Shown piece by piece: positions 1 through 64,000 of a stretch of 64,000 bases of DNA (the stretch's first letter is position 1; the number at the start of each line of letters is the position of its first letter). The position numbers and the translations under genes were made by a program. The notes under the pieces are model-generated. The model was not told where the DNA came from. It was given only the letters and a program-made list of their open reading frames with translations, and made no database searches. Source of the DNA: Octopus vulgaris (Eukaryota); assembly GCA_951406725.2 (NCBI GenBank), contig OX597833.1, positions 53,072,001 through 53,136,000 of the forward strand, written 5' to 3'.

Positions 1-263
1 GATGTAATCGACTTAATCCGTTTGTCTGTCCTTGTTTGTCCCCTCTGTGTTTAGCCCCTTGTGGGTAATAAAGAAATAGGTATTTCGTCTGTCGTTACGT
101 TCTGAGTTCAAATTCCGCCGGGGTCGACTTTGCCTTTTATCCTTTGGGGGTCGATAAATAAAGTACCTGTTTCGCACTGGGGTCGATGTAATCGACTTAA
201 TCCCTTTGTCTGTCCTTGTTTGTCCCCTCTATGTTTAGCCCCTTGTGGGTGGTAAAGAAATAA
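1..263 (+). mobile_element. SINE family A (tRNA-derived), tandem body/tail units, cut by the window edge
   Basis: B-box GAGTTCAAATTCC, core GGTCGACTTTGCCTTT..ATCCTTT.GGGGTCGATAAA (resembles the MetaSINE domain, from recall), tail TTTAGCCCCTTGTGGG; recurs more than 15 times in the window. Confidence 0.85.
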
Positions 264-526
264 TAAAAGGACAGTTTAGACATAATATTCATACGCTGAG
301 CTCGGTTTCGATGGTGATACCTCTATCAGATCACACACGATTTTCGATCTCTCTAAAGCGTTTTCAATCTTCAGATTTATTTCAGATTCAAGGTGAGAGA
401 GAGAGAGAGAGATAGAGAGACAGAGAGAAACAGAGAGAGAGAAAGTGCTGCGAAAGTAGACGAAAGATTCAACCACGCACATACACACACACAACATATA
501 TATATATATCAATATATATATACATA

Positions 527-941
<415 letters not shown>

Positions 942-944
<3 letters not shown>

Positions 945-1180
945 GCGGCGAGCTGGCAGAATCGTTAGCACGCCGGACGAAATGCTTAGCAGTATTTCGT
1001 CTGCCGCTACGTTCTGAGTTCAAATTCCGCCGAGGTCGACTTTGCCTTTCATCCTTTCGGGGTCGATTAAATAAGTACCAGTTATGCACTGGGAACGATA
1101 TAATCGACTTAATCCGTTTGTCTCTTTCCTTGTTTGTCCCTTCTGTGTTTAGCCCCTTGTGGGTAGTAAAGAAATAGGTA
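942..1180 (+). mobile_element. SINE family A, full length
   Basis: A-box TGGCAGAATCG, B-box GAGTTCAAATTCC, core and tail all present. Confidence 0.9.
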
Positions 1181-1256
1181 TATATATATTGATATATATA
1201 TATATGTTGTGTGTAGTGTATGTGCGTGGTTGAATCTTTCGTCTACTTTCGCAACA

Positions 1257-1314
<58 letters not shown>

Positions 1315-1803
1315 TTGAATCTGAAATAAATCTGAAGATCGAAAACGCTTTAGAAAGCTCGAAAATCACGTGTGACCTGATAGAGGTATCACCATCGTCA
1401 GCGTATGAATAATATTATTTCTTTACTACCCACAAGGGGCTAAACATAGAGGGGACAAACAAGGACATATATATATATATATATATATATCCCTTTATGT
1501 GTGTGTTTGTGTACACATATATATATGTGTGAAAGGGTAAAGACACCTGCTTTTGTTTTGATTTTAAGATTGCAAAAATCGACCTTGTTTGTAAAATATT
1601 TTGAAATTTGGTTTGCACCCACTAAGTAAATTTCGTTCCCGTGGTTAAGTACGGCTCAAAATATATGCAGGTTCAAAAACAAAAAAAAAATATAAATAAA
1701 CAACAACAAAAACTTCTCACGTATATTTACTTATATAATTATTGCTTATTTATTACGAAGTCCTTAAATTTTCAGTCCGTGATAAATATATTGCTCTGTT
1801 TTA

Positions 1804-2248
1804 GGATCTTTTCTGTTTGACCGGCAGTTTTTTCTAGCGGTGTCATATGAAATTGTCACCCATAGTTATGATCCTAGTATCGATCTATTGCATTTCAATT
1901 TGTTTCAGGGTTAGGGTTAGTTAGGGTTAGGGTTAGGGTTAGGGTTATGTGTGGGGGGAAGAGTATCTTTTTTTCTTCACAAATGTAAATAAACCCAATC
2001 TGTTTCTTAAACGAGGGACATATTCATACGGCACAAAATGCTTTTTAACTCAATAGACGTCAGTGATTGGTTGAAATTGCAGAAATTGAAGAAAAAAGCA
2101 GCAAATGTCTTACAAACTATAGAATTTTCTCAATAAAGCCAAGAGAAAAAGATGTTTTATAGACACATTGTACCAGTATACGAAGCTTAAATTTTTTTAG
2201 TTACCTAGAAATTATGTTAAAAAACTGCCGTTCAAACTGAAAAGATCC
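1804..2248 (+). mobile_element. MITE with GG-terminal TIRs, 8-bp TSD (Merlin-like) and internal (TTAGGG)n
   Basis: TIRs GGATCTTTTCTGTTTGACCGGCAGTTTTT / AAAAACTGCCGTTCAAACTGAAAAGATCC; TSD CTGTTTTA/CTGCTTTA. Confidence 0.9.
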
Positions 2249-2768
2249 CTGCTTTATTCTTTGTATTTTCTGTTTTATTCGTGACATAACCTGGCGTATA
2301 TGTTTTATCTTTTATCATTTACTTGTTTCAGTCATTAGACTACAGCCATGCCTGGGCACCGACTTAAATGATTTTTGTCGAACGTTTTAATAACAAACGT
2401 GACATTTTCTCGAGCCTTTTTATAGAATTGATAGAGATCTTGGTTAAATTCGAAGGCCCATTGAAACACCTCACGATAATTCCGTGACGTACGATAACTG
2501 ACTTCAGTCTCACTGTCCAGTCCTGGTACTTCTAGTGGTAATTCCACGTGTTGAGTTTCAGTTAATCTTTCTCCGATTGGTAATTAATATAATTCTTCAT
2601 TCACAAAGAATGGTACCCTACAATTTTTTCTTTAACAATGACACAATTTCTAGTCGATGGTATTCGTTACAAGAAAGATGAACAGTCACCTTATGCCGAC
2701 GTGACTCCGACACCACAAAACAGGCGGACGGGCACACACACACACACACACACACACACGCATGCATT

Positions 2769-2812
<44 letters not shown>

Positions 2813-2900
2813 TATATATATATATATATTTGTGTGTTCAATGTATGTGTATATGTACATACATATAAAAATCTACCCTCGTACATAGATAGATAGATAG

Positions 2901-2987
<87 letters not shown>

Positions 2988-3011
2988 TAGTTTTTAGTTA
3001 GATAGATAGAT

Positions 3012-3104
<93 letters not shown>

Positions 3105-3556
3105 TGTATACATATATTTCTACCCGTGTATGTGTATAGGGATACGTACATATATACGTACATAAATACATACGCACATAACACACAAATGTATGCATAG
3201 GCATGCATGCCAGAGTCTCCATAAACATTTTTTTTTTTGTTACGCCGCTACTAAATTTTTAACTCGTTGTCTAGTCAATCGAATGAGCGTCAGTTCACGC
3301 CTCGTATATGCCTGGTACTTATTGCAGCTGGCGGGCTGAAAAAACAAACTCTCTGCCCCAAGAGGATTCAACATAAAACACAAAGCTTGATAGTAAATAT
3401 TGTAAAGCATTTCACCATTTTGTAAGTGACTTTGCACGCTTACAGAGCACGCAAACCCAAACCCAAACACACAGATACATATATATATACATATATATAT
3501 ATATAGAGAGAGAGAGAGAGCGAGAGAGTGAGAGAGAACAAAGTGAATGTACGCCG

Positions 3557-3604
<48 letters not shown>

Positions 3605-3608
<4 letters not shown>

Positions 3609-3930
3609 ACGTACAAAATAGGACAAGAACGCAAAACATCCGGACAACTAAGTGATACAAAAAGGGACAACAAAACATCCAGATAGACGATACAAAAAAG
3701 CAAGGACGGGTCATTCGAAGCTTTCTATCCTAACTCAATGACCGGATCATCCACGCAATTTCGACAGATTAATCTTGAGATTGCTCCAATCTGGCCAACT
3801 CCAAGGAAAAACTAAGCTAAAAACATTAGATTCCTTGGAAATGAAAGCATCGAATGTATACGAAAACAAGGACGGAATAACAGACGATGTTACACGAATA
3901 TAAATACAAAAATACAATAAAAATAACAAT
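3605..3930 (-). mobile_element. Probable non-autonomous repeat adjoining (TA)n (Penelope-type termini?)
   Basis: GGACAAGAACGCAAAACATCC recurs at ~16144; abuts (TA)n; only eroded hammerhead-like words. Confidence 0.4.
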
Positions 3931-4014
3931 ATATATACATATGCATGAATATATGTGCATATCGATTCACACGCACGTTTGTGTGCGTGTGTGCGTGTGT
4001 GTGCGTGTGTTTTA

Positions 4015-4213
4015 TCTTTTATCTTTTACTTGTTTCAGTCATTAAAGGGTTTTAATCCAAGGGTTTTAGTCCAAGAGATCGGCTCCAGTGCTTAATATAT
4101 TCTTAAGCGTAGACCATATTCTATCGTAATCTTTTGACGAATTACTATGTTACGGGAACATAAACATATAATCACCGGTTGTCAAACGGTGGTGGGTGAT
4201 AAGCACAGGCAGA

Positions 4214-4285
<72 letters not shown>

Positions 4286-4430
4286 TACGGCGAGCTTCCT
4301 TCAGTTTCCGTCAACGAAATCCACTCACAAGTCTTTGGTCGGTCCGAGGCTATAATAGAAGACACTTGCTCAAGGTGCCACTGAACGGGACTGAACCCGG
4401 AACCATATTGTTCAGAAGCAAGCAAGTTAC
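4015..4430 (-). mobile_element. SINE family B, diverged
   Basis: Matches family B body and tail with internal (CA)n. Confidence 0.8.
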
Positions 4431-5103
4431 GTAAGGTAATTTTTTTAAAATAAAATTTGATAAAATGTGTCCTAATTTTTTTTTTTTTAATGTCTGTGTA
4501 GTTAAGAAGTTCACTCGACAAGTACATGGTTTCACATTCAACACCCTGGGTAAGATGTCATCGATAACAGCCGTGGGTCAACCAACGTTTTCTGAGTTCA
4601 TCTAGTAGAGGAAAATTGAGTGGCAGCTCAACGTACACGTGTGTGTTTCTCCCCGAATTCCTTGACAACACTGCAAGAAATACACTGGAATCTTGTAAAA
4701 TTCGATAATCAAAAACACTAGACAATCATGGCTAGAAGGCTTTTAATAAATATAAGCTGGCCGCGTACTAAACAGCAACAAATATAGTCAAGTGGGACGG
4801 CTGTGAAGTACTCTCTCTTTAAAACGAAGATGGCCGCCGTGTCATAAGAGGAAAACTATTATAAACTGTTTAAAATTAAATTACATCTGTTTCGAATTTC
4901 AAATTTCAACTGTTTGACGACTTCAATACATTTAGAATTATTTATTTATTTTATCCCCCAGCTCGTGATAATTGGTTTCAAGTTCTGTTTAAAATGTTCC
5001 GATTACCGACAGGGCAGATTGCAGTATGAAGTGAGTGGTGGCGGTGGTGGATGTTGTTGACGTGGAAATGCAGTATCCGTATGTGTGTTTACGTTTATCT
5101 GCA

Positions 5104-5159
<56 letters not shown>

Positions 5160-5294
5160 AATATGTCTGTATGTTTGTGTTCCTGTGAATATTTACAAGC
5201 GTACGCAGTCATTTCAATATAAACCTTCACTAATGAATGCAAATACTTGACGTAAAGACGTAACCGTCCAATCGTACAAATGTATATATGTATA

Positions 5295-5347
<53 letters not shown>

Positions 5348-5392
5348 CGTATGATTGCATGTATGATTGCATGTATGTATGTATGTATGTAT

Positions 5393-5444
<52 letters not shown>

Positions 5445-6584
5445 CGTATGATTGCATGTGTGTTTGTGTGTTATTAGTTGTAAACAAACTAAGTACATAT
5501 ATGTACGTATGTATGTATGTATGTATGTGTGTATGTATGTATGTATATATATATGTATGTATGCATGCACGTGCATGTGTGTGTAGGTAACTATGATGTA
5601 TGCACGGTCTTAATATTTATTTAGTATTTTGATAAATATTAAGAGACTACGTCTACATTCATTATATACATTCCTCGCCACCCCTCGAAAAAATACAAAC
5701 ACCCATGTACATAAATGTATGCACACATTCATATTCATATACAGGTGCTTATGTATGTCTGTGCATGTACATATATATATATATACGTACATGCATATAT
5801 ATATACATACAAATATAATTACAGCGCTGTGTGCAGATGTGTAAGTCCTTATGTAGTAAGTACGTGTATTGTTCAATTTGAAATATATGCATATACTATA
5901 ATATACTATATTGTACTATAATATACATAGGTACATGGCTACGTATGTAGATACATGTATGAGTATATATGTGCGTTTACATGTATATATATATATATAT
6001 ATGTGAGAATGTATGTGCTGGTGTGTATAAATTTATATTGTATTTGTGTTTAGGTGAGAGAGAGCAAGGGGGAGAGAGATACAGAGGGAGAAAGCCCGCG
6101 CGCGGGAGGGAGAGAGAGGTTGGAGAGGGAACAGGGGCGCGTGGGAGAGGAGATTTGGCTGCGTAGAGCAATATTTACATTGAATAAGGTAATCGTTTTT
6201 ATCAGTTGAAACTGAAGACCCGCTATCCAAACGCCATCCAAAGTAATGTAATGTCTAAGTAATCGCGAACTGATCTTTTTATAACAGAGGATGCCGTCCT
6301 GTCTGGATACTTACCCAACCAATATATTTTAGGTTCTTGGCCCAACCTCCCAACCTTAACCACCACCCGCCTCCTAACTGTAAGGCAACTCATCCCTGCA
6401 ACTGACAGAAGGTTAATAAGTTCGTGTTGACTTTTAAATCGAAATACACCGAGATCAGAATCTCATATCGTGTTCTAAACAATGTTACAGTCAAATCTGT
6501 TCCGCCTCCATGCGCCACACACGCACACAATCCGCATACACAACGCATACACACCACACAGAGAGGCATACATACATACATATA

Positions 6585-6634
<50 letters not shown>

Positions 6635-6637
<3 letters not shown>

Positions 6638-7035
6638 CGCAGGAGTGGCTGTGTGGTAAGTAGCTTGTTTACCAACCACATGGTTCCGGGTTCAGTCCCA
6701 CCGCGTGGCACCTTGGGCAAGCGTCTTCTACTATAGCCTCGGGCCGACCAAAGCCTTGTGAGTAGATTTGGTAGACGGAAACTGAAAGAAGCCCGTCGTA
6801 TATATGTATATGTATATATATATGTGTGTGTGTGTGTGTCTGTGTTTGTCCCCTCCCAACATCGCTTGACAACCGATGCTGGTGTGTTTATGTCCCCGTT
6901 ACTTAGCGGTTCGGCAAAGAGACCGATAGAATAAGCACTGGGCTTACAAAAGAATAAGATCCGGGGTCGAGTTGCTCGATTAAAGGTGGTGCTCCAGCAT
7001 GGCTGCAGTCAAATGACTGAAACAAGTAAAAGAGT
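6635..7035 (+). mobile_element. SINE family B (tRNA-derived head, internal microsatellite), full length
   Basis: Head GGCGCAGGAGTGGCTGTGTGGTAAG, B-box GGTTCAGTCCC, internal (TA)n(TG)n, tail GACTGAAACAAGTAAAAGAG; ~20 copies or fragments in the window. Confidence 0.9.
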
Positions 7036-7055
7036 ATATATACAAACATATATAT

Positions 7056-7286
7056 ATTTCTTTACTACCCACAAGGGGCTAAACTCAGAGGGAACAAACA
7101 AGGACAGACAAACGGATTAAGTCGATTACATCGACTCCAGTGCGTAACCGGTACTTAATTTATCGATCCCGAAAGGATGAAAGGCGAAGTCGATCTCGGC
7201 GGAATTTGAACTCAGAACGTAACGGCAGACGAAATACGGCTACGCATTTCGCCCGGCGTGCTAATGTTTCTGCCAGCTCGCCGCCG

Positions 7287-7287
<1 letters not shown>
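7056..7287 (-). mobile_element. SINE family A
   Basis: Full head-to-tail match on the minus strand. Confidence 0.9.
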
Positions 7288-7368
<81 letters not shown>

Positions 7369-7480
7369 GTATGTGTGTGTGTGTGTGCGTGTGTGTGTGT
7401 ATACTTTGCCTACGCTATTGTTCATACTTTATAAGATGGCTTTTTGTCCTGCTTATATACACATATGTGTTTATAAATAT

Positions 7481-8329
7481 GGCCTCCGGAACTGCCAGGT
7501 CACGTGATTTCGCCCTTCCTTGGGATTGTCAATGACAGATGTCCAGCTAGACATTACAACCGATATATAAAAAATCGCATTGTCTATTCAGACACTGGTT
7601 TCGTAAATAACCAGTGGGCTTATTAAAAATTAATTTATAGGAACAGAGCCAGCATTAAAATCTGAAGACAATAGTTAACTCCTACTTAAAATGGAAGTTG
7701 TGATAGAACATAGAATACTGCCTTGTTTACTACGAGAGAACCTCTCATATAGACCTGTGGTGCATAAATGCACTAGTGTTTATATTGCTGACGGGCGATA
7801 ACCATTCGCTACGGTTGCCGAAACTTTCAGATCACGTTATTTCGCTTTTCCTTTGGCTTGTTAGTGACAGATGGGATCTTTTCGGTTTGACCGACAGTTT
7901 TTTCTAGCAGTGTCATATGAAATTGTCACCCATAATTATGACCCTAGTATCGAGCTATTGCATTTCAATTTGTTTTAGGGTTGGGGTTAGAGTTAGTGTT
8001 AGGGTTAGTGTTAGGGGTGGGGGAGGGTATGTTTTTTTCTTCAGAAATGTAAATAAACCCAATCTGTTTCTTAAACGAGGGATATATTCATACGGCACAG
8101 AATGTTTCACCTCAATAGACGTCATTGATTGGTTTAAATTGCAGAAATTGAAGAAAAAAAACAACAAATATCTTACAAACTATAGAATTTTCTCAATAAA
8201 GCCAAGAGAAAAAGATGTTTTATAAACACATTCTACCAGTATACGAAGTTTAAAAGTGTTTAGTAACGTAGAAATTATTTTAAAAAACTGCCGGTCAAAC
8301 CCAAAAGATCCGACAAGATGTCCAGCTAG
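7481..8329 (+). mobile_element. Decayed 332-bp partial-tandem element with eroded hammerhead, interrupted by a MITE
   Basis: 7481-7550 repeats at 7813-7873 + 8321-8329; CTGACG-GGC(GAT)AACC...GGTTGCC-GAAAC at 7788-7824. Confidence 0.55.
7874..8311 (+). mobile_element. Merlin-like MITE copy
   Basis: Both TIRs; TSD GACAGATG/GACAAGATG; empty site seen in the paralogous repeat at 7534-7550. Confidence 0.9.
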
Positions 8330-8516
8330 GCTCGGCAGCCGATTCTCCTGTCAGGTAATCCAAACACTGAACTCTTAAAAATCGTAATCATTCTAGAAAG
8401 AACGGGTTCATCCACATGTGTGTGTTATATTCTAGTCAAAGTGCTGTGCACGAATCCCTTGGCCTTTGAGTCGCTTCTGTAACTTTTCTGTTCTCTGTAT
8501 GTAAAGAAATTTACAT

Positions 8517-8682
8517 AGGCGCAGGAGTGGCTGTGTGATAAGTAGCTTGCTAACCAACCACATGGTTCCGGGTTCAGTCCCACTGCGTGGAATCTTGGGC
8601 AAGTGTCTTCTGCTATAGCCCCGGGCCGACCAATGCCTTGTGAGTGGATTTGGTAGATGGAAACTGAAAGAAGCCTGTCGTA

Positions 8683-8756
<74 letters not shown>

Positions 8757-8963
8757 AGTTTGTGTGTCTGTGTTTGTCCCCCTAGCATTGCTTGACAACC
8801 GATGCTGGTGTGTTTACGTCCCCGTCACTTAGCGGTTCGGCAAAAGAGACTGATAGAATAAGTACTTACAAAGAATAATCCCGGGGTCGATTTGCTCGAC
8901 TAAAGGCGGTGCTCCAGCATGGCCGCAGTCGAATGACTGAAACAAGTAAAAGAGTAAAAGAGT
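8517..8963 (+). mobile_element. SINE family B, full length
   Basis: Head, internal microsatellite and (GTAAAAGA)n tail. Confidence 0.9.
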
Positions 8964-9227
8964 ATAGTTATGTACTGAGTATTACTTCTCCTCTCTGTGT
9001 ATGCTTCAAAATTAATCCCACATGCAGTGTTGCATAAGTGATAGAACTTTCGCTTACGGATACACGTATATGCAAATACATCGCATTCATATAAGCACAG
9101 ATCTCTGAAACTCTGTTCAAAGGAGGAGACCATGGCACTTTGTATAAAAGACCTACTTAAATTATGCAAAGAACTTCGAAAATATCTCAAAGAAACTATA
9201 GGCGTAGGCGTGGCTGTGTGGTAAGAA

Positions 9228-9353
9228 GTCCATTGTTGGACATAGGACATTTGCCCAAGGTGCTACGCAATAGGACTGAACCCAACCACATTATTCTGGG
9301 TTCAGTCCCATTGCGTAGCACCTTGAGCAAATGTCCTATGTCCAACAATGGAC
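9228..9353. repeat. 57-bp foldback hairpin derived from a SINE B head
   Basis: Arms 9228-9284 and 9297-9353, two mismatches, 12-nt loop. Confidence 0.9.
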
Positions 9354-9510
9354 AACTGTTTCGAAACCTCCAGCTTCTATATCCGGATTCCAAATTTTAG
9401 ATTTATACAAATAATAATTTGAATACTTGGTTTTTGTAAGTAAATACCTAACTGCCAGTCCGGATGAGCTTGGATTTTCAGACAAATAATTCAACCCACT
9501 GATTTGTTAA

Positions 9511-9942
9511 TCTCTCTCTATATAAACGGCAGTTTGTCTGTCTGTGTGTCTGTCAGGTTGTACCCTCACCCTGACTACGGCTTTCGACCGATTCTGATGA
9601 AACTCGACACACACATAGCCCAATGTCATAATTCAAAACTAACGCAGCGAAAATTTTGAAAAGTTCCCCCAGTTCTGAAAAAATCGATAAATTCGACATG
9701 GGGTCGAGAATCTAAGCTTTTTATATGCAACACATTTTCTGGACTGTACGTAATGATGTTTTCATGTTTTCGCCCAAAGGGACAGCTAGGAACATAGTAT
9801 ACACAGAAGTATTTGAGTAAAGAGAAGACATTGCAACCTACACATGCGCCTTCGTTCCCTAGAGGGAAAGGACTAGATTGGGATTAGTCGTTGCCTACTA
9901 GGGGCTCTTACATACCCGGGCAATGCCGGGCTATGCTGCTAG
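9511..9942 (+). mobile_element. Non-autonomous Helitron (family 1)
   Basis: A|TC start, subterminal hairpin CCCGGGCAATGCCGGG, CTAG|T end, no TSD. Confidence 0.8.
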
Positions 9943-10312
9943 TTACAAATACAATCTGTAAGAGGAACAGTAAAAATGTGCAAGACTGTTATGTCGCAAT
10001 ACTACACAGTGGCTGCGTGTTCTACGAAATCCTCGCCACCACTGTTATGTCGCATGTTCGGATGCCTTCTACTCAACTCTCACCGCTACTCTGCTTCTCT
10101 ACCACGTCTAGACTTCTCCCTCTATATCTACGTATTGCGCTAGCCTACTTCATCGTCTGGGGGCGGGCGTCCACACAACAAAGACTCTTCTTGGGTTTAA
10201 AATGTGACATTGTTTTCGTTATCTACATTCCAACTGTGGAGCTTTGTGTCTTTGTTAGAAACCAGCTCCTTCTGCGGAGGAAGAATTTTGAAAATACTCA
10301 AAGACAGCAAAG

Positions 10313-10395
10313 AACATACATACATACATACATACATACATACATACATACATACATAGAAACAAACACACACACACACACACACACACATACAT

Positions 10396-10426
<31 letters not shown>

Positions 10427-10659
10427 GACATACATACAAACACACATACATACATACATACAAACACACACGCATACATACATACATACATACATTCGTA
10501 CGTACATACATACATACATACATACATACATACATACATACATTTGTACATACATACAGACATACATACATATATATATTCGTACATACATACATACATA
10601 CATACATACATACACACACACATACATACATACATACATACATACATACATACATACAT

Positions 10660-10690
<31 letters not shown>

Positions 10691-10771
10691 TGCATGCATA
10701 CATACATACATACATACATACATACATACATACATACAAACACACATACATACATACATACATACATACAT

Positions 10772-10804
<33 letters not shown>

Positions 10805-10950
10805 TACATACATACATACATACATACATACATACATACATACATACATACATACATACATACATAGAAATACAGACACACATACATACATACATACATA
10901 CATACATACATACATACATACATACATACATACATTACATTACATTACAT
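10313..10950. repeat. (TACA)n/(CA)n compound microsatellite
   Basis: Read directly; source of the 200-365 aa HTYI/MYVC ORFs. Confidence 0.95.
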
Positions 10951-11315
10951 GGCACTCCGTCGGTTACGACGACGAGGGTTCCAGTTGATCTGATCAACGG
11001 AACAACCTGCTCGTGAAATTAACATGCATGTGGCTGAGCACTCCACAGACACATGACCCTGAACGTAGTTGTCGGGGAGATTCAGCGTGACACAGAGTGT
11101 GACAAGGCTGGCCCTTTGAAATACAGATACAACAGAAACAGGAAGAAAGAGTGAGAGAAAGTTGTGGTGAAAGAGTACAGCAGGGATCACCACCACCCAC
11201 TGCTGGAGTCCCATGGAGCTTTAGGTGTTTTCGGGCAATAAACACTCACAACGCCCGGTCTGGGAGTCGAAACCGCGAGTCTGCTGCCCTAACCACTGGG
11301 CCATTGCGCCTCCAC
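10951..11315 (-). mobile_element. SINE family C (tRNA-derived head) with tail type 1
   Basis: Head GGAGGCGCAATGGCCCAGTGG; tail ...GTCGTAACCGACGGAGTGCC shared with 33070-33226 and 35240-35400. Confidence 0.85.
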
Positions 11316-11350
11316 ACATACATACATGCGTACATACATACATACATACA

Positions 11351-11384
<34 letters not shown>

Positions 11385-11669
11385 CATACATACATGCATA
11401 AATAAATACATACATACATACATACATACATACATACATACATACATACATACATACATACATACATACATAACAAAACTCCGGTTCCTTCGCCATCCTT
11501 CAACACGGATATCCTTCTGTAGAATACCGAATCCGAGGTATTACTGTAGGCAGTATGTATACAACCGAAAGCGATTATAGAATATCTGTTTGGTTCGAAT
11601 GTCTTCTGATTCAAGATACCAACGGTGGATGTCGGACCGCTCTCGACAAAAAATGAAAAAAATACCTTT

Positions 11670-11751
<82 letters not shown>

Positions 11752-12209
11752 CTATACATGTGTAGTCTCTCTCATGTTGTAAAGTTATCGGCGATATCGC
11801 TTGAGACTATATGAAAACATAAGGTAACACGTATTGGACAAACAATACCTGTCTTTATACAGCTGCTATCGCTTTTAAAACAACACGCGCAGGGGATACT
11901 TGAAGTGCACGTTGTAATGAAATTACCAAAAACGTTTAAACCACCCAGGTGGATAACAACAAAGTGAAAGGAGAAGATCAACAACTGCTCACAGTATCAG
12001 AACATATTAGATATTATCGTAAGAATGTAAGGTCAACCTTTATCTTCAGTACACGCTCCACGCTTTATCTTATGTAACTTGGCCCCTGTTTAAAGCTTAT
12101 ATAACTTGTTCTCTGTTTAAACTAAAAGCGAATTGGTCAGTATATTATCTTAACTGCCAGATTTCTTTCATTGTCCACAACAGAGTAAAAAAAAAAAATG
12201 AAAAGAGTA

Positions 12210-12443
12210 TACTCTTTTACTCTCTTTTACTCTTTTACTTGTTTCAGTCATTTGACTTGCGGCCATGCTGGAGCACCGCCTTTAATCGAGCAATTCGGAC
12301 CCCGGGACGTATTCTTTTGTAGGCCCAGTACTTATTCTATCGGTCTCTTTTGCCGAACCGCTAAGTGACGGGGTCATAAACACACCAGCACCGGTTGTCA
12401 ATCAATGCTAGGGAGACAAACACAAACACACAAACACACACAC

Positions 12444-12512
<69 letters not shown>

Positions 12513-12918
12513 TACGACAGGCTTCTTTCAGTTTCCATCTACCAAGTCCACTCACAAGGCATTGGTCGGCCCGAGCAGTTCGACCCCGGGACGTATTCTT
12601 TTGTAAGCCCAGTACTTATTCTATCGGTCTCTTTTTGCCGAACCGCTAAGTGACGGGGTCATAAACACACCAGCACCGGTTGTCAATCAATGCTAGGGGG
12701 ACAAACACAGACACACAAACGCACACACGCATACATATGTATACATTTATACGATGGACTTCTTTCAGTTTCCGTCTACCAAATCCACTCACAAGGCTTT
12801 GGTCGGCCCGAGGCTAAAGTAGAAGACACTTACCCAAGGTGCCACGCAGTGGGACTGAACCCGGAACCATGCGGTTGGTAAGCAAGCTACTTACCACACA
12901 GCCACCCCTGTGCCTATG
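12210..12918 (-). mobile_element. SINE family B with internally duplicated 3' portion
   Basis: 12289-12571 is repeated at 12574-12810, followed by a single head. Confidence 0.85.
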
Positions 12919-12999
12919 TATTGATTGCTTTTGGTTTCACAAGAGTTTGATCATTACCCGGCATCTTTCCTTTCGTTTAAATAGATCTTTTTACGTTTT

Positions 13000-13477
13000 T
13001 TCTCTCCTCTGTCTGTCTATTCGTCTCTCTCTCTCTCTCTTTTGTTTCTCTCTCTCTCTCTCCTTTGTTTCTCTCTCTCTCTCTTTTGTTTCTCTCTCTC
13101 TCTCTCTTGTTTTATCTCTCTCTCTCTCTTCTCTCTCTTTCTCTCTAACTATCTCTCTCTTTCTGTCAATTTCTATGTCTCTCACTTTCTATCTCAATTT
13201 TTCTCTCTCCCCCTCTCTTTTTCCGTCAATTTCTTTCTCTCTGCTCTCTCTCTTCTCTACCCCTCCCTCTCTCTCTCTTTATCACTATCTCTCCCTCTCT
13301 CTCTCTTTCTATCTCTATCTCTCCCTGTTCTCTCTCTCTCTCTTTATATCTCTATCTCTCCCTGTTCTCTCTCTATCTCTATCTCTATCTCCCTCTCTAT
13401 CTCCCTCTCTCTATCTCCCTCTCCCTCCCCCCTCTCTCTCTCTATCTATCTATCTATCTATCTCTATCTCTCTCTGT

Positions 13478-13512
<35 letters not shown>

Positions 13513-13545
13513 CTATCTCTCCCTCTCTCTCCCTCTCTCTCTTCT
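13000..13545. repeat. CT-rich polypyrimidine microsatellite tract
   Basis: Read directly; source of the S/L-rich ORFs. Confidence 0.95.
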
Positions 13546-13825
13546 CGCTAAATAGCCTCTATATTGCTGTCTTAATTAAATCAACAAGGAAACTGATATA
13601 GCAAAATAGTGATCAATGCCATGCAGAGACAACTTCAATAACAACAACAAGTAAGTAAATATTTCCTTAACCCGTTAATGCGTCTCGTTAATGTCCTAAA
13701 CACTTCTTCTATGGAAGAAGTGTTTAGGACATTATCCGAACGATCCTTCCAAGAATAGTGGGCGGAGAAGATGGTCATATGCATGGATGAACGACAGGTA
13801 AGTGGTTGTATATTTAATATATACA

Positions 13826-14243
13826 GGGCGGCGAGCTGGCGGAATCGTTAGCACGCCGGGCGAAATGCTTAGCGGTATTTCGTCTGCCGTTACGTTGTGA
13901 GTTCATATTCCGCCGAGGTCGACTTTGCCTCTCATCCTTTCGGAGTCGATAAATTAAGTACCAGTTACGCACTGGGGTCGATATAATCGACTTAATACCT
14001 ATGTCTGTCCATGTTTGTCCCCTCTATGTTCAGCCCCTTGTGGGTAGTAAAGAAATAGGTATTTCGTCTGCTGTTACGTTCTGAGTTCAAATTCCGCCGA
14101 GATCGACTTTGCCTTTCATCCTTTCGGGGTCGATAAATTAAGTACCACTTACGCACTGGGGGTCGATGTAATCGACTTAATCCGTTTGTCTGTCCTTGTT
14201 TGTCCTCTCTGTGTTTAGCCCCTTGTGGGTAGTAAAGAAATAT
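13826..14243 (+). mobile_element. SINE family A dimer (head + 2 body/tail units) with 15-bp TSD
   Basis: GTATATTTAATATAT at 13808-13822 and 14244-14258. Confidence 0.9.
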
Positions 14244-14498
14244 GTATATTTAATATATGTAGCATTAAAAATTTAATTAAAAATAATTTTGCACAGACGA
14301 AAAATAAAAAATGATGTGAGGCGATGACTGATATTTTAATTTTTGTAATTCAGGCAGGCATAGGAGATGACTCTGGTCAAGTTCTAGTCCTACTCTGTGA
14401 GCTGGAGAGTCCAAAATAAGAATGAAACAGATGAAGTACGTATATGCTAATTTATGCAAATAGCATTACAATAATTACTCGCCATATCGCGGTTCACC

Positions 14499-14733
14499 TA
14501 TTTCTTTATTACCCACAAGGGGCTAAACACAGAGAGGACAAACAAGGAAAGAGACAAACGGATTAAGTCGATTACATCGACCCCAGTGCGTAACTGGTAC
14601 TTATTTAATCAGCCCCGAAAGGATGAAAGGGAAAGTGGACCTCGGCGGAATTTGAACTCTGAACGTAGCGGCAGACGAAATACTGCTAAGCATTTCGCCC
14701 GGCGTGCTAACGATTCTGCCAGCTCGCCACTTT
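14499..14733 (-). mobile_element. SINE family A with 15-bp TSD
   Basis: ATATCGCGGTTCACC at 14484-14498 and 14735-14749. Confidence 0.9.
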
Positions 14734-14980
14734 AATATCGCGGTTCACCAATCGCGCCCTCAGTTCATAGCGGATTTTTCTGGTTAATATATGTAAATAT
14801 ATATGTAAATTTAATAAATCAATAAATATAAATACAGTATAGTACTGCGAAAATATGTAATGTATCGTAGATGACCAAACAAAGAATCGCACATACTGTA
14901 TGGAAAACGAAACACGGGAAGCGACTGTGTGGTGTTGTCTAGCATTTATAATAAAATAAATAAATAAATATAATTATAAA

Positions 14981-15378
14981 ATGTGGCTGTGTGGTAAGTA
15001 GCTTGCTAACCAACCACATGGTTCCGGGTTCAATCCCACTGCGTGGCATCTTGGGCAAGTGTCTTCTGCTATAGCTCCGGGCCGACCAATGCCTTGTGAG
15101 TGGATTTGGTAGACGGAAACTGAAAGAAGCCTGTCGTATATATGTATATATATATATATGTATGTGTGTGTTTGTGTGTCTGTGTTTGTCCCCCTAGCAT
15201 TGCTTGACAACCGATGCTGGTGTGTTTACGTCCCCGTTACTTAGCGGTTCGGCAAAAAAGAGACCGATAGAATAAGTACTGGGCTTACAAAGAATAAGTC
15301 CCGGGGATCGATTTGATCGACTAAAGGCGGTGCTCCAGCATGGCCACAGTCAAATGACTGAAACAAGTAAAGAGTAAA
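14981..15378 (+). mobile_element. SINE family B
   Basis: Head slightly truncated; body and tail intact. Confidence 0.9.
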
Positions 15379-15659
15379 ATTATAAAAATAAAAAAATATA
15401 TAAATACAGTACAGTACTGTTTCCACTTCGCGGATTTTCACCTATTGCATTTGAAACCAGAATGTGAAAACTAACGAAATTTCGCAATGCATTTTGCCCG
15501 GAGTGCTTATGACTCTGCCTTGTCACCACCTTAAATCAAATGAAAATATTGATTTCAAAATTGTGTGTGTGTGTGTGTGTGTTGTGAAACCAATATCATT
15601 GTTTTCAAATTTTGGCACAAGGCCAGTAATTCTCAGGAGTAAGTTGATTACATTGACCC

Positions 15660-16298
15660 CAGAGCTCAAGTGAGAAGATAAAGAGCAAAGTCGACCTCGG
15701 TGGAATTTGAACTCAGAACGTAAAGACGGACGAAATACCAGTTTCTTTACTGCCCACAAGGGGCTAAACACAGAGGGGACAAACAAGGACAAACATAGGT
15801 ATTAAGTCGATTACATCGACCCCAGTGCGTAACTGGTACTTAATTTATCGACCCCGAAAGGATGAAAGGCAAAGTCGACCTCGGTGGAGTTTGAACTCAG
15901 AACGTAGCGCTAGACGAAATACCGCTAAGCATTTCATCCGGCGTGCTAACGATTCTGCCAGCTCGCCGCCTAACTTGGACAGACGAAATACCGCTAAGCA
16001 TTGTGCCAGCTCGCCTCTGCCAGCTCACCTCCTTACAACACATTAAATAATCGTTTCTATTATAGGCATAAGGCCTGAAATATGGGGTGAGGGGACTAGT
16101 CGATTACATCAACCCCCAGCGTTTCACTGGTACTTAATTTATGGGACAAGAACGCAAAACATCCAGGCAGTTAGATGATACAAAGGATGAATGACAAAGT
16201 CAGCCTCGGCGGAATTTGAACTCAGAACGTAGTGGCTGGCGAAATACCGCTTAGCATTTCGTTCAGCTTGTTAACGACTCTGCCAGATCACCACCTTA
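15660..16298 (-). mobile_element. Cluster of SINE family A copies and fragments
   Basis: Repeated core and head matches on the minus strand. Confidence 0.8.
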
Positions 16299-16369
16299 CA
16301 ATACATTAAACGATTTTCTCTCTATCGTTCTAACTTTAGTAAATGTACCGCCGAAGCAAGTTTGGAAAA

Positions 16370-16758
16370 TCTCTTTATATTTAAAGCTGAAGTTGTCTGT
16401 GTATGTCAGGTTTGGTAGCCTTCAACTAACACTATCTCCTCCGAGACCCTGCGGCGCAAGATGACCAAAACTGAGAGTATGATAGAAGAAAGCTTGCTCT
16501 TCCTTCCGTAGAAGAAAAAAAATCAAATCGGACCATGTTAACACCAAAAATTATTTACATCAAAAAGGTGCTTTTTTTCAATAAAAATCCCTATTTTTTG
16601 ACAGCTGTGTCGCCATTTTTCGGTGTATTTCAACCAGAAAAATGTTCACTTAAAGAGAATAACGAGCTACATAATGCACATTTTTTTCTTTTCAAAGATT
16701 CCAATTCTAAAGGGTCGAAAAGAAAACAAATCCGAGCAACGCTGGGCTATACTGCTAG
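16370..16758 (+). mobile_element. Non-autonomous Helitron (family 2)
   Basis: A|TC start, hairpin CCGAGCAACGCTGG, CTAG|T end; second copy at 57999-58400 (-). Confidence 0.85.
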
Positions 16759-16849
16759 TTAAATAATAAAGTTTATAATCTTTTGTCAGAATAATTCCGA
16801 TAAATAACTTTAATATACTCCCTGTCGCTGTTTACACGAGAAGCTGTAA

Positions 16850-17282
16850 GGCTAATGATAACGATGATGACGACGACAATGATGATGATGAGGGGGAGGA
16901 GAAATAAGAGCAAGAGGGAAGGAAAGGAGGGAAAGGAGCAATGAGAAGAGGAAGATGAGGAGGGCAACGGTGGTGGCAGCGTCGACGGCAGTGGTGGCGG
17001 CGTTGGCGGTGGAAGCGGCGAAGGCAGCAGAGACAGAGGTGGAGGAAACGGAAGGGGCTAAGGGGCGAGGGCAGAGGAGACGGTGGTGGTTGTGGTGGTG
17101 GCGTTGACAGTAGCGGTGGAGGCAGAGACGGTGGCGTCAGCGGCGGCGGAGGTAGCGGTGGTGGAGGTAGCGGTGGTGGAGGTAGCGGCGGCGGCAGATG
17201 CAGCGGCGGCGGCGGCGGTTGTGGTGGAGGCGTTGTCAGTAGTGGCGATGTTGATGATTGTGGCGGCTTTGGCGATGGTGGC
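16850..17282. repeat. Purine/G-rich degenerate trinucleotide tract (GAT, GGT, GGC)
   Basis: Read directly. Confidence 0.8.
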
Positions 17283-17654
17283 TTTCTCTTGAGCCTTGCT
17301 CGGTTGTAAGTGGCAAATGAAGAGGGGGGGGGACTGAAGCGTAGAGAGAAGCGAAAACTCTTCTCAGCGAGATAGGTAATGGTTTCACATGACGAAGGTG
17401 ATAGACACTAACGCCGCCTGGTAGTGGCGCGATAAAAAAAAAGAAAAAAGCTGACAACAATTACTTCCCTCTAACGATGCCAGAGTTTATTTGCCTTTCA
17501 TTAACACTGTTTACTTATCCGTTCATCGGAGCTCATTTTGTAAATCCGACAATTCCTGGGTTTCCCAAAGAATCCGTTTTAACGGAAACCACGTCTCTCA
17601 TGGCATTGCTTCGTAGAGGATAGGGTAACCACATCAATACAGACACATTCTGTG

Positions 17655-17683
17655 TAATGAGTGTGTGTGCGTGTATGTGTATG

Positions 17684-17716
<33 letters not shown>

Positions 17717-18590
17717 CAATGAGTGTGTGTGTGTGTGTCAATGAGTGTGTGTGTGTGTGTGTGTGTCGTGGATTAATGGCTGTGCATGTATTAATGGGTA
17801 ATATGTATGTCAATGTATGTGTGAGTGTGTGTGTGTATGTGTGTATATATGTATATGTGTCAATGAGTGTATGTATGTGTGTGTGTGTCGTGGATTAATG
17901 GCTGTGCATGTACTAATGGATTATATGTGTGTGTGAGTGTGTGTGTGTGTGTATGTGTGTATATATGTATATGTGCCAATGAGTGTGTATATGTGTGTGT
18001 GTGTGTATGTTTGTGTGTATGTGTGCGCATGTCAGTGTGTAAGTGTGTGTGTGTCTGTGGGTTTGTCATAGGTTTAATGGCTGTTAATGTGTGCTGTATG
18101 TGTGAGTCAATGTGTGTATGTGTGTGCACGTGTCAGTGTGTAAGTGTGTGTGTGTGTGTATCTACGTGTGTCAGTTGGTTTGTGTAGGTTTAATGGCTGT
18201 TAATGTGTGTTGTGTGTGTGAGTCAATGTGTGTGTGTATGTGTATGTGAGCGTATGTGTGTGCGTGTCAGTGTGTGTGTGTCTGTGTGCTTGTGTCTGTG
18301 GGTTTGTCATAGGTTAATGGCTGTTAATGTGTGTGTATGTGTGTCCCAGCGTGTGTGCATGTCATGGGTTAATGCTGTGCATATGTTAATGCGTGTTGTA
18401 TGTGTGTGCTAGTGTGTGTGTGTGTGTGTGTCAATGTGTGTGTTTGTGTGAGTAATGGATTAATGGCTGCGCATGTGTTAATTTGTATTGCATGTGTCAA
18501 TGTGTGTATGTGTATGTGTACCAGTGTATGTGTACCAGTGTATGTGCGTGTTTGCGCGCGCGCGTGCGTACGTCTGTGTATGCATCAACG
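17655..18590. repeat. Degenerate (TG)n minisatellite with recurring TTAATGGCTG word
   Basis: TTAATGGCTG(T/C) recurs about 6 times among TG runs. Confidence 0.8.
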
Positions 18591-18779
18591 TGTTTATTTA
18601 ATCAACGTGTTTATCAACGTACTTATTTAATCGACCCCGAAAAGATGAAAGGCAAAGTCGACCTCGGCGGAATTTGAACTTAGAACGTAACGGCAGACGA
18701 AATATCGCTAAACATTTCGCCCGGCGTGTTAACGCTTCTGCCAGCTCACAGCCTTTTTAGATGTATATATATTGGTATA

Positions 18780-19011
18780 CTCTTTACTCTTTTACTCTTT
18801 TATTTGTTTCAGTCATTTCACTGCGGCCATGCTGGAGCACCGCCTTTAGTCGAGCAAATCGACCCCGGGACTTATTCTTTGTAAGCCCAGTACTTATTCT
18901 ATCGGTCTCTTTTGCCGAACCGCTAAGTGACGGGGACGTAAACACACCAGCATCGGTTGTCAAGCAATGCTAGGGGGACAAACACAGACACACAAACACA
19001 CACACACACAT

Positions 19012-19044
<33 letters not shown>

Positions 19045-19237
19045 CATATATACGACAGGCTTCTTTCAGTTTCCGTCTACCAAATCCACTCACAAGGCAT
19101 TGGTCGGCCCGGGGCTATAGCAGAAGACACTTGCCCAAGATGCCACGCAGTGGGACTGAACCCGGAACCATGTGGCTGGTTAGCAAGCTACTTACCACAC
19201 AGCCACTCCTGCGCCTATAAGCCACTCCTGCGCCTAT
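18780..19237 (-). mobile_element. SINE family B, full length, 19-bp head duplication
   Basis: Full match; AGCCACTCCTGCGCCTAT occurs twice. Confidence 0.9.
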
Positions 19238-20123
19238 GAAATGAAAAAAAAAAGGAAAACGACTGTATATATTGATAAGCATTGCAAGAAACAGCTGGGT
19301 TTCTTTCTCTAATATTTTACATAGTTCAACCTACACAAGTTAATGTGTGAAAAACGAAATAGGAATTTTGAAATTTGGAAATTTCTATAAAATTAGTTTC
19401 TGAATGGCTAGTGGGGGGGGGGTCATAGATAAGAAATTATTGAGAACCCCTAGTTTTAATGAACTTCACCAGTAAAATACACACACGCATTAGTGTGTGC
19501 GTGCGCATGTGTACGTGATGCGATATTCCTGGGTGTTGATTGCGTTTTGTTTCGAGCCGTTCGACTTCCCAAGTGTATCCGCCTATCTGTAACTTCTTCT
19601 CACGCAGGACAATACACTTAAACTTTCTACTGTTCCTTAATAACCAGATAGCTAAAGTAAGCTTTATTTTTGACAGATTCTCTCGAGGTTTGTGGTAAAA
19701 TCTCAACTTATGTTCGAATACTAAGTAAAAACAAGATGGACGTATTTCCGACATTCCTACGAGGTTTCTTATTATAAACACTCCTAAAAAAACAGAAGCT
19801 ATATAAGGAATACTTTATTGTAAAAGGCTTAAAATAATATTGGTATTTATATTTATTTAGAGTAATGTATAACATAGTATTTATAGTTTATATACAGCGA
19901 CATTTTATATATTTTATGTGTTTTATACAGCCTATATTGTACACAAAAATGATGTTAAGCATTTTATCCGCTGCTTTAACGATTCTGCCAGCTCACTGCC
20001 TTAAATATTCTTTATAATCTCAGTAAGAGGCCAGCAGCTGTGAGGGGAGGGCGTAAGTCGATTATAGTAACACCTCGATATACAATTTAACTTGTTCCCC
20101 GAGATCGCTCGTAAAGCGAAAAC

Positions 20124-20265
20124 GGATCCTTTCGGTTTGAACGGCAGTTTTTTCCAGCGGGGTCATATGAAATTGTCACCCATAATTATGACCCTAGTAT
20201 CGATCTATTGCATTTCAATGTGGTTCGTAAGCAAGCTACCTACCACACAGCCACTCCTACGCCTT
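20124..20265 (+). mobile_element. Truncated Merlin-like MITE fused to a SINE B head fragment
   Basis: Left TIR plus ~95 bp, then an abrupt switch to SINE B head (-) at ~20220. Confidence 0.8.
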
Positions 20266-20526
20266 TAGAATTTCAATAAATGTCTTTTTATTCTGTAACT
20301 ATTGCGACTAGTATCATCATGAAGTCACTAAATTCAATAAATATATACATTCAATAAAGGTTTTCTACCGCCCCTTTTCTTTCCCCAGCCCGCTTTCAAT
20401 TTGAAAAACATTTTTGCGTCAATTGACGCATTCTGGTCTTTAAAGGTAGGTGAAAATCCCGGTCCTTCTAGTGTTAAAGTAATAGTTTAGCACCGATTCA
20501 TTCATGACTGAGTTAAGTTATAGTCA

Positions 20527-20588
<62 letters not shown>

Positions 20589-20640
20589 ATCCCTGTTGCC
20601 CGCTTTGGGATCTTTCTTTCCTCTCTCTTCCTTCTTTATG

Positions 20641-20674
20641 TTTCCGACGAAGAGCTCCGCTCGAAACGTCATAC
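20641..20674 (+). ncRNA. Minimal Penelope-type hammerhead-like motif (variant core CCGACGA)
   Basis: CCGACGA-A-GAGC-TCC-GCTC-GAAAC-GTC; stem I poor. Confidence 0.5.
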
Positions 20675-20763
20675 CTTCCTGCTTCCATTTCCTGAGCGCC
20701 TATTAATAATAATACTGTAATTGTTCCATTGTTGTTGTTTTTTTTGTTTTCCCGTTTGGATTA

Positions 20764-20880
<117 letters not shown>

Positions 20881-21511
20881 CTAGTTTCAGCTCACAAGCT
20901 GTGGCCATACTGGGGCACCGCCATTTGGTGTTGCTACATGATTTTACTTCACGAATGCTTTTTAGCAATTGCCATTTGGTACATCTTCCGTCACATTTTA
21001 AAAATATATTTTGGACGACATTTTCCAATATGTCCTTCCCTATTTATATGACGGAAGAGATTTCAGGAATTGTGCTTGCTATTTCTAGTTAATCGAGCAA
21101 CCACATTGAGGCTCATTTGTCGGTTACACTTCATATTAAAGTTCGCGAGACACAAGACCTATAAATATAAAATATGAGCCTCTATGGAGAAGATTGAGCT
21201 TATGAGAAGAAAAATCAGGCAAGCTAAACCCTACCTGCCGAGATGTCTAACACCGTAGCCTACCCCAAGAGCTAACCGTACTTCCCAAAATATAACTACA
21301 GAAGTTATTTTGAAATGACATAATTAAGGTTGGTATTTGTCTTTGTCTCCTGAGAGACTATATTGCTACAAGATCTCACAAAACTATTTCTGAATTCTAA
21401 ACAACTCTACTCTCTGGAGAGAATAGTTTTGTAGCGAAGAGATTTTGTTAGACTTCACTCGGGGATCTTGAACTTAATATATTTTTTTAATAGGTTTATT
21501 CTTACGAAGAC

Positions 21512-23258
21512 ATAACTGTTTAGATTTATGTTTAAACGCTTCTAAACACATAAATAATTACTTCTACGCTCATTAGTTTGACCATTAGCCATTCAGTAGT
21601 AAAATAACTGTTTAGATTTATGTTTAAACGCTTCTAAACACATAAATAATTACTTCTACGGTCATTAGTTTGACCATTAGCCATTCAGTAGTAAAATAAC
21701 TGTTTAGATTTATGTTTAAACGATTCTAAACACATAAATAATTACTTCTACGGTCATTAGTTTGACCATTAACCATTCAGTAGTAAAATAACTGTTTAGA
21801 TTTATGTTTAAACGCTTCTAAACACATAAATAATTACTTCTATGGTCATTAGTTTGACCATTAGCCATTCAGTAGTAAAATAACTGTTTAGATTTATGTT
21901 TAAACGCTTCTAAACACATAAATAATTACTTCTACGGTCATTAGTTTGACCATTAACCATTCAGTAGTAAAATAACTGTTTAGATTTATGTTTAAACGCT
22001 TCTAAACACATAAATAATTACTTCTACGGTCATTAGTTTGACCATTAACCATTCAGTAGTAAAATAACTGTTTAGATTTATGTTTAAACGATTCTAAACA
22101 CATAAATAATTACTTCTACGGTCATTAGTTTGACCATTAGCCATTCAGTAGTAAAATAACTGTCTAGATTTATGTTTAAACGCTTCTAAACACATAAATA
22201 ATTACTTCTACGGTCATTAGTTTGACCATTAGCCATTCAGTAGTAAAATAACTGTTTAGATTTATGTTTAAACGATTCTAAACACATAAATAATTACTTC
22301 TACGGTCATTAGTTTGACCATTAACCATTCAGTAGTAAAATAACTGTTTAGATTTATGTTTAAACGCTTCTAAACACATAAATAATTACTTCTATGGTCA
22401 TTAGTTTGACCATTAGCCATTCAGTAGTAAAATAACTGTTTAGATTTATGTTTAAACGCTTCTAAACACATAAATAATTACTTCTACGGTCATTAGTTTG
22501 ACCATTAACCATTCAGTAGTAAAATAACTGTTTAGATTTATGTTTAAACGCTTCTAAACACATAAATAATTACTTCTACGGTCATTAGTTTGACCATTAA
22601 CCATTCAGTAGTAAAATAACTGTTTAGATTTATGTTTAAACGATTCTAAACACATAAATAATTACTTCTACGGTCATTAGTTTGACCATTAGCCATTCAG
22701 TAGTAAAATAACTGTTTAGATTTATGTTTAAACGCTTCTAAACACATAAATAATTACTTCTACGGTCATTAGTTTGACCATTAGCCATTCAGTAGTAAAA
22801 TAACTGTTTAGATTTATGTTTAAACGCTTCTAAACACATAAATAGTTACTTCTACGGTCATTAGTTTGACCATTAGCCATTCAGTAGTAAAATAACTGTT
22901 TAGATTTATGTTTAAACGCTTCTAAACACATAAATAATTACTTCTACGGTCATTAGTTTGACCATTAGCCATTCAGTAGTTAAATTACTGTTTAGATTTA
23001 TGTTTAAACGCTTCTAAACACATAAATAGTTACTTCTACGGTCATTAGTTTGACCATTAGCCATTCAGTAGTAAAATAACTGTTTAGATTTATGTTTAAA
23101 CGCTTCTAAACACATAAATAATTACTTCTACGGTCATTAGTTTGACCATTAGCCATTCAGTAGTTAAATTACTGTTTAGATTTATGTTTAAACGCTTCTA
23201 AACACATAAATAGTTACTTCTACGGTCATTAGTTTGACCATTAGCCATTCAGTAGTAG
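21512..23258. repeat. Tandem satellite, 19 x 92 bp, near-identical units
   Basis: Units start at 21513+92k up to 23169; consensus TAACTGTTTAGATTTATGTTTAAACGCTTCTAAACACATAAATAATTACTTCTACGGTCATTAGTTTGACCATTAGCCATTCAGTAGTAAAA. Confidence 0.97.
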
Positions 23259-23285
23259 TAAATCTAGATTGCAATTTTGTGGGTT

Positions 23286-23357
23286 AATCTAATAGTATAG
23301 TTGTAAGTATCCTCACCTGTCACACGGGAGACCGGGGTACGATTCCACACAGGAGTA
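23286..23357 (+). pseudogene. tRNA-Asp(GTC) pseudogene
   Basis: TAGTATAGTTGTAAGTATCCTCACCTGTCACACGGGAGACCGGGGTACGATTCC is colinear with metazoan tRNA-Asp; acceptor, anticodon and T stems broken. Confidence 0.85.
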
Positions 23358-23359
23358 AA

Positions 23360-23532
23360 TGTGTGTTAAGTAGCTTGCTTACCAACCGCATGGGTCCGGG
23401 TTCAGTCCGGCAAGTGTCTTCTACTATACCCATGGGCCGACCGAAGCCTTGTGAGTGGATTTAGTAGACGGAAACTCAAAGAAGCCTGTTGTCGTATATA
23501 TAATATATATGTGTGTGTGTGTATGTGTGTGT

Positions 23533-23568
<36 letters not shown>

Positions 23569-23755
23569 GTGACAACCGGTGTTGGTGTGTTTACGTCTCC
23601 ATACATCAGTCCTTCGGCAAAAAGAGACCGATAGAATAAGTACTAGGCTTACAAAGAATTAGTCCTGGGGCCGATTTGCTCGACTAAAGGCGGTGCTCCA
23701 GCATGGCCGAAGTCAAATGACTGAAACAAATAAAAGAATAAAAGAATAAAAGAAT
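23360..23755 (+). mobile_element. SINE family B
   Basis: Body and tail match; head truncated. Confidence 0.85.
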
Positions 23756-23833
23756 ATATATATATATATATACGAGGAGGTGCTGAAAGTTTCTGGTTTG
23801 GGTAGTCCAATAACTGGAACAAGCACTTTTAGC

Positions 23834-23853
23834 TGATGGTGATGAGATGACGT

Positions 23854-23913
<60 letters not shown>

Positions 23914-23929
23914 CGACGATGATGATGAT

Positions 23930-23964
<35 letters not shown>

Positions 23965-23987
23965 TGATGATGATGATGATGACGATG

Positions 23988-24019
<32 letters not shown>

Positions 24020-24192
24020 GATGATGATGATGGTGATGGTGATGATGACGATGATGATGGTGATGATGATGCTGATGATGATGATGATGATGATGATGAT
24101 AATGATGATGATGTTGATGATGATGGTGATGATGATGATCATGATGATCATGATGATCATAATGATCATGATGATGATCATGATGATGATGT

Positions 24193-24223
<31 letters not shown>

Positions 24224-24305
24224 ATTGGTATTGTTGCTGTTGCTGTTACCATTGTTGTCGTCGTTGTTGTTACCGTAGGTGTTGCTGTCGTTATAGTCAT
24301 CGTTG
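23834..24305. repeat. (GAT)n then (GTT)n trinucleotide tract
   Basis: Read directly; poly-M and poly-I ORFs are artefacts. Confidence 0.95.
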
Positions 24306-24309
24306 GCAG

Positions 24310-25147
24310 AAGACAAGCCGCACAAGGTGCTGGGAAGAAAAAAAAGCGCTTCAAAGATACGCTCAAAGCCCCCGTTGAAGCGCTTTCAGATGAACCCCGA
24401 CACCCGGGAAATGCAGGCGCTCAGGGCTGCCCTGCCTGGCATAGCCGCACCAACAGAGGTGCCTACCTCCTATGAACAGTAGAGGATTGCAAAAGAACAG
24501 GAGCGCATAGAAAACGTGAGCTGCACAAATGTTGGCACCAACTCCGGATCTTTTCGGTTTGAACGGCAGTTCTTTCTAGCGGTGTCATATGAAATTGTCA
24601 CCCATAATTATGACCCTAGTATCGATCTATTGCATTTCAATCTGTTTTAGGGTTAGGGTTAGTTAGTATTAGGGGTGGGGGAAGGGTATCTTTTTTCTTC
24701 AGAAATGTAAATAAACCCAATCTGTTTCTTAAGCGAGTGACATATTCATACAGCACAGAATGCTTTTTAACTTAATAGACGTCACTGATTGGTTGAAATT
24801 GCAGAAATTGCAGAAATTGAAGAAAAGAAAACAACAAATATCTTAGAAACTATATAATTTTCTCAATAAAGCCAAGAGAAAAAGATGTTTTATAAACACA
24901 TTCTACCAGTATACGAAGTTTAAAAGTGTTTAGTTACCTAGAAATTATGTTAAAAACTGCTGTTCAAACCGAAAAGATCCCCAACTCCTTGCCTTTGTTC
25001 CCAGCAAAGCACCAGTGCCCAATTTGTCGCAGAACTTTTCGAGTTCGTATTGGCCTGACTGACCACAGCTTGACGCACCGTGTCCCATTTTCTCCCATGT
25101 GATGTCTGGGACATCGTCAACGACGACGGACGAACATTATTATTATT
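24310..25147 (+). pseudogene. RTE-clade LINE 3' end with C-terminal C2H2 finger, interrupted by a MITE
   Basis: KKRFKDTLKA at ~24342; HQCPICRRTFRVRIGLTDHSLTH at 25010-25078; 3' end GACGACGGACGAAC + (ATT)n. Confidence 0.85.
24546..24980 (+). mobile_element. Merlin-like MITE copy with perfect 8-bp TSD
   Basis: CCAACTCC at 24538-24545 and 24981-24988; both TIRs. Confidence 0.95.
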
Positions 25148-26099
25148 TTAATTGTGCTACTAATGGTTGTCCTATCAGTCGTAATAGCGTCAGCTTAGTT
25201 AGATAATCAGATAAATTAATTATATTACTCATCTCGTTACTTTCTTAATTAGCAATGTCGGTGGCCTGCGCAAGACACAAAGGAAAGCTGACTTAAAAGC
25301 TTTCTATCAACCCAGTCCCCTATTCCACTCCACCCCACCCTGCTCTGCCCTTCACCAGATTAAGGCAAATCGCTTCGTTTTATGTTAATGTTGCGAACAA
25401 GTAAGGATAAATATGCATACATATATACAGTTTTGTGCGTGTGCATGTATGTGTATTTATGTGTGTGTGAGTGTGTGTGTGTATGTGTGTATACAGAAAT
25501 ATATATATATATACACATATATATACATTACATGTGTCTTATGAATGTGTGTGCGTGCGTTTAGATAAACATATATACTTTTAAATAATGTAATATATAC
25601 ATATGTATGTATTTATGCATGCATATCTGTATATTACACGTGTGTCTGTGTGAATATATATGCATATATAAACATACATATGGATATATACGTGTGTGTG
25701 TGTGTATGTTTTTGTATTCGTGTTTTCGCGTCCTTTCATTTAAATTCAGTGTAAAATATATATATATAACAATCTTTAGCTAAGACTAAATTTCAAAATA
25801 TTAATTGCTGTCACACTTATCTAGACAACAACAGCATCGAAATAAAACAAAAAATAAACAACAACTAAACGGCACATCCTTTTGTTATAATTTATCAATG
25901 TTCTGCACAAGTAAATTTGGAGTTTCCTAAGTTTATATCAAGGAAAGTTTTCAGAAGTTTTCTCTTTTTATAAAGGTCTCCATTACTTAGCGAGATGTTA
26001 TCATATTTCTCGTTCTCCGTTTACTGTTTGATCAAACGCTACGTTGCCATTTGTCTCCCTTTCCCACAGCCGCCGCAACGTTTTATCTTTTTGGTTTGT

Positions 26100-26515
26100 T
26101 TTACTCTTTTACTCTTTTACTTGTTTCAGTCATTTGACTGTGGCCATGCTGGAGCACCGCCTTTTAGTCGAGCAAATCGACCCCGGGACTTATTCTTTGT
26201 AAGCCCAGTACTTATTCTACCAGTCTCTTTTGCCGAACCGCTAAGTGACGGGGACGTAAACACACCAGCATCGGTTGTCAAGCAATGCTAGGGGGGCAAA
26301 CAGACACACAAACACACACACACATACATATACATATATATATACATATACGACAGGCTTCTTTCAGTTTCCATCTACCAAATCCACTCACAAGGCATTG
26401 GTCGGCCCGGGGCTATAGCAGAAGACACTTGCCCAAGATGCCACGCAGTGGGACTGAACCCGGAACCATGTGGTTGGTTAGCAAGCTACTTACCACACAG
26501 CCACTCCTGCACCTA
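26100..26515 (-). mobile_element. SINE family B, full length
   Basis: Full match. Confidence 0.9.
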
Positions 26516-26966
26516 TTCTTTGACTTTTTTTGTTTTGGGTTTTGTTTTCTCTCTCTGCAAACTTACAGCAAGATGGCGAATTGAAAGTTATTTGCTCTGG
26601 ATATTTATGTTCAGACATCAAATCCCGCCGAAGTTAACTTTGCCGTTCATATTTTTGATATCGACAAAACAAATTGTTAATCTAAGACAATGCTTGACTT
26701 CTGTTAGCCATTCGCTGCCTGCTGATCAGAGGCCATCAACGCCTTTCTCCATTGTTCTCGATTCCGAGCTGTCCTCTTTCAGCTCTTGTTAGCTTACAAT
26801 TGTCATCGATACTTCTGTAACTTTGCATGTAACTTTGCATGTAGGGCTGTTGGCTAAACACCAACTCATTTTACTTCTGAGAATAGTTAACTTTGGCCTC
26901 TCTCTCTCCCCTGGCCTGTTCAGTATAGAAGGCAGCCTTACCAGTTGCTTCTGTGGTAGAGCTCTC

Positions 26967-27242
26967 GGATCTTTTCAGTTTGAACGGCAGTTTTTTCTAG
27001 CGGTGTCATATGAAATTGTCACCCATAATTATGACCCTAGTATCGATCTATTGCATTTCAATCTGTTTTAGGGTTAGGGTTAGGGTTAGGAGTGGGGGAA
27101 GGGTATCTTTTTTTCTTCAGATATGTAAATAAGCCCAATCTGTTTCTTAAACGAGGGACATATTCATACGGCACAGAATGTTTTTTACCTCAATAGACGT
27201 CATTGATTGGTTGAAATTGCAGAAATTGAAGAAAAAACAACA
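26967..27242 (+). mobile_element. Merlin-like MITE, right end lost
   Basis: Left TIR and internal TTAGGG repeats. Confidence 0.9.
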
Positions 27243-27374
27243 TCAGAGGCCATCAACGCCTTTTCTCCATTGTTCTCGATTCCAAGCTGTCCTCTTTCAG
27301 CTCTTCTTAGCTTACAATTGTCATGGATACTTTTGTAACTTTGCATTTTTTTTTTTTTATGTAGGGCTATTGGC

Positions 27375-27795
27375 GGTTCTTTTCGGTTTGAACGGCAGTT
27401 TTTTTAAAAATAATTTCCACGTAACTAAACACTTTTAAATTTCGTATAGTGGTAGAATGTGTTTATAAAACATCTTTTTCTCTTGGCTTTATTGAGAAAA
27501 TTCTATAGTTTGTAAGATATTTGTTGTTGTTTTTTTCTTCAATTTCTGCAATTTCAACCACTCAATGACCGTCTATTGAGGTGAAAACATTCTGTGCCGT
27601 ATGAATATGTCCCTCGTTTAAGAAACAGATTGGGTTTATTTACATTTCTGAAGAAAAAAATATGCCTTTCCCCCACCCCTAACCCTAACCCTAAAACAGA
27701 TTGAAATGCAATAGATCGATACTAGGGTCATAATTATGGGTGACAATTTCGTATGACACCGCTAGAAAAAACTGCAGTTCAAACCGAAAAGATCC
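27375..27795 (-). mobile_element. Merlin-like MITE copy
   Basis: Both TIRs; TSD CTATTGGC/CAATTGGC; empty site CTGTTGGC in the paralogue at 26847. Confidence 0.9.
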
Positions 27796-28279
27796 CAATT
27801 GGCTAAACACAAACTCATTTTACTTCTGGGAATAGTTAACTTTGGCCTCTCTCCCTTGGCCTGTTCAGCATGGAAGGCAACCTTACCAGAAGCTTGTGCT
27901 CCATTGGTATAGCTCTCAGAGTCAACGCCATCACAATGCAACCAGAACTGCATCTTTTGGTGGAATGCGAAACAGGACTTGCAGAATTTTTAGAGCATTG
28001 GGCAAAACAATATTTGTTTCAACCTTTCATGTTGTAAGTTCAAATTCCGCCATAAGCCACAACGCCTTTCATTCATCAAGGTTTGATTAACAAAATACCG
28101 GATATGGCAATGTTGTTAACATGTTAGATTTGCAATTCCTGCTACGATAGGAATGTCTGCTACGATAGGAATGGCTTGACTAGTACCGTGAGGGAGAAAT
28201 TTGGGAGACCGAAACTGTGGGAATGCTTGTTGTATATATCAATATATGTATGTACGTGTATGCGTCCGTGTTTTTGTGA

Positions 28280-28311
<32 letters not shown>

Positions 28312-28315
28312 GTGG

Positions 28316-28347
<32 letters not shown>

Positions 28348-28377
28348 GTGTGTATACACACACACATATACACTCAG

Positions 28378-28463
<86 letters not shown>

Positions 28464-29420
28464 GAAATATGTTACAAAAAGAAAATATAAAATACACGTG
28501 GAGATGTAAGGGTAAAATATGAAAAATCAACGAAAATGCACATTGTAAATACAAATTTTTTAAAAGGCTTTTTATGAAAGGTAACGACATATATATACAT
28601 TTAGATGGACTGAGGTAGTAATAAAAGTCATAAAAGTCATTATACGCATGTTAGTACATATATGATTACGTGCCTAAAGAGTTAGGTTCGTTTGATGAAC
28701 CTACGAAACTTTCAGCTCTAAGGAGACGAACGAAATTGTTGTTAGATAGTTCCTCTGCCTGACACCTTGAGCAAGTGTCTTCTATGTATGTATGCATGTA
28801 TGTATGTATGTATATAAATATGTATAAAATGACCAACATATCGGAAATCCGTAACTGACGACGCTATTGTTCACAAATATCAGTAAAAAATTTAAAAAAG
28901 GAAAAAATGTAAAAGAAGCAAATATTTACTTGCGTAAATATGACTGATCGTGCATTGCCCTGCACCAAACTAAATATGTTGCCGTCGTGTCTGATTAGAA
29001 TTGCTTAATTACTGAAAATTAGAAATAACTATTTCATAATACTGATGAGAATGTAGCGTTGATGTACTATATTTGTTTATTTAACCTATTGTAGCAGGAT
29101 CATTCACACGCACTGAGACATACTTATCACAGAAACTTATTCCACGAGCAGTGACTCATCAGGACGGCTTTTATCTCTGCATTCCGTAGTGTATGAATCA
29201 ATAATGCATACGATGTTAGTGTGTAAATGTAATGTTCCCAAGAGTTCCTATTGTACATTATGTAGTTTCGTAATCTGGGGCAGATGTGGGCTGAGTTTCT
29301 TGGTTTTGGTTTTAGATAACGTTTGAGGAAAGAGTTTTTGGCCATGGGAAGTTATGAATGAAGCATGTGCTTACGAGGAAGCTCGATCAAATGGCAAAAA
29401 AAACAACCCAAAACCTCCTT

Positions 29421-29499
<79 letters not shown>

Positions 29500-29529
29500 A
29501 CAGACAGACAGATGTATATATGTTTTCTT

Positions 29530-30059
<530 letters not shown>

Positions 30060-30578
30060 TAGAGATAGAGAGACATATACATACATAGATATACATACAC
30101 ATATACATACACACCCACGCATATTAAATCAGTATGTGCATATCTGTGAATGTTTATTTGTAATGTGTTCGTGTTTATATCTTTCTATGTATATGCGTAT
30201 ATGTCTGTTTGCATACCTCCTGTGCGTTATTACTGCAATTTCGAAGACACTGGCGGTTTTTGATAGATATATTGAAAATTAATTGTACAATATACTTCTG
30301 AACAGATGGGTTTGTTTATTTTCTTTCTCATCTCATTGTCATTTGTTTTTCTATCGCAGCTTCACTGCTTATGTATCCAAGTTGATTGTCTACTTTCAGG
30401 TGGCTTCGAAGCTTTCTCGGAAATTTTGGGAGCTATGAAGGATTGGAGATATTGCCATTTCGTTTGTTGATCCATCATCAAAACGACGCAATAGGCTGTG
30501 GAAATTTCTACTGTGGAATGAATTAAAAGAAAAGCTTGGATTACGTACACTCATAACAAATCGTATACAAATCGTATA

Positions 30579-30751
30579 TAGGCGCAGGAGTGGCTGTGTG
30601 GTAAGTAGCTTGCTAACCAACCACATGGTTCCGGGTTCAGTCCCACTGCGTGGCACTTTGGGCAAGTGTCTTCTACTATAGCCTCGGGCCGACCAATGCC
30701 TTGTGAGTAGATTTGGTAGACGGAAACTGAAAGAAGCCTGTCGTGTATATG

Positions 30752-30784
<33 letters not shown>

Positions 30785-31008
30785 GTGTGTGTGTGTGTTT
30801 GTGTGTCTGTGTTTGTCTCTCTAGCATTGCTTGACAACCGATGCTGGTGTGTTTACGTCCCCGTCACTTAGCGGTTCGGCAAAAGAGACCGATAGAATAA
30901 GTACAAGGCTTACAAAGAATAAGTCCCGGGGTCGATTTACCCGAATAAAGGCGGTGCTCCAGCAGCAGTCAAATGACTGAAACAAGTAAAAGAGTAAAAG
31001 AGAGAGTA
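30579..31008 (+). mobile_element. SINE family B, full length
   Basis: Head-to-tail match. Confidence 0.9.
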
Positions 31009-31674
31009 ATGACCTGTGCACACACACGTAACATATTATACATAAAAATACATACACGTGTGTACTATATGTGTGGGGGTTTATTTATAAATATAGATAT
31101 AACGCTCATACACACACCTCATACATACACCACACACACACACACATACACACATGGTGGCTGCCCCCTCGTGATCGAGTATGGCCATTGCCCGAAGCTT
31201 AATCAATGTTGTTATCGTGCAATGCCTGTACAAGAAGAGTTTTTTTTTTAAGTGAGGAAAGGTTGTGTACTGAGTGAATCCCACTCACTAAGCAACAGCA
31301 GCCATAATCTAAAAGAAGAATAAGTCAACATCATCGGTAACCACTGAACCGCAGGTTTTATGTCGGAGTTATCCCAGTTATCTGAGTTACCTTCTCCTAG
31401 AAGGATGCCCTTACAAAGGCTAGAAGTCCTTCACTCCCAATGGTTTAACCGCGCGATCGGGTATTCAGTCCGATTATCTCTATGTCCCCGCGCATGATAA
31501 GTCTTAAGACATTTATTGGATGGCCGTTGACTCTCAAGAGTTCCTCCGCCCATACACACATACACACACACATACACACATACACACACACATACAATCA
31601 TATACTCGTACATTCATCGCATGAACACTAGTGGACAAACTTACAAACAAGCTAGTATAATAAGCTAGTGTAAT

Positions 31675-32428
31675 GACTTTGACTTTGACTTTGACCGACC
31701 AGTCCGTCAGGCGTCCATTTGACACCGCTGGTCACAGCACGCTGTCCACTCCTCTCTGGATCGCGCCTTTCTCATCCACGTGATCCAATCGTCCTCTTGA
31801 AATCGTCACTCCACCGTCGTGGAGGTCTTCCGGGTGGTCTTTTCCGCTCACGTGGGTACCGCTCGACAACAGCGTGCGTCCACCGATTATCGGTGAGCCG
31901 GGCGACGTGTTCAGCCCATCTATACTTGCTGCGAGTATACTCTGCGATGACATCTCTCACACCGGACTTCCTTCTGATGATGTTGCTATTTATATGCTCT
32001 CTCAACGAGATACCAAGCATTGACCTTTCCATGGCTCTTTGAGCCGTTACCAGTCTTTGCTCTTCTCTCTTTGTGGTAGCCCATGTTTCACTACCATATA
32101 ACATTGCAGGTAGAACTGCACTGTTAATGAGGTTGGCGCGGGTGGTCCTGTCCAACCTTCCCTTGAGCACATCCCTTATGCCATTGAACGCCTTCCATCC
32201 GTGAGATCTCTTTTTTGATATCCCGGCACATATTTACTTCCTGTCCCAGGTAGACATATTCTCTCACCTCCTCTATTTCATCACTGCCGATCACCATTCG
32301 ACCTGTTGGTACGTTGTCTGACCTCATGAACTTTGTTTTCATGCGGTTCATCTTGAGACCTACTGCAGAACTTTTGATGTCGAGCTCCGTCAGCATGGTC
32401 TGAAGCTGATCCATGTTTTCAGCGATGA
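31675..32428 (-). pseudogene. 5'-truncated RTE-clade LINE (RT C-terminal half, frameshifted)
   Basis: GLKMNRMKTK...YVYLGQ, VLPAMLYGSETW, RWAEHVAR, RPPGRPPRRW; tail (AAAGTC)n. Confidence 0.93.
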
Positions 32429-32590
32429 GTATATTAATACATAAATATGTATAAACGTATTTCGTTATTCAGTTTTATTTCAAGATTTCTTGCTAATAAA
32501 GAGAGTTGGTTTCTAATCTAGATATAAAGCTCCTTCATTGAAATTTCAACAATACCAACAGGATATTTTTGTATGTATATAAGTATGTCT

Positions 32591-32874
32591 GGAGGCGCAA
32601 TGGCCCAGTGGTTAGGGCAGCGAACTCGTGGTCGTAGGATCGCGGTTTCGATTCCCAAACCGGGCGTTGTGAGTGTTTATAGAGCGAAAACACCTAAAAG
32701 CTCTACGAGGCTCCGGCAGGGGGTGGTGATCCCTGCTGTACTCTTTCTCCCACTCTTTCTTCTGTTGGCCTGCTCGCTTAGTCAGCGGGGTGGTGTCATT
32801 TGAAGGCTAAAACAATGCGAACGCATTGTGACCAGCGATGTGTGACAACATCTGATGGTCTAGTCGGTCACGTG
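32591..32874 (+). mobile_element. SINE family C with RTE-derived tail
   Basis: A-box TGGCCCAGTGG, B-box GTTTCGATTCC; tail matches the 3' end of the RTE at 31692-31745. Confidence 0.88.
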
Positions 32875-32924
32875 TATGTATGTATGTATGTATGTATGTA
32901 TGTATGTATGTATCTATGTAGTAA

Positions 32925-33226
32925 GCTGTGTTGCTTAGTGGCTAGGGTATTCGGCTCACCATCGTAAGGTCGCGAGTTCGATTCTCGGCGGAGCATTGTG
33001 TTCTTCAGCAAGACACTTTATTTCATATTGCTCCAGTCCACTCAGCAGGAAAAAATAAGTTGTACCAATAATTCAAAAAGACCAGCCTTGTCACATTTTC
33101 TGTCACGCCGAATCTCCCTGAGAACTACGTTAAGAGAATACATGCCTGTGGAGTACTCAGCCACTTGCACGTTAATTTCAGAAGTAGGCTGTTTGGAACC
33201 CTTATGGTCGTAACCGACGAAGTGCC
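32925..33226 (+). mobile_element. SINE family D (tRNA-like head) with tail type 1
   Basis: B-box GAGTTCGATTC; related copies at 35240-35512 (-) and 47490-47760 (+). Confidence 0.8.
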
Positions 33227-33244
33227 GGGTTTTTTTTTTCATGT

Positions 33245-33628
33245 ATACTCTTTATTCATTTACTTGTTTAAGTCATTGCACTGCGGCCATGCTGGAGCAC
33301 CGCCTTTTAGTCAAACGAATCTACCCCGAGACTTATTCTTTGTAAGCCTAGTACCTACTGCATCGGTTTATTTTTGCCGAACCACTAAGTTATGGGGACG
33401 TAAACACACCAACACTGGTTTCAAGCGCTGGCGGGGGCGGGGACAAACACGGACACACAAGCATATACATATATATATACGACGGGCTTCTTTCTACCAA
33501 ATCCACTCACAAGGCTTTGGTCGGCCCGAAACTATAGTAGAAGACAGTTGCCCAAGGTGCCACGCAGTGGGACTGAACCCGGAACCATGTGGTTGGGAAG
33601 CAAGCTTCTTACCACACAACCACGCCTA
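33245..33628 (-). mobile_element. SINE family B
   Basis: Head-to-tail match. Confidence 0.85.
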
Positions 33629-33729
33629 TGTTTATTTGTATGCATGTATGTATATATGAATGCATGTATGCAGGTATGTAATTATGCTTATAGGCATACA
33701 TATACATGGATACATGTTTGCATCTATGC

Positions 33730-33796
<67 letters not shown>

Positions 33797-33869
33797 TGAA
33801 TGTATGCGAAGTCTAAGCTTACAGTGAAAGGGAAAGGAACGGTGGGAGTGTTGTGTGAGCAAGTACGCG

Positions 33870-33940
<71 letters not shown>

Positions 33941-34239
33941 TTTTATGTTTGTACGCGTGCTTGTGCACACGCGTTTGTGCACGCGCGTGCGTGTTTGTGT
34001 ATGTGTATGTATGTGTGCGTGTGCGTGTGCGTGCGTGGGTGTCTGTGCGTGCGTATATGTGTGTGTGTGTGTATGTGCATGTGTTATATACAAGGGAATT
34101 ACTGTGTGTATACAAGTATACCGAAGCAAAAGATATGTATACGTTTAATTTGATATTTTTATCTAATTTTACTCATATATTAATGAACAGAACTCCTTTT
34201 TCCTGTTTACGCAGTTATTGATACGCGTACTCACACACA

Positions 34240-34317
<78 letters not shown>

Positions 34318-34493
34318 TGCACATACACACACACATACACACACACACAAACACACACACACATACACACACACATACACACACACACACACACACACAT
34401 GCATATCCGCGCAAATACACACATACATACGCACATAGATTCACACATAGATACACACTCACTTACGTACAAATAAACACAAAACGAACAAAT

Positions 34494-34524
<31 letters not shown>

Positions 34525-34744
34525 GCGCACATACACAGACATGCACATGTACTCACTAAAACACACAATAATCATACGATCCGAGTTCAAACCCTGCCGA
34601 AATCGAGTTTGCCCTTTTCCCTTCCAGGGTTGATAAAAGTACCTGTTGAACCCTGGGGTTAATGTAATCGACTTAACCCTCGCCCCTTCGAAATTGCAAG
34701 CCTTGTGCCAAAATTTAAAACCAGTATCCCTCTCATGTACGCAC

Positions 34745-34782
<38 letters not shown>

Positions 34783-35239
34783 ACACACATACAAAATTGC
34801 GCATACACACATGTAGTCGCACTGAAACACACACACACCAATACACACATGTACATAGACAGAACGAGCACACACACACACACACAAGCGCAATGTCACA
34901 TATACATGTACACATTCACACACATACACATATATACACATACATACTTTGATATATGCATGCATACATGCATAAATACATACATACACGCATAATACAT
35001 ACATACATACATAAATACATACATACACGCATAATACATACATACATACATACATACATACATACAAACATACATACATACATACATACAAACATACATA
35101 CATACATACATACATACATACATACATACATACATACATACATGCATAATACAAACATACATACATACATACATACAAACATACATACATACATACATAC
35201 ATACATACATACATACATACATACATACATAAGGAACAA

Positions 35240-35512
35240 TCCGTCGGTTGCGACGACGACAGTCCCAGCTTATACGAAATTAACGTGTATGTGGTTGAGC
35301 AATTCACAGACAAGTGTACCCTTAACGTAGTTCTCGGGGAGATTCGGCGTGACACAGAGTGTGACAAGGTTGGCCCTTTGAAATACAGGTACTACTCATT
35401 TTTGCCAGCTGAGTGGACTGGAGTGGAGTGAAATAATGTTTCTTGCTCAAGGACACAACGACCTTACGATCATGAGTCGAATGCTCCTAACCACTAAGCC
35501 ACGCGCCTTCAC
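35240..35512 (-). mobile_element. SINE family D
   Basis: Head GGCGCGTGGCTTAGTGGTTAG; tail type 1. Confidence 0.8.
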
Positions 35513-35567
35513 ACATACATACATACATACATACATACATACATACATACATACATACATACATACA

Positions 35568-35599
<32 letters not shown>

Positions 35600-36172
35600 A
35601 ACAAAATGTGATTGCAGTGATACGATTTCCCGCAATGCCGTCGCTTGATTGTTCTGGTAAAGCAGTACGCCATTAAGCCCCTCATTCCTACCAAAGACCT
35701 TCATTTCTTTCGCACAAATGTACCCACAAAGGGCACCTCTTTCAGTAGGCGTTAAGAGAGTACCCTGCTTTCGGTCAGCCATATTCAACTGGTATTTATT
35801 TTATCGATCCCGAAAGGATGGAAGGCAAAGTTGATACCGGTGGCATTTGAACTCGGAATGTAAAGACGTGCCAAGGATTTTGTCTACTCCCCGTCTTATA
35901 GTCGAGTATAATCGTCATCTATTGATGGTAGTTCTAAAGTGTCCAACGTTGGTTTAATAAGCGAAATATCCGGAATTACAATTTTGGAAATACCCGGTTG
36001 CTATTTTTATGTCTAAAACAGAAAGGAGTTTCGATTCTACCCTCATAAACTGTTAGAGATCTCGTGGAGGAAATCTACCGCGTTCTTCGTTTTCAGTTCA
36101 ACACTTGTACAGTCATATAGGTGGGTGTGTAGTTAGTCATCATGCACACGCGCGCACACACTCACTTGTGTG

Positions 36173-36215
<43 letters not shown>

Positions 36216-36258
36216 GCGTGTATGCATATATACATATGCACATATATATGCATACATA

Positions 36259-36425
36259 TAGGCGCAGGAGTGGTTGTGTGGTAAGTAGATTGCTTCCCAA
36301 CCACATAGTTCCGGGGGTTCAGTCCCACTGCGTGGCACCTTGGGCAAGTGTCTCCTACTATAGCCTCGGGCCGACCAAAGCCTTGTCAGTAGATTTGGTT
36401 GACGGAAACTGAAAGAAGCCCGTCG

Positions 36426-36500
<75 letters not shown>

Positions 36501-37035
36501 CCGGAGTAAATGTGAAACAAGGTGGAAAAAAGAGTACTCAAATACCAGAGGTAGAGTAATATGCTTTATTTAAAAGCAGCAGAAACATAACAAAAGCTGT
36601 GACTCAGAGTTTCACGTTCCCGTTCGACGAATTCCTATATTCATCTGTCTTCACCTTCTGAGTTCAAATTCCGCTGAGGTCGACTTTGCCTTTCATCATT
36701 TCGGGGGCGATAAATTAAGTATCAGTTACGTACTGGGGTCGATCTGATCGACTGCTGCCTCCTCCCCCCAAATTTCGACCCTTTTGCCTAGAGTGGAAAA
36801 GAATATTCCTATATTGCTAAGGCGGCGAGCTGGAAAAAACGTCAGCACGCCGTAGGAAATGCTCAGCAGTATTTCGTCTGTCTTTACATTCTGAGTTCAA
36901 ATTCCGCCGAGGTCGACTTTACCTTTCATCTTTTCGGGGTCGCTAACTTAAGTACCAGTCGCACACTGAGGCAGATCTAATCGACTGGCCTTCTCCCCAA
37001 AAATTTCGGGCCTTGTGCCTAGAATAGAAAAAAAT
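36259..37035 (+). mobile_element. Cluster: SINE B 5' half, Penelope-type fragment (36501-36632, -), two SINE A variants
   Basis: Family matches; fragment reads ACG-GGAA-CGT-GAAACTCTGAGTC on the minus strand. Confidence 0.75.
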
Positions 37036-37494
37036 ATTTCTATATTTTTTCTTTTAACACAGATCTCAACGAACATTAACCGCCAACACATTTATCTCTA
37101 CAAACTACGTACCATTGCAAATTCTTCTTTATTTTTGCGTATGTATATCTACGAAATTATTGCCATTAGCAGGCTGTTATAACCTTGTGTTACAACCACA
37201 ATACAAACACACAGAGAGTGCTTTAGTGAGTTTTGGCACAGCGGAATCTTTGCCTAACTATTTATCCTAGGCATATTATGTCGTCGTTCGACCGTAGCTA
37301 TGAGAGATAAATTTATTGTTACAATCATATTTCATGCTCTCGAACACTCAGAACTCATACGAAAATGCGTCGTAAGAAATTTAGTAGGAAATTAGGCAAA
37401 GCTGTGAAACGAGGGATACTATAAAAAATATCTATTAGGAAAGCAAATGTTACGCTGTATATATATGTTTTTGTATGTAATACATATGTATGTA

Positions 37495-37554
<60 letters not shown>

Positions 37555-37711
37555 GGGGCAGCGTGGCTGTGTAGTAAGTAGCTTGGTTCCCAATCTCATG
37601 GCTCCGGATTCAGTTCCACTGCGTGGTACCTTGGGCAAATGTCTTCTGTAGCGTCGGGCCGAGCAAAGCCTTGTGAGTGGACTTGGTCGACGGAAACTAA
37701 AAGAGCCCAGT

Positions 37712-37791
<80 letters not shown>

Positions 37792-37893
37792 TGTGTGTGT
37801 GTGTGTGTTGTGTGTGTTTGTGTGCTGGGGTCGATTTGTTCGACTAAAGGCGGCGCTCCAGCATGGCCGCAGTCAATGACTGAAACAAGTAAA
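37555..37893 (+). mobile_element. SINE family B with internal deletion
   Basis: Head, long (TG)n and tail. Confidence 0.8.
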
Positions 37894-38302
37894 TGAATAT
37901 ACATACACACATTCACACACACACACACGCAATATATACTTTGAAGACATATGCATATCTATATGTATGTATATGCATCTATCTATTTATTTATCTATCT
38001 CTCTATCTACTTACATGTACATATACGCATGTATATACACGTATGCATATGAGTCCCAGTTTGGTGTTTGCAAGTACTTGGACACTTATAAAGCAACTTC
38101 ACGAATAAATTAAGATGAACATCTAAGATGAACTAAATAGTGCATTATCTGTTCATACCGTTTTACATCTTGTTACTCAATGTCTCATGCCTGGTGGACA
38201 ATCACCAGATGAATGGTCTGTTACTATGTCCGAATGAAAATCACTTTCCCGTACACAAGCGCAATACATACATACATACATACATACATACACACACACA
38301 CA

Positions 38303-38368
<66 letters not shown>

Positions 38369-38459
38369 AAGGGAAAGTTTACGAAAATAAACAAAAGACG
38401 AAGGCAGGTGGAGTACAAACAAACAAATGTATTAGTATAGCGTTCAGGAATAGAAAAAG

Positions 38460-38497
38460 TCTTTTACGTTTCGAGCCTACGCTCTTCTTCAGAAAGA
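38460..38497 (-). ncRNA. Minimal type I hammerhead ribozyme within a Penelope-type pLTR fragment (38368-38570)
   Basis: TCTTT-CTGAAGA-A-GAGC-GTAG-GCTC-GAA-ACGT-A-AAAGA. Confidence 0.7.
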
Positions 38498-38593
38498 TAC
38501 ACAGAAAAAAACAAGGAGAGAAACAAGGGAAGAAAAAAATAGGAGAGAAAAAAATATATATGTACAACCGTATTGGTAAATAAATTCAATAAG

Positions 38594-38668
<75 letters not shown>

Positions 38669-38963
38669 ATACACATATTTACATATATCATGGATTCTCC
38701 AGTCGTGCGTGTTCTGCAATTTCTTGCTGAACATCCACACTGATGATTTGTTCATGGTGACAAAATGGTGACTAAATCTTCACATAAGCTCGCACTCTCT
38801 CCATCAAATTGATATTACCTGTACAGGTGTACGACGTGTCACATGTCAGATGATGAAATGATCAAAAGGCAACATGAAATGAAGTGCTTTTAACAAGAAC
38901 ACAACGCAACGCATATGAACCTCTAATAATATAATATATATTTATCATATATAAGATAATAAA

Positions 38964-39030
<67 letters not shown>

Positions 39031-39035
<5 letters not shown>

Positions 39036-39459
39036 GAAATATTAAAGTTACTAAGTCTCTCAAAAGGAGATTACGGCAGCGTTACTGGATATTAATAGTT
39101 ATCGCCATACTAATATGGCAGTCTAAATTAGCTCCAAGAGGCCACCGCCTCTAGCTAGCTATATGACACACAAACCTGCGTCCATTACAATCTTCGAACA
39201 GGGGAGGTCAGCCGCTTCACCTTGCTAGTCAGACATCTGCAGACATGTTTCAGGGTTGTTGCCCTTTATCAATGTAGCGTAGTCAGAACAAGCAGGTGTC
39301 GCTACTGACCGTCTGTTCGAAGATTTTATTTACCTAGTTACAGTGGAATGCATCCACTTGTTTTCAATAATAGAAATATTAAAATTACTAAGTCTCTCTA
39401 AAGGAGATTACGGCAGCGTTACTGGATATTAATAGTTATCGCCATACTAATATGGCAGT
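39031..39459 (-). mobile_element. Retrozyme-like element: 337-bp monomer + 92-bp terminal direct repeat
   Basis: 39031-39122 repeats at 39368-39459; internal rod 39189-39325 with a hammerhead at its apex; abuts (TA)n. Confidence 0.8.
39237..39277 (-). ncRNA. Type I hammerhead ribozyme with U3-A8 core variant
   Basis: CTACA-TTGATAA-AGGG-CAACAA-CCCT-GAA-ACATGT-C-TGCAG. Confidence 0.72.
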
Positions 39460-39778
39460 TTATATAAGACTAAAGCTGTCACTGATTAGTTCCAAGATAA
39501 CTATTAATGATCAGGGCTTGGTATATGAATAACACAGACAAAAAAAAAAAGGTATTTCAAATACCATACAACGTAAGTTTTTGATTTATTAAGATTATCG
39601 CCTTCTCTAAAGACTGCATCAAAATTCCCAGATAGCAATTAAAAACAGCCTCTTTTTGAGGAGAGGAGATTATCTGAAGAATCAAGAATTCCCCAAGTCT
39701 ATCTATCTATCTATCTATCTAAAAAGAGAGAGAGAGAGCACTTTGCTCTCATGTGTTTATTTCCTCCCTGCCTGAGAT

Positions 39779-40012
39779 TACCGCGGTCTTTTCCGTAGGC
39801 TTTTCTTTCCACGGATAAACCTAATCTTGTTTCTTACTTTTTAAAAACTTCTTCTGTGATACACGATCCCTTCTGATTGCTTTTTGTTTTTCGATCCCTT
39901 CTGATCGGAATTTGTTCCCTTTTTTTTCCTTTTTCTTTTTCATTTTCGAAAAGAAAAGCTCTACATTTGTATTTGTCCCCTCTGTGTTCAGCCCTGTTTG
40001 GCCAATAAAGGA
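39779..40012 (+). mobile_element. Probable LINE 3'UTR fragment (second copy 44771-45030) sharing its tail with SINE A
   Basis: Two dispersed copies ending TTTGTCCCCTCTGTGTTCAGC...GGCCAATAAAG next to (CTAT)n. Confidence 0.65.
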
Positions 40013-40022
40013 AGTTATACAA

Positions 40023-40112
<90 letters not shown>

Positions 40113-40512
40113 GTTTGTCTGTCTGTCTGTCTAATATCATTAACGAATGTGTGAGAACGATAAAGCATTTATCGCAGTAGGACTGAACCCGGAACCATGT
40201 GGTTGTTTAGCAAGCTACTTACCACACAGCCACTCCTGCGCCTATATATATATATTTTTTTTTTTTTTAATTTTCCATATATTTCTAGTGAATCGAGTCT
40301 TTAATTTTCCTGTAAAATAAAGAATTTTGTGACTAATGCAAACCTAAACATAGATAATAGAAGCACACCCTGTATTAATTTGTTCGTACTTTAACGATAC
40401 ATTATTCCCTGTATAAACAGGATGATTTTTCTTACACTCTAGCTATATGTTACCGTCACATATTTGTTTGGTTTTTCGGCGTTCTCTTGTCTTGCTCTCC
40501 ATTGCAGATTTA

Positions 40513-40904
40513 TCTATATATATAAAACTGTAGTTGTGTGAGTGTCTGTCCCCTTCGATTTAGATTCCTAACTGCTCCCACATTTTGCGATGCAGTTTAA
40601 CCAAAACAGGGTATCTTATAGTCGTGATTCATATCGAGCCCTTCTGGGTATTAGCGCGCGTCTACGATGAGTCTACGATTTTAAAAATAATTTACCATAA
40701 TTTTTTTCCATTTTCATGCATATTTTTTTAAAGGAAGTAACTCTCTAAAAATGTCTACGATGAGTCAACGATTTTCAAAAAAATTTATCATCATATTTTT
40801 TCCATTTTTAATGCATTTTTTGCTATTTTTTGGCTATAACTCTCTAAAAATGCTGTATAGTTATTTCCCTTACAGACCCGAGCAACGCCGGGCGATACTG
40901 CTAG
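40513..40904 (+). mobile_element. Non-autonomous Helitron (family 3)
   Basis: A|TC start, CCCGAGCAACGCCGGG hairpin, CTAG|T end. Confidence 0.88.
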
Positions 40905-41343
40905 TTACTTCTAAACGTCGAAGCATTTCGTTGCACGCTACTCTCTACATACTCTCTCTAGATAATCTCTCCCTGTCTCTCACGCTGAAATATCCCATGA
41001 TTGCATTGTTTACTGTATGAAGTAAACAACGTGCAGATTACGGAATAATTTCAGTTTAGTCACTCTATAAGTAACATGTAAAGTCATCTTACACTGTAAT
41101 ATATCCGGCTGAGTTTGAAGTGGCACCAACTTGGGTCAACTTGACATAGGACACTTTAAACTATAATCGTTGCTAAAGTTTCAAATAAATGGGGACAGTG
41201 CTTATTTAAATGTAAAGGAATTAGATTCACAAAGATAATATCTGGAACTATTAGAGGCCTGCATGATTTTAAAAGCATTGGGCTCCGACTTTTACTTTAG
41301 ACTCTATCGGTGTCGAGATATCAATATCAATCAATACACCGAG

Positions 41344-41382
<39 letters not shown>

Positions 41383-41467
41383 TTGTATATATGCACACAT
41401 ACATGTATGTATCTTGTATATATGCACACATACAGACATGCAAGAAGTAAACAGACACCTTTAATTT

Positions 41468-41790
41468 TCAAAACCTTTTATTGGATATTAATTTGTTGAA
41501 GGAGAGGTTTTCTTCTAGCTGCTCGTCCATAAAACCCAAGCTTCTTGGACTAACTTCTAGCTGTTTTACAATGTAAGAAGCCTTCGAACGGAGTTCGTTT
41601 TCCACAATTCTCTTCAAACAGTGAAACTTCCTTTCCGAGGATCCAGATCGGCCGGGACGAGAATCTGTTGATTCTTTTGCTTGGCATTTGAACTGCACTA
41701 TAATTCTATTAACAGTAGCAAGAGGAATTTGAAGATTTTTCGGCAATTTTTAGCTGGTTAAGACCAGCCTCAGATTGTCCAACAATACAA
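41468..41790 (-). pseudogene. Tc1-like transposase N-terminal (HTH) remnant
   Basis: KNLQIPLATVNRIIVQFK...SRPGR...LKRIV...LGF pattern. Confidence 0.7.
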
Positions 41791-42404
41791 CCTCTTTGAA
41801 AATCTGACAGTTGTGCTAAATTTTTTATGCGTGCAATGGTTACTCTTCGCAAATGTTTAATATAATGGCACCTGGAATGAAAAAGAATAATTACATTGTA
41901 AATTGTATACCGTTAAAAACATATTAAGACGCTTAGATCAGAAATTTTGAGAATTAAAGGTGTCTATTTACTTCCTGCATGTCTGTATATATGTATATAT
42001 GCGTTTCGATATAGAGGAGAGAACGAGTACTCAATACATATTTGAAGTGTTTATATATGTGTGTGGTGTAAACAGAGTTGGCAGTTATAATAACCGACTA
42101 AGAGATAAAATATCCGTATATACTATCGGTATCCGTCACCCGTGTCATCTCTGGGTATTGGTGTGCAGGCAAACTATGCACGTAGGGTACAGGTAACAAC
42201 AGAATAAACAAGAGTTTATCGGGAAACAAATACAATGATGAGAAAATGGAGAAAACCTCAGATCAAAAAACAGATCGATTGGAACACATTTATAGCTTAT
42301 TTTTTAATACAAAACATGACAATACATATAGGTGGTGTCACCTATATGTATTGACATATTTTGTATTAAAATATCGAGGTTCTATCGCGTATGGCTAGAA
42401 ATAC

Positions 42405-42407
42405 ACG

Positions 42408-42453
<46 letters not shown>

Positions 42454-43459
42454 AACACACACACACACACACACACATACAAGCACACAAGCATACACTA
42501 CACACACATACACGCATACACACGTACGCACACACACACACACACACAACTATACTATATACACATACACACACGCGCACGCACAAGCATACACTACACA
42601 CACACTACACACACACATACACGCATGCACACACTCACGCACGCACTGCACACACATTACACAGACACACGCATACACACACGAACACGCACACACCTGC
42701 ACGCACACATACACACGTACATACACACTACACACACTACACACGCATGCATACTACACGCACACAAGCTACACACACTAAACACACACACTAGACAGGT
42801 ATAAACATATACACGCGCAGGCACACACACACACAAGCACACACGCAAACACACACAAGCATTCTATATGTACATACACACACGCGCATGCACAAGCATA
42901 CACTACACATGCTACGCACACACATATACGCATGCACACACTCACGCACGTACTACACACACACATGTATACACTACACGTACACACACGCGCGCACACG
43001 CACACACCTGTACGCGCACATACACACGCACACACACTACACACACACACACAAGCATACACTACACACACACTACACAGGCATAAACGCATACACGCAC
43101 ACACACTACACAGGCATAAACGCATACACGCACACACACTACACAGGCATAAACGCATACACGCACACACACACACACACAGGCATACACTACACGCACA
43201 CTACGCACACATACACGCATGCACACATTCACGCACACACAACACATACACACAAGCATACACTTCACACACACACACTTCACAGACATACACGCACACA
43301 CCTAGACGCCCGCATTCTAACGTACACAAACACGCATGTATACTACACGCACATACACACTATACACACACACAAGCGTACACTACACACACACATGCAC
43401 GCACACATACACACGTACGTACACACACTACACACACGCACACACACACACACACATGT

Positions 43460-43500
<41 letters not shown>

Positions 43501-43520
43501 AACACTCAACTCACACATGC
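42405..43520. repeat. Degenerate (CA)n minisatellite with ~30-bp subrepeats
   Basis: CACTACACAGGCATAAACGCATACACGCACA x3 at ~43071-43170. Confidence 0.9.
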
Positions 43521-43951
43521 ATAAACCTGGAAACATAAACGATAGAACAAGGTTCTCCAACAAATTTAAAACATGGTTTCTTACATCTGCGGGGTTCCGT
43601 CACAGACTCACCCCTGAAGGGCAGAGGTCAGTTGTCATATATAAATAATATTATGCATCAAAGCAGACCGTGTACCTAAGGTTTTAACTATGGAAAACAA
43701 GAAAATGACATCACTGTAAGTATATATACATTTATATTTTGTCAATGTATATAAATTTTTTGCTTGTTACAATCATTAGCCTGCGGTCATGCTGGGGCAC
43801 CTCCTTGAACGGTTTTAGTCAAACGAACCGACCCCAGAAGTTATTCTTGATTTTTTAAGCCTTGTATATATTCTACCGGTACCTTTCACCGAAACGCCAC
43901 CTTAAAGGGACGTAAACAAATCAACAATGGTTGTCAAGCTTTGGTGGGGTC

Positions 43952-44228
43952 AATACCACCATGACTGATATCCAATCTACAGTGGAGAAGGCTAGCCACT
44001 GGATTTGGTTAAAAAGAGACGATGAGCGATGGCTAGAAGTATATTGAGTTCATCATAACCAGCTGATCTAGCAAGCGGGGCCTCATATCAGTGAGGGGGC
44101 CGGTGCGCATTGATGCCGTCGAGAGGTAGGCCCCGAAACGGCGCGCATTCTCTCCTGATGACCCCATACACTTGCTAGCTTCCGATATACGGAGCTTTTA
44201 ACTGGTAGCACTTGCATGTGCAAGTTGT
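43952..44228 (+). other. Structured non-coding insert inside a SINE B, with permuted hammerhead-like strands
   Basis: Several hairpins; GCCGTC|GAGAG, GAAACGGC and CTCTC-CTGATGA at 44115-44161; SINE B halves on both sides. Confidence 0.5.
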
Positions 44229-44471
44229 TTGCAAGATAGATACAAACACAGACACATACACACACACACACAGACACATACACACACACACATACACAAT
44301 CACACGTGTAAACGACGGGCTTCTTTTCAGTTTCTTTTATCCAAATCTACTCCTAGTATTTGGTCGGGCTGGAGCTATAGCAGAAGACACTTGTCCAATG
44401 TACCACGCAGCAGGACTGAACCCGGAATTATGTGGTTGGGAAGTTAACTTCTAAGCATATAGCCGTGTCTG

Positions 44472-44536
<65 letters not shown>

Positions 44537-45028
44537 GCTAGCTAGCTAGCTAGCTAGCTAGTATCACTTGAAAAGGAAGGTGAGAGCAGAGAGGAAAGTT
44601 TTATCTAGTGAATGTTTCAAAAAAAGATGGGTGAATGTAGCAAGAATGGCACGTGTGAATGAGGGAACCAGCTTGAGCATAATCTTATGAACAAAAAAAA
44701 CCCAAGGGAAAAAAGAGAGCCACTTACTGTAATATGTTTTCTTTTTGCATGACACTATTGCCCAAGATTCCCGTGGTCTTTTACGTAGGCTTTTCTATCC
44801 ACGGATAAACCTAATCTGTTTTCCCTTTTTACATTGACATTTCTGTGATACACGATCCCTGTTGATCGTCCCCACCTTTTTTCTTTTGTTTTTCACGATC
44901 CCTGATCAGAATTCGATCCACTTTTTCTCCTTTTTTTATTTTTTATTTTTTCCTTTTCTTCCCCAAAAGAAAAGTTCTACTTTGTATTTTGTCCCCTCTG
45001 TGTTCAGCTCTGCGTGGCCAATAAAGAA

Positions 45029-45102
<74 letters not shown>

Positions 45103-45129
45103 ATAAAAACTAACATTGGTAACAGATTC

Positions 45130-45750
45130 CTGTCTCTCCTAGACAAACATTTTCCTACAACTGATAGATACAGGAAAATATTTAATAGGCGTTCTGTGAA
45201 ATTATCATGTATCTGCTTCCCCAATACGAAAAATACCATTACACGTGCTCAATACCAAGAGCCTAAATCCAGTTGCAACTGTCATGCCCCAGGATCCTGT
45301 CCACTTGACCACTTCAAATATGAAGCAGAAGTTAGTGAAACTCTAAATAATAATACAATTGACAGGAAGACATATATTGGATTACATGAAAGTGAATTTA
45401 AAAATTGCTATGACAATCACATACCCTCCTTTCGACATAGGGGCAAAAGTATAGGTACTAATTTGGCTAGCTACGTATGGTTTATGAAAGATAACGAAAC
45501 ACTACATCTGATTAAATGGAAAGTAACTGAGAAATCCATACCTTAAGCGAATGGATCGAATAAATGTAGGCTTTGTTTAGCTGAAAGATCTAAGATCCCT
45601 AACTCTCTATTGAACTCCAGGTCAGAAATTTTCACTAGCTGCATGCATATGTATAAATATATTCTGAAGAATTGGAAAATTCCACCTATTCCTGACTAAA
45701 TTGATATCTTTTCAGCCTTGTCATTTAAGGTCTGAAGAGGATAGCCCTTT
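45130..45750 (+). pseudogene. Penelope-like element GIY-YIG endonuclease remnant (type 1)
   Basis: CNC..CPL, KYEAEV, TYIGL..FK..Y.NH..SFRH, LASYVW, IKWKV, *ANGSNKCRLCLAE, LLNSRSEI. Confidence 0.85.
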
Positions 45751-46200
45751 TACTTTTTTACTTTTTATTTTTGATATTTTGGTTTTTGTGTTTACGTTTT
45801 CCGTTTTGTTAAGTTCAAATTCCGCTAAAAGTTAACTTTGCCTTTCATCCATGTGGGGGCGTTAAAATATGTACAAGTAGCTTATTGGGGGTAAAAGATA
45901 ATGACTTACACCTCCTTTAAAATGTAGCTATCCTTGTGCCCGAAACTGAAAACCATTTTGGTGAGATTTGTGGGATATTAAGCTGCTATTTCTAGCTGGT
46001 CGGGCGTCGTCCCGTTGTTTGCGTGTTTATCTCCTATCTATATATCTTTGTTTATATATATTCAGTAAAATTTATCTACCCGTGTCTTTGTTTGCTCGTT
46101 TCTATCTATCATTCATAATTTCCATGTTTATTAAACTTCTAAATTGTGTAATTTATGCTGAAGTGTACACAACATGGCAGTGTGGAGAGAGAGAGAGAGA

Positions 46201-46258
<58 letters not shown>

Positions 46259-46384
46259 AACTCTGTGGACCACCCAAGAAAAAATAGAACCATTATCCTC
46301 TAATCAGCAAACCTACAGAACACCCACAATCCTCTGTACTTCTTTCCTTGTAGGAAAGACACACGCGCAAATACAAACAAAATT

Positions 46385-46445
<61 letters not shown>

Positions 46446-46466
46446 GTGTATGTATATGTAAGCATG

Positions 46467-46509
<43 letters not shown>

Positions 46510-46796
46510 GCTTACATGCATATGCACATATGCATATAGATACATACATATACGTTCAGACATGCGATCAAATATATATATATATATATATATATACGAG
46601 TGTATACATGCCTACATACATACGATACATATTTGCATGCGTATATTATTATATGCTTCTGCGTGTCTGCATATATATATACACATATACCTATGCACAT
46701 AAACACACACACACACATACACACACACACATGTCAGAGGATGGATGTACAGCGTGCAAATTACGATAAGTTATTTCAACGATCTACATAGTTTTA

Positions 46797-46977
46797 ATTG
46801 TTGTTGTTTTTGTTGTTGTAATTATCCTCCTCCTCTTCATCATCATTATCATCATCATCGTTATCATCATCATAATAATTTTTATTACAATTACTATCAT
46901 TATTATTATTATTATTTCTATTACTATTATTATTATTATTATTATTATTATTATCATTATTATTATTATTATTATTA

Positions 46978-47036
<59 letters not shown>

Positions 47037-47095
47037 TCTATTACTATTATTATTATTATTATTATTATTATTATCATTATTATTATTATTATTAA

Positions 47096-47165
<70 letters not shown>

Positions 47166-47185
47166 GCAGTTGCTGTTATTGTTGC
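46797..47185. repeat. (TAT)n/(CAT)n trinucleotide tract
   Basis: Read directly. Confidence 0.95.
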
Positions 47186-47284
47186 AATGTTCACCCTGGA
47201 GACACACGAGCCACCTCCGAAAGTACATTTCATCACTGAGCCACGTCAGTGTTTATTTATAAACGTGCCACTCGTAAAGCTCTC

Positions 47285-47355
<71 letters not shown>

Positions 47356-47489
47356 TTGCGTAGGTCGCGCGTGTGCATGTGTGTATGCATGTATGTATAC
47401 CTCTGAGTTTCTTTTTAGAATTTCTTAACAATAAGGGAAGACCTGGGTTCCAATCCAGAAAGGCATTTACGCATCAATTGAGTGGTTGT

Positions 47490-47760
47490 GGAGGCGCGTG
47501 GCTTAGTGGTTAGGGCGTTGGACTCATGACTGCAACATAGTGGTATCGATTCATGAACCGAGTGACGCGTTGTGTTCTTGAGCAAAACACTTCATTTCAC
47601 TTCAAAACACGTCAATGATCTAGCCCACTCAGCTAGCAAAATTGAGTAATCCTACGATGGACTGCCGTCCCGTCCTGGTGGGGAATATATACGCCATAAA
47701 AAAAAAGGGAAATCGGCCCTTATGAACCGACATGACTCGTGAAGGTAGCCTTACCTCTAC
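47490..47760 (+). mobile_element. SINE family D head with V-domain-like tail
   Basis: CCTACGATGGACTGCCGTCCCGTCC shared with 56800-56900 (-). Confidence 0.7.
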
Positions 47761-48147
47761 ATTTTACTTAAGTAGTTGTGTTTGTATGTATGTATGTATA
47801 TATGTATGTCTGTATGTATGTATGTACGTACGATTGTAGGTATGTATATATGTATGTATTCCTTATTCTTTTACTTGTTTCAGTCATTTGACTGCGGCCA
47901 TGCTGGAGCACCGCCTTTTAGTCGAACAAATCGACCCCAGGACTTCAAATTCCGCTGAGGTCGACTTCGTCTTTCATCCTTTCAGGGTCGATAAAATAAG
48001 TACCAGTTGATCACTGGGGCCTATATAATCGATTTACTTCCTCCTCCGGAATTGCTGGCCTTGTACCAACTGTTGAAACCAACATTAACAACGAACTTAT
48101 CTCATAAAGATTCGTATTTGTAAAAAAGTCACAATTTTGCCAATATA

Positions 48148-48545
48148 TCTTTATATATAAAAGTGAAGTTGTGTGTCTGTCTCCTACGATTTAGATTCCT
48201 AACTACTCCCACATTTTGCGGTGCAGTTTAACCAAAACCCGGTATCTTATAATCGTGATTCATATCGAGCCCTTCTGGGTATTAGCGCGCGTCTACGATG
48301 AGTCTACGATTTAAAAAAAAAATTTACCATAATTTTTTATTCCATTTTAATGCATTTTTCGCTATTATATAAGGGAAGTAACTCTCTAAAAATGTCTACG
48401 ATGAGTCAACGATTTAAAAAAAATTTACCATAATTTTTTTTCCATTTTTAATGCATTTTTTTGCTATTTTTTGGCTATAACTCTCTAAAAATGCTTTATA
48501 GTTATTTCCCTTACAAACCCGAGCAACGCCGGGCGATACTGCTAG
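48148..48545 (+). mobile_element. Non-autonomous Helitron (family 3)
   Basis: Same termini and body as 40513-40904. Confidence 0.9.
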
Positions 48546-48946
48546 TTTTCTATAAAAATACATGACAGCGTTTCACTATGACTAATTCGTTTTTTTTTTT
48601 CTCTTCTGCCTGAGGTTCTTTAATCTTCGTCCATTTTCTTTCCCCATGTTCAGAACACAAAGTCTTATTAATCCGAGGAATCAATCAACCATTCTCTTCA
48701 GCTTCCATTCGAAGACACAAAGTATATGAAATCCGTTATAGTAATTCGTTGGTAGCCACTACAGCCATGTATCATTCCTTCTTCCTCGTGGATGTGTCAG
48801 GGTTGAACCCTCAACCAAATCAATCAATCAATGCGCGCGCGTGTGTGCACAACGTTCAGGTATTTGATGATATATTTGGTAATTTGATCCTCTTTTTGCT
48901 TCTTTTCTTCTTCTTATTGTTATTATCATCATCATCATCATCATCG

Positions 48947-49050
<104 letters not shown>

Positions 49051-49706
49051 GTAGTAGTATTTTTATTATTATTATTATTATTATTATCCTTCTCCTTATC
49101 TTTCTTCCTCTTCTTCTTCTTCTTCTTTTTCTTCTTCTTCTTTTTCTTCTTCTTCTTCTTCTTCTTCATTCCGTTACGTCCTCTTTGTCGTCGTTTTTGT
49201 CGTTATTTAGTCCCAAGTAGCACACCAACAGTCCCCCAACCACGGACAATCAATCACACACACACACACAGAGCACATCACACACACTCACACACAAAGC
49301 ACATCACACATACACAGACACTCAAAAACAGTCATCCAGCCCTACACAAACACATGCACACATCCATGCACGTACAAAGAGGGAGCCTCTTCATAGTTGT
49401 TCGACCTGCTAGAAATAGCAGCCAATTCTTCAAAGCACAATTTATCATGAATGTTTTGATAACATAGTCCTAGATCGTTATGGGCGTGCTTAGTCTTTTG
49501 CGGCTGATCCACACAAAAGCCTCATTGAATGATATAGCAATAATACCCACTGATTCCTATACAATAGTGGTAATCAACATAAATTTGCTGCATCACGATG
49601 TAAATATGCATGTCTCTATGAAACACAGGACAGACACAGACACACTTATATGCATCTGCATGTATATGTATGAGTTCATAACACACACATACATACACAC
49701 ACACAT

Positions 49707-49748
<42 letters not shown>

Positions 49749-49827
49749 GCATATGTATCTGTATGAATATGCATGAGCCTATAACATATATATAAACCCC
49801 CGCGCGTGTGTGTGTGTGTGTGTGGAA

Positions 49828-50220
49828 TTCAAATTTACAGAAAACAAAAGCCGAAGACAGGTGAGAGAACAACAAGCAGGTGTATTAGTTTGACGCTCAG
49901 GGAAGAATAGAAGTCTTTGACATTTCGAGCCTATGCTCATCAGCAGAAAGGATTGAAAGAGAAAAAAATGGGGAGAGAAATGGAGAGATAAACATGTGTG
50001 AGGATTAACGGTTAAAGCATGATAAAAATATTAATCCCTACTCATTTTTTCTCTCCCCGTTTTTTTTTTCTTCGATCACACTCTTTCGTCTCAATCCTTT
50101 CTGTCGAAGAGCATAGACTCGAAACGTCAAAGACATTTCCATTCTTCCTGCGTGTCAAACTAATACACCTGCTTGTTGTTCCTTCACCTGTCTTCGTATT
50201 TTGTTTTCTGTAAATTTGAA
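49828..50220. mobile_element. Inverted pair of Penelope-type pLTR fragments, each with a decayed minimal hammerhead
   Basis: Arms ~49828-49980 and ~50046-50220; motifs at 49915-49950 (-) and 50097-50132 (+). Confidence 0.75.
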
Positions 50221-51079
50221 ATACATATTACATAATACATATTACATATCACGTGGTCGACCCTCTTTGATCCTGCCTGTCTGAACTTACTCCTCTCTTG
50301 GACTCTCCTCACTCCTACTTTCTTCTCGAACTTTCGGTCCTAACCATCCCTCCACCCAGATTACCACTGGAATACTCTACCACTATGGATCTTACTGGCT
50401 ACTTTCGTATATACATATACATGTATAATATGGGGGGGGGCTAATTCGCAATTTTACAACCTAAAAGCAGAAATATATACGTCACTAAAGTGAACAAGGC
50501 CACTAATCAGCATCAGTATTGCTAGAAATAAGAGTCAAAACAACTCAATAACCAGAAAAATCACTATCTTAATGAACTGACAAGGAAGACAAGCCACTTA
50601 CGGTCCGACAGCTGGAGATGCGCGAACTAAGGTGCGCAAGCGTGTGTATGTATGTGGGAATGGTGTCTGTGTGTGTGTGTTGTGTGTAGCAGTTGATATG
50701 TGCTTGTTCAGGTGGTGTGTGCACATGTGCATGTGTGTGCATGTATGTGTGTGTGTGTGTGTGCGTGTCGGTGGCCAAATAGTGTGCATATATATAATGT
50801 ATGTTTATGGGCGAAAGTTACCTTTGTCTATGCGTGCTGCGTGTGTTTATCTGTGTTTCGTGTGGTTATGCGTGTTGAGAGTGTGTGTGGAGTGGGAAGT
50901 TGTTGTGGGTGTGTTTGTAATGGTGTGTGAAGTGAGTGATGAGTTGAACAGTGTGTATGGATGTTTGTATAGTGGTGTGTGTGTGGTGAGGGTACCGAAG
51001 TATGCGGTATGCAGGTGTGTAGGATGGAGGGTCAGTTGAATGTGGGAGGTGTGTAGGAATCTGTTTGAGGTTGGTGTCC

Positions 51080-51617
51080 GATAAAGAGAGGAAGTGAGTT
51101 GAGCCCATATGGCGCAAAGGAATAAAGAGAGAAGATTAATTCTTGTTCACGGCGAAGACGGACTCTGAGTGGCCCCTGTGCAGAGCCAATCAGAACATAG
51201 ACAAATGTCTGATGTCTCCGAGGTGAAATGTGAACCGGTCAGCCAAGCGGCGTCCCATTTGACCAATGTACAGAGAGTATGACATGTAATAAATAACATT
51301 ACTAGAGGTGCAGGTAAAGGAGTAAGTGATATGATAGGGATGGTGATGAGTGCCAGTGAGGATGGTGGTGTTGGAGAAGTACGGGCAAGTGCAGAAGCAT
51401 GGGCGGGTGCAGGGGTAGGAGACAGTCTGAGAGACGGGAATAGGGAAGAAACTGTGGACAAGGAAGTCATACAAGTTATGGTCTCGTTTGAAGAATGAAA
51501 GGAGTGGGTTAGGGAAGATGTACGAGGTGGAAGGGTCGGACTAGAGTTGCTGGACTGCTTGGAAAATGGTGTGTTCGAGGGGGTGGTAGGTGAGGGAAAA
51601 CGGGAGACGGGTAAGGG

Positions 51618-51620
<3 letters not shown>
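51080..51620 (-). pseudogene. Penelope-like element GIY-YIG endonuclease remnant (type 2, Neptune-like)
   Basis: [11 protein letters not shown]...[19 protein letters not shown] and [21 protein letters not shown]. Confidence 0.88.
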
Positions 51621-51659
<39 letters not shown>

Positions 51660-51727
51660 TATAACATACATATACATATGCACACATATATACGTACATA
51701 TATATATATATATATATATATAGATAT

Positions 51728-51802
<75 letters not shown>

Positions 51803-51867
51803 CTCAAAGAATATATATATATCCACATACATTTGTATGCATGAATGTATGCAGATACACATGCACC

Positions 51868-51904
<37 letters not shown>

Positions 51905-51935
51905 GACATACATACATATGCATACTGTGCTTGTA

Positions 51936-52008
<73 letters not shown>

Positions 52009-52526
52009 ATTTGTGCAGTTATATATTGTTTCTGTATAGATTTCTTCGCCGACGGCATATCCACAGTTAGTTACATACAAGAGTGTCAGAGACGATCGGA
52101 CATATAAAGACTTGTACTGTTCCATTTTGCAACTGAGCAAAGTTTATTTTGAAACCATTTAATTCTACTTTGGCTGTTTTGTTCTTATTAATAACCTCTC
52201 TCCACCCTTTCAACTCCCCGTATCGTCTTCCTTCTCAGACTACGAACCACCCAGGTCGATGTAAGTAGACTCCATTAGCACACGAACGCACAACACTTCT
52301 AATGAGAGAGAGCAGTGTATGTATGTGTTGCGTGTGTGTGTTTGGTTTTTACGAACATACACTAACACACACACACACACACACATACATAGAGGCTCAC
52401 TCACACACACACACATACAGACTAACTCACTCACTACACACGTACACTGATACGTCGACACTCACACACAGATTATGTAGAACTGTATAGATAAGTAGGT
52501 AGTTAAATTAGTATATATATATAGAG

Positions 52527-52613
<87 letters not shown>

Positions 52614-53008
52614 CAGATAAACAAACAGACTGACAGACAAATAGTTTGACAGATAGGCAGATGGATAGATATTCCTTTTTAATATTTTTGATCGGTAGAA
52701 AATAGACTCAAGGGGCCGAGAGTTTAGTCCGTAACATTTGATGTGTCATAACTTCTGCTGATTAAAACTCATAAAAATATATATATATAATTATATATAT
52801 ATATATAATATAATATAATATATTATACACACACACACACACACATACCTTTGCCCATATAATACAGTAAATGAATTGATTGCATCGCAATCCTTAACAT
52901 TTATGTATTAACTTTGTTGGGTACTTCACTAGCAGTATATTAGATATATGTTATCCCATGGAGGGTTGCATTTACAACCCCTATCTCAATTTGTATATAT
53001 ATATATAT

Positions 53009-53099
<91 letters not shown>

Positions 53100-53103
53100 T
53101 ACA

Positions 53104-53418
53104 TACAATTAATAAGAGAAATGACCACTAAAGTGGATTCCTAATATGCTAAAGGCAGACTTTAGCATACCTTCTTACCACGAGGAGTTGCAGATATTTG
53201 CATTTTGCATTTTGCATTATGCAAGTGTCAAGAATGAAATCATGATACGTAGATAATAGTTTTATTTTGTATATTTTCATTTCTCTTGCTCATTTTTACA
53301 TTCTGGCGTTTTTGCTGAGATTTTTCTTGAGAACACACTCTTCGTGGTAAGGCAATTTGACGTCTATCTTTAGCATATTAGGAATCCACTTTAGTGGTAA
53401 TTCCTCTTATTAACTGTA
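53104..53418. repeat. Inverted repeat element adjoining (TA)n
   Basis: 53104-53160 vs 53362-53418; 31-bp perfect core ACCACTAAAGTGGATTCCTAATATGCTAAAG. Confidence 0.8.
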
Positions 53419-54572
53419 ATATAATTTTTAAATCGTCGAATTTTTTTAAAATATTCTAGACCACTGGTTTAAATTGATGTTAATTGATTGATACCAATTT
53501 CTACCCTCATTATTTAATTATATATATATCTATATACTTATATTTCGGGATGGTCATTTCTGTTTTTGATTTTTTGTTTGTTTGTTTTTGTTTGTTTTTT
53601 TGTTTTCCTGACAAGAAGAAAAAAATAAAAAATGACCATCCCAAAGTACAACGATGTCTATTTCAACGCACGATTTCCCATCAGGAACTTTGCAAAACAA
53701 ATTCATAAACGTGTGTGTGTGTGTGTATGTGTGTGTGTGTAATGAAAGCGAAATTCTATATATCGGTCTGGACCCCTGTATCTCAGCCTACATTTACTCT
53801 ACATGGGCATATTATACCTTCTTGTAATCAGAATGAACCTAGGATTGAAAATCTGGCCTGCATTTGGTTCTTGAACATCCAGCATTAGGATCTTATTTAA
53901 AAGCATTTGGGTTGCTATTTGTAGCAGGTAAAGCTTGGCTGATTCTCGCCATCTTGGTTGGTGTTTGTCAGATGACGTCAGAGATCAAGGGGGAGATAAA
54001 TTACATTCACTTCGTTAATTTTACGTCGAGATAAAAATTTTGGGATAAATTGGCCAACAGTTGGAATTCAACTTGGGACTGGAACAATAGAATGATTGCA
54101 TCACAGAATTAATTCTCATCCATCCTTACCCTCTGATCAAATGCCACTGGGGCATATAGTCATTATAGACGTATTACAGTCATACTATTTAGCTCACTTT
54201 CGTTTTGGGCTGCAGGCCCAATTAACCCCCCACGCCTGCAGAAACACGGAGTGCGGCTTTTAAGCTAGTATATAAATAAAACAGATTGCAGAAGTGAAGT
54301 GAGTGAATAGGTGTTTATTCTATTTGTTTACAGCTGTTTCATTATCTTGTTAGTTAAGTAAAAGACATTATATACATATTTACATATACATAGTTATACA
54401 TATAAATATATATGCGTCCATATACATATAAGTACGGAGTTGATGTTCTGAATTACAATGATTTGTTTGGATGATACGTTTGTTAGTTTAATTCTCAGTA
54501 CTCTTGATATATACAGGTGTACACATGCATATATATTTATTTGTATACATGTGAATGTCGATATAACATCTT

Positions 54573-54787
54573 TTGAGTTGTCCGGAAAGTTCGTGCCGAT
54601 TTTTAAAGGAAAGAAAAAGGTCAATAAATACTTGCCATTACATTTTTAATCAACCAAATATGAACTATTTTGTTGCACAATGCGTCTCCATCTTTTCTTT
54701 AACTTGAAAATACCTTCTTCCCAAAACTGAGCTGGTTTCATGGCAAAGAATTCATCAAGGTATCTTTTTACGTCATCCAAGGAATTG

Positions 54788-54788
<1 letters not shown>
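54573..54788 (-). pseudogene. mariner transposon 3' end (transposase C-terminus + probable TIR)
   Basis: NSLDDVKRYLDEFFAMKPAQFWEEGIFKLKKRWRRIVQQNSSYLVD*; TIR-like GAGTTGTCCGGAAAGTTCGTGCCGAT. Confidence 0.88.
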
Positions 54789-54879
<91 letters not shown>

Positions 54880-55186
54880 TTACGTGTGTATGTGGCATAC
54901 GTTTCTTCGCTAATTCAATTTTTTTATAGTTCGGTATCATACGTGGTTCGTGCCCGATGACTACGTGTGAGATATTTCTCAACATATGAACTATTAGGAG
55001 CACTTAAAGACATGTATTGTGTCCTTTAAACAAATAATATTTATCCCTCACCAGACAGAGTATTTTTTCTATCACGGAACAGTACATCATATATATGTGT
55101 GTGTTCGTGTATGTATGTACACGCACACACACATACGTATATGTTTACATACACATACGTTACATGTATATATATATGCATTATGC

Positions 55187-55219
<33 letters not shown>

Positions 55220-55389
55220 TGTATGCATTTATATTTTATTTATTTTCCTGTAAAGTGCCGGTCTGGATAATGATGGATGAGGAAAATCTAATCCCCAGAG
55301 TGTTTCCTACACCGTTATAACATTGTAACATGGAAAGATATATGTCTGCCCGATCAGAAGCTGACCGGGGAGAGAATAAAATAACAATA

Positions 55390-55405
55390 ACGACTACTAC
55401 TACTG

Positions 55406-55481
<76 letters not shown>

Positions 55482-55719
55482 CACCACCACCACCACCACC
55501 ACCACCACCATCACCACCATCACCACCATCACCACCATCACCACCACCACTGCTGCTGCTGCTACTACTACCACCACCACTACTACTGCTGCTGCTGCTA
55601 CTTCTACTACTACTACTACTACCACCACCACCACCACCACCACCACCATCACCACCACCACTGCTGCTGCTGCTGCTAATACTACTACTACTACTACTAC
55701 TGCTTCTACTACCACTACA

Positions 55720-55756
<37 letters not shown>

Positions 55757-55762
55757 TTACTT

Positions 55763-55821
<59 letters not shown>

Positions 55822-55858
55822 GCTAATGCTGCTGCTGCTGCTGCTGCTGCTACTTCTA
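55390..55858. repeat. (ACT)n/(ACC)n/(GCT)n compound trinucleotide tract
   Basis: Read directly. Confidence 0.95.
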
Positions 55859-56279
55859 CAGAATACAACCGTCAAGAGACCTGATGCAGTTACTTATGTC
55901 AACAACCTGAAGTCACTTGGCACAGAACTGGGAAACGGGAACGAAAATCCAAAAAAAAAACAAGAATTAAAGGCCAACCAGAGACAAACCGTAAAGCAAT
56001 ATGTGCATATACAATATTTAGAGCATGTACGAGATACCATTCTACTAATTATTGATGTCGTCGTCATCGTTGTTGTTGTTTTTGTTGTTGTTGTTGTTTT
56101 TGTTGTTGTTGTTGTTGTTGATTATTCCCAGGTCAATCATTGCGCAGAAGGCTTATAATAAAATGCATTCTAGCTACAACCATCCTGTCTTCTCTTTTTG
56201 TGGACTGCGTATAGGACAACGTTATTCCATGTGTGCAGCCCTTACGAGGTGTTATCAGAAAGTATATAGAGTTGCATTA

Positions 56280-56525
56280 AAGGCGGCGAGCTGGCAGAAT
56301 CGTTAACCCGACGGGCGAAATGCTTAGCGGTATTTCGTCTGCGTTACGTTGTGAGTTCAAATTCCGCCGAGGTCGACTTTGCCTTTCATCCTTTCGGGGC
56401 CGATAAATTAAGTACCAGTTACGCACTGGGGTCGATATAATCGACTTAATCCGTTTGTCTATTCTTGTTTGTCCTCTCTGTGTTTAGCCCCTTGTGGGTA
56501 GTAAAGAAATTGGTATTTCGTCTGC
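56280..56525 (+). mobile_element. SINE family A
   Basis: Full match plus the start of a second unit. Confidence 0.9.
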
Positions 56526-56787
56526 ATATGCTACGGTTGTACGGTTCAAAGGAAATGCATGCACAGCTGACGATCGTCGGTAACTGGCTTAGTGGGTTAG
56601 TCTACAGACAGGTTTTATGCGTAGCTATTTGTGCTCTGTTGTTATGCAAGGTTTTGCAACACTTTTTAGGAACTGCTCTGCGATGGACGACAAATTAGAG
56701 TGACGTACATGCACCAAACTTTGTATGAAGATAGTTAAATCTGTAACTGTGACCCTCGAAATGCTTTCATGAGGCTTTCAGTGAAGG

Positions 56788-57098
56788 TTTTGTTGTTGTT
56801 TGTTCCTTCTCAAGTCATGTCTGGCTCATTAGGACCAGTTTCCCGGTTTCCTTGGCGAATAGGTTCCCCACCTGGACGGGACGCCGGTCCGTCGCAGGTG
56901 AGCTGTAAGATGCAGGAGGAAAGAGTGAGAGAAAATTATGGCGAAAGAGTTAGCAGAAGTTCGCCATTACCTTCTGCCGGAGCCGCGTGGAGCTTAGGTA
57001 TTTCACTCATAAACACACACATCGCCCCGTCTGAGATTCGAAACCGCGATCCCTCCACCGCGAGTCCGCTGTTCTAACCACTAGACCATGTGCTTCCA
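56788..57098 (-). mobile_element. SINE family C head with V-domain-like tail
   Basis: Head as at 32591; tail CCTGCGACGGACCGGCGTCCCGTCCAGG...(AAC)n. Confidence 0.8.
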
Positions 57099-57948
57099 CT
57101 TTTCAGTAAAGGTCTTTTAGTTCGAACACAAGTTTTCAGTGCTATCTTCGTCTCAACGCCAACCGTCACTCAGTTCCAGGTAATGAGAGTTTCAGGCATA
57201 CAATCATTTGCAATATACCAGAAAATATGTAAAGGGAAATCCCAGCACTGTCTCAGAAGCGCAAGATATAAAACCACGGCTGAGAGTTTTTCATTACGAC
57301 ACATGTTCAAAGCCTTCCTCAGCAGTAACTCCGATAAGCCTTCCCCAACAGAAACTACGTGAATTTATCTATGAATGCCATCATCGAACAAGCCATCAGC
57401 TGTCTCAGATAAATGGAATAGGATATGTGGAGCTGAGCAGGAGATTCTAAATTTTCAGCGAATTTTGGTGTCATAGTTCTTACCACTCGATCAAAAAAAC
57501 AGCGACGACATTTTGTCGTCTGCTTCGTTTGAACTTCTCGAGAAGCTATCCATCGATTATAAAGTTTGTTCCATTATGTCAAAAGGTAACTTAGCAATTT
57601 GATTAGTAGAATTAAACCAAATAAACAGCAAACAGAATTAAATACAGGGATCGATACGATAGACTAATACCCTTTCGTACACATGAACAGTCATATACGT
57701 GCACACACACAGACACACACACACACATGCGCGCACACACACACACATGTACATACGAACTTAATTTCAAGAAGTAGATAAATACAGTAAGAACGTTGGT
57801 ACTCCAGCATGGCCACATATCAATGACTAATTTGTATCACTTATGAATTGTCTGTCACGTTCATTTTTAGGTACATGTTTTGTAATACTTACAATCGGGT
57901 TTCGACTCTCAGTTAAAGCCATTTAACTTGTGTGCCGTTTTAGTACTG

Positions 57949-57994
<46 letters not shown>

Positions 57995-57998
57995 TATA

Positions 57999-58400
57999 CT
58001 AGCAGTATCGCCCGGCGTTGCTCATGTTTGTTTCGACCCTTTAGAATTGGAATATTTGAAAAGTAAAAATTTTGCATTATGTAACTTGTTGTTCTCTTTA
58101 AGTGAACATTTTTCTGGTTGAAATACACCGAAAAATGGCGACACAACAGTCAAAAAATCGTAAAAAGTAGGGATTTTCATAGAAAAAAAAGCACCTTTTT
58201 GATGTAAATAATTTTTGGTGTTAACATGGTCCGATTTGAATGTTTTCTTCTGCTGAAGGAAGAACAAGCCTTCTTCTATCATACACTCAATTTTGGTCAA
58301 CTTGCGCCGCAGGGTCTCGGAGGAGATAGTGTTAGTTGAAGGCTACCAAACCTGCCATACACAAACAACTTCAGCTTTATATATATATATATATATATAT
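57999..58400 (-). mobile_element. Non-autonomous Helitron (family 2)
   Basis: Reverse complement of 16370-16758; 5' end merges into (TA)n. Confidence 0.85.
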
Positions 58401-58781
58401 TGTCATAAAGACTGCACAAATCTGTTAGAACCGTCAGTGCAGTTTTAGGGTTTCCTTTTCTCCTTTTCGTACGGGTGGCCATTCTTTCTGTGGGGTCCTG
58501 ACATATGTATATTAGATTGTTTCTGTGCGTTGTTGAATTTACATTAACTTGGAATGTCACGGGATAGTGGTGTGGTTGTTAGGATTATGACAAAGCCATA
58601 AAAATATAATTTTAGCCTTCACACACATACACACACACTTGATTCTTGCATGTACATAAATACATCGAGATGCTGATAGGGAAACGAATTATCACATACA
58701 TCTATACATGCAAATACGAACAGCTGAGCATTGGTTTTTACACATTTTTTATACATTATTTGAATATTCAAACTCTATTTT

Positions 58782-59100
58782 AAGGCGGCGAGCTGGCAGA
58801 AACGTTAGCACGTCGGGCGAAATGCGTAGTCGTATTTCGTCTGCCGTTACGTTCTGAGATCAAATTCCGCCGAGGTCGACTTTGCCTTTCATCCTTTCGG
58901 TGTCGATAAAATAAGTACCGGTTACGCACTGGGGTCGATATAATCGACTTAATCCGTTTGTTTGTCCTTGTTTGTCCTCTCTGTGTTTAGCCCCTTGTGG
59001 GTAGTAAAGAAATAGGTATTTCGTCTGCCGCTACGTTCTGAGTTCAAATTCCACCGAGGTCGACTTTGCCTTTCATCCTTTCGGTGTCGATTAAATAAGT
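58782..59100 (+). mobile_element. SINE family A plus partial second unit
   Basis: Family match. Confidence 0.9.
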
Positions 59101-59357
59101 ATATCCGTGTACTGTTTGCAGCAGTGTATCTATTTATCCTCTTTACCGTTCAGCTTGAAATCATTCATATACAAAAGATTGTTAACTGCCCTACCATGAT
59201 ACCTGTGTCCGAATTTAGTCTGGTTCAAACAAAACTGGTTACAAATGTTAATACCAAGAAGAAAAGAAGCTTAAAGAAGGAAGTTACTTCAAAATATTCC
59301 ACTTCTGAGAGACATGTCCTTTTACATATAATCCCCTCGCTTGCCTATATTAGTCTG

Positions 59358-59591
59358 TTTACTCTCTTTTACTTGTTTCAGTCATGTGACTGCGGCCATG
59401 CTGGAGCACCGCCTTTAGTCGAGCAAATCGACCCCAGGAATTATTCTTTGTAAGCCTAGTACTTATTCTATCGATCTCTTTTGCCGAACCGCTAAGTTAC
59501 GGGGACGTAAACACACCAGCATTGGTTGTCAAACGATGTTGGGGAACAAAGACACACAAATACACACACACACAATCACACACACACACAT

Positions 59592-59640
<49 letters not shown>

Positions 59641-59805
59641 CACGATGGACTCTTTCAGTTTCCATCTACCAAATTCACTCACAAAGCTTTGATCGACCCA
59701 AGGCCATAGTAGAGGACACTTGCCCAAAGTGCCACACAGTGGGACTGAAACCGGAACCATGTGGTTGGTGAGCAAGCTACTTACCACACAGCCACTCCTG
59801 TGCCT
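59358..59805 (-). mobile_element. SINE family B
   Basis: Head-to-tail match. Confidence 0.88.
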
Positions 59806-60490
59806 ATATCTACAGAAATGTTCACCATTTATTATTGACGTAGTTAATATGCCTTCAAGGTCCAAGTATAGGGAGCATTGTCAGTAGCACTCTGTCATTC
59901 GATCTATACAATGATCAGATCCTTCTTTTTATGTGTATAATCTTCGATGATCACGGTTTTGTCGTTAATCGGTAATTAATCTTTATGGCTATTCCAGCCT
60001 TTACAACATTTCTTCTGATCTTTTGAGAAAAGAAAGTCACACAAAAAAAAGGAAAAAAATGGAATTAAGAAAGAAATTTAACCTAAGAATTGAGAATCTT
60101 AGTGACAAAAAATTTTTCATGACCCGTTTTATTTTTTACTTTCTGTTTCGTTAAATATTTATAGTTTGTTTTTATAACAATTTTTTTTCACTCAGACCAA
60201 ATTCTAAAAGAAATGGATGCTTCAGTTAGTTTATTGTTAGATTTTCGAAGAATATTTCTTAAATCGTTGCTTGCTATTGGCACATGACAGCTGACGTGTG
60301 GATAACACAGCTGTCATGATCTGTTTGTTGCGCGAGTAAAAGAATATATGCTAACGTAGCATAGAGTGTATATAAATGTGTGTGTGTGTGTGTGTGTTTA
60401 TGTGTTTGCATGTGTATTGTATAGCTCTGTAAACTACATGGAGGTATACGTTACACAAATGCAGAGAATTTCTCAATATTACGTACGTCT

Positions 60491-61110
60491 AAGGCGGCGA
60501 GTTGGCAAGAAACGTTAGCACGCCGGGCGAGATACGTAGCCGTATTTCGTCTGCCGTTACGTTCTGAGTTCAAATTCCGCCGAGGTCGACTTTGCCTTTC
60601 ATCCTTTCGGGGTCGATAAATTAAGTACCAGCTACGCACTGGGGTCGATGTAATCGGCTTAATCCGTTTGTCTGTCCTTGTTTGTCCCCTCTGTGTTTAG
60701 CCCCTTGTGGGTAGTAAAGAAATAGGTATTTCATCTGCCGCTACGTTCTGAGTTCAAATTCCGCCGAGGTCGACTTTGCCTTTCATCCTTTCGGGGTCGA
60801 TAAATTAATTACCAGTTACGCACTGGGATCGATGTAATCGACTTAATGTCTTTGTCTGTCCTTGTTTGTCCCCTCTATGTTTAGCCCCTTGTAGGCAATA
60901 CAGAAATAAGAAACGTTAGCACGCTGGGGAAATTCTTAGCGGTATTTCGTCTGTCTTTACGTTCTGAGTTCAAATTCCGCCGAGGTTGACTTTACCTTTC
61001 ATCCTTTCTGAGTCGATAAATTAAGTACCAGTTGCATACTGGAGTCGATGGAATCGACTGGCTTCCTCCCCCAAAATTGTGGGCCTTGCGCCTAGAGTAT
61101 GAAAGAATAT
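60491..61110 (+). mobile_element. SINE family A trimer
   Basis: Head followed by three tandem body units; the last has an alternative tail. Confidence 0.9.
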
Positions 61111-61480
61111 TGCGAATGTCTAATTCTAAGTGAGCACTTTTTCCTAGGGTGTATGCATAGTGGTTCGTATATGAATGCGGATTACAATGGTTCGATCATA
61201 TATATGTTCTTTTTTATGCTTTGGTTGTTTTAGTCAGATCACTCAGCTGTAGAAATGAGTCGCAGTGTTACTGGTGCCAAGCAGTCGAACGTATCGACCC
61301 CAGGAATGATTTTTTTTTAAAGCATGTTACTTATTCTGTCGGTCTCATTTGCCCAGCCACTAAGTTACAGGGACGTAAACACACCAGCACCGGTTGTCAA
61401 GCGGTTGGTGTGGAACAAACTCTGACGCAAAGACACACAAGCACACACACGCATATATACATACATACACATAAACACAA

Positions 61481-61548
<68 letters not shown>

Positions 61549-62183
61549 TTTTAAAAAAGTTTTTTAGCTGCTATTTCTAATGAGTTCAGTATGCGGCAAA
61601 GTAATTTATTTTACTAAGCCCTTTTATATATTGTAATAATTTGAATTCGCCTTAAATGGTCCCTTTGCATACTGAACACTTGGTGAAATTAATTAATAAT
61701 TAATTAATTTTACCCTCAATTGTTGAAATTATAATTAATCTCCCTCTAATTAATGCTTCGGATTTTACCGAAATAAGCAGAGTGTTTGTTGATTTTAACC
61801 CACGCTGGTGGAAAGGGGAGAGCAGAAATTCTTCGCTTGCATGTTTGAGTTTGTTGGCACTGTTAGTTACGAGCAGAACTTCGAAAGCGATGAGAGGCCG
61901 AAAGAGTATGCTCTCACTTTCAGTGTTTTCAAATCCAAACCAAGGAGTTTCTGAGCTGATGATAGAAGTGTTGTGATGACTAATCTTGAAACGTACGTTC
62001 TCAAATAACCTTTGCATTTGATTTTTTGATGTCCTTACCCCCAAACTTTCGTGAGTTGAGTTGACCAAACACTATATGAGAGATTTTCTTTAAGTATTAG
62101 AAATGGTTTTTAAAAAAGTTTTTTAGCTGCTATTTCTAATGAGTTCAGTATGCGGCAAAGTAATTTATTTTACTAAGCCCTTT

Positions 62184-62191
<8 letters not shown>
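61549..62191 (+). mobile_element. Retrozyme-like element: 559-bp monomer + 84-bp identical terminal direct repeat, inserted in the (TA)n of a SINE B
   Basis: 61549-61632 = 62108-62191; internal hammerhead; long G-U-containing stems; SINE B halves at ~61260-61547 and 62192-62367. Confidence 0.85.
61952..62003 (+). ncRNA. Type I hammerhead ribozyme
   Basis: TGAG-CTGATGA-[TAGAAGT...ACTAATCTT]-GAA-ACGTACGT-T-CTCA; predicted cleavage after 61999. Confidence 0.8.
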
Positions 62192-62244
<53 letters not shown>

Positions 62245-63108
62245 CAACGAGCTTCTTTCAGTTTCTTTCTACCAAATCTGCTCACAAGGCTTTGGTCGGC
62301 CCGATGCGAAGACACCCAGCCAATGTGCCAGTTGGACTAAACCTTGAACCTTACCACACAGCCATTCTGTAGCTTTTAATCCCAATGACAATATAACATA
62401 GCCACCAAGGGATCCCTTGGCCGTGTGTCGGCTTACCAACCCCACAAACACAGATCATTTCACGGTGTAAACTACCAATACCTCAGTAGACTATACGCTA
62501 AGTAGCACCCATTTTCGTATTTTAATACCGACCTTCTAACGATTCCGCCATAAAATTAGAAATGGCTCACGGAGAGACTTGACGAATATGTTACAATTAT
62601 TAAATAAGACATCACAGTTTTTGCCCTGTATTGTCTTACATTCACAACGCCCAACCAACTGAGTCATTTTCTGGAAATCTCGTACATCGACCAAGTTTAA
62701 CTAGTTAACAATGAATTATTTTGTTTTACTGATTTTCATCTTAAATTTAGTATTTATTAAAAGAATATTTGTTTTGTCTTTGCTTATACAGAAAACATGC
62801 TTTTCACACGTTTTTTTTGTTTTTCTTCTGCTTGCTTTAGTTTATTTCTAAATGGATTTTTTTGTTTAGGCAAAAACAAATTTTGTTGATATTTAACAAA
62901 ATCGTGTCAACAAGAACAATTTGAAATATGAAAAAAAAAAAAAAAAAAAAATAGATAACGCATTTTTGTTCTTTTTTTTTTTTCTTGAAGGAAAAAAATA
63001 ACAAGCAAACAAGCAAACAGACAAAATACTCTTATCGGAATTCATATTTTAAAGTTAGAAAAAGTATTTATAATTAAAAAATAACAAAACTATATTAATA
63101 TAACATAA

Positions 63109-63517
63109 CTAGCAGTATCGCCCGGCGTTGCTCGGGTTTGTAAGGGAAATAACTACATAAGCATTTTTAGAGAGTTATAGCCAAAAAATAGGAAAAAAAT
63201 AGCAAAAAAATGCATTAAAAATGGAAAAAAAATTATGGTAAATTTTTTTTTAAATCGTTGACTCATCGTAGACATTTTTAGAGAGTTACTTCCCTTATAT
63301 AATAGCGAAAAAAATGCATTAAAATGGGAAAAAATTATGGGAATTTTTTTTTAAATCGTAGACTCATCGTAGACGCGCGCTAATACCCAGAAGGGCTCGA
63401 TATGAATCACGACTATAAGATACCCGGTTTTGGTTAAACTGCACCGCAAAATGTGGGAGTAGTTAGGAATCTAAATCGTAGGAGACAGACACACAACTTG
63501 ACTTTTATATATAAAGA
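63109..63517 (-). mobile_element. Non-autonomous Helitron (family 3)
   Basis: Reverse complement of 48148-48545 with intact termini. Confidence 0.9.
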
Positions 63518-63569
63518 TGACTTTCGGCTAAGAGTAGTCGTTGATGAGAGCGTTCATTTTATCTTTTAG

Positions 63570-63796
63570 CTTTAATCTTTCACTCGTTTCAATCATTGGA
63601 CTGTGGCCATGCTGGAGCACCAGGTTGAAGGGTTTAATCGAACATATCGACCCCGTTACTCGTGTTTTATAAGACTGGTACTTTTTCTGTCGTTCTCGTT
63701 CACCGAACCGCTTACTTACGAGGACGTAAACAAGTCAACACCGGTTTTCAAAAGATAGTGAACGACAAACACAATACAAACGCACGCACATACGTG

Positions 63797-63868
<72 letters not shown>

Positions 63869-63918
63869 TATATATATACATCTATCTATCTATCTATCTA
63901 TCTATATATGTATATGTA

Positions 63919-63977
<59 letters not shown>

Positions 63978-64000
63978 GACAGGCTTCCTCACAGTCTTCG
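63570..64000 (-). mobile_element. SINE family B, diverged, runs off the window
   Basis: Tail and body match; expanded internal microsatellite. Confidence 0.8.

Follow-up and report, generated by a model that had tools for sequence, protein, structure and literature searches.

Metazoan non-LTR retrozymes, as described from coral, mussel and axolotl (PMC7229834), are built of non-coding, low-GC tandem units that carry one type I hammerhead each and adopt a self-paired fold. The units studied in invertebrates measure about 170–400 nt, and RNA circles were shown for the invertebrate and axolotl elements in the same report. Vertebrate retrozymes, the consensus lengths of which range from 51 to 972 bp, occur as dispersed monomers to multimers together with Neptune/Poseidon elements, are tied to pLTRs by sequence and were proposed to be non-autonomous Penelope derivatives (Li, Clavereau, Pollet 2026, 10.64898/2026.07.22.740005). 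Insertions of the Penelope elements themselves are recognised by incomplete tandem copies, a copy in inverted orientation on the 5' side, a tail that only one end carries and a preference for (TA)n (Craig et al. 2021, 10.1101/2021.04.23.441226), and a purified Penelope protein was reported to cut and extend both DNA strands and to start inside the RNA at two sites, which delimit the tail (Frangieh et al. 2024, PMC11167929).

The 64,000-nt stretch of Octopus vulgaris DNA analysed here, which we call the window, contains at 61549–62194 an insertion with the non-coding low-GC tandem units, the single type I hammerhead per unit and the self-paired fold of the metazoan retrozymes. It is likely a new member of that class, for which a Penelope-type enzyme acting in trans would have used a ring or an uncut multimer as template. 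With 559 nt its unit is longer than those of the invertebrate elements, and it is known from genomic sequence alone, whereas RNA circles were shown for the retrozymes of PMC7229834. The sequence-only reading had considered it larger than the animal retrozymes, but within the vertebrate range its size is unexceptional. As in vertebrates, we found dispersed monomers to multimers and co-occurring Neptune-like elements, but here the tie to Penelope elements is the insertion footprint, and no homologous pLTR was found in 36 GIY-YIG loci. Inverted arms, two fixed ends and (TA)n targeting, all present in this family, are not described for the metazoan retrozymes in the parts of PMC7229834 consulted, and our literature search returned no cephalopod retrozyme and no two-armed retrozyme insertions, although the supplements of PMC7229834 and 10.64898/2026.07.22.740005 may list such. 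Plant LTR retrozymes and viroids are likewise long, highly self-paired non-coding hammerhead RNAs; the unit described here differs from them in having a type I and not a type III hammerhead, no LTR ends and one polarity only. The features of the locus are given below, with E1 and E2 denoting the two fixed 3' ends of the family.

61231–61548, strand unassigned: left half of a SINE-like host repeat, with the (CA)n(TA)n tract that is the target site
61549–62107, plus strand: one full 559-nt unit, the length predicted for the ring; the 5' start reflects truncation at a variable point and is no defined end
61570–61736, plus strand: four-hairpin junction domain, the most conserved part, holding E1 near 61630–61640 and E2 at 61733
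61781–62073, plus strand: long-range trunk helix of 61781–61818 with 62039–62073; 10 of 25 main-helix pairs change on both sides
61844–61939, plus strand: side-arm hairpin with a conserved basal helix and a variable tip; both partners have changed in 6 of 17 pairs, and 92% of cells are paired
61941–62014, plus strand: type I hammerhead with extended stem I, CUGAUGA, stem II, GAAA and a 2-bp palindromic stem III; predicted cut after U61999
61952–61955 with 62000–62003, plus strand: stem I, UGAG/CUCA, and CUGAUGA at 61956–61962, by inspection
61963 with 61987, plus strand: U.U, with GAAA at 61988–61991 and GUU at 61997–61999, by inspection
61991–61998, plus strand: self-complementary stem III segment ACGUACGU, which would form an 8-bp stem III in a hammerhead dimer
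62108–62194, plus strand: partial second unit (unit positions 1–87), which ends at the proximal fixed 3' end E1 and runs into (TA)n
62195–62370, strand unassigned: remainder of the (TA)n and right half of the SINE-like host repeat

The insertion is delimited by a direct repeat, 61549–61635 and 62108–62194, at a spacing of 559 nt, and the leading 84 nt of the two copies are identical. The 84-bp identical repeat around a 559-nt monomer, as the sequence-only reading had described it, is thus present, but it is not a terminal repeat; it is a partial tandem, the by-product of a random 5' end. The window copy is a one-armed E1 product, in which copying would have started at site 87 and stopped after 646 nt, hence the apparent terminal repeat. 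BLAST within the window identified the flanks of the insertion as the two halves of one dispersed SINE-like repeat, with 15 other matches in the window for the left flank and 16 for the right. Since other copies of this repeat hold a short microsatellite between their halves, with anything from a few nt to a few hundred separating these, the (TA)n is internal to the SINE. Flank matches and end sequences bear out the earlier description of an insertion in the (TA)n of a SINE without TG..CA ends: (TA)n borders it on both sides, and a target-site duplication is unreadable inside such a tract. Two further repeats were observed in the window, a 92-nt tandem repeat at 21512–23257 (19 copies, 97% matches) and, just upstream of the host SINE, a second interspersed repeat with three tandem-like 183-nt copies (60542–61124).

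The element is abundant in the genome. Exact matches numbered 1,109 for a hammerhead 19-mer of the window subfamily, 5,368 for a 22-mer of the conserved domain, and 825 and 135 for two sister 19-mers, while all reversed controls gave 0. The search of the species' own genome (2.8 Gb, 227 contigs), in which 40 of 1,448 candidate places were scored, returned at least 132 matches, the best of them 97–99% identical, in agreement with the earlier view of a young element and excluding a single-copy sequence. Tandem units, each with a type I hammerhead, were present at many loci. Besides intermediate subfamilies at 72–93% identity we detected a family B, met through a weak match in one flank, with units of about 593 nt that are 56–57% identical to the window unit, and a family C of 554 nt (54% identical). 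The GC content of the element is low (34%), and the longest ATG ORF of the unit encodes 37 aa on the plus strand and 105 aa on the minus strand; together with the finding that none of the 77 sampled arms has a coding body next to it, these values uphold the description of the element as non-coding. A more diverged two-armed hammerhead repeat, family D, with a similar series of hairpins before its 3' end, was seen at L167:1-1300, and several unrelated type I hammerhead families occur in the flanks of L015, L040, L043, L055, L056, L064 and L069, the genome being dense in them.

The hammerhead letters were found at the positions named in the sequence-only reading, and the type I core (CUGANGA, GAAA and NUH joined by stems I–III, with stem I open) is complete. 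Among 69 extracted copies, part of them from overlapping loci, one or two depart from this core and the others keep it, and scanning both strands of the loci gave no core on the minus strand of the unit. Rfam yielded 0 matches at the gathering score in the window and no ribozyme among the 21 matches at E<=10 in 61400–62400; the call therefore rests on inspection and on covariation in alignment A1, a set of 13 representative units from about five related lineages. In these 13 units stem I was paired in 100% of cells and the distal part of stem II in 98%, and in each of the two stems 3 of 4 pairs changed on both sides. Stem II is better drawn as AGA/UCU, a conserved 3x3 internal loop and then GUUG/UGAC (61970–61973 with 61977–61980). 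The C3–G8 pair is a tertiary Watson–Crick contact in hammerheads, and in family C it is replaced by U3–A8. Rescue of a C3G change by G8C has been reported (PMC11167929). The stem III segment was fully self-complementary in 12 of the 13 units, with lengths of 6, 8 or 10, and a palindromic stem III is expected of hammerheads that work as dimers (PMC4209133). As judged from the aligned copies, the hammerhead motif is under selection.

The sequence-only reading had raised the U-U at the base of stem II as a caveat. Position 10.1–11.1, usually G10.1–C11.1, is unpaired in 9 of the 13 units, being U.U in the window copy, so that the mismatch is a family trait, and it has an active precedent in the axolotl HHR_Amex2, which has the same U.U and the same 2-bp stem III and was reported to reach 22% cleavage in monomeric form and a far higher level when dimeric (PMC7229834). 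Two observations count against activity: the ring fold of minimum energy lacks the hammerhead, which can be imposed on it at a cost of 12 kcal/mol, and 8 of 9 Xenopus retrozyme dimers were reported to show no cleavage in vitro (10.64898/2026.07.22.740005). For an anole Penelope element, uncut RNA was described as the main substrate (PMC11167929). About 30 nt upstream of stem I a pyrimidine tract followed by AG (61911–61923), resembling a splice acceptor, is present in 13 of 13 units. It was rejected as an acceptor, as a joined form was found from none of 17 GT sites in 272 loci.

The whole unit folds well. Its folding energy was better than that of 100 of 100 shuffles on either strand (z of -4.5 on the plus strand and -3.9 on the minus strand), and for family B the values were -4.9 and -2.3. 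When five units representing families A, B and C were folded as circles, all took on a similar branched plan, with the plus strand better than the minus strand by 22–43 kcal/mol in raw energies. When the 150 pairs drawn on the window copy were followed through the 13 units, 84.7% of cells were paired, as compared with 79.6 ± 0.4% in 500 shuffles and 37–43% in slid controls, and 49 of the 150 pairs changed on both sides against 32.9 ± 3.1 in shuffles; these shuffle controls overstate the significance, because the 13 units are related and the structure was taken from the window copy. G-U replaced a Watson–Crick pair at 53 pairs and A-C at 30 (p = 0.015). Circular folding and covariation, which had been proposed as a check, thus agree with a self-paired fold of the plus strand as RNA. 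Of the individual stems named earlier, GUGUUUG.../...CAAACAC (79% of cells paired), GUUCAGUAUGC/GCAUACUGAAC (92%) and the extension of stem I (78%) held up, whereas UCAAAU/AUUUGA (31%) and GAGAGCA/UGCUCUC (62–72%) were together no better than shuffles. The four-hairpin domain is 71% identical to families B and C, in comparison with 48–54% elsewhere in the unit. This most conserved domain also holds both fixed ends, which suggests recognition by a reverse transcriptase, and 61570–61736 is likely the region of binding and initiation.

For the anatomy of the insertions, the 5,368 matches of the 22-mer were taken in genome order up to the 100th, and 49 regions were fetched for them, a cluster resembling a segmental duplication being passed over. 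Of the fetched loci, four and half of a fifth, all repeating one short insertion, and a 67% match to another family were left out, and the remaining sample comprised 48 insertions with 77 arms. Sense 3' ends fell at unit positions 79–98 (E1) or 175–189 (E2, mostly 185) and nearly always abutted (TA)n, giving fixed ends at about 87 and 185 that lie 98 nt apart, while the 5' ends were spread across the whole unit. Among 29 two-armed insertions, in which the divergent arms are joined 5' to 5', E1 was paired with E2 in 26, and 18 of 19 one-armed insertions ended at E1 or E2. Pairing of E1 with E2 was also seen in all 19 insertions that had both outer ends among 20 hand-picked long ones. Single insertions contain up to 9 or more tandem units, and family B has two 3' ends at sites homologous to E1 and E2. 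This Penelope-type anatomy (partial tandems, inverted arm, one-sided tail) is absent from the sequence-only reading. Partial tandems, an inverted 5' arm, a one-sided tail, the (TA)n bias, hammerheads with a palindromic stem III that act as dimers and two internal starts of reverse transcription are all shared with EN+ Penelope-like elements, as those are portrayed in 10.1101/2021.04.23.441226, PMC11167929 and PMC4209133 (Cervera and de la Pena 2014). The unit differs from them in having no ORF and a tail of 98 nt rather than 30–40 nt, and the start site nearly always differs between its two arms, whereas in vitro the two strands were reported not to differ in this respect (PMC11167929).

The predicted cut site was crossed by 40 of the 77 arms, and 17 of the 77 were longer than 600 nt. 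Since the arms read through this site, a cut linear monomer was not the usual template, which leaves a ring or an uncut multimer. No sharp pile-up of 5' ends was found at the site: BLAST ends lay at 451–454 in three of 77 arms (on inspection at 454, 454 and about 457), and of seven additional 5' ends in the interval from about 398 to 456, one fits the cut. All units of both arms of L257 share 14 differences from the window unit, with 1 variable position, and the opposite arms of L028 differ at 0 positions, whereas insertions differ from one another at 6–22 positions. Such uniformity within an insertion fits a ring copied round with occasional template switches, and equally the transcript of a homogeneous array. 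Mosaic units, observed in L253, L259 and L269, are not explained by one monomeric ring unless template switching or later conversion took place. The inner ends of 7 of the 29 two-armed insertions (L191, L209, L218, L227, L189, L216 and L224) lie within 12 nt of the same unit position, where about 1.3 would be expected, a hint of fold-back or of a common stop. One short two-armed insertion with an identical inner junction recurs at L193, L202, L208, L228 and L231, once as an inverted pair, and is seemingly carried along by another repeat.

An enzyme that could act on this target is encoded in the same genome. Of 6,136 candidates for GIY-YIG elements 150 were scored; these gave at least 148 matches and revealed a young coding family with many intact copies of a 781-aa RT and GIY-YIG ORF, in which a Cys-rich linker precedes the nuclease. 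A linker of this kind has been described for Neptune, Nematis and Naiad elements (10.1101/2021.04.23.441226), and by this linker and the C-terminal nuclease the element would be Neptune-like. Like the retrozyme family it has (TA)n flanks, and it shows two ends 40 nt apart in 30 of 32 end rows (4 of which are re-fetched places), with one end of each kind on opposite arms at two loci. One such copy, L091:430-5672 (G000:C16:20834929-20840171), combines an intact 781-aa ORF with 456-nt pLTRs of 99% identity; its two 3' ends are separated by 40 nt, and the pLTR contains a hammerhead-like motif with a U3–A8 core. The pLTR of the coding element showed no similarity to the 559-nt unit, and a profile of the conserved domain matched no pLTR in 36 GIY-YIG loci; the coding element is therefore a candidate helper and not a proven parent. 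An RT/GIY-YIG ORF between pLTRs, as an autonomous Penelope-like element would have, is absent from the sampled insertions of the unit family.

With considerable confidence we regard the window insertion as a young member of a non-coding tandem repeat family that is present in many copies and has a conserved type I hammerhead motif in every unit. It is probably a non-LTR retrozyme, for which a Penelope-like (Neptune-type) RT/GIY-YIG protein would act in trans and write the copies into (TA)n, with self-cleavage and a ring predicted. In such a cycle the arrays would be transcribed from the plus strand, two hammerheads would pair through their palindromic stems III and cut after GUH, and the 559-nt monomer would be ligated into a ring, the best fold of which would keep a lone hammerhead mostly off. 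The anatomy suggests that a Penelope protein may then bind the four-hairpin domain and cut (TA)n DNA, and that reverse transcription may begin inside the RNA at unit positions of about 87 and 185. The copies as observed end at these two sites on the 3' side and at variable positions on the 5' side; they contain tandem units and frequently a pair of divergent arms, each of which uses one of the two sites.

The same element and enzyme might instead work from a long linear multimer that is transcribed from genomic arrays and stays uncut, in which case the hammerhead would cut rarely or serve another step and the ring would be unneeded. We consider this unlikely, although the arms that cross the cut site, the mosaic units and the absence of the hammerhead from the best ring fold all speak for it, as do hammerhead mutants reported to have no effect on insertion by the anole Penelope protein in vitro (PMC11167929). 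Against it stand the conserved fold, which closes over one unit as a ring, and the accumulation of published retrozymes as circles (PMC7229834); the private differences that several insertions share across both arms point in the same direction but are not decisive, as a homogeneous source array would give the same.

Two other explanations were weighed. The sequence-only reading had itself noted that it might be simply the pLTR of a coding Penelope element, the copies being its 5'-truncated ends. The identical insertion anatomy and the reported resemblance of vertebrate retrozymes to pLTRs (10.64898/2026.07.22.740005) favour this, and a matching coding family could be missed with 150 of 6,136 GIY-YIG candidates scored, but all 77 arms stop at (TA)n, at flank DNA or at another arm, including arms of 3.3 and 5.3 kb that consist of units only. 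No coding body thus lies beside any of them. The tblastn matches present in 211 loci (121 + 90, some overlapping) belong to separate insertions, the short plus-strand ORF and the lack of a matching pLTR in the 36 loci argue the same way, and we judge this explanation improbable. Still more so, to the point of being hardly tenable, is spread by recombination as a DNA-level satellite or fold-back repeat with a vestigial hammerhead. Tandem arrays would agree with it, and so would the seven coinciding inner ends, as fold-back would give them, yet the short arrays are dispersed, with strand-specific fixed 3' ends and (TA)n targets, and the fold has compensatory changes and a G-U bias. Contigs of sequencing runs presumed to be RNA cover the unit but are uninformative on strand, level and circularity, and the summed depth of element over SINE, lower in two presumed-RNA runs than in two runs that also cover unique flank, is the basis for no conclusion.

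Returning to the retrozyme copied in trans, a more far-reaching version can be put forward tentatively, although we lean against it. The genome would bank RNA rings, the entire branched fold of 550–590 nt being selected across families down to 54% identity, and a dimer of the Penelope RT would dock on the one four-hairpin domain of a single ring, with one subunit at each of the start sites 98 nt apart, so that both arms would be written at once by rolling-circle copying. If this were true, the 559-nt ring would be a ready-made minimal substrate for studying how Penelope elements make tandem and inverted insertions.

The retrozyme class itself is already known; what the locus adds is that covariation supports a whole ring fold and that the most conserved domain of this fold contains the two start sites. 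The re-entry of retrozymes into genomes and the origin of the tandem, inverted and tailed insertions of Penelope elements are both stated as open questions in 10.64898/2026.07.22.740005, 10.1101/2021.04.23.441226 and PMC11167929. In the octopus family recent insertions number in the thousands, and their two fixed start sites nearly always occur as a pair. Because the paired start sites and the covariation-supported RNA domain are found in the same genome as an intact candidate enzyme, the mechanism is directly testable in vitro.
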